Shown: piece after piece, positions 1 through 64,000 of the stretch
Layout of the letters: the number at the start of each line of letters is the position of its first letter
Numbering within the stretch: the stretch's first letter is position 1
Origin: Octopus vulgaris
Lineage: Eukaryota
NCBI GenBank assembly: GCA_951406725.2
Contig: OX597818.1
Location: 124,558,001-124,622,000, forward strand
Length of the DNA stretch: 64,000 bases
Reading direction: 5' to 3'
Program-made: the position numbers and the translations under genes
The notes under the pieces: model-generated
The model's database searches: none
What the model was told of the DNA's origin: nothing
Seen by the model: only the letters and a program-made list of their open reading frames with translations

Positions 1-399
1 TTAATCGAATCAATCAATCCCTGTGTTTGTTTTCTTTTTTTTAAGCCTGATACTTATTTTATCAGTCTCTTTTGCCAAACCACAAAGTTATGGAGACATA
101 AACACACCAACATTAGTTGTCAAGCAGGTGAGGGTGGGGGACAAACACATAGATATGTATGATGAGTTTCTTTCAGTTTCAGTCTACCAAATCCATTCAC
201 AAGACTCTGGTCAGCTCAAGGCTATAGCAGAAGGCTCTTGCCCAAGGTGCCACACAGTGGGACTGCACCCAGGACCATGTGGTTGGGAAAGCAAACTTCT
301 TACTACACAACCATGCCTGAGCCTATATATATATATTTTTTTTTTTTTTTATTTAGTTTCAGCTCACAAGCTGTGGCCATGCTGGGGCACCACCATTTG

Positions 400-725
400 A
401 TTCCAACATCACCATCAAAATACAGGACCAGATACTGCAACAGCTTGGGTTTCAGAGGACTACAGCTCTTCAACATCTTCCCTAAATGCCTGAGAGACTT
501 GCATGGTGTGGATATGGGTTTCTTTAAAACTAAACTGGATCTCTTCTTGTCGGGGATCCCAGATGAACCTACCTCTTGGCAGGAGAAACAGATGCGGGCA
601 GCGGCATCGAACTCCCTTGTTGACCAAGTGCCACGTATCAGAGGTGGTTTCACATACTAGTGTAGCTCATTCAATGGTGGTGCCCCAGCATGGCCGCAGC
701 CTTCGGGCTGAAACATTTTTAAGGA
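400..725 (+). mobile_element. 5'-truncated CR1-group LINE 3' end
   Basis: Encodes ...NSLGFRGLQLFNIFPKCLRDL...FKTKLDLFLSGIPDEP...AASNSL, a typical CR1-group ORF2 C-terminus, followed by a 3' stem-loop tail. Confidence 0.75.
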
Positions 726-1603
726 TTTATATATATATAAAGAGATACAGAGGGAAAGAGAATATATAGCTATTTATTATGAATGTATATACAATTAAGT
801 GGGAAAAAGAATAGAGTAGGCTAGGGTAAAATTTATTCACAGTTAGCAAATAGAAACAAAGGGTATTGCAAAAGACCTGGTTGGAGGCCCAACCTTCTGA
901 GTTCTTTTACAAAGCTTAGAAAACCTGAAGGGCTACTGCAATAAGTATGTGAATCTGAGAGGGGAATATGTTGGATATAAATCATAATTAACTGATCCTC
1001 CTGTATTTTCTTTTACCTAAAACCAGGAACTTTTCAGCACCCCTTCATACAATCCGTTTTTGTCATGGTTTCTATAACTGAATGCTGTTCTTAACACCAA
1101 ATGCTTTACAAAGTGTATTGGGTGCATTCTATCAGGGCTGTAGCTCTAGAGAGGCTCTCATGTCCTCAGTATGATTAAAGGGTCCTTTCAATTTATGTTG
1201 TCTCTTCATTCACCAATCACTTTATTGAGTGTACTGAGTGTATTTTTACCATAACACCAGCACATGACTTTGACAAGGCTGAAAAAGTTTCTCAATTTTC
1301 TCCATTGTCTTCATCCATTCACCAACCAATTTACAGAATATGCTGAGTATTTGTTATCATGACACCAGTATTAAAGAATTTTCTATTAAGCTAATCAAGA
1401 CTTAAGAGTCCTCACTGCACTGCACTGCATTGTCTCTGTTTGTTTAAAGCCAAGTGGATGAAGAAAAGACAGTGAAAACAGAGAGAAAATGAGTGAGAGA
1501 GAGAAAGAAGAGAGAGAGAGTAAGACAAGAAAAACAGTGCAATTGTAGTGAGAGGGTGGTGGGGGAGATTTATCTGTAACCCACATTGTATTGATAGTCT
1601 AGT

Positions 1604-1995
1604 GGATGGAAGCACTCCGTCGGTTACGACGATGAGGGTTCCGGTTGATCCGAATCAACGGAACAGCCTGCTCGTGAAATTAACGTGTAAGTGGCTGAGC
1701 ACTCCACAGACACGTGCACCCTTAACGTAGTTCTCAGGGATATTCAGCGTGACACAGAGAGTGACAAGGCCGGCCCCTTTGAAATACAGGTACAACAGAA
1801 ACAGAAAGAAAGAGTGAGAGAGAAAGTTGTGGTGAAAGAGTACAGCAGGGATCACCACCATCCCCTGCCGGAGCCTCGTGGAGCTTTTAGGTGTTTTCGC
1901 TCAATAAACACTCACAACGCCCGGTCTGGGAATCGAAACCGCGATCCTATGACCGCGAGTCCGCTGCCCTAACCACTGGGCCATTGCACCTCCAC
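1604..1995 (-). mobile_element. tRNA-derived SINE family B
   Basis: Head GTGGAGGTGCAATGGCCCAGTGGTTAGGGCAGCGGACTCGCGG...GGTTTCGATTCCC. Flanked by a 166-bp direct duplication. Confidence 0.85.
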
Positions 1996-2655
1996 GTTTG
2001 TTTAAAGCCAAGTGGGTGAATAGAAGACAGTGAAAACAGAGAGAAAATGAGTGAGAGAGAGAAAGAAGAGAGAGAGAGTAAGACAAGAAAAACAGTGCAA
2101 TTGTAGTGAGAGGGTGGTGGGGGAGATTTATCCGTAACCCACATTGTATTGATAGTCTAGTAATTATTGTCTAGCCATCAACAATATACCATTATGTAAA
2201 TGAGTTATGCCTAGATCACATGTTTGTTTACATTTTAATAAGTAGCCTTCCACTGCTGTTATATTTTATGATAATTATAAGCAATAATTATATAATGATA
2301 CTTTACAGTAATTATATATGATAATTATATAAGTCTACAACAGTAAGTTCAAATTTTCAGACATCCGTTATATATGTGTTTTGTGATTCACCAATATCAT
2401 CTAAGCAGCACAATATACACTGAATTAGTAATCGCTTTAAACAGTCCTAACCTTGTGCTAGTATGCAAAAGACATGTCAGTGCCATAATGACATTAGCAA
2501 ACAATGGTATCGCAAACTAAACAGATAGTTCATGCAGCTTGCTGTATCTATTAGAAATTAGATTCCAAAAATTAGATTACAAAAGAGTGTTATTAGGTAA
2601 TCCAAACAGTACATTTCAAATATAGTAGACTTCTAGAATATATATACTTAGTATA

Positions 2656-2886
2656 AGGCGGCGAGCTGGCAGAAATGTTAGCGCGCCGGGCGAAATGCGT
2701 AGCCGTATTTTGTCTGTCGTTACATTGTGAGTTCAAATTCCGCTGAGGTTGACTTTGCCTTTCATCCTTTCGGGGTCGATAAATTAAGTACCAGTTACGC
2801 ACTGGGGTCGATGTAATCAACTTAATCCCTTTGTCTGTCCTTGTTTGTCCCCTCTAGGTTTAGCCCCTTGTGGGTAGTAAAGAAAT
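2656..2886 (+). mobile_element. tRNA-derived SINE family C, representative copy
   Basis: GGCGGCGAGCTGGCAGAA...GAGTTCAAATTCCGC...CTTTCATCCTTTCGGGGTCGATAAATTAAGTACCAG. More than 20 copies in the window, e.g. 8725, 9340(-), 16365, 23725, 25653, 37550(-), 37875(-), 59340, 59565. Confidence 0.85.
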
Positions 2887-3204
2887 ATATATATACTTAG
2901 TATTAATATCCTTTCTACTATAGGCACAAGGCCTGAAATTTTAGTGGGGGGAAGTCAATTACATCAACACCAGTGCACAACTGGTACTTATTTCATTGAC
3001 CCCCAAAAGGATGAAAAGCAAAATTAACCTTGGCAGAAATTGGACACAGAATACTGCTTAGTATTTTGTCTGGTCTGCTAGCAATTTTGCCTGTCCACTG
3101 CCTTATTTAGCATTAATATCAAAAACCAATGGTGATAGAAATTAGTTTACACAACAGCTACTCTATCTCAGCATCTTGTGAGGGAATGATGAACAAATCC
3201 TGAT

Positions 3205-3432
3205 GAAACCCTTTCGTTACCAACCCGGCTGAAACCAGCTCTGGCTCTGAGTACAAATGTCTTGTTTTCATAAGTTTTGAATTAAAATCTTCCACCAAAC
3301 CTTAGTCACAATTTATGTTCCTAACACTAGTTTAATGATAACTAAATTATTTTACTAAATTCTTTGTTATATTTAAAGTAATTGAAAGAAACACAGAGCA
3401 TCTCAAAATAAAAACAGTAACGAAAGGGTTAA
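3205..3432. mobile_element. TTAA (piggyBac-like) MITE, second family
   Basis: AACCCTTTCGTTAC...GTAACGAAAGGGTTAA. Related ends at 41831-42129 and ~34622-34800. Confidence 0.7.
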
Positions 3433-4108
3433 ATAAATTTGAAGCTGATCAATTCAGTTGTCATCCTAAACTGCCAGAAAAGGCTCTCCTTGGGAGCTCA
3501 TGTCAGACCACTTGTGAGGTCTCTTATGAGTACTACTGGTAAAATGGAATCCAGTACAACCTGTTGCTTGGTCAGATTGGCAGTGACTAAACCAGTAAAC
3601 CCACTAAATTTACCTGCTGAGGGGTGTTGCTAGAATCCTAGCAGGACTGAAAACAAAACCTCTCGAAAGGATGGATGAACTTAGCATAGGTTCAACAACT
3701 ATCTAGCAATAACACAAGTCCTTGGAAATTCTGGGTAAGTGCCTGGCATGCTGGAGTGAGGCACCCCTCAGCTTTTGTTAAAGTATGTCTCCACAACCTG
3801 ATTCAAAACCAGGCTATATCTGCTCTAATAATCCGCTGTGATTTGGTCAGAAAACCCTCTGCAATGGTCAGTAATCAACAGCAAAATGAGTTGCTATGGA
3901 TCATACTATCTCAAAGTGTGTATGCATATGACCAGGGACCACATGTGAGCTTGTATTCCCACTGAAATTCCAAACATGAACTCTATGTCTCATGAGAGAC
4001 ATGGTGAACTTGTTGGTCAGAACTCACTCAACCTACCCTTGGTGAATGCCACCACCAGTACAAGTAGTAAGTAATTTTACAGTGAGACTAAACACTTATG
4101 GTTTAGGG

Positions 4109-4329
4109 TACAAGGGGTCACTGAAAACTTCCTGGCTTTAAGGGTATCGCAAAAGGCCTGGTTGGAAGCCCAACTTTCTTAGTTCTTTTACAAGGCTTAC
4201 AAAGCCTGAAGGGCCACTGCAATAAGTGTATGAACCTGAGAGGGGAATATATTCAATAAAATCATAATTAACTGATCCTCCTGTATTTTCTTCTACCCAA
4301 AGCCAGGAACTTTTCATCACCTCCTTGTA
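4109..4329 (+). mobile_element. Mariner-derived MITE
   Basis: TIRs TACAAGGGGTCACTGAAAACTTCCTGG / CCAGGAACTTTTCATCACCTCCTTGTA with TA TSD. Retains the transposase end KCMNLRGEYI. A truncated copy lies at ~860-1049. Confidence 0.75.
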
Positions 4330-4509
4330 TATTTAGAGCACACAGTTCAATAACCAATCTCACTATTGTAACTATGTTTTTGAGATTTATACTATGTTGC
4401 AGTTTAACCCCAAGTCAGCTATGGCTTAGTTGATCTATCATCAGAAATATTCCAGTTGTGACTATCCTGCCTTTTATTGACACATTATATAAATGTATCT
4501 AGATTGACA

Positions 4510-4882
4510 GTGGAGGCGCAATGGCCCAGTGGTTAGGGCAGCGGACTCGCGGTCGTAGGATCACGGTTTCAATTCCCAGACCGGGCATTGTGAGTGTTTA
4601 TTGAGCGAAAACACCTAAAGCTTCACAAGGCTCCTGCAGGGGGTGGTGGTGAACCCTGCTGTACTCTTTCACCACAACTTTCTCTCACTCTTACTTCCTG
4701 TTTCTGTTGTACCTGTATTTCAAAGGGCCAGCCTTGTCACGCTGAATCTCCTCGAGAACTACGTTAAGGGTACACGTGTCTGTGGAGTGCTCAGCCACTT
4801 GCACGTTAATTCCACGAGCACGCTGTTCCGTTGATCGTATCAGCTGGGACCCTCATTGTCGTAACCGATGGAGTGCTCCTAT
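4510..4882 (+). mobile_element. SINE family B
   Basis: Full copy with 14-bp TSD TATCTAGATTGACA (4496-4509 and 4883-4896). Confidence 0.85.
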
Positions 4883-5356
4883 TATCTAGATTGACATCAT
4901 CCTTTTAAGATAGTAATGTGTGATTTAAGTGAGATTTGGTTGCTATTTCTTGTAAGTCGATTGCTCGTGTATCATTAGCTCATCCATATGACTTTGTGCC
5001 AGCATCCGGTTTGCTATTGATCTGAGTGGATGTTGATGATAGTCAATAGACACAAAGTGAACATAGTTAATTGGCTGATTAGTGTAATGTCACACTGTGT
5101 GTGATGTTAGCAAGGATAGAATAAAGAGAGATAGGGAGTATGTTTTAAGGAGGAATTTATGGCTATACTGATGATCTTTTAAAATTTTGCATGTGTGCAT
5201 GTGTGTGAAACAGAAATAGAGAGGGAGACAGACAGACAGACAAATAGAGGGTGTGTTTTATTTACATTTTGTTGTAAAGCTATACAAACACTTCAGTTGA
5301 GCTTAACATACCTATATAAACAAACATTTTAAACAGGGAAAATAGCTAAATATAAA

Positions 5357-5525
5357 TAGGAGTGGCTGTGTGGTAAGTAGCTTGCTAACCAACCACATGG
5401 TTCCGGGTTCAGTCCCACTGTGTGGCATCTTGGGCAAGTGTCTTCTGCTATAGCCCCGGGCCGACCAATGCCTCGTGAGTGGATTTGGTAGACGGAAACT
5501 GAAAGAAGCCTGTCGTATATATGTG

Positions 5526-5564
<39 letters not shown>

Positions 5565-5772
5565 TTGTGTGTCTGTGTTTGTCCCCCTAGCATTGCTTGA
5601 CAACCGATGCTGGTGTGTTTACGTCCCCGTCACTTAGCGGTTCGGCAAAAGAGACCGATAGAATAAGTACTGGGCTTACAAAGAATAAGTCCCGGTGTTG
5701 ATTTGATCGACTAAAGGCGGTGCTCCAGCATGGCCGCAGTCAAATGACTGAAACAAGTAAAAGAGTAAAAGA
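5357..5772 (+). mobile_element. tRNA-derived SINE family A (octopus OK/OR-type), representative full copy
   Basis: Head GGAGTGGCTGTGTGGTAAG...GGTTCAGTCCC (A/B boxes), internal (TA)/(TG) tract, tail CCAGCATGGCCGCAGTCAAATGACTGAAAC. Other copies at ~1-325(-), 7021-7416, 14050-14459(-), 19382-19770, 26415-26585(-), 29731-30125, 36590-37350(-), 44095-44600(-), 44735-45130(-), 46450-46866(-), 49065-49425(-), 53635-53750(-), 61455-61655. Confidence 0.85.
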
Positions 5773-6141
5773 GATATGTGTTTGTTATGCATCTGGGTCC
5801 ACCCTGTTCTTACTCCAGCTAATATTCTCTCAGAACACCTGACTTCGATTACTAATTAGGTCAGCTAGGTTATCAAAACTATCAACAGCTTTTAGAGAAT
5901 CTTCTGGACATTTGAAGGCACTCTCGGAGAGGTTGGCATTAGGAAGGGCATCCAGCTGTAGAAACTTTACCTGATCAGATTGGAGCCTGGTGCAGCCTTC
6001 TGGCTCGCCAGCCCTCAGTCAAACCGTCCAAACCATGCCAGCATAGAAAGCAGACGTTAAACAATGATGATGATGATGATGATGATGATGATGGTGTGTG
6101 TATATATATATATATATATATACATATACACACACATATAC

Positions 6142-6209
<68 letters not shown>

Positions 6210-6226
6210 ATATACACACACACACA

Positions 6227-6264
<38 letters not shown>

Positions 6265-8142
6265 CTTGTATGTTTACACATGTAGGTGAATAATATATGT
6301 ATTTTCGTGTGTGTGTGTGTGTGTGAATGTGTCCATGCTGCTTTAACTATGCATTATAACATGATAGGAAAATGTAAATAAAACACATTACACTGTCTGA
6401 GAGCATATGTATGAAATATCTAAATGCTAGCCTGACTGCTGCTGGTGTCTAACTAAATTACACTAATTGCTTTGTTTTTGAGCGATTACAATGAGAACCA
6501 ATGGGAAATGTCTCTTAATGTGGAGAAAATGCCTGAGGAGAGACCCAGCAATCCAAATATGCAAACATCACTGTTTGGTTTCACTCTTGTACAGAGCCAA
6601 ATGGATCTTTATAGATGTTGTTTGTATATGTTTATATGTGTATGTGTATGTAATGTGCCTGGTGTGTGTATATGAGAGAGAAGGAGAGAGAGAGAGCTTC
6701 TGTGTGTGTGTGTGTGTGTGTGTGTTTTATGGAGGTGGAGGGAAGAATGTGTTTGGATTCAGCTATTAACAAAGTGATGTTCCTACAGCTACTTCTCTCC
6801 TTTAATTGCTTCTGTATTGAAGGGTAGCAACAGCCATGGTACCGATGCCATGGTGATGTTGATAATGATTATGATGATGATGATGATCATCATCATCATC
6901 ATCATCATCAACACCAATACTGTTGTTGCTACTCACCCCACATTATCAATACTTACTGATTCTACTATTAGTGTTAGTATTATCATTCTCATTAAGGCAA
7001 TGAACTGGCAGAATTATTAGCAGGCATGGCTGTATGGTAATAAACTTGCTTCCCAACCACATGGTTCCAGGTTCAGTCCCACTGTGTGGCACCTTGGGCA
7101 AGTGTCTTCTACTACAGCCTTGGGTCGACTAAAGCTTTGAGAGTGGATTTGGTAGACAGAAACTGAAAAATGCCTATCGTGTATGTATGTATACGTACAT
7201 ATATATTTATATTTATATTTATATATTTGTGTGTTTGTGTTTGTCCACCCACCATTGCTTGATAACTGATGGTGGTGTGTTTACATCCCCATAACTTTGC
7301 AGTTTGGCAAAAGAGACTGATAGAAGCATAAGTCCTAGGGTCAGTTTGTTCAACTAAAGGCAGTGCTCTAGCATGGCCACAGTCAAATGACTGAAACTAG
7401 TAAAAGAATAAAAGAATGCCTGACAAAATGCTTAGGGGCATTTTCTCTGCTTAAATCCTTAAATCCTTAAAAATGTTTTAGTCCGAAGGCCACAGCCATG
7501 CTGGGGCACCACCGTTTATGTTCTTGGTTTAAATGTCACTGGGGTTGACTTTGCCCTTCATCCTTTCAGGGTTGATTAAAATAAGTACCATTTCAACACT
7601 AGGGGCTGATTCAGTCGACTCTCCTCCCTCCCCGTACTCATTAAAACTGCTGGTTGTGTGCCAAATTTTGAAATTATTATTATCATTCTCATAGTCATGC
7701 AATGAAGGATTTTTTACAGGATCATGCAAACTCCTAGAAATGCCCATCAAATCAAACTATTATCTTAAAAAAACTGAAAGATACATTAGATTATGAAGGG
7801 ATGGTCACAGCTGAAATGTCTCTGATCATATATCTGCTTAATCATGGGCCTAGATAGACAATGACAACAAGCATTACCATCTGCATCATTGTTGTTGTTG
7901 CTATTGTAAATGTCAGCATCATCATTGTTGCCGTTGTTATCTCTGTCATCATTGTCATCAGTGAGATTGTTTTCATCTCCCCCCCCCCCCCACGCCAAAC
8001 CATGAAAATAGAATATTAAAATCATTATCAATATCCTTATACAACCATCCATTCATCCATCTATCCATCCACCCATACCCACCACCACTGATATCATCTA
8101 GGTTCTCAGTTTACTCTTTTACTCAGAATTACCAGTTCAGAT

Positions 8143-8350
8143 ATTACCAACACCTTCTCTGTCATCATCACCATCATAACCACCTTCACCATCTTACCAC
8201 CTTCACCATGACCACTACGATCACCACCTCCATCAACACCACCACCATTATCATTACCAACACCTTCTCTGTCATCATCACCATCATAACCACCTTCACC
8301 GTCTTACCACCTCACCGTGACCACTACAATCACCACCTCCATCAACACTA
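8143..8350. repeat. ~110-bp tandem duplication in a CAC/CAT-rich tract
   Basis: ATTACCAACACCTTCTCTGTCATCATCACC... occurs twice in tandem. Confidence 0.75.
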
Positions 8351-9567
8351 CTACTGTTAAAGCAAATATTGTTCAATTACCACCATTAGTATTACCACCA
8401 TTTCCATTTCACCATGAGATGAAATGAGCACCAGTTGAGCACTGGGATTGATGTAATTGACTAGCACCCCCCCCCCCCCTAACACACACACATACACATA
8501 CACACACACTCCAAATTTCAGGCTTTGTGCCTATATTAGAAAGGATTATTATTGTTATTCAAGACAGCAGACTCTTCATCATGATGGATAAAGTATGGGA
8601 TTTGACTTAGTCATCTAATTCATGCCACCAAATTTCTGGCCTTGTGTCTATGTAATAAATCCATGCTAGCATGGAAGGCAGACATTAAATGATGATGATA
8701 ATAATAATAATTATTATTATTATTAAGGTGTCAAGCTGGCAGCACACAGGACGAAATACTTAGCGGTATTTCGTCTGTCCCTACATTCCGAGTTCAAATT
8801 TCACTGAAGTTGACTTTGCCTTTCATCCTTTTGGGGTCAATAAATTAAGGACCAGTGAAAGACTGGGGTCAATGTAATCAACTAGTCCCGTCCCCCAAAA
8901 TTTCAGACCTTGTGCCTATAGGAGAAAGGATTATTATTATTGTTGCTGCTGCTGTTGTTGTTGTTGTTGTTTTTGTTCTTCTTCTTCTTCTTCTTGTGTT
9001 AGAAAGCAGCAGATGCCATCAAAGCATCATTGAGGTACAAATATACAAAGCCCAACATACCCATCTGAGTACACTAGGCACATGCATTACAACCATAATT
9101 GCATGACATAGTGATCTTATATCAAGATAAACAGGGCCTGACCTGTTAAAATTTTCTACAGGTTGAGCAAGCCACCCTGTTCAAAAGGTCCTTGAATAAG
9201 GAAGAATTGTTTAAGGATGTTGAACGAAATGACCATTTTTCCAGAGGTGAATTATTCAAACCTCAAAGAATTCCTCTTAATACATGGCTATGATGCTCCC
9301 CCATTACTCCTGCTCATGATTAGTGATGCACATACCTATTTCTTTACTATCCACAAGGGACCAAACACAGAGGGGACTAACAAGGACAGACAAAGGGATT
9401 AAGTCAATTACATTGACCCTAGGACGTAACTGGTACTTATTTAATCAACCCCGAAAGGATAAAAGACAAAGTCAACCTTGGCGGAATTTAAACTCAGAAA
9501 ACAAAGACAGATGAAATGCCATTAAGCATTTTGCTCGGTGTGCTAACGATTCTGTCAGCTCATTGCC

Positions 9568-9616
<49 letters not shown>

Positions 9617-9830
9617 GGCAGCAAGCTGGCAGAATCATTAACACACTAGACAAAATGCTTTGTAGCATTTCGTCTGTCTTTACATTCCAAGTTCAAATTC
9701 CACTGGACTTCATCTTTCATTCTTTCAGGATTCATGAAATAATTACCAGTTGAACACTGACGTTGATGTAATCAACTTATACCCTTCTCCGGAAATTACT
9801 GGTGTTGTGCCAAAATTTGAAACTGTCATT

Positions 9831-9867
<37 letters not shown>

Positions 9868-9916
9868 CTTGTTCTTTTTATTCTTGTTTCAGTTATTCTC
9901 TTTTTTACTTTACTAG

Positions 9917-10065
9917 GTTGTTCACAAGTAACAAGTCATGGACTCTGCGGACTGGTGAATCTTCGTAACCTCGAAGAATTGGAGCTGACAAACTGTAACA
10001 GTGCCACGGCAGACCTCTGTCAATATCTCCGTGACAATATTTCTGGCTGTTTAGTCTTAGAATAA
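9917..10065 (+). CDS. FBXL16: Last coding exon of an F-box/leucine-rich repeat protein 16-like gene
   Basis: Polypyrimidine tract and acceptor tttactag| at 9916. The exon reads (G)CSQVTSHGLCGLVNLRNLEELELTNCNSATADLCQYLRDNISGCLVLE*, closely resembling the FBXL16 C-terminus as I recall it (GC..T..GL.GLV.L..LEELELTNC..AT..L..Y.....CLV.E). No upstream exon was found in 1-9916. Confidence 0.85.
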
Positions 10066-10241
10066 CCAACTTTGTTTTTGTTTTTTTTTTTTGTTCTTTT
10101 TTTTTTTTTCTATGTGACTTTCTTCATTATATTCCGCCTTGCCCTGTCTCCCTTTCTTCTGAAAAAAAAAAACACGAAAAATAATAAAACATGCCATCTC
10201 TCTCCATTCCACAACATATCCTCAATTATTATTATTATTAC

Positions 10242-10287
<46 letters not shown>

Positions 10288-11128
10288 TTTACTTTTATTT
10301 TTTATTGTCATTACCATTATTATTATTATTGTTGTTGTTGTTGTTATTGTTGCGGCACAGTCCACAGAGCATGAAGTAAGCTTCCGGCAAGCCGAGTCCA
10401 CCAGCTGGGTTTTGATTTCTGGCTGAGCACTACACATCCTCATTCCCAAGTCTTCTAAATTTATGGTCCTGGGCCTGAATTATGAAGTTAATCATTATCA
10501 TTATTATTGTTCTTGTTATCATCATCACCATCATTGTTAATTTTATTATTATTATTATCATTATTGTAATTATTATTATTATTATTATTATTTTATTTTG
10601 ATTATACTATTTCTATATTCTTCATTCTATCTCTTTCTCCTTTATTTAATAATATCTGAAATACAAAAAAAAAGACAAAAACATTTAGTAAAAACAACAC
10701 AAATAATATGAAAGAAAAAAAAGTGTATGATTATTTTTGTTTTTTAACAGAAAAAAATTTACACAGAACAGAAAGTTTGGATAAACTTTATAAATTTCTT
10801 CAAAATAGTTCAAATACCACTCTAGACTGTTACTTGTATTATGTCCTAGCTGTTTGTTTGGTTTATTTTCTGGGGAAAAAATCATAAAAGAAAAAAAAAA
10901 CAAAAGTAAAAGAAAATGTCTTTCAAATCAGAATTCATCAATATTTTTTTTTTACATCATTCAGTAAAAGAAGTCAATTTTTTTTTTTGTTATTCTACTC
11001 CCCAACCCCTACCCTTTCTTTCTATTATGTTCCACCACTGGTTTTGTTTGTTTTTGTTTTTTTGTTTTTTTTTATATATATATCTTTTGTTTAGAAATGA
11101 AAGCAATGTGAATATTGATTTTATTTTG

Positions 11129-11134
11129 AATAAA
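11129..11134 (+). promoter_or_regulatory. Candidate polyadenylation signal for the FBXL16 3' UTR
   Basis: AATAAA at the end of about 1 kb of AT-rich, SINE-free sequence after the stop codon. Other AATAAA hexamers occur in the region. Confidence 0.25.
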
Positions 11135-11339
11135 GCAGCACCGTAAGGCCAGTTTTTGTTGGAGAAGTGTTGGACAGTCCAGTAATTAAAATCAAACTTT
11201 GTAATATTACTGGTACTTACTTAATCAAGATTGGATTGCAAAATCAAAGAACAAAGATAATAGCATAGTTGGAGAGAAAACTGATTGATGCCAATTATTT
11301 AGTGGAATAATTTAACTGTTTCTGTCAATTCAAAGATTT

Positions 11340-11600
11340 CAGCTGGACATAGCAATTCTAAAGTACCTCTATGGCAACCTCCTCCAAGCTGATCTATAAG
11401 ATAGCAGGAAGATGGATACAACTTGCTGGACACTGTCTGCAACACTCAGATTTGCCCACTAGCCATATAATTCGAGAACTGACCCAAACTTGAGGTCAAG
11501 ACCCTGATGGAGAACAATATGCTACAACTGCTGACGAACTCAGAATGCTGACAATGAAACAGGATACATGGCCCTTCTGGCATTGTACTGGGGGTAAATG
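11340..11600 (+). mobile_element. Degenerate RTE-type LINE fragment
   Basis: Remnant motifs LYGNL and QLAGHC..H, broken by frameshifts. Confidence 0.5.
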
Positions 11601-13561
11601 CAAGTTGTAGCCAATAAAATAACATCTTCTGATCAACTTGCTATTAAATACTTTTGTCTAGACTAAAGGCCAATACTTAGAGTAAAATTTAAAAAAGAAG
11701 TCTAGTTGACTATGTCAACTCTAGTTTTTATAGGCAAGAGTGGAGAGTATGGTTGATATCAACTCCAGTATATGGTGAATTCTCAGAATTGTGAGAGCGT
11801 AGGGCTTTTCACATTCTGAATTCTAAGTATGCCAAGGTCAGCTTTGCCTTTCATCTCCCCAGGTCAATAAAGTACCAATACAGTATTAGGGTCAGTATAA
11901 CTGAGTAAACCCTCCCCTCAGAATTGCAGGCCTTGTGCCTAAATTAGAAATCTTTATTTTGTGTGGTGATGGATTGGCTGAATCATTAGAGCATGTTTTG
12001 CAGTATTTATTTCAGCTATTTACATTCTGAGTTCAAGTCCTGCCTAGGTCAAATATGCCTTTCATCCTTATAGGGGCAATAAAATAAAGCACATGTCAAG
12101 TACTGGGGTCAATAGTATTGAAGAACCCCAACTTCCCAAAATTTCAGGCTTTGTCCTATGTTAAAATTAATATTATTATTTTACTGTTTTCAAACAGGAA
12201 ATGCATTAATAACTTAATTACAATTTTTGAAACTATTAATCTTGTCTTTAGACATTTTTAAATATTTACATCTACACAACATTTCAGTCAGTATAATCCC
12301 TCATCCTCATCAGGGACCTAATTCCTAGATGTTTTCATAGTATCCAACTAGATTTGAACAAGGATTTTTATCTCCAAAATAAAGGCAGTAACATTCTAAT
12401 CTACTAGGCCATTGATGAAATATGGTGTTGATGTAAAACATTAAAATATAAATGTGAACAGTCTTTAAATTAATAAACTTATGAATAATAATTCATTCCT
12501 GATGTTATACACTTAAAGAAATATATTAATTTGTGGGTACAAGTCAAGTACTAGAGTTGGTAGTATCAGCTAATCCTTCCCACCAACCATATTTCAGGCC
12601 TTGGTGCCTATGCAAGAAATAATTAATTTATGGATATATTATATAAATAAAAACATTATCACAGCTAAACACTCTACTAGTTCAAACAAAAAATTATTGT
12701 TTTCTACTTCATATGCCTTTGCTGTCATTTCATACTTTATATGATTCATTTTAATTGGGACATTAAGTTTTCTATGATGATATATGTAACCATCAGAATA
12801 GTGGAGGCATGTGACTTAGTGGTTAGGGTGTTGGATTCATGATCATAAGATTGTGGTTTCAATTCCTGGACCAGGCAGTGCATTGTATTCTTGAGCAAAA
12901 CACTTCATTTTATGTTGCTCCAGTTCACTCAGCTGGCAAAAATTTGTAATTCTGTGACCAGCCCCGTTGTCCTGTCAAGGTGGATATTTTACACACCAAG
13001 AAAACCAGGAAATCAGCCCTTAAGAGTCAACATGAATCAAGAAGGTCACTTTAACTATCAGAATATACCGTCAAATGAAATTTAAAGTCCCTGACAAAAT
13101 GAATTTTATAATAGATTTGACATTTGACTCAACTTCCATTATTGTGTCCTCCCCTGCCATCAGTAAGTGTTCTGTGATTATTCTTAAACTTGGCTTTAAA
13201 ATAATAACCATTAATATAACATTTACTTATAGACTTTCAAATATGAAATACTGCAAAGGTAAATGAAAGTGGAAAACTGTGGATTATTATTATTATGATT
13301 GTTATTGTTATTATTATTATTATTATCATTATTAATATTATTATTATTATTATTATTATTATTATCATTATTATTATTATTAAGATGGCAAGCTGGCTGA
13401 GTTTTATACCATTCTGGAAAAATGCTTAGCGACATTTCTTCCAACTTTATGTTCTGAGTTCAAATCCTGCCAGGTTCGACTTTGCTTTTCATCCTTTTGG
13501 GGTCAATAAAATAAGTACCCCCAAAATTTCCAGGCTTTGTGCCTATTGTAGAAAGCATTAC

Positions 13562-13609
<48 letters not shown>

Positions 13610-14809
13610 GAGAAATTATTTCTTCATTGTTGTTGTTTTTTGCTTTTTTTTTTTTTTTTTTTTACAAGTCACAGCAGACACAATAAGGGTTTTATAGTAG
13701 ACAACTGTACTGAGTCACACCATTTTGGGACCATTACTATAGGACAAGAGGTAAGCCCCTACAAAGGTAGCATTATACAGCCTAGATGAGTTACAGTTAT
13801 TACATGAATTCAGTCCACAGCCATTTTACCTTGCTCATGCTGTGAAATGCTATTGGGAAAAGCATGAACATTGTACCATGACCACCTCTACCAAATGTTA
13901 TTTTTCTGGAATGTAGAGACTATGTACCTCTTTCAAGGAAATCCAATACTTTACAGTCAATGACAGGCCTTTGTATATATGTACATATATATGTGTTTGT
14001 GTGTATATGTATGTTTGTATATGCATGTGTATGTATGTATGTATGTAACTTTATCTTGTATTTGTCTCAGTTATTAGACTGCGACCATGCTGGAGCACCA
14101 TCTTGAAGAGTTTTAGTCAAATAAATCAACCCCAACACTTTTTTTTAAAAAATCTATTCTATCAGTCTCCTTTTTCCAAACTGCTAAGTTACAAGGATGT
14201 AAATAGACCAACACTGGTTGTTAAGCAGTGGTTGGAGACAAACATAGACACATACACATAGATATAAATATATATATCTATATATACAGACACTTGATAG
14301 GCTTCTTTCAGTTTCCATCTGCCAAATTCATTCTCAAGGCTTTGGTTGGTCCAAAGCCATAGTAGAAGACACTCACCCAAGTTGCCACACAGTGGGACTG
14401 AACCCAGGACCATGTGATTGGGAAGCAAGCTTCTTACCACACAGCCACTCCTGCGCCTATGTTCTTCTTTTTGAGCAAGTGCATACGTTATCTAGAGAAA
14501 AGGCCTTTGAAAGGCCTTTCCTCACTTCAGACACAGGCATTGTTTGATTTTTAGCAGCTTTATTATGCGTTGCATATTTTAGTTTGTCTTAGCCAAAGAA
14601 GCACAAAACACACAGGAAAAAATTCCCTGGAGGAATGAGAAAATCTATAAGCATGGGTGGGAAGCTCCCTGAACACCATTGTTAACCATTCATGTGCAAA
14701 AGAGACGAGGTTTTTAACAGGATTGAAAAGCCAGCCACATCCATGCTACCCATGTTTAAGAGAAAAATTGAATAACATAGCATTGCTCAAAATTTAGTCA
14801 TAGCCACAT

Positions 14810-15296
14810 CATCATCATCATCATCATTGTTCGACCGTGGTCGAGACAATGGAATTTACCATGCTATGCCAAACTTCACGGTCCATCATAGCATTACGGA
14901 GGTCCTGTTGCTGGATGCCTGTATCCTTGGAGATTACATCAGGGTAGGAGAGTGTGCGTCCTCTGGTATTGCGAGTAGATGGCTTCCAGAGGAGAAGAGT
15001 AGAAATTGCCTCGTTTTCAGCTCTACAACAATGTCCAGCAAACTGGACTCTCCTACCCTTCACAAGAGATGACACAGGTGGTAGTTTCCCATATATTTGC
15101 ATTTTGGTTGGATGACACTTCCACGAGAGATTTTGAGCTCTCATAAGGAGGCGAGTGTAGGTTCCATCCAACTGCCTCTCAAGCTTCTTTGATAACGTCC
15201 AGGTTTCTGAGCCATATAGTAGAATTGTTCGACTGTGGCTTTGAAGATTTCAAGTTTGAAGTCTCTACTTAAATTTGATGACCAGATCTTATGCAT
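14810..15296 (-). mobile_element. 5'-truncated RTE-type LINE
   Basis: Encodes LDGTYTRLLMRAQNLSW...RRVQFAGHC...MMDREVW. (TGA)n tail and a 13-bp TSD GTCATAGCCACAT (14797-14809 and 15297-15309). Confidence 0.85.
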
Positions 15297-15336
15297 GTCA
15301 TAGCCACATTGCATGTATTCATGTTTGTATGTGTAA

Positions 15337-15367
<31 letters not shown>

Positions 15368-15373
<6 letters not shown>

Positions 15374-15600
15374 TAACAATGAGGGTCTTTGCAACAGGTT
15401 GCTAGACCACATACCTGAAGTATTAGAAATAGCAGCCAGAAGACTGTTATTTCTTTTACTACAAAAATATGTCCCACAGACAACAGTATCTGTAACTCAC
15501 TATGGCAAAAAAACAAAGAAAAATAACGAAATCAAACAGTCTCCGGTCAATTATGGACGTATACGTTTCTGGATTAAAATCAGAGATTCATTTCCTTCAT

Positions 15601-15607
<7 letters not shown>
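15368..15607 (-). mobile_element. (TA)n-embedded HHR-bearing element
   Basis: ~240-bp unique insert between two (TA)n tracts, ending in an HHR motif. Confidence 0.6.
15552..15607 (-). ncRNA. Minimal hammerhead ribozyme motif
   Basis: Minus strand reads TATG-TTGATGA-AGGA...TCCA-GAAA-CGTATACG-TC|CATA. Perfect palindromic stem III ACGTATACGT, GUC triplet, C3 changed to U. Confidence 0.65.
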
Positions 15608-15641
<34 letters not shown>

Positions 15642-16259
15642 TGTGTATACATGCATGTTTGTTGTTGGTGTTATTTAGCCCTAGGTAAATATTGATCATG
15701 CAAATCTATTTTCAAAAGCACTCCAGCCATTTCAATCCCATCCTTTATTTTCAGACATATTCATCTGAAACTAAATTATCCAAGATGCCTCTTTAAGATG
15801 ATAGGGTGTAATTGTAGGAAAATTGCGGTTGCCATTTCTAGCAGACCCAGCGACACAATAAAGTTTTCTTTATTTATTTACTGATTTTCCCTCAGCTCAC
15901 TTATATTTACTTGAATCTACTATGTTTTAGTTTATATTTATAAATTTTGCTTCTATCAACTACATGTGTGTGTGTGTGTGTGCGTATATATATATATATA
16001 TATATAGATGGATAGATAGATAGATTCTGCCAAGGTTGTCTTTGCTTTTCATCCTTCTGGGACAGGTGGTTGTCAATAAAATAAGTACCAGTGGAATGAT
16101 GGTGTCAAAGTAATTGACTACTTCAATCACACAAATTTTCAAGTTTTGTGCTTATAATGGATTAGAAATTGTTTCTTTGTTTTTTGGGGGTTTTTTTCCT
16201 ATTTGCAAGTCACTGCAGACACATCACATACATTCATACATAAATGTATGTATGCGTGC

Positions 16260-16313
<54 letters not shown>

Positions 16314-16581
16314 ATGTGTGCATATATATATATATATATATACATACACACACACATACACATATCTGGCAGAAATGTTAGCACGCCGGGCGAAATGCGT
16401 AACCGTATTTCGTCTGTCGTTACATTCCGAGTTCAAATTCCGCCGAGGTCGACTTTGCCTTTCATCCTTTCGGGTCGATAAATTAAGTACCAGTTACGCA
16501 GTGGGGTCGATGTAATCGACTTAATCCCTTTGTCTGTCCTTGTTTGTCCCCTCTGTGTTTAGCCCCTTGTGGGTAGTAAAG

Positions 16582-16694
<113 letters not shown>

Positions 16695-17337
16695 TCATCA
16701 TCATTCTTTAACATCTGTTTTCCATACTGGCATGGTTGGAAAGTTTGACCAGAGGTAGCAGACATAAGCTATTCATTTTAATGTCTAATATCTAAGTAAC
16801 ATACATACATAGGTACGCATACATACATGCATACATACATACATACATACATACATACATACAGGCATACATACATACATTCATACATACATACATACAT
16901 ACATACATACATACATACATACATACATACATACATGCAGTTGCATACGTGCATGTGTGTGTGTTTAACAACCCATCAGATAGTAACACCTCTGCTACCA
17001 CTGCAGAAAACAACTGCCAATACTACAAAGCATTACGTAATTATCCAAAATTCAGGTGAATAATGAAATTTCTTAAAGCACAATATAAAAAGATAACTAT
17101 CTGTATCTGACAGATTAAACTGGATGGTGGGATGTAGTAAGGTATCACTGTTAAACACACTGTAATTAATTAGTTTATTAATGAATTTATTTGGGTTTTT
17201 TTTTTCCTTTTATTTCCATTTGATCAACTGTTCTGGTTTATCGTATTATTAATTTATTGATGCTGTACATATATATATATATACTCGCAGACACAAACAC
17301 ACTCATGTATGCATACATTCATACATGCATATGCCCA

Positions 17338-17560
17338 AGTAAGCACATAAATGTGAAACAAGGTGGGAAGAAATAGTACTCGAATACCGGAGGTAGAGTA
17401 ATATGCTTTATTATTAAAGCTGCAAAAACGTCACAAGAATATCGCAAAAACTGCTACTCAGAGTTTAACATTCCTGTTCATCAGGCACACAACTGCTTGA
17501 TGAACAGCTACATGAAACTCTGAGTAACAGTTTTTTCTGATATTTTTGTGATGTTTTTAC
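17338..17560. mobile_element. Fold-back HHR element, family F1
   Basis: Inverted arms carry HHRs at 17451-17487 (-; TGC-CTGATGA-ACAGGAATGT-TAAAC-TCTGA-GTA-GCA) and 17493-17530 (+). Homologous to the copies at 21250, 22781 and 51256. Flanked by TA-rich repeats. Confidence 0.7.
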
Positions 17561-17593
17561 ATATATACGTATATACATACATATATATATTTT

Positions 17594-17932
17594 TTTTCCA
17601 GAGTGGTCTGTTTTTTTTTGCCGAACCTCAAAAAGTGTGACATTGACTTCACCAACTGGGAGGAAACGGCAAAAAACAGACCACTCTGGAAAACCACTAT
17701 CCATGAAGGAACGGCGAATTTCGAGTCGAAAAGGTCTGCAGAGCTGGAGGAGAAAAGACAACGATGGAAGGAGCGCCAACAACAACCACATGCGACTCTC
17801 CCTTCTGGCTCTAGATGTCCGCACTGTGACCGATCTTTTCGAGCAAGAATTGGTCTTATCAGTCACCTGTGGACTCACCAATAAATTTGCGTGAAGACCA
17901 TCATCCTCAACCTTGAGGGATTGCCATAGTAG
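17594..17932 (+). mobile_element. RTE-clade LINE 3' end
   Basis: Encodes NWEETAKNRPLWKTTIHEG...CPHCDRSFRARIGLISHLWTH*, the RTE C-terminal zinc-finger-like motif. Confidence 0.85.
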
Positions 17933-18775
17933 TATATATATATATATATATATATATCAAAAATAAGAGTGAAAAAATTGGATATTAATTTAATAACATC
18001 AATTTCACACCAAGTGGTTTAGCGCATAAAAACTGGGATACAGTAAAAATTAATACACAAATATAAGAGAGGGTCCACTACGTGGACACTCTTGCGCTAA
18101 AAATAGATCCGCAATGGTCTCAACCACCAAGAAATCATCATCATCATCATCATCCTCATCCTTTAACATCTGTTTTCCATACTGGTATGAGTTGGATGGT
18201 TTGACCAGAGCTGGCAAGCAAGAGTGCTGTACCAGGTTCCAGTCTGATTTAGTTTGGATTCTATGGTTGGATGCTCTTCTTAATGCTAACCACTTTACTA
18301 TATGTGCTGGGTGCTTTTAACATGGCATGAGCACAAGTGCTTTGACGTGGCACCAGCACAGGGCTCTAGCAGATCAATGCTCTTATCAGAAGGAGTGACA
18401 TTAACACTCCTGCTGTGGGGGACGAGTCTTCTTGAGTACAACAAAGTACCAGATATCTCTGTCCTTTGTCATCCCCTCCATAAGGTTTAATGTCCTTAAG
18501 TACTTCGTCCCATGTCCTCATGTGTGGCATGGTGGTCAGAGTGTTACAGTTATGATTGTAAGATTGTGGTTTTCAATTCCTGGACAGCGTGATACATAGT
18601 GTTTTTGAGTGAAACACTTCATTTCATATTACTCAGTCCACTCAGCTAACTAAAATGGGTAATCCTGAGTAATCAGCATCCCTCCCAGTAGGAGAATATA
18701 CGCCACACAAAATCCAGGAAACTGACCTTATAAGCCTATGGTGCAGGAAGAGAATTTCCTTTTATTTTCTTATTT

Positions 18776-18820
<45 letters not shown>

Positions 18821-19099
18821 ATCACGTGACCGACCAGACCATCAGATGTTGTTACACATCACTGGTCACAATGCGTTTGCATTGTTTTAGCCTTTGAATG
18901 ATGTCACCCCACTGGCTAAGCGAGCAGGCCAACAGAAAAAAGAGTGGTGAACGAGTACAGCAGGGATCACCACCACCCCCTGCCAGAGCCTCGTTGAGCT
19001 TTTAGGTGTTTTCACTCAATAAACACTCACAACACCCGGTCTGGGAATTGAAACCGCGAGTCTGCTGCCTGCTGCCCTAACCACTTGGCCATTGCACCT

Positions 19100-19165
<66 letters not shown>

Positions 19166-19381
19166 CATTTAATATACATAGGATTTAAATGCAAGCTATT
19201 ATAACTTTCATACCTTGTGTAGCATGCTGTGAACAATCAAGTAATCATTCAGGCTCCGACAATAGAAAAAATAGAATACTATACACACACATACTCACAC
19301 ATACATATATATACATGCAGGTAGATAGATAGCTATGTATGTGAACATTAAGCATTAACAAAATTTTGAAACATGTGTGTG

Positions 19382-19770
19382 TGCAGGAGTGGCTGTGTGG
19401 TAAGTAGCTTGCTTATCAACCACATGGTTCCGGGTTCAGTCCCACTGCATGGCACCTTGGGCAAGTGTCTTCTACTATAGCCTCGGGCCGACCAAAGCCT
19501 TGTGAGTGGATTTGGTAGACGGAAACTGAAAGAAGCCCGTCATATATATATGTATATATATATGTGTTTGTGTGTCTGTGTTTGTCCCCCCAACATCGCT
19601 TGATAACTGATGCCAGTGTGTTTACGTCCCTGTTACTTAGTAGTTCAGCAAAAGAGACCGATAGAATAAGTACTAGGCTTACAAAGAATAAGTACTGGGG
19701 TCGATTTGCTCGAATAAAAGGCGGTGCTCCAGCATGGCCGCAGTCAAATGACTGAAACAAGTAAAAGAGA
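19382..19770 (+). mobile_element. SINE family A
   Basis: Full-length match to the 5357 copy. Confidence 0.85.
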
Positions 19771-20072
19771 GAGAGATATAGTGGGGTGGATGGCTTTGTG
19801 GTTAGGGTGTTTCACTCACAATTGCAAGATCATGGTTCAATTCCTAAAGCAAAGCACTTCATTTCATGTTGCTCTGCGATCATTTCATCAACTAACATAT
19901 AGCTCATGAGGCCCCTGTACAGGTAATGTCGATTTGATGGAGGGAGGGAGCTTATGTGTACACAAACATTTGATCAGTATAAACAAATCATGCATGGTTG
20001 TTCAGCAAGAAATTGCCAAACCCTCATACGTCATCTAATGATGGGAGAGTCCATAATATATATATATAATCA

Positions 20073-20334
20073 AAATAAGCAACAAGGATATCCAAAGATA
20101 GTGCAGTACAATCGTTTCATGCTACTTCATTTAATTAAACAATGTAAGTATTACATCAGTTTTAAAATGGAATACGTATAAAAATGAAAATCGTTAATTT
20201 AATTAAAAAATTCCATATGTGGCTGAAGATTGCTCTAAATTTTAAAACTGATGTAATACTTACATTGTTTAATAAAATGAAGTAGCATGAAACGATTGTA
20301 CTGCACTATCTTTAGATATCCTTGTTGCTTATTT
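20073..20334. mobile_element. Fold-back element with HHR
   Basis: Arms 20073-20168 and 20239-20334 (~95 bp, few mismatches). Follows a (TA)n tract. Confidence 0.7.
20218..20305 (+). ncRNA. Hammerhead ribozyme motif with enlarged loop II
   Basis: TGTGG-CTGAAGA-TTGCT...(~50 nt)...AGCAT-GAAA-CGATTG-TA|CTGCA. Stem I pairs with two G-U pairs. Confidence 0.55.
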
Positions 20335-20367
20335 AAAAAAAAAAAAAAAATAATGATAATAATAATA

Positions 20368-20737
20368 ATAATGAAATTATTGTATACAGTGCTCAGGTGC
20401 ACCACAACTTGTCAGAAAGTGCATATAGAGTATATGCAGTAATGTACAAATGTCTGGAAAGCGAACAATGTATGAGTCAGATACATGCTTGTGTGTGTAT
20501 GGAGGGGAGAAAATCAGGTGTAGTGTTGGCGAATCTCAGAAAGCATGGAAGTTTTGAAGGATGCAGTGCTCCGACAACTAACAACTGATGCCGGCAGTTT
20601 GTTCCATACTTCAGCAACTCTCAGCATGAAAATATTTTTCCTATAGTCATGGGAGCTGTGCTGTTTTCTGACTTTGTAAATATGTCCACGGGTGTTAGAC
20701 GGGTGGAGTTTGAAAAGGTGCTCAGAGTTATTGTTTT
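20368..20737 (-). mobile_element. CR1 LINE 3' end (same family as 35350)
   Basis: Nucleotide identity with 35353-35722. Confidence 0.8.
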
Positions 20738-20859
20738 GATTATAATCACTCCATTTGATTTATATTGATAATACCATACTAAATTCTGGTGCCTTTAACT
20801 TAAGTACCATATTCATCTGAATCTAAATTTTTACTGAACTTATTTATATATATATATAT

Positions 20860-21178
20860 GTAAGAAGGTGAATGAATTATCCTAGTATGGATAATTCGGT
20901 TAACCGATACCTGGGTAGCAAATTCACATCAGAAAACACGGTTGAAGCTATATGCCAAGGGCAGGGATCCCGTGTTCTCGTGTGTAAATTTGTGTGTTTT
21001 TTTAACTATGAATAAATGAAAGAATGGAGTCGAACGACGATTTTAACAAAATTCCTTTACTGTCGACACATGTTTCGAAGGCTTCGGAATTAGGAATATG
21101 CAGCCTTCGAAACATGTGTTGAGAGTAAAGGAATTTTGTTAAAATCGTCGTTCGACTCCATTCTTTCATTTATTCATA
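20860..21178. mobile_element. Fold-back element with partial HHR
   Basis: Arms 21007-21083 and 21102-21178 contain CGAAACATGTGTC/T. (TA)n on both sides. A rearranged fragment of the same family lies at 21971-22045. Confidence 0.7.
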
Positions 21179-21246
<68 letters not shown>

Positions 21247-21247
21247 C

Positions 21248-21490
21248 TTTTATTGAAGCCCAAAAAATCTTCACAAACTGTTACTCAAAGCTTCACATTA
21301 CCATTCATTGGACAATTGTGATCATGCTAAAATAAATTTTTTTATTTTAGTATAATCACGACTGTCAGACAAAGAATAATGTGAAACTCTGAGTAACAAT
21401 TTGTGAAGGTCTTTTCTGCTTTAATAAAAAGCAAATCTTCTTTATTTGAGTACAATTTTTTTCCACCTTATTTTGCATTTACATGCTGAC
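21248..21490. mobile_element. Fold-back HHR element, family F1 (degenerate)
   Basis: Arms ~21250-21337 and ~21338-21430 with GTGAAACTCTGAGTAACA. Follows a (TA)n tract. Confidence 0.65.
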
Positions 21491-21933
21491 TTGTGTGTGT
21501 GTCTGTGTATGTGTGTGTGTGTGTGTGTACAGTAGGTGAATGCTGGTGAATTATGAGCAATAGAATGAAGTACAAAGCTTCAGGTTTCAAGCAGCAACCT
21601 TTTGCAAGGAAACGTTACCAACACAGTCCATACCACTACCATAACAACCACTACTACTACTACTACCACTACTGTTACTACAAGTACTGCCATCCTCGAA
21701 CTCTGCTGATTATCCTCTATAGAACTTATATTGACATGTTCTGGGACTTGTTGGATATGAGATGTAATTAATTTTGTTAAGATTAAAGCTACTTGCTGCC
21801 ATCTTTCAAGTGAGACTTCAGTATATGTGATATTTCTTTTGAGAAGTTAGGAATACATGAAATACAGTTATAATTATGCGTTTGAAAAAGAGGGAGAGGG
21901 CATTTATGTAGGTTACATATATATAAAATTTAT

Positions 21934-21972
<39 letters not shown>

Positions 21973-22046
21973 AATGAAAGAATGGAGTCGAATTTTCCAT
22001 GCTGACGCTAAACATAGGATAATTCATTCACCTACTTAAATATTCT

Positions 22047-22077
<31 letters not shown>

Positions 22078-22219
22078 TATACATATATATATATATACAT
22101 ATATATATATACATATATATGTGTGTGTGTATATATATATATGTATGTATATATATATATACACACATATATATATATACATATATATGTGTATATATAT
22201 ATATATGCATGTATGTATG

Positions 22220-22257
<38 letters not shown>

Positions 22258-22321
22258 CAACACACACACATATATATAGATATACATATATATGTATTCA
22301 TACATATACATAGATATGCAA

Positions 22322-22366
<45 letters not shown>

Positions 22367-22400
22367 CACACACATGTGTATGCATATAGATATATATATG
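22047..22400. repeat. Compound (TA)n/(CA)n microsatellite (one of many)
   Basis: Direct reading. Similar tracts at 6095-6262, 16585-16935, 31675-31895, 50830-51255 and 52935-53148, and (TAA)n tracts at 25520-26020 and 37490-38480. Confidence 0.95.
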
Positions 22401-22728
22401 AGTCTGTTTGTGTAGTTTAAAGAGAGCAGCTGGATAGTTATTTTTTGTGTGTAAAACACCAAAATGTTCTCAGTATGCATTTGTAAGAAGTCTCATAGAA
22501 TATCATGCAGGTGTGTATGTGTGTGCATTTTGTAATTGCTGTACTATGGCTTCAGAATGCTTTCCAGGTATTAGGACACAGTGATGATCTTCAGCAGATA
22601 ACCACAATAGTTGATCACTGAAGGTTTCAATGTCCACTCCAAATACCTGGACAATTGCATGAAAAGATGGTATGGATGTAATAACAGTCCCTCCTATATA
22701 TATATGTGCCTGTGTATATATATGTATG

Positions 22729-22780
<52 letters not shown>

Positions 22781-22781
<1 letters not shown>

Positions 22782-23031
22782 TTTATTTAAAAGCAGAAAA
22801 GAAATTCAACAAAACCTGTTACTCGGAGTTTCACGTTCCCATTTGTCGGACAGTTTTGTTAAAATAGAATCGGTTCTATTTTAACAAAACTGTCCGATGA
22901 ACAGGAATGTGAAACTCCGAGTAACAGGTTTTGTTGAATTTCTGCTGCTTTTAAATAAAGCATATTACTCTACCCTTGGTATTTGAGTACTCTTTTTTTC
23001 CACCTTGTTTCACATTTATGTGTTTACTCCA

Positions 23032-23032
<1 letters not shown>
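22781..23032. mobile_element. Fold-back HHR element, family F1 (best preserved)
   Basis: ~90-bp near-perfect arms centred at ~22871, plus a unique tail at 22960-23032. (TA)n on both sides. Confidence 0.8.
22890..22927 (+). ncRNA. Minimal type-I hammerhead ribozyme motif (fold-back family F1)
   Basis: CTGT-CCGATGA-ACA(GGAA)TGT-GAAA-CTCCGAG-TA|ACAG. Palindromic stem III ACTC.GAGT, GUA triplet. An inverted sister copy lies at 22816-22853 on the - strand. Confidence 0.75.
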
Positions 23033-23075
<43 letters not shown>

Positions 23076-24894
23076 CACCTGCTTGTTGTTCCTACACCTG
23101 TCTTTTTTTTCCGTAAATTTGAACTATATATACATATATATATATCGAGAGAGATAGTTTCCCTAGTGATGGCAGCTATTACATGAGAGATAATCACTTC
23201 TTGATAATATCTGGCAGGATTAAAAATTTGAATTTGGAAAAGGAATTATGAGGAATTTTTTTTTTACTCATTATGAAGTTCTTACACTTTCTCTCTGCTG
23301 GTAATCATCTACAACATTATTTCATCATACATACACACATACATACACACATGCCTGCATGCATGTATATGTATGCATGCATGTATGTATGTATACACAT
23401 ACATGTATAGATGTTTTTAAATATTCTCTTTTTAAGCCAGAACAATACAATTTATAAAAATAAAATAGGCTGATAGTTTTACCAGGTATTTCAATATTTC
23501 TGGGTTAGGACACCCCCCACCCCACCAGCCAGAGGCTCTTCCTGTTGGCAACTTGCTTTTTCAAGTAAAGGACTTTTTATTCCACAGGTCTTCAAAAAAC
23601 AATGATTCATAATTCCAAGGAATGTATACACCATTCAAGCGGTGGGATATCAACATTCACACAGGTAGAAATATGTATACATACATACATGCCTACAAGT
23701 ATATTTATATAGGTATACATAGAGAAGGTGGTGAGCTGGCCAAATCATTAACACGCCAGGTGAAATGCTTAGCGATATTTCGTCTGCCGTTACGTTCTGA
23801 GTTCAAATTCCGCCGAGGTCGACTTTGCCTGTCATCCTTTCGGGGTCGATAAATCAAGTACCAGTTACGCACTGGGGTCGATGTAATCGACTTAATCCGT
23901 TTGTTTGTCCTCTCTGTGTTTAGCCCCTTGTGGGTAGTAAAGAAATAGGTATACATATATGTGTGTGTGTATCAATAAAGAAGAATGTAGTCAGGATTTG
24001 GATAAATACTATTTCTTGAGGGCTTTCATCCCCTTCAAGGATTCATCATGAATTATGGGCTGTTGAAATTTTTTCCTTTTTGTACATGGGATAGTTGAAA
24101 AAGATCAAGAGTTAAAACAGAGTCAATGTAATCAACTGACTCCTTCTCCAGAAAACTTTCAAGCCTTGTGCCTTTAGTAGGAAAAATTTATTAGTATTAT
24201 TATTATTTGTCCATCTTTATATTCTGGGTTCAAATGACACCATGGTTGATAGAATAAATACCAGTTGAGTACAGGGGTCAATGTAATCAAACTCCCTCGA
24301 AATTTCAGGCCTTGTGCCTATAGTAGAAAGGATTCTTCTTCTTATGGTTATTATTATTATTAGTATTATTATTGTTATTGAGGATGGTGACTTGGCAGAT
24401 TCATTGGAATGACACACAGTGCCTTGCAATATTTGATTACGGCTCTACACATTGTGAATTTAAATTCTTCGGAGGTCTACTTCACCTTCAGTCTTTCCAA
24501 GGTCAATAAAATAAAGCACTGCTCAAGTACTAAAATCATTATAACCCACTATTCCTTCCTGTTCCACATCCTGCTTGGTCATCTTTCTGTCACTCAACCC
24601 TTGGATATCTCCAAACAAGACTATATAGTCTCCTGCCCTTCAAACATGCACAATACAATGATAAGGCATGTTTCCATGGAAGATTGCAAATGTATGGCAC
24701 TACTTGTATGACGCTGTTATTTCTTTGCAAGGTGATGCAAATATGCACGTGTACACTCACTAGCACATATTTATATAGAATGGGCCAAAATTCAAGCACC
24801 AAAATAGCCAATGTTTTATTTATATTAACATTGGTGAGCTGAGAGAGTCGTTAGCACACCAGATAAAAAAGGGTAAGCGGCATTTTGTCCATAA

Positions 24895-25136
24895 TCTCTA
24901 TCTGCGACAATTTCATCTCAATCGAAGGCGAGGGGCTTTCTCCGTCCGGGTTGCGGATCCGTGGAATAAGCTGCCGGACGAGATAGTGAAGATGCCGACG
25001 ACCGCTCAGTTCAAAGCCTCTCTTGACCAGAAATGGCCTGAACTCTTTGCATGAACACCCTCCCTGTACATAACTCCATGTCCCCCTACATGGCCTTGCA
25101 TTTTGCTTTTTGAGCCAAAAAATTAACTTAACTTAA
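24895..25136 (+). mobile_element. CR1 LINE 3' end inserted in a SINE
   Basis: Encodes RRRGAFSVRVADPWNKLPDEIV...FKASLD. (TTAAC)n tail and CATAAT TSD. CpG-rich, so probably young. Confidence 0.8.
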
Positions 25137-25521
25137 CATAATTATGTTCTGAGTTCAAATTCTGCTGAGGTCCATTTTGCTTTTCATCCTTTCAGGGTCA
25201 ATAAAATGAGCAGCATTTGAGAACTCAGGTCGATGATGTAATTGACTTGCCCCTTCCCCCAAAACTGCTAGCCTTGTGCCTAAATTATTATTATTAGTGA
25301 GGGCACATGGCTTAGTGGTTATGGTGTTGTACTTACAATCATGAGCTCAGAATTTCATTTCCTGGACGAGACTGTGTAGCACACCTGTTCAGGCAACAAC
25401 GATTTGATGGAGGGTGTGAGCTAGCATGCAGCACGAACATTTGATCACTATAAGCAAATCCTTTGTGCAGCTTGTTCAAGGAAAAGCTTAACGCTCATAA
25501 GTCATCTTCAATGGAAGAGCC

Positions 25522-25564
<43 letters not shown>

Positions 25565-25578
25565 TTTTATCATCATCA

Positions 25579-25630
<52 letters not shown>

Positions 25631-25865
25631 CATTATTATTATTAGTATTACTAAGGCAGGGAGCTGGCAGAATCATTAGCATGCCGAGTGAAATGCTTAT
25701 CGGTATTTCATATGTCTTTATGTTCTAGGTTTAAATTCCACCGAGGTCGACTTTCCCTTTTATTCTTTTGAGGTCAATAAATTAAGTACCAGTTGCATAC
25801 TGGGGTCAATGTAATCGACTATACCCCTCTCTCAAATTTCAGGCCTTGTGCCTATCATAGAATGG

Positions 25866-25927
<62 letters not shown>

Positions 25928-25962
25928 CATTATTATTATTGTTGTTGTTGTTGTTATTATTG

Positions 25963-26023
<61 letters not shown>

Positions 26024-26318
26024 TTTTGTTCATCATGAATTAGTACAGGTGTATTCAATTATATATATATATATGCAAAATATGTTAAGAGTTTTAATCT
26101 TGGTGCATGACTTTTGGACAACCCCATAGGCTCCGGCAGGGGGTAGTGGTGATCCCTGCTGTACTCTTTCGCCACAACTTTCTCTCACTCTTTCTTCTGT
26201 TGGCCTGCTCCGCTTAGCCAGTGGGGTGGCGTCATTTGAAGGCTAAAACATTGCAAAGCGCATTGTGACCAGCGATGTGTAGCAACATTTGATAGTCTGG
26301 TCGGTCACGGTGATCACA

Positions 26319-26371
<53 letters not shown>

Positions 26372-26383
26372 TTATAAATAAGG

Positions 26384-26414
<31 letters not shown>

Positions 26415-27399
26415 CATGATAAGCTTCTTTCAGTTTCTGTCTAGCAAATCCACTCACAAGGCTTTGGTCAGCCTGGAGCTATAGTAGAAGGTACACCTGC
26501 CCAACATGCTGCATAGTGGGACTGAACCTCAAGCCACATAGTTGCAAAGCAAACATCTTAGCCACACGACTACGCCTGTACCTATAGCTACGTTGCTAAA
26601 TTCTCAAAATCAAACAGTAAATATCCAGATATTCACATTTTAATTTTATGTTTTGTGAGTTATACAAGTTAAGGAAAAAAATACTGTTGCGTGTTCCTTG
26701 TATCTTATTGGAAGGATTTAAAAATCAATTTAATATCTATATAATTTTTTCACATTCTCTGTAGTGTTTTATAATAATACCTGCATTTAAATATAGCCAT
26801 CCTTCTCACTCCCACCCTCTCTCAGCTAGTAGAGGTTAGGTGGCTGAGTGGATTTAATGTTAGACTACCTCTTCAAAGGACAAGAGATTGAATCTGCTTG
26901 CATGCCTTTTGATATCTATTAGCAAAGTACTCATCTTTCCATGATATTTCCATTTATACTTACAAAACTCTGTACAAATACTCAACATTCTTCAACTCCT
27001 GAAGGATGAAAAACAAATTTTTACCTTGGCAGGAATTGAACTTAGAGCATGATAGTTGCAAACAAGTGTCACCTTCACATCCAATCTGCACTGGAAACAT
27101 AACCAGTCATGAGGAAATATTAATTTGCTTGGAAAGAAGTGAGAGTTGGTAACAGGTAGGGCATCTGGCCATAGAAAATCTGTCTCAATAAATTCCATTT
27201 GCTCCATACAAGCATGGAAGAACAGATATTAAAACAGCAATTTTCCTTTTTCTTTTAATGGCTTGATTAAAAGAAAAAGAACAACTCTCATGGCATTTTT
27301 CAGTCTCCAGGACTGGTGAGAGGAAATTATCTCCAAACCAAAGAGCTGGCCTGAATTCTTGCATCAGACAAGGCTCTGCTAACGGCACCTATATTTTCA

Positions 27400-27770
27400 T
27401 ATGTTCTGTTTGACAGTGATTTGGCAGAAGGCAAGTGCACACAAGGTGGGCAGAAAAGCACTTCAAAGATGCACTCAAATCCTCACTGCTTTGAGATCAA
27501 CCCCACACCTGGGAAATACACGCATGAGACCACCCTGCCTGCCATAGCCGTACCAACAGAAGTGCCACTTCCTTTGAACAGAATAGGCTCACAGGAGCAC
27601 AAAGAAAATGTGAGCTGCACAAGTTCAGAGCTAACTCCTTGCCTTCATTTCCAGCAGACCAGCAGAACCTTCCAAGCATGCATCAGCCACCACCAGACAC
27701 ACCTTGACCTATCTTCTTCTTTGTGATGTCCTGGTCATTGATGACAACAACGGGCAAACATTATTATTAT
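27400..27770 (+). mobile_element. Degenerate RTE-clade LINE 3' end
   Basis: Frameshifted LAEGK..QGGQK..FKDALK...WE...ATSFEQNR...RTFQACI motifs, with an (ATT)n tail. Confidence 0.7.
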
Positions 27771-28161
27771 TAGGACATGGAAATATTGGTGCATCTATGA
27801 GTCAGGTTATGGTTTTAAAGCAAGTAACAGATTGTGTTTTTACATACATTTAGAGACAGTGACTTCCATTGCTTGTCTACTGTATCTTATAAATACACAT
27901 CTTTTTTTATTGCTACAGAAAGCATGGAACTGACTAGAACAGGGATGGGAGAAAAGTATATAGGTGATTGTAGACTTTGCTTAAATAACCTAAGTAAGAG
28001 CATAAACATTTTGGACCTGATTTGGTTAGAGAGCTAAGAAAACTCAGAAACAATCTAATTTAGTTGGAGATCTGAGATAATTTTTGGACTTGCACATGAG
28101 TTTTTCTTGTTGTAAGAATGCTAGGAACACCACTAAAAAATTGGAGTTGAAATCAGTATCA

Positions 28162-28551
28162 TGGATGGAAGCACTCTGTCGGTTATGACGACGAGGGTTC
28201 CGGTTGATCCGAATCAATGGAACAGCCTGCTCATGAAATTAACGTGTAAGTGGCTGAGCACTCCACAGACACGTGTACCCTTAACGTAGTTCTCGGGGAT
28301 ATTCAGCGTGACACAGAGAGTGACAAGGCCGGCCCTTTGAAATACAGGTACAACAGAAACAGGAAGTAAGAGTGAGAGAAAGTTGTGGTGAAAGAGTACA
28401 GCAGGGATCACCACCATCCCCTGCCGGAGCCTCGTGGAGCATTAGGTGTTTTCACTCAATAAACACTCACAGCGCCCGGTCTGGGAATCGAAACCGCGAT
28501 CCTATGACCGCGAGTCCGCTGCCCTAACCACTGGGCCATTGCGCCTCCACT
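28162..28551 (-). mobile_element. SINE family B
   Basis: Full copy with AATCAGTATC TSD. Variants or partial copies at 18815-19103(-), 26130-26320 and 63738-64000. Confidence 0.85.
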
Positions 28552-29026
28552 AATCAGTATCGTAAACTGGTGGAAAACTACTATATTCAAAGCCCTAATC
28601 ATTTGAGGAGACTTGTCACTTATTCTTAAGATAAGAATCCATTGACAGGATCTGTGTGAGGGTTTGTTTTCATAATAATAGTTACTTTTATTTCTAAAAT
28701 AGGCACAAGGACAAAAACTTAGGGAGATGGGATTAGTTAAATTGACCCAAGTACTTGACTGGTATATTATTTTATTGACCCTGAAAATATGTAAGGCAAA
28801 GTTGGCCTCACTAAAATTTAGAAGTCAGGCATTTTACCAGATGTTCTATCAACTTTTCCAGTCAATCACCCTTTTCATGATAAAAAAAAATGATGATTAG
28901 GCCAATCAATTAGCAGAATCACTCGAGCATCAAATAAAAGCTGTGTTAATTATTTCAGCTGTTTGTCTTTTGAATCCAAATTCCACAGAGAGTACCAGTC
29001 ATGTATTGAGGATGGATTCTTGACTC

Positions 29027-29105
<79 letters not shown>

Positions 29106-29730
29106 TATCTTTTTCCTCACACACTTTCTCAAATTCAGCCTTGTGGCTCTAGAAGATTGTGGAGTATCACATACAGTGCATCTTATCTCTAATAAAAGGC
29201 AGAGTATTCAGCAAGGGACTAGTGACCGCATTCCTATCTGGCATGCTACAAAACTGTCCAAATAAACCTAAGAACATGGCTGGCATAGGCAAACACCTTT
29301 GTATTGGACAGCATGAAACAACTTAAATAATAATAATAATAATAATTATACTCATATTACTGCTATTACTTATAACTGTTTCTTATACAAGCACAAAGCA
29401 TGAAACTTTTCGGGAGGGATTAGTTGATTAAATTGACCCCCAGTACTTGTCTGGTACTTTTATATTTATTGATTTGGAAAAGATGAAACACTTAGTTGAC
29501 TTTGGTGGGATTTGAACTCAAAGTGTCAGAATAAATACCAGAAAGCATTTTGTTCAATGATCCTGCTACTCTACCACCCTGCTACAAAGTCTAATGCTAA
29601 TGGCTTCTAACATATGCAGAAGACCACTCATTCTGATGCTTGAGATCAACCATAAAATTATTTCAGAAATTTCAAAAGGCTGAAATGCTAAATGATGTCC
29701 GGCAGAATTTGAAATTAGAATGCATAAATA

Positions 29731-30125
29731 TAGGCGCAGGTATGGCTGTGTGGTAAGTAGCTTGCTTACCAACCACATGGTTCCAGGTTCAGTCCCACTG
29801 CGTGGCACCTTGGGCAAGTGTCTTCTGCTATAGCCCCGGGCCAACCAATGCCTTGTGAGTGGATTTGGTAAACGGAAACTGAAAGAAGCCCGTTGTATAT
29901 ATGTATATATATATATATGTGTATGTTTGTCTGTGTTTGTCCCCCATAGCATTGCTTGACAACCGATGCTGGTGCGTTTATGTCCCTGTCACTTAGCGGT
30001 TCGGCAAAAGAGACCGATAGAATAAGTACTGGGCTTACAAAGAATAAGTCCCGGGGTCGAGTTGCTCGATTAAAGGCGGTGCTCCAGCATGGCTGCAGTC
30101 AAATGACTGAAACAAATAAAAAAGA
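29731..30125 (+). mobile_element. SINE family A
   Basis: Full-length match to the 5357 copy. Confidence 0.85.
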
Positions 30126-30741
30126 AAAAAAAAAGAAAAAAGATACATCAATACTACAAGATATTTTTGTTTGATAGCTTCACCAATTCTGTCGATCCAC
30201 CTCCAAACAAAAACAAAAAATCCAAACACTTGAAACTCCCATCACCCTCTCATAGGGGAGGAAAGTGAGCTACTTTGTAAATGAAAGACATTTTCATTCA
30301 GTTATAATGTTTTAGAGGGTAGCAAAATGGCAGAATTATTAAAATGTTTGATAGAGTACCTCACAGTATTTGTTCCAATTTCTGTATTCCGAGGTTAGAT
30401 CTTGCTGATGTCATCTCTGCTGCCATCATCCATAGGGGTTGATAAAAAAAAAGTACCAATGTACTTCAGGACAATGTAGAGAGTTAGGCAGTGTTTGTTC
30501 TGGTTCATTACATCCTGTTATCAACACTTATAATGTCACTGACACCAAATTGTGTCTGCTCACATCAGCAGCCTTTCCGTTTGATAGACATCGATGTCTT
30601 GAAGAGTGGAGACTTTCATAGGTGAGCAACCTGCCAGTCTTCTTTAAAACATCTTGCACACACAAAAACATGCATGGTCAACTTTGACCAACAGAGACCC
30701 CCTCATAAAGTTTTAGGGAGAAGACTTGTTGAAATCTACCC

Positions 30742-30968
30742 TTAACCCTTTAGTGTTCAGATTATTCTATCAAACATAATGCCTATTGATTCCCATTGAT
30801 TTGAATTAATCATGCATTATCTCATATCTTCAAGATCTTGATGGTGTAATTACTTAATGTAGAATAACATTGTGGGGTAGGTGTGAGAGCCTGGATCTGG
30901 TCAGTTTGAACATAAAACGGATTAGCTATTTTGGCCGGATATGGCCGGTTTAAATACTAAAGGGTTAA
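30742..30968. mobile_element. TTAA (piggyBac-like) MITE
   Basis: TTAA-CCCTTTAG...CTAAAGGG-TTAA. A homologous copy lies at 52273-52501. Confidence 0.75.
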
Positions 30969-31801
30969 GAGCAGTTTAATAAATCTGTTGAGTAACAGCA
31001 ATGTAATAAAATATTTACTATATTTGATGGCATAAAATACATATGGACATATTAGACAGACCCCAGTTTCAGCAATGTGCAGAGAGGAAAAAATGGGCAT
31101 CTGAGACAAAGTTTATGGTAGGCCCAACTTCAAATGTAAGACCCAGAGTGATTTTTGAGATTTTACAGGAACAAAAAAATGTGTGCCTTTTATATGTCAT
31201 CAAATATAGTAGTTAAGATAGTATAATGCACTGAGCCACAAAACTTTAATTAATTAAAATACTAATGAAGTTAGGAGTAAAACAAAATCTTAAATAATTA
31301 ATTCTAGTGAAAAAAGTAAAGGACATTGCCAATATAGAAATTAATTACAAGTATGTAAAAATAGATTATTGTAACTATATAGCAGATAAACTGTCTCGTC
31401 TTTGTTATTTTAAAATACCAGATATGTTATAGAGCCAAGAGAATTTCATTTAGAATACGTACATGTGTCTTTCTATTTTAGGGCCACTCATTATCGTCAT
31501 CATAATAATGCAAAAACTGCTCGACATTACTTAAATTCACTGATCAGATGAGAACCTGTGTGTTCAATGTGATATAGCCTTAAACAGTGTGTGTGGGTGT
31601 GTAGGTATAGTTATTTATACATATATGCACTAAAATGGAAAGACATGAACATGTTTTAAATGTAATTCTCTTGATATATATTTACATATATATATATGTG
31701 TGTGTGTGTGTATGTATGTATATATATATATATTTATATATATATGTATATATATTTGTGTGTGTGTATATATATATATATGCATATATATATATATGTA
31801 T

Positions 31802-31833
<32 letters not shown>

Positions 31834-32268
31834 GTATATGTATATATAGATATATATATATATACACACACACATGCACGCACACACACACACATAAATA
31901 GCTTGTGAAGAAGGGTCAACTTGGCCTATTCACTTGTTTTTCTGACAGAACAGCTTTGTATTTACTCTACCATCCTTAGGCACTTTGGCTGTTTTGGGGC
32001 AAGAGAGATATGTAGCTTAATACAGCATTGTCCAGATGAAATTTATAGACATTATTGCCAGGAATTTAGTACAAGTAGATCCAAGGAAACAGTCTTCAGC
32101 AATAATAGAAATAATGATAATTATTACTAATTCTGATGCAAAGCCTTCCTGATATTTTGGGGGGAAGAAGCATTATATCAAACTAGCACTACACTAGAAT
32201 TTTCTGTGCCAGCACGGCCACATATTTATGTAAAAGAAAAGATTAATATAGACAGACGGACAGACATT

Positions 32269-32363
<95 letters not shown>

Positions 32364-32585
32364 GTTTCTTTATTAGCCACACAGGGCTGAACACAGCAGG
32401 GACAAATTACAAATTAGAGCTTTTACTTTTTGGGGAGAAAAAAAAAGAAAAGAAAAAAAAGGGGGTAGGTTTTCGATCAAAAGGGCTCATAAAAAAAGAA
32501 AAAAAAAACGATCAATAGGGATCCTGTATCATAGAAATGTCATGTAAAGTGTAAAGGGGGAAACAGATAAGGTTTATCCGTGGAA

Positions 32586-32662
<77 letters not shown>

Positions 32663-33259
32663 CAGACAAACAGACATAGTGTGTGTGAGTATTATACTAT
32701 GAATAACGAGCATTATAATGAAGTAAACTTGTTTATAAACATTGTTTATAAAATATATGGCATGTTTAAATGACTATACAGGATATTTACAAATAATGTA
32801 GAAAACATTGAATAGATATGAATATAAGCCAAACATACATATATATATATATATATATATCCATGCCAGCATGGAATGGAAATTTGGATGTAACTCTGAA
32901 TGAAGGAGAACATGGTTATAATTGTGTGTTTACACATATAGGTTTATGTATGTTCACATACACAGATTCACATATGCTCAGTGACACATACACACATACA
33001 ACACATACACACATACATGCAAGCATACTTACACAAGCAGAAAAAGAGAAGGGTGAATATGTGATATATGCATATTTATTACACTAATAAAATATATCCA
33101 TGTTATTTCTATAACTTACTGTGTGATATTTTTAGCTGCAGTCATGATTGACTTCAGAAGCAATGGTTGAGCAGATCTCTGAAAGGAAGTAAAGTGGCTT
33201 GGTTTGCTTCATCTGTTTTATTGTTGTTATTGCTGTTGCAATTCACTCCCTCTTCTCCT

Positions 33260-33291
<32 letters not shown>

Positions 33292-33637
33292 ACATGCATA
33301 TGCCTACTCTATTTTTGTCCATTATCTCATTATATATTGCAACCAAGTGTGTCAACTACCTTCCTTTTTTTTCCCCTTTTTATCTCCAAGCTGAGAACTC
33401 TTAAGATTAGAAACACTTAAACCTATAAGGTTCCTATGAAAATAGCAACCCAATAATTTATAGGTGAACAGTTATGCATTTATACATGCATGTGGATGCT
33501 AGTAGTTAAGAAGTTTGATTTCCAATCATGAGATCACTGGTTCAGTCCCATTCTATGACATATTCAGCAAGTGTCTTTTATCATAGTCTCAACTCATCCC
33601 ACGCCTTGTGAGTGAAATTCACAACTATCATAATATA

Positions 33638-33853
33638 TAATGAAATTATTGTATACAGTGGTGCTCAGGTGCACCACAACTTGTCAGAAAGTGCATATAA
33701 AGTACATGCAGTAATGTAGAAATGTCTGGAAAGCGAACAATGTATGAGTCAGATACATGCTTGTGTGTGTATGGAGGGGAGAAAATCAAGTGTAGTGTTG
33801 GCGAATCTCAGGAAGCATGGAAGTTTTGAAGGATGCAGTGCTCCGACAACTAA
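33638..33853 (-). mobile_element. CR1 LINE 3' end (same family as 35350)
   Basis: Nucleotide identity with 35355-35568. Confidence 0.8.
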
Positions 33854-35349
33854 CATAAACCATCCATAGTTTATCATCATTATTGTCATCATCATCTTCA
33901 TTGTTTAACATCAATTTTTTATGCTGGCATAGGTTTGAAAGTTTAACAGGAGCCAACAAGCCAGAGGACTGCACCATGCTCCAATGTCTTGCTTTGGCAT
34001 AGTTTCTATGGTTGGATGCCCTTCTTTATATCAAACACATCACAGAATGTACTGGGTGCTCTTTATGTGGCACCAGTATTAGTGAGGTCACCAAGTAACT
34101 TGCAAAACAGGACCCCTCAACTGAGAGGATGTAAGGAGCCTGTATGATGGACTGAACCTTAACTCAAAGAGCCAGATTTGTCACTCACTGTATCACACTG
34201 AATCTACTTTAGGATTACATTAAAGGCGCCTAAGTCTGAGAAATAAAGTGACTTGCTCAAGAATACAACACATAGCCTGGTCCAGGAATTGAACTCACTA
34301 CTTCGTGATTTTGAGTCCAATGCTCTAACCACTGAGCCATGCACCTTCATAAGCCAGATACATTAGAAGAGGAATATTCCAAGGAGACATGCTCTCCCCC
34401 ACTCCTTTTCTGCTTGGCACTAACACATTAAAAACGCATATATCTGCACTATAATTCAAGGAGTTGGCAGATCAGTTGATTGAACAACTGGAATACTCAT
34501 TACCATAATTAATGGGAAATCCATTATTACTGTATGTAAATAGATGTAAGTATGCTCAAAGCTATGGATGGTTTATCACTGATGGTTAAACCTTTAAAAG
34601 TTGTAACTTATATTTAATTGCTTTAACCATTTTGTTTCCATATTTTTGATGAAATGTGCTGCCTTTGTTTCAATTAATTTTGAAAATAACAAAGAATATA
34701 GCAAAATAAGTTTGTCATTATCAAGTTGATGTGTGAAATATAAATTAAACTAAAATTTTGTTAGAAATTTTTTTAATTAGATCATCAATTTAACCCTTTT
34801 GTATTATCACATAAACTCCTAACATTTGGCCTCCTAATTCCCCAGATCTCAATCCACTGGACTATTACATGTAGAGTGTTGTTGAGGACTGTGAAGTCCT
34901 ATCTGGCTTATGAAGGAACATGGCTTAGTAGTTAGAGCACTGGACTCAAAATTACGAGGTAGTGAGTTCGGTTCCCAGACCAGGCTATGTGTTGTGTTCT
35001 TGAGCAAGTCACTTTATTTCATGTTACTCCAGTTCACTCAGCTATAGAAATGAGTTGTGATGTCATTGGTGCCAAGCTGTGTCATCTTTTGCCTTTCCCT
35101 TGGATAACATCGGTGGCATGGAGAGGGGAGGCTTGTATGCATGGACAACTGCTGGTCTCCCATAAACAACCTTGCCCAGATTTGTACCTCAGAGGTTAAC
35201 TTTCTAGGTGCAATCCCATGGTCATTCATGACCAAAGTGGGTCTTTACTCCTATTTTTTACTCCTTTATCTGCCTCAAATATTCTCCCAATTTTATGTTC
35301 AAACTATCCATATTCAGCCTCTCACATCTACCCTACAAAGTCATTACAA

Positions 35350-35822
35350 TAATAATAATGAAATTATTGTATACAGTGCTCAGGTGCACCACAACTTGTC
35401 AGAAAGTGCATATAAAGTGTATGCAGTAATGTACAAATGTCTGGAAAGCAAACAGTGTATGAGTCAGATACATGCTTGTGTGTGTATGGAGGGGAGGAAA
35501 TCAGGTGCAGTGTTGGTGAATCTCAGAAAGCATGGAAGTTTTGAAGGATGCAGTGCTCCGACAACTAACAACTGATGCCGGCAGTTTGTTCCATGCTTCA
35601 GCAACTCTCAGCGTGAAAAAATGTTTCCTAAAGTCATGGGAGCTGTGCTGTTTTCTGACTTTGTAAATATGTCCACGGGTGTTAGACAGGTGGTGTTTGA
35701 AAAGGTGCTCAGAGTTATTGTTTGTTAGATGGTTGATAATTTTATGGGTGTCTGCCAAGTCAGCTGCCAGATGTCGGAGTTTCAATGTGTCCATGCCCAG
35801 AGAAGTGAGGCGTTCAGAATAT
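35350..35822 (-). mobile_element. CR1 LINE 3' end
   Basis: Encodes YSERLTSLGMDTLKLR...NTRGH..K...FFTLRVAEAWNKLP. Near-identical shorter copies lie at 20368-20737 and 33638-33853. Confidence 0.85.
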
Positions 35823-36262
35823 GGCAAATGCCATATTATGAAAAATAAACAATCACATCATCAAAGTCTCAAAACCACAAGAAATGCATGATTAAGTCTA
35901 AACAATATGAATAAATGAGCATTACAATTGACAGAGTAATCAGAATGCTAAAAGGTTAAGACAAAAATTTGTTATCATTGATCCAGCTGTTGTCTCAGGT
36001 AGGCTTGAATCCAAAAGGCTAAAGAAACTATAAAGTTGTCAGCATCTCTCTCTCTTTTTTTTTATTTATCTTCCCATCTCATTCACTATTCACTTGATTT
36101 GCAAATTGCCCTTAATATATGTTACCTGAACAATTAATATGTTAACTGATTAGTTAATTTTCCTTAATTGCTCATTTAATTGTTTTGTTAACTGCTCAGT
36201 TATCTTAACTAATCTGTTAATTTATATTAATCACATAGTTTTTCAGCAGTGGTGGGGACTAT

Positions 36263-36296
<34 letters not shown>

Positions 36297-36298
<2 letters not shown>

Positions 36299-36565
36299 CA
36301 ACAATCAAGGAACGGCCATAATAGGCCATTCACCCACTAGAAATAACAGCCAAAAGCTTTAACCGCAAAATAATGACATTATTTTGCGGTTAAAGCTTTT
36401 GGCTGTTATTTCTAGTGGGTGAATGGCCTATTATGGCCGTTCCTTGATTGTTGATGTTGAACTTAAAAATGGTTTATGACTATTTAATTTTTTCCCACTA
36501 GGCCGCTGGTGGCAAAAGAATTCTACAAAATTTTTTTTTTGCCACCCTATATTGATTAATTATTA
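36297..36565. mobile_element. Perfect 159-bp palindrome plus unique tail in (TA)n
   Basis: 36297-36455 is a perfect 79-bp-arm palindrome centred on 36376. (TA)n on both sides. Confidence 0.7.
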
Positions 36566-36818
36566 TATATATATATATATATACATATATCTTTTATCTT
36601 TTACCTGTTTCAGTCATTAGACTGTGGCCATGCTAGGGCATTGCCTTGAATTTTTAGTTGAATGAATTGACCCCTGTATTTATTTTTTAAGACTGATACT
36701 TATTCTATCATTCTCTTTTGCTGAACCTCTAAGTTACGGGGATGTAAACATACCAACACCAGTTGTCAAGTGGTAATGGGGGGGGAACAAACACACACAT
36801 AGATACATAGATATATCC

Positions 36819-36865
<47 letters not shown>

Positions 36866-36868
<3 letters not shown>

Positions 36869-37225
36869 CGGAGATGTACTCGCATAGCTAGTAATTTGAT
36901 CTGAGATCGTGTGCTGAAACAAAAACAATTGCAGTGTGGAAGGTGTTTGTAAGCCATTTAAGAAACACACAAAAGCCATTCGATTCACTTCAACATTTAA
37001 GTTTAATTTGTCAAAATATTTTTGTCGTTAAAATCCGCGACCTGTTCACTGACAAAAATCTGTGCTGCATCTGATTTTGTCAGCATGGATTTTTGTCAGT
37101 GAACAGGTCGCGGATTTTAGCGATGAAAATATTTTGACAAATTAAACTTAAATGTTGAAGTGAATCGAATGGCTTTTGTGTGTTTCTTAAATGGCTTACA
37201 AACACCTTCCACGCTGCAATTGTTG
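36866..37225. mobile_element. Fold-back HHR element nested in the (TA)n tract of a SINE
   Basis: Arms ~36924-37067 and ~37081-37224, with an HHR variant in each arm. Confidence 0.75.
37092..37141 (+). ncRNA. Hammerhead ribozyme motif with G3-C8 core swap
   Basis: TTTGTCA-GTGAACA-G-GTCGC(GGATTTTA)GCGAT-GAAA-ATAT-TT|TGACAAA. 7-bp stem I, palindromic stem III AATATT. An inverted copy lies at 37007-37056. Confidence 0.65.
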
Positions 37226-37493
37226 TATATATATATATATATATATATATAAACGACAGGCTTCTTTCAGTTTCTATCTGCCAAATCCACTCACAAGGTT
37301 TTGGTCAGCCTAAGGCTATAGTAGAAGACACCCAATGTGCCATGCATTGTATTTAGAATCATTCTTTACAGATATCTTATTTTATTGGTAAAATAAGTAC
37401 TTTGGCATCATAGACTTCACCTCTTACCTTCATACCTCACTAATTCAAAATTTTGCTCCAAATTTACTATTGTTATCATCAGTAAAATGGATG

Positions 37494-37549
<56 letters not shown>

Positions 37550-37788
37550 CCTTTCTACTTTAGGCACAAGGCCCTGGATTTTGTGGGGAGGGGAACAGTT
37601 GATTACAACGAACACCAGTACTCCACTGGTACTTAATTTATCAACCCCAAAAGGATGAAAGGCAAAGTTGACTTCAGCAGAATTTGAACTCAGAATGTTG
37701 CAGCAGAAGAAATACCACTAAACATTTCACCTGGTGTGCTAACGATTCTGCCAGCTTGCCGCCTTTGATGGTGATGATTATGATGATG

Positions 37789-37875
<87 letters not shown>

Positions 37876-38086
37876 GCTTCAAATTTAGGCACAAGGCCAG
37901 CAAGTTAGGGGAAGGGGCTAAGTCAATTACATTGACTCCAGCATTTAACTGGTACTTATTTTATCAACCCTGAAAGGATGAAAGGCAAAGTCAGCCTGGT
38001 CAGAATTTGAACTCAGAATGTAAAGACAGACGAAATGCCTCTAAGCATTTTGTCTGGCATGCTATCAATTTTGCCAGCTCACTGCC

Positions 38087-38157
<71 letters not shown>

Positions 38158-38386
38158 TTGGGGGAGGGGGGGCACTCACTAGTACAACACCAAAAAAAAC
38201 CCCAAATATATGGCACACCAGGCATAACAACAACGTGAACTTCCAACCTGTTGTCTCTTGAGGTCTCTGGGTGAGACTTGGAGCCAACTTGTACAAATAT
38301 AAAGCAAAAGTCAAACATAGAATAATAATAATAATAATGATAATGATAAGGATGATGATGATGATGATAATATTAATAATAATAAT

Positions 38387-38442
<56 letters not shown>

Positions 38443-38808
38443 AATGACAATGACAATGATAATAATAATAATAATAATAATTGTTTCAGATTTTGGTGTA
38501 AGACCATCAATCTTAGTGGGAGGATGTTAGTCAGTTATATTGATACCAATATATAACTGATACTTCATTTTATATTCTCTGAAAGGATGAAAGGGAAAGT
38601 TATCAATACAGGATTTGAACTCAGAATATAAGTATCTGAAACATATAACACAAAGCATTTTTCTGATGTTCTCACTGTTCTTCCAGAGTCACAGACAGTG
38701 CCCAACTGACCCTACTCTACTGTGTAGTCGACAAAATCAAAAACAAACAATACACATGCACAAAATTAAATCTATAAAATGGCAACAATTCACCCATTGC
38801 ACCCTGTT

Positions 38809-38898
<90 letters not shown>

Positions 38899-39204
38899 TA
38901 TACTAATACATCTGTTTGTTGTCTACACCACCTGTCTCACACAATATAATATATATATATATATATAAAAATTAGAAAAAAGCCCACCTTTTATCAATTC
39001 AACATGAACAATTAAATTACACCATCTAGAAAATTACATATAATAGAAATATGAAAATTGAAATAACATACATGCCAGTGCCCCAGCATGGCCACAGCTC
39101 ATGAACTGAAACTAGATAAGACAAAATTTTAAAAATACATACATATACATCATCATTATCATCATCATCGTTTAGCATCCGTTTTCCATGCTAGCATGGG
39201 TTGG

Positions 39205-39248
<44 letters not shown>

Positions 39249-39907
39249 TCATCATCATCGTATGTATGTATGAGAAATTGCAATAAGCACAAGTTTATGC
39301 CATTGTTCCCATGTGTTTATCTTATCTCATAAGTTCTCCTATATTTGCTCTGTATATCATAACCAGTAATACAACAAAGTACTGTAGGAACCACACCATT
39401 ATATCAGGGGCAGACTTAACAATGATACTCTATGTGGAGCTCAAAAATCACCAGATGTCATTCTGGGAAGCCAGAAGGCTGCACCAGGCCCAGTCTGATC
39501 TGGCAACGTTTCTACGGCTGGATGCCCTTCTTAACGCCAACCACTCTGTGAGTGTAGTGGGTGCTTTTTACGTGCCGTGTGTGTGTGTGTGTGTGTCTAT
39601 AAATGTGTGTTTATGTACATATGTTTGTATATATATATGTGTGTGTGTGTGTGTGTCTGTGGAGGTGCTTAGCTTAGTGCTTAGGGTGTTGGACTCATGA
39701 TCATAAGATTGTGGTTTCAATTCCTGTACCAGGCAATGCATTGTTCTTGAGCAAAACATTTCATTTCACATTGCTTCAGTCTACTCAGGCGGCAAAAGTG
39801 AGTAAACCTGTGACAGACTGGCATCCCATCCAGGTGGGAAATATATATGTCATGAAACCGAGAAACTGGACCTTATGATTTGGTAAAGCTCGGAAAGGTA
39901 ACTTTAT

Positions 39908-39939
<32 letters not shown>

Positions 39940-42689
39940 TGTATGTATGTATGTATGTATGTATGTATGTATGTATGTATGTATGTATATGTATATATAT
40001 ATATATATACACATACACATAGTAGTCGGTAGTTTAAGAATGAGTTGTAAGCTTAGATCTTGTATTGGTGTTCTGTAATGTTTCTGACCACAATGCTTTA
40101 TTTCACATTAGCTTATTACCTTAATTCACCTGGCTGTTTTAGAATAGGTACCAGATCGCCTGGTAGCGTTACCTGTGATGCACTGTCATCATTATTCCAT
40201 ATCATTTAGTCAGTTCATATCAAGAAAACTTGAGTTAAATGCTAACTCACAAGGGATCATTCATTCCTTCCAACACAGTTAGGGCTTAGTAGTCGTCAAG
40301 ATATTTATTTGTTTTATTATAAGTCAACATAAAATAGCAGAATTGGTAGTGAAAGAGACAGACAGACAAAATACATTTTTGGTATTTGGTTACAATAGTT
40401 TACATTCAGATTCCAAACTTAACCAAGGGTGATTTATGTTTCCTCCTTTCACAGTTGATATAATTGAGTATATCTTATTTTTTAAAAGAATTGTTGCCTT
40501 GTGTCTCAGTCAGAAATCAGTATTGGAAGAATCAGTGGAGCATCAGGCAGAATGCCTTGTTCTAACTCTTATTCTGATTTCATATTAGACTGAAATCTAC
40601 TTTGCTTTTCATCCTTCTTGGGGCATCAAACTAAAAGCGCTAATCAAGAACTAGAATTGATTTAATCAACCACCCACCTCCCTTCAAATTTCTGGCCTTG
40701 TATTTATGTTAGTAATTATTATTTCTGCATCACCTTGAATGAAAAAAAAAATACATTTTTCCAATTATTTTCCATTTAGCATTTTTTCAATTATTTTCCA
40801 TTTAGCATTTTATTTTTACTCACAAAGACAGCTTTCTCTCTCAAATTGTACTTTCTTTCTACCAAAATTGATGTCATATTCATTTAACTATTATAACTTT
40901 TTATGTTATTACCATTCTTTCTTTTCCTTATACCATCGTTCTACTACATCTTTGATCTTATAATTTCATTCTATCTTCCATATTAATAACTTTCCACCTC
41001 AACAAATTGTCTCAATTAATTATTTGTTAACCACTAGTCTCTTTATACATTTCATTCTACTTTTCTAATTGCTATTTTTCTCCCTGTCTCTCTGCCTTCT
41101 ATTTCATATTGTTTTTCTTACCATTACAAGATTTTTTGAAAACCTTTTCTTATCAAACTTCTTTTTTTTTTTTATGTTTACAAAGACAAATAAAACATGA
41201 CAGATTCAGATAGTTTCACTATCTGTTAGTCATATATGTCTTTATACCACAGCAGGCAGCATATTATATATCTTCAAGCTGCCTGTTTGAATAAGGGATT
41301 ATGAAAATTTTATGAGACACAATGGACAGACAAGGTACTTAACTCTGTTTTACTCACTTTTTCCAGACTGGAAAAGAAAACCGCAAGCGACCAGTATTAT
41401 AGGGCCTCTAGTTATAACTATATTTAAATGTGAAAATCTATTTTCACATTTAGCTTTCTCCTTTGCATTATGATACACACAATTTCTCTAAATTATTTTT
41501 TCCAGAATGGTGATAAGATGAAATCTTCTACAGATGTTATCATTTATGAAGGGTTTAAATGAACAAGTTTCAAAAAAATTGTTTATTGACCAGCTAAAAC
41601 ATGGATTGGCATAATTGTTAAAGCATCACAGAGAGATGCCTTTTAGTATTTCTTCTAGCTCTTTACATTCTGAGTTCAAATCCTGCCAAGGTTAACTTTG
41701 CTTTTTATGTGTTTAGGGTTGATTTAATCCATTAAGTCTCTCCCATCAAATTTTAAGCCTTTTGCCTATATTATGAACAACTGTTAGAATAAATAAATAA
41801 TAGAATAATACCCAATTGAATATTAGCTAATAACCTATTTTCTATAGCGATGTTTGAACAAAAATTTTAATAATTTTATATTTTGTTGAATTTACCTGTA
41901 TTTACCTGTATCTACCTGCAATTAGAGTCACTTTATGACAAAAATTATAGTATAGAATTGGTTGAGAACATTTCATTAAATTATCTTCCAAAAATCACAT
42001 TAATATATTGATAAATAAAAAAGTTATAGTTGTTTAATGAAACCAGACTAAATTTATGATTATGTTAGAAATTAATTGAAACACATAAGGGGTGTATTTT
42101 GGTCAGAAATATAGTAACGAAAGGGTTAAGGAATTGTCTAAAAGATTAAGGTGTTGGACTACTAAATAACTGTATTGGTTATGACATCAACCAAACCTTA
42201 TTGTTACAGTCACTGTGTATTTAAGATCGAGTTGAATAAATAAACACTTGCATGAGTCTGCTGGACTGAGTTGTTAATAGGGGTAAAATATAGAACCCTA
42301 AGGAATCAACGAGAAGGATCTCTGTCAGTTGGCAACTTACTGATACCTTCAAGACTCTCTTCAAGTTCTTAATTAGTATTTATTTTCAATTCCGTTACTT
42401 GTTTCATTCGTTAGACTGCAATCATGCTGGAGCACCACCTTGTAAGGTTTAGTCCTAGAAATTGACTGGCAGTACTTATTTTTAAGTTTGATACTAATTC
42501 TGTCAGACTCTTTTTGTTGAATTTCTAGGTTATGAGAACATAAGCCAATACTAATTGTCATGTGGGGTGGAGTACAAACACAAAGATGCAGACACACATA
42601 CACACCTATGCACACACTCACACTCACACATACACACACACACACAAGCATGCATACACACACACACACACACATACCTTGTGTTCAGT

Positions 42690-42900
42690 TAACATTATCC
42701 CATCCAGGGCTCACTCTTTCTGATCCAAAGCCACCTTGAGCAACCTCCACTGCCTCTATAGCTAACTTGATGGTCTTTAATCTACTGGCTCCTTTGAGTC
42801 CCAGCATTGTCATAGGCTCTGCAGAAGGACTGGTTTGTGAACCCCCTACATCCCACATCAATAACTTCACACCTTGCTCACTGCTGTAAAACCATCTCTT
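42690..42900 (-). mobile_element. HERO/R2-group (RLE-type) non-LTR retrotransposon C-terminal remnant
   Basis: Frameshifted ARCEVIDVGCRGF..QS.CRAY..LG...AIEAVEVA.RWLWIRK motif. Confidence 0.65.
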
Positions 42901-44268
42901 CGTTATTAGATTTGTAACCACCAGGACTTAGTTGAAACTGTTTGTTGTATGTAAAACAAAGTAAACTTTTAGAGAGCTTGATTTTAATGTTGTTATTGTT
43001 GCTACTGTTGTTGTTGTTGCTGTTGTTGTTGTTGTTGTTGTTAAAATAATTGAATATCAATTAATCCCATATAGATTTCTTTATGACATTCAAATATACA
43101 TATTTGGTGATTTAGTGATAAATCTCCCTCAGAAGTTGACATTACTAGCATTTAGGAATCTGGGAAACCTCTAATATTCAGCTGAAGATCTAGCTATCTG
43201 TTGTGGGTGAGTATCTCTATGTCAGCTTTACTTTAAGTTGAACAACTCAAAACACAAAAATATCCAAGTATTGAAAAAAAAAACCAGCTCAGAATTGGCG
43301 GTTCACATTCTATCCCAACTACAGCATGCATCCGTGGACAAGATAGTTATCTAATAGATAAAAAGACAGTTATCTATATGTCCCTGGACAAGAAAGTTAT
43401 CTATCTATTAGACTAGAGCTGAGTCTAACCAGCTGTAAGTAATCACCACTGTGAGGCAAAATTCCCTTCTTTAGTTAGTAGCAGCACTGTGAAACTGATG
43501 TGTGTTATCATGTTTTCAGTGTTCTCATCATTTGCTCCACTGGATCAAACTACTTGCCAATATAACAGCATGGTAAGGCAGTGGGCTAGAAGAATCGTTA
43601 GCTGAATTTCATCTGTTTTTATGCTCTGAGTTCAAATTCTGCAGAAGTCGAGTTAGCCTTTCAGGGTCAGTAAAAAAAAGTAGCAGTTGAGTAATGGGGG
43701 TCAATGTAAACGATTTACACCCTCCCCCAAAATTGCTGGCCCTGTGTCAAAATTTGAAATCAATATACCTGTATGTTATCCAGCAAGATTTCAAACGTAT
43801 TTTATCCACGTATTGCTACTACAAATAACAGGAGATAAACACTGAAAAATAATGGGGGGATAAATGTATTGGTTTGCAGAATTTTGTGAAGAGAATTAGC
43901 TTTCAAAATCTTGTATATATTAATTTATCTCTATCTTCTACTGCATAAGCTAATTAGAGAACTTCTACATGGTTGTTCAGTTGACTCGAAATGATAACCA
44001 AATCTCCCTCATCTCACACCATACTGTGCTCAAGATGAGATACTATAATCAATAGTAATATAGTTGTAGATATGCTTTATTTTATTTTTTTTAAATTTTC
44101 TTTCAGTCATTGGAAGTGTTTAGTCAAAAGCATTGCCCTCAGTCCTCACATTTTTTAAAATCAGGTGCTTATTCTATCAGTCTCTCTTGCTAAACTGCTA
44201 AGTTAAATCAAAGTAAACAAGCTAACACCGATTGTCAAATGGTGGAGAGAGAGAACAGACATACACAT

Positions 44269-44307
<39 letters not shown>

Positions 44308-46002
44308 TACACACACATGCACATACACACACGCATACACACACACACACATGCATACACACACACGCATACACACACACAGACGCATACACACACATGC
44401 ACACACACGCATACACGCACACACACGCATACACACACACACACAGATGCACATATGATGGGTTTCCATAGTTTCTGTCTACCAAACTCACTCACAAAGT
44501 GGTGGTCAGCTTGGAGCTCCAGTGGAAGACACTTGCCCAAGGTGGCATCCAAGTAGACTAAACTTCGAATTAGATGGTTGTAAAACAAGCTTTTTAACCA
44601 CAAAGTGAAAAGGACAGGATGGTCATGGTAGTAATGCCTTTGTTCATTGTTGATTTGAGACTAAACAATAACAATATTCTCTCCTATGCAAAAATAAAAA
44701 AAAAACAAGAAATAATAAATATATAAATCTACCTATCACTTATTTCAGACACTAGACTGTGGCCATGCTGGAGCACCACCTTGAAAAAGTTTAGCTGAAT
44801 GAATCAACACCATTACCTATGTTTTTTAAGCTTGGTACTTATTTTATAATTCTCCTTTGTTGAACTGCTTAGTTACAGGGATGTAAACACACCAACATCG
44901 GTTGTCAAGTAGTAGCAGGGGACAAGCACACACACATACACACACACACACATACATATATATATATGATGAACTTCTTTCAGTTTCCATCTGCCAAATC
45001 CACTCCCTGGGCTTTAGTCAGTCCAAGGCTATATTAGAAAATACTTGCCCAAGGTTCCACACAGTGAGACTGAACCCAGAACCATGTGGTTAGGAAGCAA
45101 ATTTCTTACCACACAGCCATGCCTGCACCTATGTATGTACGTTCTTCTTTTTGAGCAAGTGAATATATTGTTTAGAGAATAGGAATGGCCCTTTGCAATG
45201 TCTTGTGGCTGAGAAGCAAACTTCTAGCCACACTGTAGGACTGAAACTGGAACTATGTGACTGCAAAACAGACTTCTAACCACACAGCAATGCTTATAAA
45301 TAAATAATGAAAATAAAATTGGTTTTATAGCAATAAAATGTTAAAGGTAGACAAGTTATCAATCAGAAACTACAAACCATTGCATTGAATAATAATTTAG
45401 GGATATTGCAGGTGGGGGGGTGCAAAAAATAGAAAACACTGAAAAATAGTGAAGTAAAATAAAATAAACAAATGATATTTTAACAAACAAAATAGAATGA
45501 TTGATTTTAATCCTAGAAACTTGGAAATGGTTTTGGCTCTTTTGTTTCATAAATTTTTATCTTGTCTGGATTTTTTTATTCATTATTTTTTGTTAATGTT
45601 TTTTTTTTTTTTTTACATTATTTTTTTGTTTAGTTTTTTGTAACATTAAGTCTTTTGAAATGTTAAGTATTGTTGTCTACAAACCTACACAGAAAGACTG
45701 GCATTGATTTATAACTGAAATAAGATAGGTACATCTAAAACATTACATGCATGCACATCTATATGCAAACACATATGTATACATGAACGCATACATTTGT
45801 ATGTCAACACCCACGCATATATATACTTTTACACAAACACACAGACACAAAACCGTCGACAACATCACCCTTCATGCCTGTACACCTTTATTGCGTATAT
45901 TATTGGGAACAAAAGTTGTGTGAAAGAGGAGAGATAAGGAAGGAGATAATGAAGACATTTATCATTTATAGACTGACACACACACAAGCATATATGTATG
46001 TA

Positions 46003-46052
<50 letters not shown>

Positions 46053-46094
46053 CATATATACATATGTATATATATATATATAAAACATATATAT

Positions 46095-46325
46095 CATCAT
46101 CCTCATCATCATCGTTTAGAGTCCAATTTCCATGCTGGCATGGGTTGGACGGTTCAACTGGGGTCTGGGAAGCCAGAAGGCTGCACCAGGCCCAGTCTGA
46201 TCTGGCAATGTTTCTACGGCTGGATGCCCTTCCTAACGCCAACCACTCCATGAGTGTAGTGGGTGCTTTTTACGTGCCAGACAAGGCTGGCAAATAGCCA
46301 CGATCGGATGGTGCTTTTTACATGC

Positions 46326-46328
<3 letters not shown>
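46095..46328 (-). mobile_element. SINE/LINE-tail family D with (TGA)n tail
   Basis: CATCATCGTTTA..GTCC..TTTCCATGCTGGCATGGGTTGGACG...GGATGCCCTTCCTAACGCCAACCAC. Copies at 5925-6090(+), 18135-18520, 33890-34130, 39460-39575 and 55865-56150. Confidence 0.75.
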
Positions 46329-46360
<32 letters not shown>

Positions 46361-47697
46361 CATACATACATACATACATACATACATACATACATACATA
46401 GTCGGGAAGCAAACTTCTTAAATCATACTGCCATGCATGAACCTATGTGCAACTTTTACTTATTTGAGTCATTTGACTGCAGCCATGCTGGAGCACCTCC
46501 TTGAAGGGTTTTAGTCAAACAAGTTGACCCCCAGAACTTATTTTTTAAGCCTAGTACTTATTCCATCAGTCTCTTTTGCCAAGCCACTAAGATACAAGGA
46601 CATAAACACTCCAAAACCGGTTGTCAAGTGGTGATGGAATGATAAACGCAGACACAAAACTATATACATAGGTACACACTCACATACATACACACACACA
46701 CACACACATATATATATATGACAGGTTTCTTTCAGTTTCCAACTACCAAATCTACTTACAAGGCTTTGGTTGGCTTGAAGCTATAGTAAAAGACTCTTGC
46801 CAAAAGTGCCACACAGTGGGGCTGAACCTAGAACCATGTGGTTGGGAAGCAAGTTTCTTACCACACTCACTTGAAGACAGTGACACTGAATTTACAGAAA
46901 CAACCCAAATAAAAGAGAGGGAGAGAGATGTGGCATACAGAGAAATAATTTACCTACAACCTTTGCATTATTTAGTAGATATAATACTTTACATTGGGCA
47001 AGGTGTTAGACTATCGTTCCACTCTGAACTGGTGGTTAAATCTTGTTTTAAGTTTCAACTCATGACATTTTTACTATATAGGATATACCAGCAAAACAGC
47101 TTTTGGCTTTCTCTTTATTTGTAAATAAGGAAGATAAAGATCTTTATAACATGGACACATGAAAGAAAATTAATCCTCAGTACACACACATAGATAAATA
47201 CAGATATATAAAACACCATACAATATAAATTCTTGATTTATTAAAATCATCTCTGCCTTTAGAGAAAGTGTCCTAATTACCAAATGGCAAATTAAGACCC
47301 ATTCCACATGAGAAGGAGAGATAATATCAAGAATCAAGAATTTTCCAATGTTGATATGATGTCAAGGACAAGGTAATTGCCTGGAGGTAAGAGGAGAGCC
47401 ATGGACACATGTTTCTTGTCCTACATTATCTCCTTTAGCCAGGGGAATTAGACATATAGGAAATGAGTAGAACACATTTATGGTCTACCTAATGTGAAAT
47501 TTATTCATTCAGCCATTCATAATTCTGAGTTTCACATTATGAAAACATATATATTGATCGAGGCAACTAGTTGGATCTAAACTGTTTTGGGCACATATGT
47601 TGTATGCTAATTTGCCTTCATACCATTGATCAGTTAGCAGCATATACATGCATGTGAATGTCTATATATGTGTGTGTATATATATATATATATATAT

Positions 47698-47987
47698 ACA
47701 ATTCATAAATGAGGGCAAAGGAAAAACATTCTAATGCCAAATATGCCGAAAAATTGGACATATAGTCCATTAACCATATAATTTTTTCACAAAAATTATA
47801 TGTGAAAAAATTGTAAATGGACAATATGTCCAATTTTTCGGCATATTTGGCATTAGAATTTTTTTCCTTTGCCCTCATTCATGAATTGTTTATAAATTTA
47901 ACCGTTAAAGGTATTTTTTAATATGCTGGCCATTGATGAAATTTTTTTCAAGAAAATATTTTTTTTTGAAAAGAACTTTATCCTCAC

Positions 47988-47990
<3 letters not shown>
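47698..47990. mobile_element. Fold-back element in (TA)n
   Basis: Arms ~47698-47787 and ~47802-47889 plus a unique tail. (TA)n flanks. No clear HHR core. Confidence 0.65.
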
Positions 47991-48024
<34 letters not shown>

Positions 48025-48320
48025 ACATACAAATTTAGAAACTTCAAGAGAATGCATTTTTAACAGTTGAACATGAAGAAGAATGGCTATAAATAATAGT
48101 GTGTAATAATATTGGCTATTACTTATAACATTTCTACTTTGAGTTTAACCATAAAGAAACCTCTGTGTAGATTTTTAATTTGTAAATCTGTGTGTGTGTG
48201 TTTGTGTCTGTGTGTCTGATGTCCCATAATTGTCTGTCATTCTACTTTTGTCAGGTCTTCTTTGTTGCTGTCACATATTGTAAAAATTTTTAAATTACGT
48301 CAAAATTTTCAAATTTGGTA

Positions 48321-48572
48321 TTCAGTAACCCCTTACCATATTGTGGTTCACTTATCGCAATTCACCTATCATAGTTCACCTATTGCGGTTTATTATTTAA
48401 ACTTACGTTTATTCCTGTGGTGTTATTTTGCATTTATTATAAAATAAAACTATACAAATTATAAAAATAATTTTTAAAATATACAGTACAGTATTGTTTC
48501 TACTTCACGGATTTTCACCTATCACGGGAGGTTTCCGAATGTAACATCCATGATAGTTGAGGGATTACTGTA
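48321..48572. mobile_element. Tigger-like MITE
   Basis: TIRs CAGTAACCCCTT / GAGGGATTACTG-TA with internal TTCACCTATC repeats. Confidence 0.65.
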
Positions 48573-50839
48573 TTGAAATAATTTTCCATTTATAATCTGA
48601 TCTTGTAATTTATTTGTTCTAGAAAAATTGTAGGAAAATGTTACTGAGCTTTAAAGTTTAATCAATTTTACATAATCAGGAAATTTGGAAGCTGGCATTT
48701 TCTGCATGATAGCTGTCTATCACAAAATGAAAGCAAAATCATTACAAGGAGGAATTTTTATTAAACAAATGAAAGCAAAGCATTACGTTGACCAAATTTG
48801 TAAGAACTTCTGAAGTTTTAATAAGTTTTAATGAATAAAGTCATGTGAAATGGTCAAACAGACATGGAAATAATTTAAAAAGGAAAAAAAAATCCTCAAA
48901 GAAGATTTTTTGCCAAAAATTACACAAACCTATTCTGATCAAAAGGTCCCTCTGTCAGGGAAGGCATGGTCTGGCATGGAATAAGCAAAAATTTATATAA
49001 GATATTCTATTGTAAAAATTTCCCAGCAATGACAGGTTATTCAGTCAGTATATATATATATATTTATCTTTTATCTTTTACTTGCTTCTATCATCAGACT
49101 GTGGCCCATGCTGGGGTATCGCCTTGAATTTAACCAGATGAATTGATCCCAGTACTTTTTTTTTATAAGCTTAGAGAACCAATAAGTTATGGGGATATAA
49201 ACAGGCTGACACCAGTGTCGAGCAGTGGTGGGGGACAAACAAACATACACATATATATACATATAGACAGATCGCTTTAAGCTTCCATCTACCAAATCCA
49301 CTCACAAGGTTTTGGTCAGCCTGAGGCTAGAGCACAAGATACTTCCCCAAGGTGCTACATGATGGGACTGAACCCAGAACCATATGGTAGGAAAGCAAAC
49401 TTCTTACCACACAGCTATGCCTGCACTTACACACACAGACACACACAATATATATATATATATACATATATAAACTCATAAATGACAGAAAAGTAGTTTG
49501 ATGAAATTTTATTTAACAATAAGAAAATCCAAATATCACAACAAATTGTTTCGTAACTTAAAAGCATGCGTGCATCATACTATATATTACGAGTACTATT
49601 GGATTACTTGAATCCATATATTGTGTCTTAAATGTATGTGTATGTGTGTGTGTTTGTGTGTGCGTAAATGTATATGTATGCATGTATGTATGCAATCATC
49701 ATCATTTTATGCACACTTTTTATACTGGCATGGGTTGGACGGGTAATGATCACAATCCCAGCCAGATCTTATTGAGAGCTAAAGCTTTTATGTATGGCTT
49801 GGAACACCACACCTTATTCATTCTTTCCACTTTTCACTCGGCTTCTATTGCTGAATACCCGTCTTATCACCAACTATTTTACAGAGTGTACTGGTGTAGT
49901 TGATGCATTTTACTGTGGCACCAGCATTGGAAGGGTTGTCATTTCATCATATATATATAATGTACATATATATACAGGTATATATGTATATATTTGGTCA
50001 TTTGTTTTTGTCTGTTTTTCCATGCTCACATGGGTTGGATGAATGTGTTATAGCCGCATTGTTTTTATGACCAGATGCTCTTCCTGTCACAAACCCTTAC
50101 CTTGGTTTTCTGGTAAAACATTTCTTTCATTTCGAACAAAGACACAATGTGAATGGATGATTTGTTCATTGTTCAGTTAACAACAGACACTCAGTGGTAT
50201 TTTATCAATCAGAAATAAAGAAAAGTGCAAGCCCTGGTAGCAGCAGTGGTAGCAATGGCAGTGATGGTGGTGGTGGTAGTGATGGTGGTGGTGGTAGTGA
50301 TGGTGGTGACAACAATAATTATTGAGGTGATGCTGATGTTTGAAATCATGGTGATGTTTATCATGGTGGCACTTGTAGTTTTGATGGTGGTGGTGGTGGT
50401 GGTGGTGGTGATGTTGGAAGTTGTATTCATGTTGATGGTGTTGGTGAGGTAGACTGAAATTAAATTTTTCTCATACTTGCATATTTTATTAACTAACTGT
50501 TCTTTTACATATGTTTGTATTCATGTATCTGTGTGCCTGTATATATACATGCATACACCTATATATATATATGTATGTATGTATGACAAAAACAACATGA
50601 CAAAATAAAATGGTCTTACATATATATGTATAAGAGTATATAGAATATATTATAAATATATTATAAATACACATTATACACACACACACACATATATATA
50701 GGCTACCATTATGGGTTATATAGGTCTATGAACTTTGAGTATTTGTAATAGATTGTTAAAATGTGTACTTGTTAAAATGAGCACTTGAGAGAATCTCTTC
50801 ATTCCACTCAGCCCTATGTAATAGGAGTATATATATATT

Positions 50840-50883
<44 letters not shown>

Positions 50884-51184
50884 TATAAGCAATTATACAA
50901 TAATACATATATATAAGTATATATACACATATATAGATATATATAGATATATATTTATATATGTATGTATGTATTTATATGTATATATATACATATATAT
51001 GTGTGTGTATATATATATATATGCATATATATATATATAGGTGTATATATATATGTATGTATATTCATATATGTATACATGTATAGAATTATATATATAT
51101 GTATATACATATATATGTGTGTATATATATATATATATGCACACCACACACTCACATATATGTACATATACATTAATGCATAAA

Positions 51185-51242
<58 letters not shown>

Positions 51243-51255
51243 CATACATATATAT

Positions 51256-51470
51256 AGCAGAGTAAGCACATAAATGCAAAACTAGGTGGAAAAAAATAGT
51301 ACTTGAATACCAGTGGTAGAGTAATATGATTTATTAAAAGCAGCAAAAATACCACAAAAACTGTTACTCAGAGTTTCATGTTCCCATTTACATAAACAAA
51401 ATGTTCAACAAAGGGAACATGCAACTCTGAGTAACAGGTTTTGTGATATTTTTGATGCTTTTTAATGAAG
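51256..51470. mobile_element. Fold-back HHR element, family F1 (degenerate cores)
   Basis: CTGTTACTCAGAGTTTCATG ... CATGCAACTCTGAGTAACAG inverted arms, with the same unique tail as the 17338 and 22781 copies. (TA)n flanks. Confidence 0.7.
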
Positions 51471-51484
51471 TATCTATATCTATA

Positions 51485-51615
<131 letters not shown>

Positions 51616-51667
51616 TATATATACATGCATATATACATACATACATAAATATATCTATTTATATTTT

Positions 51668-51721
<54 letters not shown>

Positions 51722-51742
51722 TGTGTGTGCGCACACACTTAC

Positions 51743-51920
51743 CTCTTTCATTTTCATTAAAAAAATTTTTTTTTCCAGAAAGTAGAAGAATGCACACATG
51801 TAGATAGATTGTAGTAATGTACCCTTCGCTGGAACTTCAATGTTCCAGATTATAATTTCTGGCTTTTGGATTGGAATTTCTGGCTCTTGGAATAAACCAG
51901 GCATCTTTGCATTTTACCAT
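51743..51920 (-). other. Candidate spliced exon of an unknown minus-strand transcript
   Basis: Acceptor tttctgtttcag| at 51921 and donor GAG|GTAAGT at 51742. A frame from ATG 51904 stays open to the donor. No homology recognised. Confidence 0.3.
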
Positions 51921-52044
51921 CTGAAACAGAAATTTTTCAAAACAAAAATTAAGCAGATTCCTTTTAGCTTTTTCACATGAGCTAAACCACATTCAGTAAC
52001 AGCTACCAGCATTTACTACATTATTATATATATATTATTGGTTC

Positions 52045-52270
52045 AAGCTCAGGGTTATGGATTAAAGTTTAGGATTTGGGTTACAGTTGGTCTTTGGACT
52101 GAATTTTTGAGTTAGGGTTTGAAATTAAGATTCAAAGTTTATAGTTAAGATTGCATTTTGAGCCTATGGTTAAGGTTTAGGATTAAGATTTAAGATTGGG
52201 ATTTGGAGTTAAGGTTCAGAGTTACAGTATAAGATTAAAGTTTCCAATTAGATTAGCATTTAGGGTTAGA
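52045..52270 (+). repeat. Degenerate (TTAGGG)n-like interstitial tract
   Basis: 6-bp periodic TTAGGG, TTTGGG, TTAAGA and TTAGGA units. Confidence 0.6.
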
Positions 52271-52272
52271 CA

Positions 52273-52501
52273 TTAAACCTTTAGTGTTCACATTATTCTG
52301 CCAAAATTAATCCTTTTTTATCCACATTGTTTTGAACTAATCAGGCATTATCTTGTAGCTTTGAGATTTTGATGAGGTAGCTGTTCATTTTTCAAACGAT
52401 ATTGTAGGGTTGGTGTGAGAGACTAGATCTTGCCAGTTTGAACATAAAACAAGCAGAATACTTTTGGCCGGATGTGGCCGGTTTAAATGCTAAAGGGTTA
52501 A
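52273..52501. mobile_element. TTAA (piggyBac-like) MITE
   Basis: Same family as 30742, with TTAA ends. Confidence 0.75.
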
Positions 52502-52973
52502 GGATTGGGATATCATGACTGGAAAGTTGTATCTGTGTTGAACTTAATTTGTGCATCTGCATGAATCATATTTTCAGAATATGCACAAAAAACATCAGAC
52601 TATATGCCTTTTGTTTTTAGCTTGTTTTTTGTTTGTTTGTTTGGTTGTTTTTTAGATATGTATTTTAGGCTGTAAAGTATGAGATGTCCATTAAACCATT
52701 TAAAAAAAAAAAATCACTGGATTAGAATCTTTGGTCTGTTAGTCCAGCACCTTTATTATTTTCTTGCAGCACCCCTTTAATTGTTTCAGAGTATGTTGTT
52801 TAACAACATTTAAAAGGAAAAGAAAAAAAAGAAAAAAAAAGAATTAATTAAAACTTGTAACAGGAAAAAGAAAAAAAAGTAACAATAATAATAATAATAA
52901 TGTGAACCCTTGAAAGAAAAAATGTGAAACATTGTATATACATACATACATATATGTATGTATGTATATGTAT

Positions 52974-53030
<57 letters not shown>

Positions 53031-53040
53031 CATTTATATA

Positions 53041-53087
<47 letters not shown>

Positions 53088-53096
53088 ATATATATG

Positions 53097-53127
<31 letters not shown>

Positions 53128-53905
53128 GTATTTTTGTATATATATATGTGATTCTTTTTGTGTGTCTTTATGTTACTGTTGGTGGGCGCTATACACAGGA
53201 AGAGGTAGTATGAAGCTCCCGGTGAATCAAAATCTGCGACCCAGTTTCGTTTCTCCGATTCCCCGATTGTAGCTTTTCAACTTCACTCATGTTCGTGCTA
53301 ATGCCATTGGGAAATGGCATGAACATCACAAACCCTGTTATCCACTCCTCCCTTTCCCCCCTGGTCCTCCTAAAATAAACAAAAAAAAAACAACAACCAA
53401 AAAAATATCAATAGGGTTGATCACCCGCTGATGGATACTTCTGATCACCGAAAGGTCAAGTAATTGACCATTTATTCGCACTAGTGCGTGGGATAGATAA
53501 GTACATATTATTTATCCCTTTTTTGTTTTTTTTTAATTGTTATTGTTAGCTTTCAAGTTTTTTGGAATATATCTGAATAAAAAAAAAAAAATCCTTTGGA
53601 TGAAATGTTTATTTGTTGTTATTCTTTTATTCTCTCTATTCTTTTACTTGTTTCAGTCATTTGACTGCGGCCATGCTGGAGCACCGCCTTTAGTCAAGCT
53701 AATCGACCCCAGGACTTATTCTTTGTAAGCCTAGTACTTATTCTATCGGTGCCTTATTCTATCTTGCATCTTGGAAATGCAAGAGTTTCACGACTTCTTT
53801 TGTTGTTTAAGTATTTAGTGGCAATCTCCTGGTCGGCTGGTTGGTATGTATGTATGTATGTATGTATGTATGTATGTATGTATGTATGGCTGTGTATACG
53901 TATAC

Positions 53906-53941
<36 letters not shown>

Positions 53942-54069
53942 ACAACTGATAACTCTGTAAATAATAATATCTATAAGCTTTATGCCTATAAGCAATCACT
54001 GTGTATTGACAAAAGAAAATAGTCTAGTATTGGGGTATATATAAGCCCTCAGTGGAAAAAGAGAGTTTT

Positions 54070-54140
54070 CCATGCACATGGGATGTGAACCCACACCACT
54101 TATATTTGCAATAAGTGCGCTAGCCATTAAACCAACTTAA
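54070..54140 (-). pseudogene. Degenerate tRNA-like sequence or SINE head
   Basis: TTGGTTTAATGGCTAGCG-CACTTA-TTGCAAA...TAAGTG-GTGTGGGTTCACATCCCA. Acceptor stem is not intact. Confidence 0.35.
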
Positions 54141-54230
54141 GAACTGTAATTTTATAGTGCCATTTTTCAGCAATAAATGAAGAAATTAAAAAAATATCTA
54201 TAACCTTTAAGCATATAGATATTATTATTT

Positions 54231-54267
<37 letters not shown>

Positions 54268-54693
54268 AGTAATAATTTTAAATTTGAGTATACACCTAGT
54301 AGTATGCCAAGAGACATCTGACAAGGCACATCTGCACCTATGGTGCTCTGCATCTGTTTGTGCATCATCTCAACTATGATGGATCAAAATGACCATTATT
54401 GAATAATAGTCTTGTGAATTCTATTTTCTTTCTCTACGTTATACATGTATGTGTGTATGTATGTGTATGTGTGTTTATGTATGTGTGTGTATGTATGCAT
54501 CTATGCATATAAAGTCATAAATGATAGAAATAGTTTGATGAAATTTTATTCAACAATAAGACAATTCTAATATCACAATAGATTGTTTCATAACTTAAAA
54601 ACATAAACAATTTATATTATTATATTTGCAAAATGCAAATAGTCCTCCAAAATAATGTGCAATTTAAGCTAGATAGATAGACAGTTATACATG

Positions 54694-55642
54694 TACCGTA
54701 AATCCTCGAGTATAATCCGCATTTTTTTCCCAAAATTTAAAGGTCAAGATCCCTAGTGCATACTATATACGAGGTTAAAAATGAAAAATATTTTCTGAGC
54801 AATGTCTATATTTGCTGTCCAGCAATGTTTATTCAGATGCATTTTGTGATGTCAGGCGCAAAAATACCTTAAGCTGAAAGTAATGAAGTCATAAAAGAAT
54901 CATCCATAACTTGCAGTAAGCAACATTTATTAAAATAAAAGTATTCAAAACACAGAATAACATGTAACAAAAACAATTTGCAAACATATTTACATTCCCA
55001 TATAACAGTTAAGAACATCACCATTACTGTATTATGCATGTGCGAAAGTGTTTGTTCGACTAGGTGCTACTGGCTTCATTACGCACAAATTGTGCTTAAT
55101 ATCTTAGCGCTAAATAGTCCATCCTGCTGTTTGTATTGGCAGTTTGCATCATTACCGTGGCAAACAATAGCTACTTAATTAAATGTTTGAACTACTGTGA
55201 GTCTTTACTAGGGTTTTTTATAAGCAGGACTTAAACCTGTACATTAATCTCCAATAAAACATTTTATACATTACATGCCCATAAAATGCCTCGTAGATCT
55301 TATTCAGCTATGTTTAAACTTGAAATTATATCATATGCTGAAGAGTATGGTAACAGGGCCACCGGAAGGAAATTTGATGTTGACGAAAGCATTGTCAGGT
55401 TATGGAGAAGAAATAAAGATGAAATTAAACAGATACCAAAGATAAAGAAGGCAAGAAGGCAATAATAAAGGATATTACTATATACATTTTTACAAACCAA
55501 GGACGTTATATAGACCTCCTTGATTCAAGTTAGAGAAGGGGTGCGTATTATACACAAGGTTTAGGTTTTTCAGAGGTACAGCCCCCTAAAAATCCCCTGT
55601 GTATTATACTCAACGGCGGACTATACTCGAGGATTTACAGTA
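54694..55642 (+). mobile_element. pogo/Tigger-type internally deleted DNA transposon
   Basis: TIRs CCGTAAATCCTCGAGTATAATCCGC / GCGGACTATACTCGAGGATTTACAG with TA TSD. Internal Brinker-type HTH remnant. Confidence 0.85.
55286..55465 (+). pseudogene. 59-aa transposase N-terminus (Brinker-like DNA-binding domain) with open frame
   Basis: Translated by hand as MPRRSYSAMFKLEIISYAEEYGNRATGRKFDVDESIVRLWRRNKDEIKQIPKIKKARRQ*. It is below the ORF-track length cut-off. Confidence 0.75.
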
Positions 55643-56899
55643 TATATAATATATGTATGTCTGTATGTATATTTCAGTCTGTTTTTTTTTTCTCAATCTC
55701 TGCTTATCAAATTACTAAGTTCTACCTTTTTTGGTTTAAAGGGAGATAATTTGACAGCCCAGTATATGTACACATATGAACACAATATGGCCATATGTTT
55801 AAGCAGTTCACTTTGCAGTTACGAGGCTCTGGGTTCCATTTCACAGGACGGCATTTTGGACAAGTCATCATCATCATCATCATCGTTTAACATCCACTTT
55901 CCATGCTAGCATGGTTTGGACGATTTGACTGAGGTCTGGTGAACCAGATGGCTGCACCAGACTCCAATCTCATCTGGCAGAGTTTCTACAGCTGGATGCC
56001 CTTCCTAACGCCAACCACTCAAAGAGTGTAGTGGGTGCTTTTATGTGCCACCAGCACGAGGGCCAGTCAGGTGGTACTGGCAACGGCCATGCTCAAATGG
56101 TGCTTTTTATGTGCCACCTGCGCAGGAGCCAGTCCAGTGGCACTGTGTTTTACAATTGCATTGGGGGAACCCAAGTCATGTGAGTGCAGCTGGATACATA
56201 GAAACTGTGTTGATGGATTGTAGTTGTAATTCAAAGATGCTGCATTGTCACACACTGAGTCATACCAATTCTACCTAAGAATTATATTAAGGACATACAT
56301 ATGTCTCTGGAACACTTGAATACTCAGCCACTTAAATGCTAATTCAATGAACAGGAAGCTCTGTTGATCAAACATCTGAATGCTCATCATCAAAACAGAG
56401 ATCCATTTACTTAACTTATATCCATACACACACATATTCAGAAGTGTGTGTGTGTGTGTGTGTGTGTGTGTACACATGCCTGCACTTATATCCATGCAGG
56501 CTTCTTTCAGTTTCAGTCAGCCAAATTCACTCAGAAGAATTTGGTTTGCCTGAGGCTATGGAAGAATAGAAAACACTTGCCAAAGGCCCCTTGCACTAGG
56601 ACTAAACTTGAAACCACATGCTTGTGAATCAAATTTCTTAACTACATAGCCATATTTAAAAAAATGGTTCTGCTTTCCTTGGTGTAGTTGAAGAATCAGT
56701 TGATTTTGTTTCCAAAAGGTTATGAACAATGTTTTGTGTTTACATTATTAAATATTTTGGTTTATTTCTCCAATAATTTCTCAGGTTAGGTGTGTTAGCA
56801 ATTTACTTTGGATACTTTGTTATTTTATTGTAATTACGTGAAGATAATTGCAATTGATGGTTCTTGGAGAAGGAAGAGGGTGGTGCTAGAGAGAAGTGG

Positions 56900-59330
56900 G
56901 GGTTTTGTGGAAAGAAAACAGAAGGGAAATGAATGAATAAATAAATAAATAAATAAATAAATAGGACAAAAAGGAAAGCAAGAAACAATGTAAAAAAACA
57001 AGAAAACAAAAAGGGGAAAAAATATATATATAATGAAAGGAATGATGTGAAAAAACAAGAATGAAATAAAGAAAAGAAAAGAAATACAATAGGTAGAGGA
57101 ACAAAAGAAAATAGAAAATTAGGGAAATAAATGAATTATAAAAATAAAAGCAAAAGTATAGAAAATTTAAGAGATGAAAGAGGAGAAAGGGGGAAAGGAA
57201 TATAAATGTAATGAAAATATCTATAAAAAGAAGGAAAGAAAGAATGAACAGAATATAGAAGAGAAAGAAATATAGAAACTAACAGGAAGGGAAGAAGAAG
57301 AGAGGAGTGAAAGAGATATAGAAACATAATGGAAGGAGGGAAGGAAGGAAAGCAGGAAGGAAGGAAGGAAGGAAAGAAAGAATGAATGGAAGAAGATAGA
57401 AATGAAAGAAATATAGAAACTAATACAATGGAGGAAAGAAGGAAAGAAGAAGAGGGGAGTGAAACAGATATACAAACATAATGGAAGGTGGGAATAAAGG
57501 AAGGCAGGAAGGAAGGAAGGAAGGAAGGAAAGAAAGAAAGAATGGAAGAGTATAGAAGTGAAAGAAATATAGGAACTAATACAATGAAGGAAATAAAATG
57601 AGAGGAGTGAAACAGATATAGAAAAGTAATGGAAGGAGGGAAGGAAGGAAGGAAGGAAGGAAGGAAAGAAGAAAGAAAGAAAGAAAGAATGAAAAAAGAA
57701 GATAGAAGTGAAAGAAATATAGAAACTAACGCAAAGAAGAAGAAAGGAGCAAAAGAGATATAGAAACATAAAGGAAGAAGTGAAGGAAGGAAGGAAGGAA
57801 ATAGGAGTGAAAGAAATATAGAAAGTAACAGGAAGGGAAGAAGGAAAGAAGAAGAGAGGAGTGAAAGAGATATAGAAACATAATGGAAGGAGGGAAGGAA
57901 GGAAGGAAGGAAAGCAGGAAGGAAGGAAGGAAAGAAAGAATGAATGGAAGAAGATAGAAATGAAAGAAATATAGAAACTAATACAATGGAGGAAAGAAGG
58001 AAAGAAGAAGAGGGGAGTGAAACAGATATAGAAACATAATGGAAGGTGGGAATAAAGGAAGGAAGGAAGGAAGGAAAGAAAGAAAGAATGGAAGAGTATA
58101 GAAGTGAAAGAAATATAGAAACTAATACAATGAAGGAAAGAAGATGAGAGGAGTGAAACAGATATAGAAAAGTAATGGAAGGAGGGAAGGAAGGAAGGAA
58201 AGAAAGAAAGAAAGAAAAAAGAAGATAGAAGTGAAAGAAATATAGAAACTAACGCAAAGAAGGAAAGAAGAAGAAAGGAGCAAAAGAGATATAGAAACAT
58301 AAAGGAAGAAATGAAGGAAGGAAGGAAGGAAGGAAGGAAATAGGAGTGAAAGAAATATAGAAAGTAACAGGAAGAAAAGACAGAAAGAAGAAGAAAGGAA
58401 CGAAAGAGATATAGAAACTAATACAATGGAGGAAAGAAGGAAAGAAAAAGAGGGGAGTGAAACAGATATAGAAACATAATGGAAGGTGGGAATAAAGGAA
58501 GGCAGGAAGGAAGGAAGGAAGGAAGGAAAGAAAGAATGGAAGAGTATAGAAGTGAAAGAAATATAGAAACTAATACAATGAAGGAAAGAAGATGAGAGGA
58601 GTGAAACAGATATAGAAAAGTAATGGAAGGAAGGAAGGAAGGAAGGAAGGAAGGAAAGCAGGAAGGAAGGAAGGAATGAAAGAATGAATGGAAGAAGATA
58701 GAAATGAAAGAAATATAGAAACTAATACAATGAAGGAAAGAAGGAAAGAAGAAGAGGGAAGTGAAACAGATATAGAAACATAATGGAAGGTGGGAATAAA
58801 GGAAGGCAGGAAGGAAGGAAGGAAGGAAGGAAGGAAGAAAGGAAGGAAGGAAGGAAGGAAAGAAAGAAAGAAAAAAGAAGATAGAAGTGAAAGAAATATA
58901 GAAACTAACACAAAGAAGGAAAGAAGAAGAAAGGAGCAAAAGAGATATAGAAACATAAAGGAAGAAGTGAAGGAAGGAAGGAAGGAAGGAAGGAAATAGG
59001 AGTGAAAGAAATATAGAAAGTAACAGGAAGAAAAGACAGAAAGAAGAAGAAAGGAACGAAAGAGATATAGAAACATAATGGAAGGGGGGAAGAAAGAAAG
59101 GAAGGAAAAGTGGAAGGAATATAAAAGGAAGAATGAAAAAAGAATGAAAAGCAAAAGAAAGCAAGAGATAGAGAAGGAAAGAAAATGAAGAAATATATAA
59201 AGAGAAAAAGATTGAGGAAAAGAATGAGAAAACAAATAAAAATGAAGAAAACTATGGGCAATGAAAAGAAGAACGAAAGAAAGGAAATGAGAGAGTGACT
59301 TGAATGAAGAAAAAGATGAGAGAATATTAG
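56900..59330. repeat. Purine-rich composite minisatellite
   Basis: Recurrent GTGAAAGAAATATAGAAAC modules separated by (GGAA)n/(GAAA)n, with higher-order duplication. Confidence 0.9.
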
Positions 59331-61094
59331 TGTTTCATAAGGTAATGAGCTGACAGATTCGTTAGCATTCGGGTAAAATGCTTAGCAGCACCTTGTCCAT
59401 CACTGCATTCTGAGTTCAAATTCCGTCGAAGTTTACTTAACCTTTCATTCTTTTGGGGTCAAAAAATTAAGTACCAGTTAAGAAGCTAATACCTCCTCTG
59501 AAAGAAAGAAATTGTAGGAATGACTAAAATGAAGAAGATGAGAGAATATTACAGTGTTTCATAAGGTGTTGAGCTGGCAGAATCATTAACCCACTGGCTG
59601 AAATGCTTAGTAGCATTTCATCCATCACTATGTTTTGAGTTCAAATCCCGCCTAGGTTGGCTTAACATTTCATCCTCTCAAAGTCAAAAATAAGTACCAG
59701 TTGAGTACTGGGGTCAAAGTTATCAACTTATCCCCTCCCCTGAAATTGTTGGCCTTTTGCCAAAATTTGAAACTAATAGTACAGTGTTTCATATAAAATG
59801 ATTAGGAGGGTGTTGGCAATAGGAAGGACATCTAGCTGAAAAACACTAGATTTGAATACTTATCTAACCCATGCCAGCATAGGAAAAGCAGACGTAAAAA
59901 TGACAACAATGATGAGGAAGAGGCTCCCTCTCCATAGTCCAAGATTTGACTCCAAGGAGAATAATTCTCTCTACTCATACTCTGAAGAAGACAAGCCTTG
60001 TTGTCTTTAGAATATTTGATTTTCTGATATTGTTATGGTTGATGTTCAGGCATTTTAGGCTTGATGCTTGGATATCAGCAAGTTTTTTTTTCTTTATGTT
60101 TTCTTACTTGTGAGCAACATCAAACCCCAAGGTACTTGAAATCATTCACCTCCTTGAGATAATGCCATCAATGGAACGAATTGGTTTATAGCTTTCATCA
60201 TCATTCATGGTCATGTAATCAATCATTATTTCTCTGAAGACTGAAACTAACTGACACTATCTCTCACCAAATTTGAGGCCTTGTGCTTAGTTGCAGAGTT
60301 GTAAAACAGAAAAGAGATTTCAGAATGGAAATAACGCTAAACACAATTTCCACTGACTAGAAAATTTTAGAACTTCTTTATAAAGTAGCAACAAAATAGA
60401 AATGAAAAATGTGAATTCTATACACCTTTTTCCTTATTCCATAATTTCAAATTCAAATCTCTAATCCCACCAAAGAGTATGAAGTAATTATTATCTCCCT
60501 TGTATTAACTGTCATTTTTTAAAAAATTTTGATGTATTGTTGTTGTTGTTATTGGAGGCTGTGGCAGTGATGGTAGTGGTGGTGGTAGTGGTGGTGGTGG
60601 TGGTGGTGGTGGTGGTGGTGGTGGCGGCAGCGGTGGTGGTGGTGGTGGTGGTGGTGGTGGTCATTTTCATCTTCGTCATCGTTGTCACTGTCATCATTGT
60701 CATCATCATCATCATCATCATTGTTGGCAAAATCAGTAAAACAATGGATAATATTCTTTGGAATAATTAGCTATGACCCTTTGTCAGATCCTGCTGGAAC
60801 AGACATTGCATTTTATCATTCTTGGTTGATAAAATACATACCATTATTCAGGATGGTAGATTAGCAAAACTGTTAAAGCATGGGACTAAGTGCATTAGGG
60901 TAATTTTTCCAGCTCCTTATAGTCTAAGATCAAATCTTATTGAGGTTGACTTTATCTCTCATCCCTTTAGGGTTGATAAAATAAAGAACAAGTAAGTACT
61001 AGAGCCACTTGTATCAATTATGACCATTAACCTCATACCTAAATCATCCTCATTATTATTGTTGTTGTTGTTGTTGTTATTATTATTATTATTA

Positions 61095-61440
61095 TTGAGA
61101 GAGAGAGTAGCACATGTCACCAAAGTGACACTGGGGTACAAATATACGAAGCCCAATATACCCATCATGACTACCCGTCTGATAAGAGTACACTAGGCAC
61201 ATGCATCACAAGCATGACATGGTGATTTCATATCAAGATAAACAGCACATGGCCTTGCAAGGGAGAGGCTCAGTTAGAATTTTCTTCAAATCAAGTAGCC
61301 CATCCTGCTCAAAAGGTTCTTGTATAAGGTTTGTTTAAGGATGTTGAAAGAAGCACCCATGTTTCCAGAGATAAATTATTCAAACCCTAAAGAATTCTCC
61401 TTCACAACTTCTGCTCATGTTCAGGGATGCACATATCATC
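61095..61440. repeat. Interspersed repeat of unknown class
   Basis: Homologous to ~9035-9330 (GGTACAAATATAC.AAGCCCAA...ATCAAGATAAACAG...AATTATTCAAACC). Confidence 0.65.
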
Positions 61441-61801
61441 AATCACATATCATGTGTCTGTGTTTGTACCCCACTAGTGCTTGACAACCAGTTTTAGTGT
61501 ATTTATGTCCCTGTAACTGAACGGTTCAGCAAAAGAGACTGACAGAATAAGGACCAGACTTTAAAATAAGTACTGGGGTAGATTCGTTTGACTAAAGTTC
61601 TTCAGGACAGTGCCCCAGCATGGCCACAGTTTAATGACTGAAACAAGTAAAAGACATCTGAGCATCAGACACCTGCAGTGTGTGGCTATAGCTCTACTTT
61701 CTCAGTTCAAATCCCACCAATGTCAACTTTGCTTTTCATCTTTCTAGGGTCCAAAAAAATAAAGTACTGGTAAAATACTGGGGTTGATGGTATTTATTAA
61801 A

Positions 61802-62218
61802 CGGCGGAGAGCTGGCAGAAACGTTAGCACATCTGGTGAAATGCTTAGCGGTATTTTGTCTGCCGTTAAGTTGTGAGTTCAAATTCCGCCGAGGTCGACT
61901 TTACCTTTCATCCTTTCAGGGTAGATAAATTAAGTACCATTTACACACTGGGGTCGATGTAATCGACTTAATCCCTTTGTCTGTCCTTGTTTGACCTCTC
62001 TGTGTTTAGCCCCTTGTGGGTAGTAGAAATAGGTATTTCATCTGCCGTTACGTTCTGAGTTCAAATTCCGCCGAGGTCGACTTTGCCTTTCATCCTTTCG
62101 GGGTCGATTAAGTAAGTACCAGTTACGCACTGGGGTCGATGTAATCGACTTAATACCTATGTCTGTCCTTGTTTGTCCCCTCTATGTTTAGCCCCTTGTG
62201 GGTAATAAAGAAATAGAT
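61802..62218 (+). mobile_element. Tandem dimer of SINE family C
   Basis: 61850-62030 is repeated at 62032-62218, nested in an older family C copy. Confidence 0.8.
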
Positions 62219-62840
62219 ATTTATTAACCCCCTTCCCTCAAAATTACGTACCTTTTTCCTAAATTAGAAACTATTACTAAAAAGGCGGTGATCTGATAGA
62301 ATCATTAGCTCAGGAAACAAAATGCTTCGTGGTATTAGTTCCAGCTTTGTATGTTCTGAGTTCAAATCCCACATAGGTCAACTCTGCCTTTCAACCTTTT
62401 GGGGGTTGATAAAATAAAGTACCAGTAATAAGTACCTGCTATGTTCCCTACCTAAAAATTGCTGGCCTTATGCTTAAATTAAAAACAATTATTATTGTTG
62501 TTGTTGCTGCTGTTGTTGTTGTTTCTGTTACTGTCATTATTTGATTTTAATTATTTTCCTATCTCATTTTGTATTTAGTAAAAGCAAAAAAAAAAAAAAA
62601 AAAAAAATTAGTAAAAATTGAAAAAAATAATAATAGAATAAAAAACAGAAACAGAAACATGGTAAACAAAAATTAAAAAATAAAACATTTACAAAACCTT
62701 TATTCATTTATTTATTTAACAGTAAAGGAAATAATGGAATAATTCAAATGAATTAAAGGCTATAATTATTTTGCTAGAGTTTTTCAAATTATTCTTGATG
62801 AGTTTCCTGAATTAGATGGGAAAATAATAATAATAATAAT

Positions 62841-62884
<44 letters not shown>

Positions 62885-62923
62885 TAATAATGATAATGAT
62901 GATGATGATGATGATAATAATAG

Positions 62924-62973
<50 letters not shown>

Positions 62974-63109
62974 GTTTCAAATTTTATCACAAAGGCAGTC
63001 ATTTTGTAAGAGGGGATATGTTGATTTCATCAACCCCAGTGGTCGTGGTGGTGGTGGTGGGGGTTGCAGCGGCAGTGATGGAGGGGGTGGAGGGGGTCAT
63101 TATCATATT

Positions 63110-63609
63110 TGCTAGATTCCCTTGTTCGAAAATATAAGGATACAGATCGTGTCATATAGCTAGCTGGAGATGATGTCCCCTGGGGCTAAATTACTGCAAC
63201 ATTCGTCCTAAACCAGGACTACCATGTTATATTGGTAAACAATCTTTACTCCAAAGTACTGTTGCAGAATATCTCTTATTGTGAAACTTAAAAATTGTAA
63301 TTTTCTAATTTATAGTTCAGTGACTTGAAAACTATATATTTCAAATGGGAATTTGGCAGCGCCACTTCTAGCCGAACAATTATTCTGTGCTGATGAAGGG
63401 AAATAACCTGGAAATCATGGTACACAGATATAGTTTTGAGCTGAGTGGGAGTGCTAGATTCCTTTGTTCGAAAATATAAGGACACAGATCATGTCATATA
63501 GCCAGCTGGAGACGATGTCTCCTGGGGCTAAATTACAGCAACATTCGTCCTAAACCAGGACTGCCATGTTATATCTCGCATTGTGAGATTTAAAAAAGTA
63601 ATTTTCTAA
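63110..63609 (+). mobile_element. ~342-bp partial tandem repeat containing one HHR (retrozyme or pLTR-like)
   Basis: 63111-63308 recurs at 63453-63609 with a ~40-bp deletion. The HHR lies at 63384-63428. Confidence 0.7.
63384..63428 (+). ncRNA. Minimal type-I hammerhead ribozyme motif
   Basis: TCTGTG-CTGATGA-AGGGAAATAACCTG-GAAA-TCATGG-TA|CACAGA. 6-bp stem I, canonical core, near-palindromic stem III (ATCATGGT), GUA triplet with predicted cleavage after 63422. Confidence 0.8.
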
Positions 63610-63737
63610 AACAAGATATATCAAAATTAATAATCAAGATCAGAGAAATTCCCAATTCTGATGATGTTTCCATTTCAGATTCTTCACTTTGATGATTATA
63701 GCACATCTCCATTTCTTCTGTTTCTGTTCAAAGCCAG

Positions 63738-64000
63738 GTGGAGGCGCAATGGCCCAGTGGTTAGGGCAGCGGACTCGCAGTCGTAGGATCGCGGTTTCGA
63801 TTCCCAGACCGGGCGTTGTGAGTGTTTATTGAGTGAAAGCACCTAGAGCTCCACGAGTCTCTGGCAGGGGATGGTGGTGGTCCCTGCTGTACTCTTTCAC
63901 CACAACTTTCTCTCACTCTTACTTCCTGTTTCTGTTGTATCTGTATTTCAAGGGGCCGGCCTTGTCACTCTCTGTGTCACGCTGAATATTCCCGAGAGCT
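63738..64000 (+). mobile_element. SINE family B (runs off the window end)
   Basis: Head identical to the 4510 copy. Confidence 0.8.

Follow-up and report, generated by a model that had tools for sequence, protein, structure and literature searches.

Anatomy of the locus

The window, a 64,000-nt stretch of contig OX597818.1 from Octopus vulgaris, carries at positions 36866-37224 a Penelope-like element (PLE) that was inserted as a short foldback and consists of two terminal-repeat arms and a one-sided tail. The insertion sits inside a TA microsatellite, and its 144-nt inverted arms (36924-37067 and 37081-37224) are 96% complementary, with mismatches at 6 of the 144 positions. The PLE family of this copy is designated family A, and B, C and D are sister PLE families. 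Hammerhead positions are numbered by the established convention, and the features of the locus are as follows.

36820-36865, no strand: (TA)n microsatellite, left flank
36866-36923, minus strand: 58-nt tail, confined to the inverted arm and matching the 3' end of family A copies
36924-37074, minus strand: left terminal-repeat arm, inverted, beginning about 25 nt ahead of its own G3
37007-37056, minus strand: left hammerhead copy, decayed; G3 at 37049, C8 at 37044, A at position 12 (37023)
37075-37080, plus strand: short filler joining the two arms, in which the first letters of stem I are repeated; probable microhomology join
37081-37224, plus strand: direct (right) terminal-repeat arm, without tail
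37092-37141, plus strand: right hammerhead, minimal type I; stem I 37092-37098/37135-37141, stem II 37107-37111/37120-37124
37099-37106, plus strand: core strand G3 U4 G5 A6 A7 C8 A9 and an extra G (9a)
37125-37134, plus strand: G12 A13 A14 A15.1, 6-nt palindrome at 37128-37133 and U17 at 37134; predicted cut 37134/37135
37226-37251, no strand: (TA)n microsatellite, right flank

The window copy contains no ORF. Its anatomy combines a terminal repeat (pLTR), a second, inverted copy truncated on its 5' side and a tail on one side, and such tails and truncated inverted copies have been described for PLEs (PMC8557442, in the sections used here). Two other repeats were observed in the window. A perfect 79-bp inverted repeat at 36297-36455, beside the TA repeat and 400 nt upstream, may be another foldback insertion, and 57286-59109 is taken up by a compound tandem array, long and rich in purines, whose periods range over about 144-304 nt.

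A hammerhead motif with G3 and C8

Both arms read GTGAACA in place of the expected CTGANGA, in agreement with the initial annotation of this DNA. In the right arm, G3 lies at 37099, C8 at 37104 and A9 at 37105, and the 7-bp stem I, stem II, GAAA (37125-37128), the palindrome AATATT and U17 (37134) were all confirmed, and the cut predicted after 37134 is correctly placed. The earlier description of the core was right about GTGAACA and omitted the extra G (37106) between A9 and stem II, a nucleotide typical of PLE hammerheads. The first pair of stem II is a G10.1-U11.1 wobble in the window copy and G10.1-C11.1 in family A. The annotation had also treated both arms as full motifs and missed the loss of G12: in the left arm an A replaces this catalytic residue (37023) and the outer stem II pair is broken (37028), so that the whole core is present in the right arm only. 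The left-arm changes and the right-arm U11.1 lie at or beside family A CpG sites and look like decay that followed insertion.

The conserved core letters (U4 G5 A6, A9, G12 A13 A14, A15.1-U16.1 and H17) are all present in the right arm and in family A, and the left arm deviates at G12. A literal CUGANGA core, with C3 and G8, is replaced by one with G3 and C8, and the motif falls outside the standard pattern, as had been claimed. Watson-Crick complementarity between the letters at positions 3 and 8 is kept in every family state, as G-C in family A, C-G in sisters B, C and D, and U-A in a distant family. Rfam at its gathering score gave no matches in the window; at E values up to 10, hammerhead families were absent among the 42 matches obtained. 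A structure descriptor applied to 854 kb of family-enriched loci gave 144 matches versus one on the reversed sequence.

The host element

With the right arm as query, 1,313 candidates were found in the 2.8-Gb genome, of which 40 were scored. Following the copies upstream, we crossed roughly 1 kb of DNA rich in simple repeats and arrived at the end of a reverse transcriptase (RT)/cysteine-linker/GIY-YIG frame. A protein search gave 132 matches, and the family A repeat was present at 19 of 20 loci around ORF matches. In the parent copy (L086), the stop of an open frame of 1,025 codons precedes G3 by about 1.0 kb, and the repeat recurs in inverted orientation at the other end of the element. The GIY-YIG domain of this frame (residues 915-1005) scores above the Pfam cut-off. 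Pfam RVT_1 gave no match on it, and the frame is assigned as an RT from visible YVDD/DKSG-type motifs and from relatives named reverse transcriptase domain. A protein labelled Octopus vulgaris agrees with this genome at 100% over 212 residues, which makes an octopus the most likely host. A C-x3-C-x2-C linker and TA-repeat targets were both seen. A Zn-finger-like cysteine linker between RT and endonuclease marks the Neptune and Nematis clades of PLEs, to which the element may belong; the protein tree carried no named reference elements. The consulted portion of PMC8557442 describes PLEs in matching terms, with TA targets, inverted copies that are truncated on the 5' side and a tail on one side. 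The first GIY-YIG search result was rejected as the parent and proved to be a different, U3-A8 family.

The initial annotation was supported in calling a hammerhead-type motif, which aligns with the canonical hammerheads of the sister families, and had identified neither the host PLE nor the long hairpin that would bury the motif in a read-through RNA. That the motif is a chance look-alike in an AT-rich inverted repeat (a MITE or a microRNA-like hairpin) is extremely improbable. The locus is a near-perfect inverted repeat and Rfam returns only sub-threshold microRNA-type hairpin matches, as such a look-alike might, but both arms belong to a repeat that follows an RT/GIY-YIG frame, the motif aligns with the sisters' canonical hammerheads and the controls gave 0-1 matches. 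The parent element and the sister-family alignment already refute this explanation. What lies here is a real feature in an ordinary host element with an unusual core, and both the chemistry and the element class were already known.

Tandem direct repeats, as expected of non-LTR retrozymes, are not what the window contains, its pair being inverted. Elsewhere, a tandem array (L085:4903-7593, G000:C28) consists of 16 units in direct orientation, each about 170 nt long and containing a G3-C8 motif and a TA spacer. This arrangement is retrozyme-like and dimer-competent, and the cores are intact in the 16 units. No relatives were confirmed in metagenome contigs, and the hammerhead context described here applies to this genome and close runs.

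G3-C8 is the state of the family A lineage

The genome was searched with exact core patterns in which positions 3 and 8 were free and 18 exact flanking bases were required, a design that favours young copies. Among 6,348 matches, 5,824 were G3-C8, 349 had G3 with another letter at position 8 and 175 had another letter at position 3; reversed-pattern controls gave none. Descriptors built on CUGANGA would accordingly overlook thousands of hammerhead copies in a single genome. A manual tally of the deviant letters gave 61 A3, 30 U3 and 9 C3 (all C3 with C8) for the first 100 listed among the 175 position-3 deviants, and 43 G8, 41 U8 and 16 A8 for the first 100 among the 349 position-8 deviants. 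No C3-G8 copy occurred among the first 100 of 175 listed, with about 0.4 expected in all, and A3-U8 was found in 4 of 61 A3 copies (p = 0.053). Compensation among genomic copies was rejected on this A3-U8 value and on the lack of C3-G8 among the matches listed.

A second sample was anchored downstream and not chosen by core. It consisted of 75 arms from 70 loci at one contig's start, out of 9,937 matches, with about five of the arms being near-duplicates. G3-C8 was present in 48 of the 53 core-spanning arms, the remaining five being different deviants. Four sequencing runs, under four different organism labels, showed no other letter at position 3 or 8 at the 3% level in all rows listed, a listing that lacked one row. 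On the strength of these three results, G3-C8 is the state of the active family A lineage, and the deviations are independent decay. The check recommended earlier, whether G3 and C8 are both fixed among family copies, thus came out in favour of a family state. Positions 3 and 8 do vary independently among copies, which the initial annotation had regarded as evidence against its proposal; because genomic copies decay after insertion, such variation is an invalid test, and the pair holds between families.

Within family A, sites that vary between subfamilies are concentrated in loop II (5 of 9 sites, versus 1 of 42 elsewhere in the motif, p = 0.0003), and the single variable site outside the loop is a stem I wobble at which pairing is kept. 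Conservation of the non-loop motif was not significantly higher than that of the downstream DNA (1/42 versus 12/139 variable sites, p = 0.30).

Copies with G3-G8 are more frequent than expected. Among the matches listed, the ratio of C>G to C>T was 43:41 at position 8 versus 25:83 at other non-CpG C/G sites (odds 3.5, p = 7e-5). The 29 G3-G8 rows are scattered on a tree built from a short alignment, in which 58 of 78 branches are unresolved, and require 22 changes versus a shuffled mean of 24.1. Divergence was 4.0% for G8, 4.4% for U8 and 4.7% for A8 copies versus 2.0% for C8 copies. A surviving intermediate G3-G8 lineage was rejected on present data, as these copies are distributed among the subfamilies and their divergence is on a par with that of U8 and A8 copies. 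C3>G changes are also found in the sisters (2 of 21 in B and 1 of 20 in D). The simplest reading of the excess is a local mutation bias, and an old G3-G8 intermediate may also be its source.

Sister families and covariation

Three sister families were found by a relaxed pattern and through the nearest protein relative, and have related downstream repeat and tail sequences. Family B, with C17, has 17 C3-G8, 2 G3-G8 and 2 U3-G8 motifs in the 21 core-spanning members among 30 copies. Family C has C3-G8 in all seven copies printed, together with U17 and a C at position 9, where A is normally conserved in hammerheads. All of its 150 scored matches are 98-100% identical, which indicates a young family, and the presence of C9 in a thriving sister implies that core changes are tolerated in this PLE clade. 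High-copy family C loci (L157, L158, L159 and L161; for example L161:2947-2990) were observed to have open frames of up to 1,312 codons. Family D has C3-G8 in 15 of 20 copies, these having been chosen by likeness to a C3-G8 query. It agrees with family A in the inner part of stem I, in A7, the extra G and U17, and almost wholly in the flanks, and the seven core letters of the two families differ only at positions 3 and 8.

In a tree of 28 protein pieces, family A is sister to (D,(B,C)) with support of 100/99; the rows for B and D come from broken remnants next to their motifs, and the link to B is inferred from an inverted arrangement. Protein identity between family A and its sisters is 39-57%. 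C3-G8 is the near-universal hammerhead state and is present in the sisters, so the swap most likely arose once, on the family A stem lineage. As initially proposed, positions 3 and 8 changed together relative to families B, C and D, with complementarity kept.

An alignment of seven motifs from the four families has 94.8% of cells paired, and in 7 of its 11 pairs both partners differ between rows, including 3 of 5 pairs in each of helices I and II. None of 500 shuffles reached as high a value and all slid controls lay below it, although relatedness inflates the count and four of the seven rows come from one family. The 3-8 swap is one evolutionary event, and the covariation count is therefore not independent replication. 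In a distant PLE family with a 781-codon frame, U3-A8 was found in 10 of 12 loci, and every family state at positions 3 and 8 seen in this genome is Watson-Crick. The U3-A8 loci (L041-L052) carry 781-codon RT/GIY-YIG frames; one of them (L045) has an upstream frame of 479 codons and another (L050) holds a further U3-A8 motif.

Ends of copies and transcripts

The cut site is crossed by 53 of the 75 arms, and no arm has its 5' end within 2 nt of it. The ends pile up further upstream: 26 of 75 arms begin 20-24 nt before G3 and none more than 29 nt before it. The tail is present in 32 of 75. In the canonical sister B, 21 of 30 copies span the core and one starts at the site. A cleavage footprint in the DNA copies was rejected because there is no 5'-end peak at the cut site; as canonical family B behaves alike, the pattern neither shows nor excludes cleavage. 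We infer that uncleaved RNA was copied into these arms as far as its 5' end.

In L080 (3329-3353) and other long copies, a branch-point-like CTAAC and a pyrimidine tract precede a CAG that ends exactly 21 nt before G3. This site is possibly an intron end or an RNA start, and most short copies begin there. An intron of a Drosophila virilis element ends at helix I, according to the part of PMC4209133 used here. A spliced 5' exon at an AG/ATG boundary was considered and rejected, the letters before the boundary being mostly explained by the inverted arm.

Among the records that carry the family, none is registered as RNA, and the runs compared were contigs, in which RNA ends do not show. An excess of A>G and T>C over a DNA-type run was observed at L197:150-420 in runs X14, X16 and X17, with an example site at 9%, 33% and 34% in the three presumed RNA runs versus 0.2% in the DNA-type run; the kind of run was guessed and the runs were not matched by individual. 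This gives a hint of A-to-I editing of double-stranded family A RNA on both strands.

Folding of the motif and its likely activity

In hammerheads, the chemistry is carried out by the G12 base together with the 2'-OH of nucleotide 8, which is held in position by the 3-8 pair. In the family A motif, the 3-8 pair would still place the 2'-OH of nucleotide 8 as general acid and G12 as general base. Two motifs could complete helix III through the palindrome, and the 16-unit tandem array would be a natural dimer substrate. The calculations were less favourable. In the lowest-energy monomer fold G3 pairs with U17 (probability about 0.675) and stem III cannot close, the palindrome duplex of helix III is very weak (-0.2 kcal/mol) and the expected dimer core was not the energy minimum of the computed cofold. 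A read-through RNA of this locus would form a 144-bp hairpin of -245 kcal/mol versus -13 for the motif, so the copy in the window is predicted to be inactive and would not fold as a ribozyme.

Experiments on other hammerheads bear on the exchanged pair, as given in the excerpts available for these reports. The rate falls 10^5-fold in the G8C mutant and recovers in part when C3G is added (PMC8495972), the C3G/G8C double mutant partly rescues the hammerhead of an Anolis PLE (PMC11167929), and a pairwise mutational scan records strong positive epistasis between the two changes (PMC9901934). The Anolis motif cut only in the presence of its protein, and cutting was dispensable for insertion in vitro (PMC11167929). 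Minimal PLE hammerheads are weak and are thought to work as dimers (PMC4209133; PMC6765202). A G3-C8 variant was reported, as 'data not shown', to be more active with G17 than with C17 (PMC3884650).

On balance, we favour the reading that the window holds decayed foldback arms and an inactive copy, and that the G3-C8 motif of family A probably still self-cleaves slowly, as a dimer or with the element's protein. Somewhat better than even chances can be given to continued cleavage of the family A motif under selection. Most of the RNA that is copied would then be uncleaved. The inherited U17 would have allowed the swap: C17 would trap G3 in a Watson-Crick pair, and U17 is older than the swap because it is common to the C3-G8 sisters C and D. 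This permissive role of U17, a hypothesis drawn from one event, may apply.

A substantial but smaller probability attaches to the view that the motif descends from a hammerhead, no longer cleaves and has kept its fold for another job near the 5' end of the RNA, such as protein binding, stability or template jumping, with core changes fixed under weak catalytic constraint. Copies that run through the cut site and begin 20-24 nt before G3 (26 of 75), the success of family C with C9, and the roughly 3.5-fold excess of G3-G8 copies over the background C>G to C>T ratio would all suit a non-cleaving motif. The same is true of the dispensability of cleavage in vitro for the Anolis element (PMC11167929) and of the proliferation of Naiad PLEs without canonical hammerheads (PMC8557442), as far as the passages used from these papers extend. 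However, two transversions exactly restore a Watson-Crick pair, and the other core letters have been kept since the split from sisters that are 39-57% identical. C8 was also retained through several subfamilies despite frequent C>G changes there, and the G3-G8 copies are scattered on the tree with no amplified lineage.

It is unlikely that G3-C8 and U17 were selected as an adaptive brake, slowing cleavage so that a full-length template survives for copying. Other hammerheads keep only part of their activity as double mutants (PMC11167929 and PMC8495972, in the sections considered) and a G3-U17 trap is predicted in the monomer, as would suit a brake, but canonical sister B also inserts mostly uncleaved copies and U17, being present in the C3-G8 sisters C and D, is older than the swap. 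Family A is abundant, with 9,937 downstream-pattern matches versus 319 for B, for which patterns and ages differ; abundance, however, has many other causes.

Relation to known hammerheads

The C3-G8 pair was proved by an engineered swap, and a natural family-wide G3-C8 state represents evolution using the same swap as the laboratory proof. The closest published counterparts are the minimal type I hammerheads in the pLTRs of metazoan PLEs (Cervera and de la Pena 2014, PMC4209133), in which the terminal repeat also lies behind an RT/GIY-YIG frame. From the portion of that report considered, they have in common with family A the extra nucleotide 9/10.1, G10.1-C11.1 and a palindromic, rudimentary helix III, as well as opposite-strand pairs and mostly truncated copies. 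The natural core variant reported there is U3-A8, whereas family A has G3-C8, a 7-bp stem I and a UUU triplet, and the alignment rows consulted in PMC4209133 contain no G3-C8 motif and no cephalopod.

Natural 3-8 covariation, as found here, is also known from U3-A8 hammerheads (Perreault et al. 2011, PMC3088659). Those arose by two transitions, whereas the present case involves two transversions that exchange purine and pyrimidine, and G3-C8 is unnamed in section 8 of that paper. Engineered C3G/G8C mutants, in the Anolis Poseidon PLE (PMC11167929) and elsewhere (PMC8495972; PMC9901934), have the identical core swap with partial or strong rescue in the text examined; unlike those constructs, G3-C8 is here the fixed natural state of a high-copy family. 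The small PLE hammerhead variants of Lunse et al. 2017, in the part of the summary in PMC6765202 drawn on here, resemble family A in their diminished stem III and PLE association, and cleave as dimers, as family A may.

No natural G3-C8 hammerhead was found in the full texts searched, and the alignments or supplements of Lunse 2017, Seehafer 2011, Hammann 2012 and Przybilski 2007 may contain one. None was present in the portions consulted of PMC13481778, PMC11014351, PMC13282606, PMC10085705, PMC6155905 and bioRxiv 2026.07.22.740005. In the literature searched, G3-C8 is an engineered variant only, and natural U3-A8 was already published. We tentatively suggest, as a possibility with the balance somewhat against it, that family A provides the first natural catalytically active G3-C8 hammerhead and that its lineage crossed a two-transversion fitness valley helped by the inherited U17. 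If this is true, one genome would hold three of the four Watson-Crick 3-8 states (C-G, U-A and G-C) and a C9 variant, a natural series ready for testing what PLE hammerheads do. Family D, with nearly the same flanks and a canonical core, would form with family A a clean contrast for selection on cleavage. Further canonical C3-G8 minimal hammerhead-like motifs were observed in other repeat families, at L023, L084 and L089 (all on the minus strand) and at L145, L149 and L164.

Follow-up and report, generated by a model that had tools for sequence, protein, structure and literature searches.

Positions 63110-63609 of the analysed window, a 64,000-nucleotide stretch of repeat-rich animal DNA from Octopus vulgaris, carry what appears from sequence comparison to be an old, decayed member of an abundant non-coding octopus repeat. 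We lean towards the view that this repeat is an abundant non-coding retroelement of about 352 nt, which bears a Penelope-type type-I hammerhead ribozyme and relies on a Penelope-like element (PLE) to be copied. Copy number, a shared junction, clustered 3' ends, inverted joints, an extra nucleotide in the ribozyme and its palindromic helix III tip the balance modestly towards this PLE-dependent reading, within which the PLE partner, the start site and the template form are what we infer. The locus itself is a dead repeat copy, and the family is of modest importance. If a more specific version of this reading, set out below, is true, it would link the mobilisation of animal retrozymes to a named mechanism of PLEs, with a cis signal that can be mapped. 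In a family with thousands of copies, inverted joints and a shared 3' end, the genome would reveal the start site, the role of cleavage, and whether a circle or a multimer was copied.

Self-comparison of the locus revealed a partial tandem repeat on the plus strand. Copy 1 (63110-63451) is one full family unit, 342 nt long here with a GC content of 37%, and about 352 nt long in paralogs. Positions 63110-63232 match 63452-63574 with 93.5% identity over 123 nt at a spacing of 342 nt. Copy 2 is made up of a first block, equal to unit positions 1-121 (63452-63572, with 8 differences from copy 1), and a second block of 37 nt (63573-63609), which equals 63271-63308 and forms the 3' edge of the insertion; between the two blocks it lacks 40 nt, the equivalent of 63231-63270. 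The preliminary description of one full unit plus about half a unit in direct orientation is thus borne out for the repeat, its spacing and its identity, but copy 2 is not a plain half, because of the 40-nt deletion and the 37 nt that resume after it. The deletion of copy 2 is filled in paralogs found in contigs of public sequencing runs. The 3' edge of the locus, at the equivalent of 63308, lies 55 nt past the common 3' end of the family; that end is absent from copy 2, having been removed with its 40-nt deletion. No target-site duplication was found at the insertion.

Elsewhere in the window, 63738-64000 is a SINE-like interspersed repeat with a tRNA-like head recognised by eye (ARAGORN detected no tRNA in it) and five more matches in the window at 86-95%. 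At 61850-62222 a 182-bp interspersed repeat with dozens of window matches is present twice, head to tail, and contains no hammerhead core; a long purine-rich array at 57286-59109 is compound, with tandem periods of about 50, 144 and 304 bp nested in one another. The last coding exon of an F-box/LRR-repeat 16-like gene lies at 9917-10065, where 48 of 48 residues are identical to an Octopus vulgaris protein; no other exon for this protein is present in the window, and the hammerhead repeat is located 53 kb beyond the last exon.

The ribozyme motif is a type-I hammerhead with an extended helix I at 63375-63435 of the plus strand, in which a distal and a proximal helix are separated by an internal loop. 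The proximal helix (63384-63389/63423-63428) forms 6 of 6 pairs with predicted probabilities of 0.89-0.99, and the distal helix (63375-63380/63430-63435) forms 5 of 6, or all 6 once the family letter is placed at 63432. The catalytic core spans 63390-63414, with CUGAUGA at 63390-63396, an extra A at 63397, and GAAA at 63411-63414. Helix II (63398-63400/63407-63409) has 3 bp, an AAAUAA loop and an extra G (63410) after it; it can be drawn with three pairs, one of them G.U, flanked by the extra A and G, or with four pairs including a basal A.G mismatch. A 2-bp palindromic helix III occupies 63414-63422, with the predicted cleavage site after 63422, which reads GUA in this copy. The conserved CUGANGA, GAAA and NUH elements are all present, as are, at the sequence level, the internal loop and distal helix of helix I and an A-rich loop 2, whose tertiary contacts are putative.

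A hammerhead descriptor matched once in the 64 kb on both strands and in 0 of 100 block-wise dinucleotide shuffles, and a looser scan found no further hammerhead in the 64-kb window. Rfam gave no match at the gathering threshold across the 64 kb; on 62900-64000 it gave no hammerhead at E<=10, and three unrelated chance matches. The motif is best described as non-canonical and nearer to Penelope-type hammerheads. Since the helix III segment is self-complementary over 8 nt, a dimeric helix is possible, and the palindrome suggests cleavage in a dimer form. The locus holds a single cleavage site, so that excision of a monomer is impossible here. In a metagenome scan for the motif, the sole match was a chance one of 20/21 in a phage-like contig with no further similarity. 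Among viral contigs, the core pattern gave 0 matches, and a looser variant pattern gave 52, none of which had a helix I of at least 5 pairs.

We then determined how widely the unit occurs in public sequencing runs. Part of the stretch was contained in 20 of the 24 runs listed, with a word coverage of no more than 44% in any of them; runs labelled with four organisms contained at least 30%, and runs X17-X20 only small shares. Comparison at 80% likeness with three DNA runs (X1, X2 and X6) and one run of unknown library that we guess to be RNA (X15) aligned 7,006, 8,147, 6,254 and 825 contigs, respectively. Summed depth on the unit was 1.5e4-1.3e6, versus 35 on the unique right flank; it does not equal copy number, is inflated by short overlapping contigs and is taken to mean only thousands of copies, and it can also be reduced where this copy has local mismatches. 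The right flank (63610-63737) lies outside the family, its depth of 35 coming from X1 with none in X2, X6 or X15. The idea that this flank is one more degraded part of the unit was rejected, as 666 of 2000 shuffles scored equally well.

At five positions of the hammerhead (63375-63435), this copy departs from the letter that is commoner in the family in the three DNA runs: 63409 (C in 58-73% of the family), 63417 (G, 58-65%), 63418 (C, 46-61%), 63420 (A, 94-96%) and 63432 (T, 99%). Three of these differences are CpG-type transitions. Taken pair by pair, the family letters turn two G.U pairs into Watson-Crick pairs and repair the mismatch in distal helix I, and the helix III loop, CAUG here, becomes CGCG; both are palindromic. 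Because 94-96% of the family depth has A at 63420, the family site is AUA, and GUA is private to this copy. At 63410 the family, too, has the extra G (68-82% of depth). Among the 40 rows listed of 90, no differences fell in the core, GAAA or proximal helix I, and none broke the NUH pattern of the site. Paralogs have about 10 extra nucleotides at 63325, seen as loose ends before this position in 27, 35, 33 and 5 contigs of X1, X2, X6 and X15, which makes the family unit about 352 nt. A long imperfect hairpin lies upstream of the ribozyme at 63298-63345, and the 10 or so additional nucleotides at its tip in paralogs extend the inverted repeat. With the family letter at 63366, 63368 and the ten positions before it (63358-63368) resemble what we take to be half a CTCF-type site.

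These data bear on several points of the preliminary description. Its CTGATGA core and 6-bp stem I were recovered, with the core at 63390-63396 and 6 of 6 helix I pairs, and its retrozyme-like reading is supported as far as a multi-copy, non-coding, hammerhead-bearing unit of retrozyme size goes (342-352 nt, thousands of contigs, and paralogs with a head-to-tail junction). The possibility that the unit is a single-copy local duplication is contradicted at the family level by 6,254-8,147 contigs per DNA run and by the junction in paralogs. The GUA site that it reported exists in this sequence, but the family mostly has AUA. Its designation of the hammerhead as canonical and clean had to be given up in view of the 3-bp helix II with extra A and G, the lack of an Rfam match, and five private or minority changes. 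Nor do the data support the locus as a source of a 342-nt circle, as it has one cleavage site only and the family unit is about 352 nt.

Closure of the unit and the ends of family copies were assessed on the entries listed, comprising 32 of 22,856 pieces, 24 of 1,248 loose-end rows and 15 of 141 joints. The 63451/63452 junction was bridged by 16 of the 32 listed pieces, and the cleavage site, with at least 31 letters on each side, by 14. Three of the 32 extended beyond 63270, and one ran from 63210 to 63377 with 20 other letters. The overlap of these paralog pieces indicates that the unit closes head to tail; none of those listed spans the whole unit, and no listed contig has the length to show two consecutive units with complete hammerheads. 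Depth was 0.46-0.66 million at 63251, 0.13-0.35 million at 63266 and 15-32 thousand at 63277, a 21- to 42-fold fall from 63251 to 63277; it remained at 8-66 thousand from 63277 to 63366, and then climbed through the ribozyme. The fall takes two steps within 63251-63277, over some 15-25 nt (the optional tail of PLEs is 30-40 nt), and is confounded by local mismatches. Evidence separate from depth points the same way: AT-rich, long loose ends of low agreement were found behind 63254 in 27 contigs of X2 and behind 63250 in 28 contigs of X6. Contigs clipped at 63572 (90, 68, 60 and 14 in the four runs) track the unit for about 20 nt to the common end and then scatter. The common 3' end is thereby placed about 170 nt past the cleavage site, in the A/C-rich loop of a small hairpin.

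Joints that change strand made up 7 of the 15 listed, with one contig each, and 3 of them occurred in two runs. The end listing of the run comparison contained no pile-up of molecule starts or ends. The 825 contigs of X15 show the same uneven shape as the DNA runs; contigs show neither level, ends nor strand. Across the cleavage site (63432 versus 63409) depth changes 2.5- to 4-fold, a step that is confounded by four private mismatches and could come from run-off at cleaved 5' ends. Head-to-tail closure, the lack of any coding remnant found, clustered 3' ends, AT-rich ends and inverted joints together look like the mark of Penelope-like retrotransposition. Diverged subfamilies, in which the hairpins of the structured domain are kept and their surroundings differ, are suggested by loose ends and clipped pieces at 63368-63370, 63492-63501 and 63532.

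The common end falls within a predicted stable multi-helix RNA domain on the plus strand (63194-63267; pair probabilities 0.81-1.0), at the small hairpin whose A/C-rich loop is 63248-63252 and where many family copies end. RNA folding prediction gave a folding z of -2.7. Copy 1 differs from the family at five positions of 63190-63270, four of which constitute two double changes, 63195/63266 and 63221/63236, that keep Watson-Crick pairs; at the 5' partners, copy 2 agrees with the family. The simulated chance of such double changes is 1.3e-4, with the region and helices picked post hoc. Template switching on DNA can produce double changes in hairpin arms. The changes in copy 1 would fit template units that were not identical, or correction within a DNA hairpin, better than one circle copied twice.

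Under the PLE-dependent reading that we prefer, head-to-tail copies would be transcribed, and a PLE reverse transcriptase/endonuclease would bind the structured domain downstream of the ribozyme and nick AT-rich DNA. Synthesis of cDNA would begin internally at one fixed place, the equivalent of 63250-63254 (about 170 nt past the cleavage site), and would run back over a variable distance, mostly less than one unit. Sometimes the cDNA would cross an uncut ribozyme into the previous unit, yielding partial tandems like this locus. Cleavage would occur in a dimer formed through the palindromic helix III. Several findings speak against this reading: no autonomous partner element was found, the end listing has no pile-up of molecule starts or ends, the locus ends at the equivalent of 63308 with the common end deleted, and the extended helix I with its distal 6-bp helix is nearer to the canonical retrozyme than to minimal PLE hammerheads. 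To exceed one unit, a copy must have been made from a circle or an uncut multimer, or with a template jump; the sequence by itself does not separate these. A circle closed at 63422/63423, as proposed in the preliminary description, would equal the genomic sequence, so that this junction is not diagnostic. A more specific version is tentative and, in our judgement, rather doubtful as a whole: that a closed, retrozyme-like unit of about 352 nt is copied from one fixed internal start in the structured domain, as a PLE enzyme does in vitro; that the hammerhead, with A and G flanking a 3-bp helix II, is an active variant; and that, from the double changes of copy 1, the templates consisted of non-identical units.

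The best-surviving alternative, which we regard as unlikely, is that the repeat is the pseudo-LTR of an ordinary autonomous PLE, with most copies representing 5'-truncated ends and the short closed unit a minority deletion derivative. The same end signature and hammerhead type would be expected, 5 of the 32 listed pieces begin at 63368-63370 with 48-400 unaligned letters that are possibly other upstream sequence, and PLEs make up 6.83% of the O. vulgaris genome in 190 curated Penelope-like families, according to the available part of PMC13282606. An ATG inside the core (63393) also recalls an Anolis element whose ORF starts at stem II (PMC11167929). However, the frame from this ATG stops after 28 codons and gave no relative in a protein search, two other frames have no relatives or yield repeat-protein noise, all six frames contain 5-9 stops, and the end region is joined in paralogs to the region upstream of the ribozyme. 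No ORF with reverse transcriptase and GIY-YIG endonuclease was found at the locus.

Searches for coding content were otherwise negative. Pfam gave no notable match on seven read-through frames and no relative for the minus-strand frames, for which it was the sole check. One frame presumably resembles the C-terminal motif of PLE endonucleases; it was rejected as a candidate, since a protein search found no relative. A phmmer search against 1.84 billion representatives returned 4 matches, all to repeat proteins with weak summed scores, and was likewise set aside. A bacterial promoter scan stayed at chance level.

We consider it quite improbable that the family is a classical non-LTR retrozyme, in which long arrays give rise to abundant circular RNA and this copy was made from one circle copied more than once. 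The unit length of 342-352 nt (mussel retrozymes measure 350-390 bp in the available text of Cervera and de la Pena 2020, PMC7229834), the GC content, the folding z, the 6-bp helix I extended by an internal loop and a distal helix, and the closure of the unit in paralogs would all suit it. Depth at 63277-63366 is, however, about a twentieth of the peak, which makes whole units a minority, helix II is non-canonical, the locus has one ribozyme only, and copy 1 carries two pair-keeping double changes that are absent from copy 2. Least probable is that the retroelement family is real but the partial tandem arose later at the DNA level, by local duplication or recombination, and is uninformative on the RNA template: at two CpG sites (63154/63496 and 63278/63580) the two copies have minority letters in common, the 3' edge is not at the common end and DNA template switching could account for the double changes, but the shared letters are frequent in the family (15-27% and 32-50%), and 63451/63452 is the family's own junction in many paralogs rather than a private breakpoint.

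The PLE-dependent reading can be placed among known systems. For animal retrozymes, the identity of the mobilising enzyme is still debated on the grounds of phylogeny and co-occurrence (the available text of PMC7229834; Li, Clavereau and Pollet 2026, bioRxiv 10.64898/2026.07.22.740005), and no motif indicates the retrozyme partner (PMC7761336). We found no description of an octopus hammerhead repeat family in the literature searched; supplements, Lunse et al. 2017 or curated Penelope consensus libraries may include one. In the portion of PMC6962438 at hand, 235 Rfam hammerhead matches are given for the giant squid genome. The octopus family resembles the animal non-LTR retrozymes of PMC7229834, as far as its available text describes them, in being non-coding, 170-400 nt long and below 50% GC with one type-I hammerhead per unit, and also in its head-to-tail junction, high copy number and the presence of PLEs in the same genome. 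It differs in that most octopus copies seem to fall short of one unit in length and to have a common 3' end, and in the extra nucleotides flanking helix II. Li et al. argued that retrozymes are non-autonomous PLE derivatives, and observed cleavage in 1 of 9 dimers tested; they call active those copies with two complete hammerheads, whereas the octopus locus has one. The family has the size, GC, non-coding and junction features of a non-LTR retrozyme in their sense and may work like one; its membership is not established.

Hammerheads in the pseudo-LTRs of PLEs, in the accessible part of Cervera and de la Pena 2014 (PMC4209133), carry one additional nucleotide behind the core and have a helix III that is palindromic, both of which the octopus motif shares; the same text gives a CGCG palindrome for Aedes aegypti and, for Drosophila willistoni, an AUA site that also occurs in 450-bp tandems. 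Compared with the hammerheads described there, the octopus motif has a shorter helix II (3 bp), its GAAA is preceded by an extra G, its helix I is longer and includes a distal helix, and it has no adjoining ORF that we could find. The available text of Craig et al. 2021 (PMC8557442) lists, as hallmarks of PLEs, partial tandems, inverted heads and truncation at the 5' end. Frangieh et al. 2024 (PMC11167929) demonstrated that a PLE protein nicks AT-rich DNA and initiates reverse transcription internally, at an AC-rich stem-loop that follows the hammerhead downstream; they also showed that the genomic copies have their ends at these start sites and that the template is mainly uncut RNA. Their element, Poseidon PAc of Anolis carolinensis, resembles the octopus family in its fixed internal end downstream of the hammerhead, A/C-rich stem-loop, AT-rich flanks, and copies that read through the uncut ribozyme. 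PAc is autonomous, with starts 111-118 bp into the ORF and a 30-40 bp tail, whereas the octopus family has no ORF, ends about 170 nt past the cleavage site, and shows a second site only as a hint in depth. With mussel retrozymes already known, the octopus family adds to a known kind of element.
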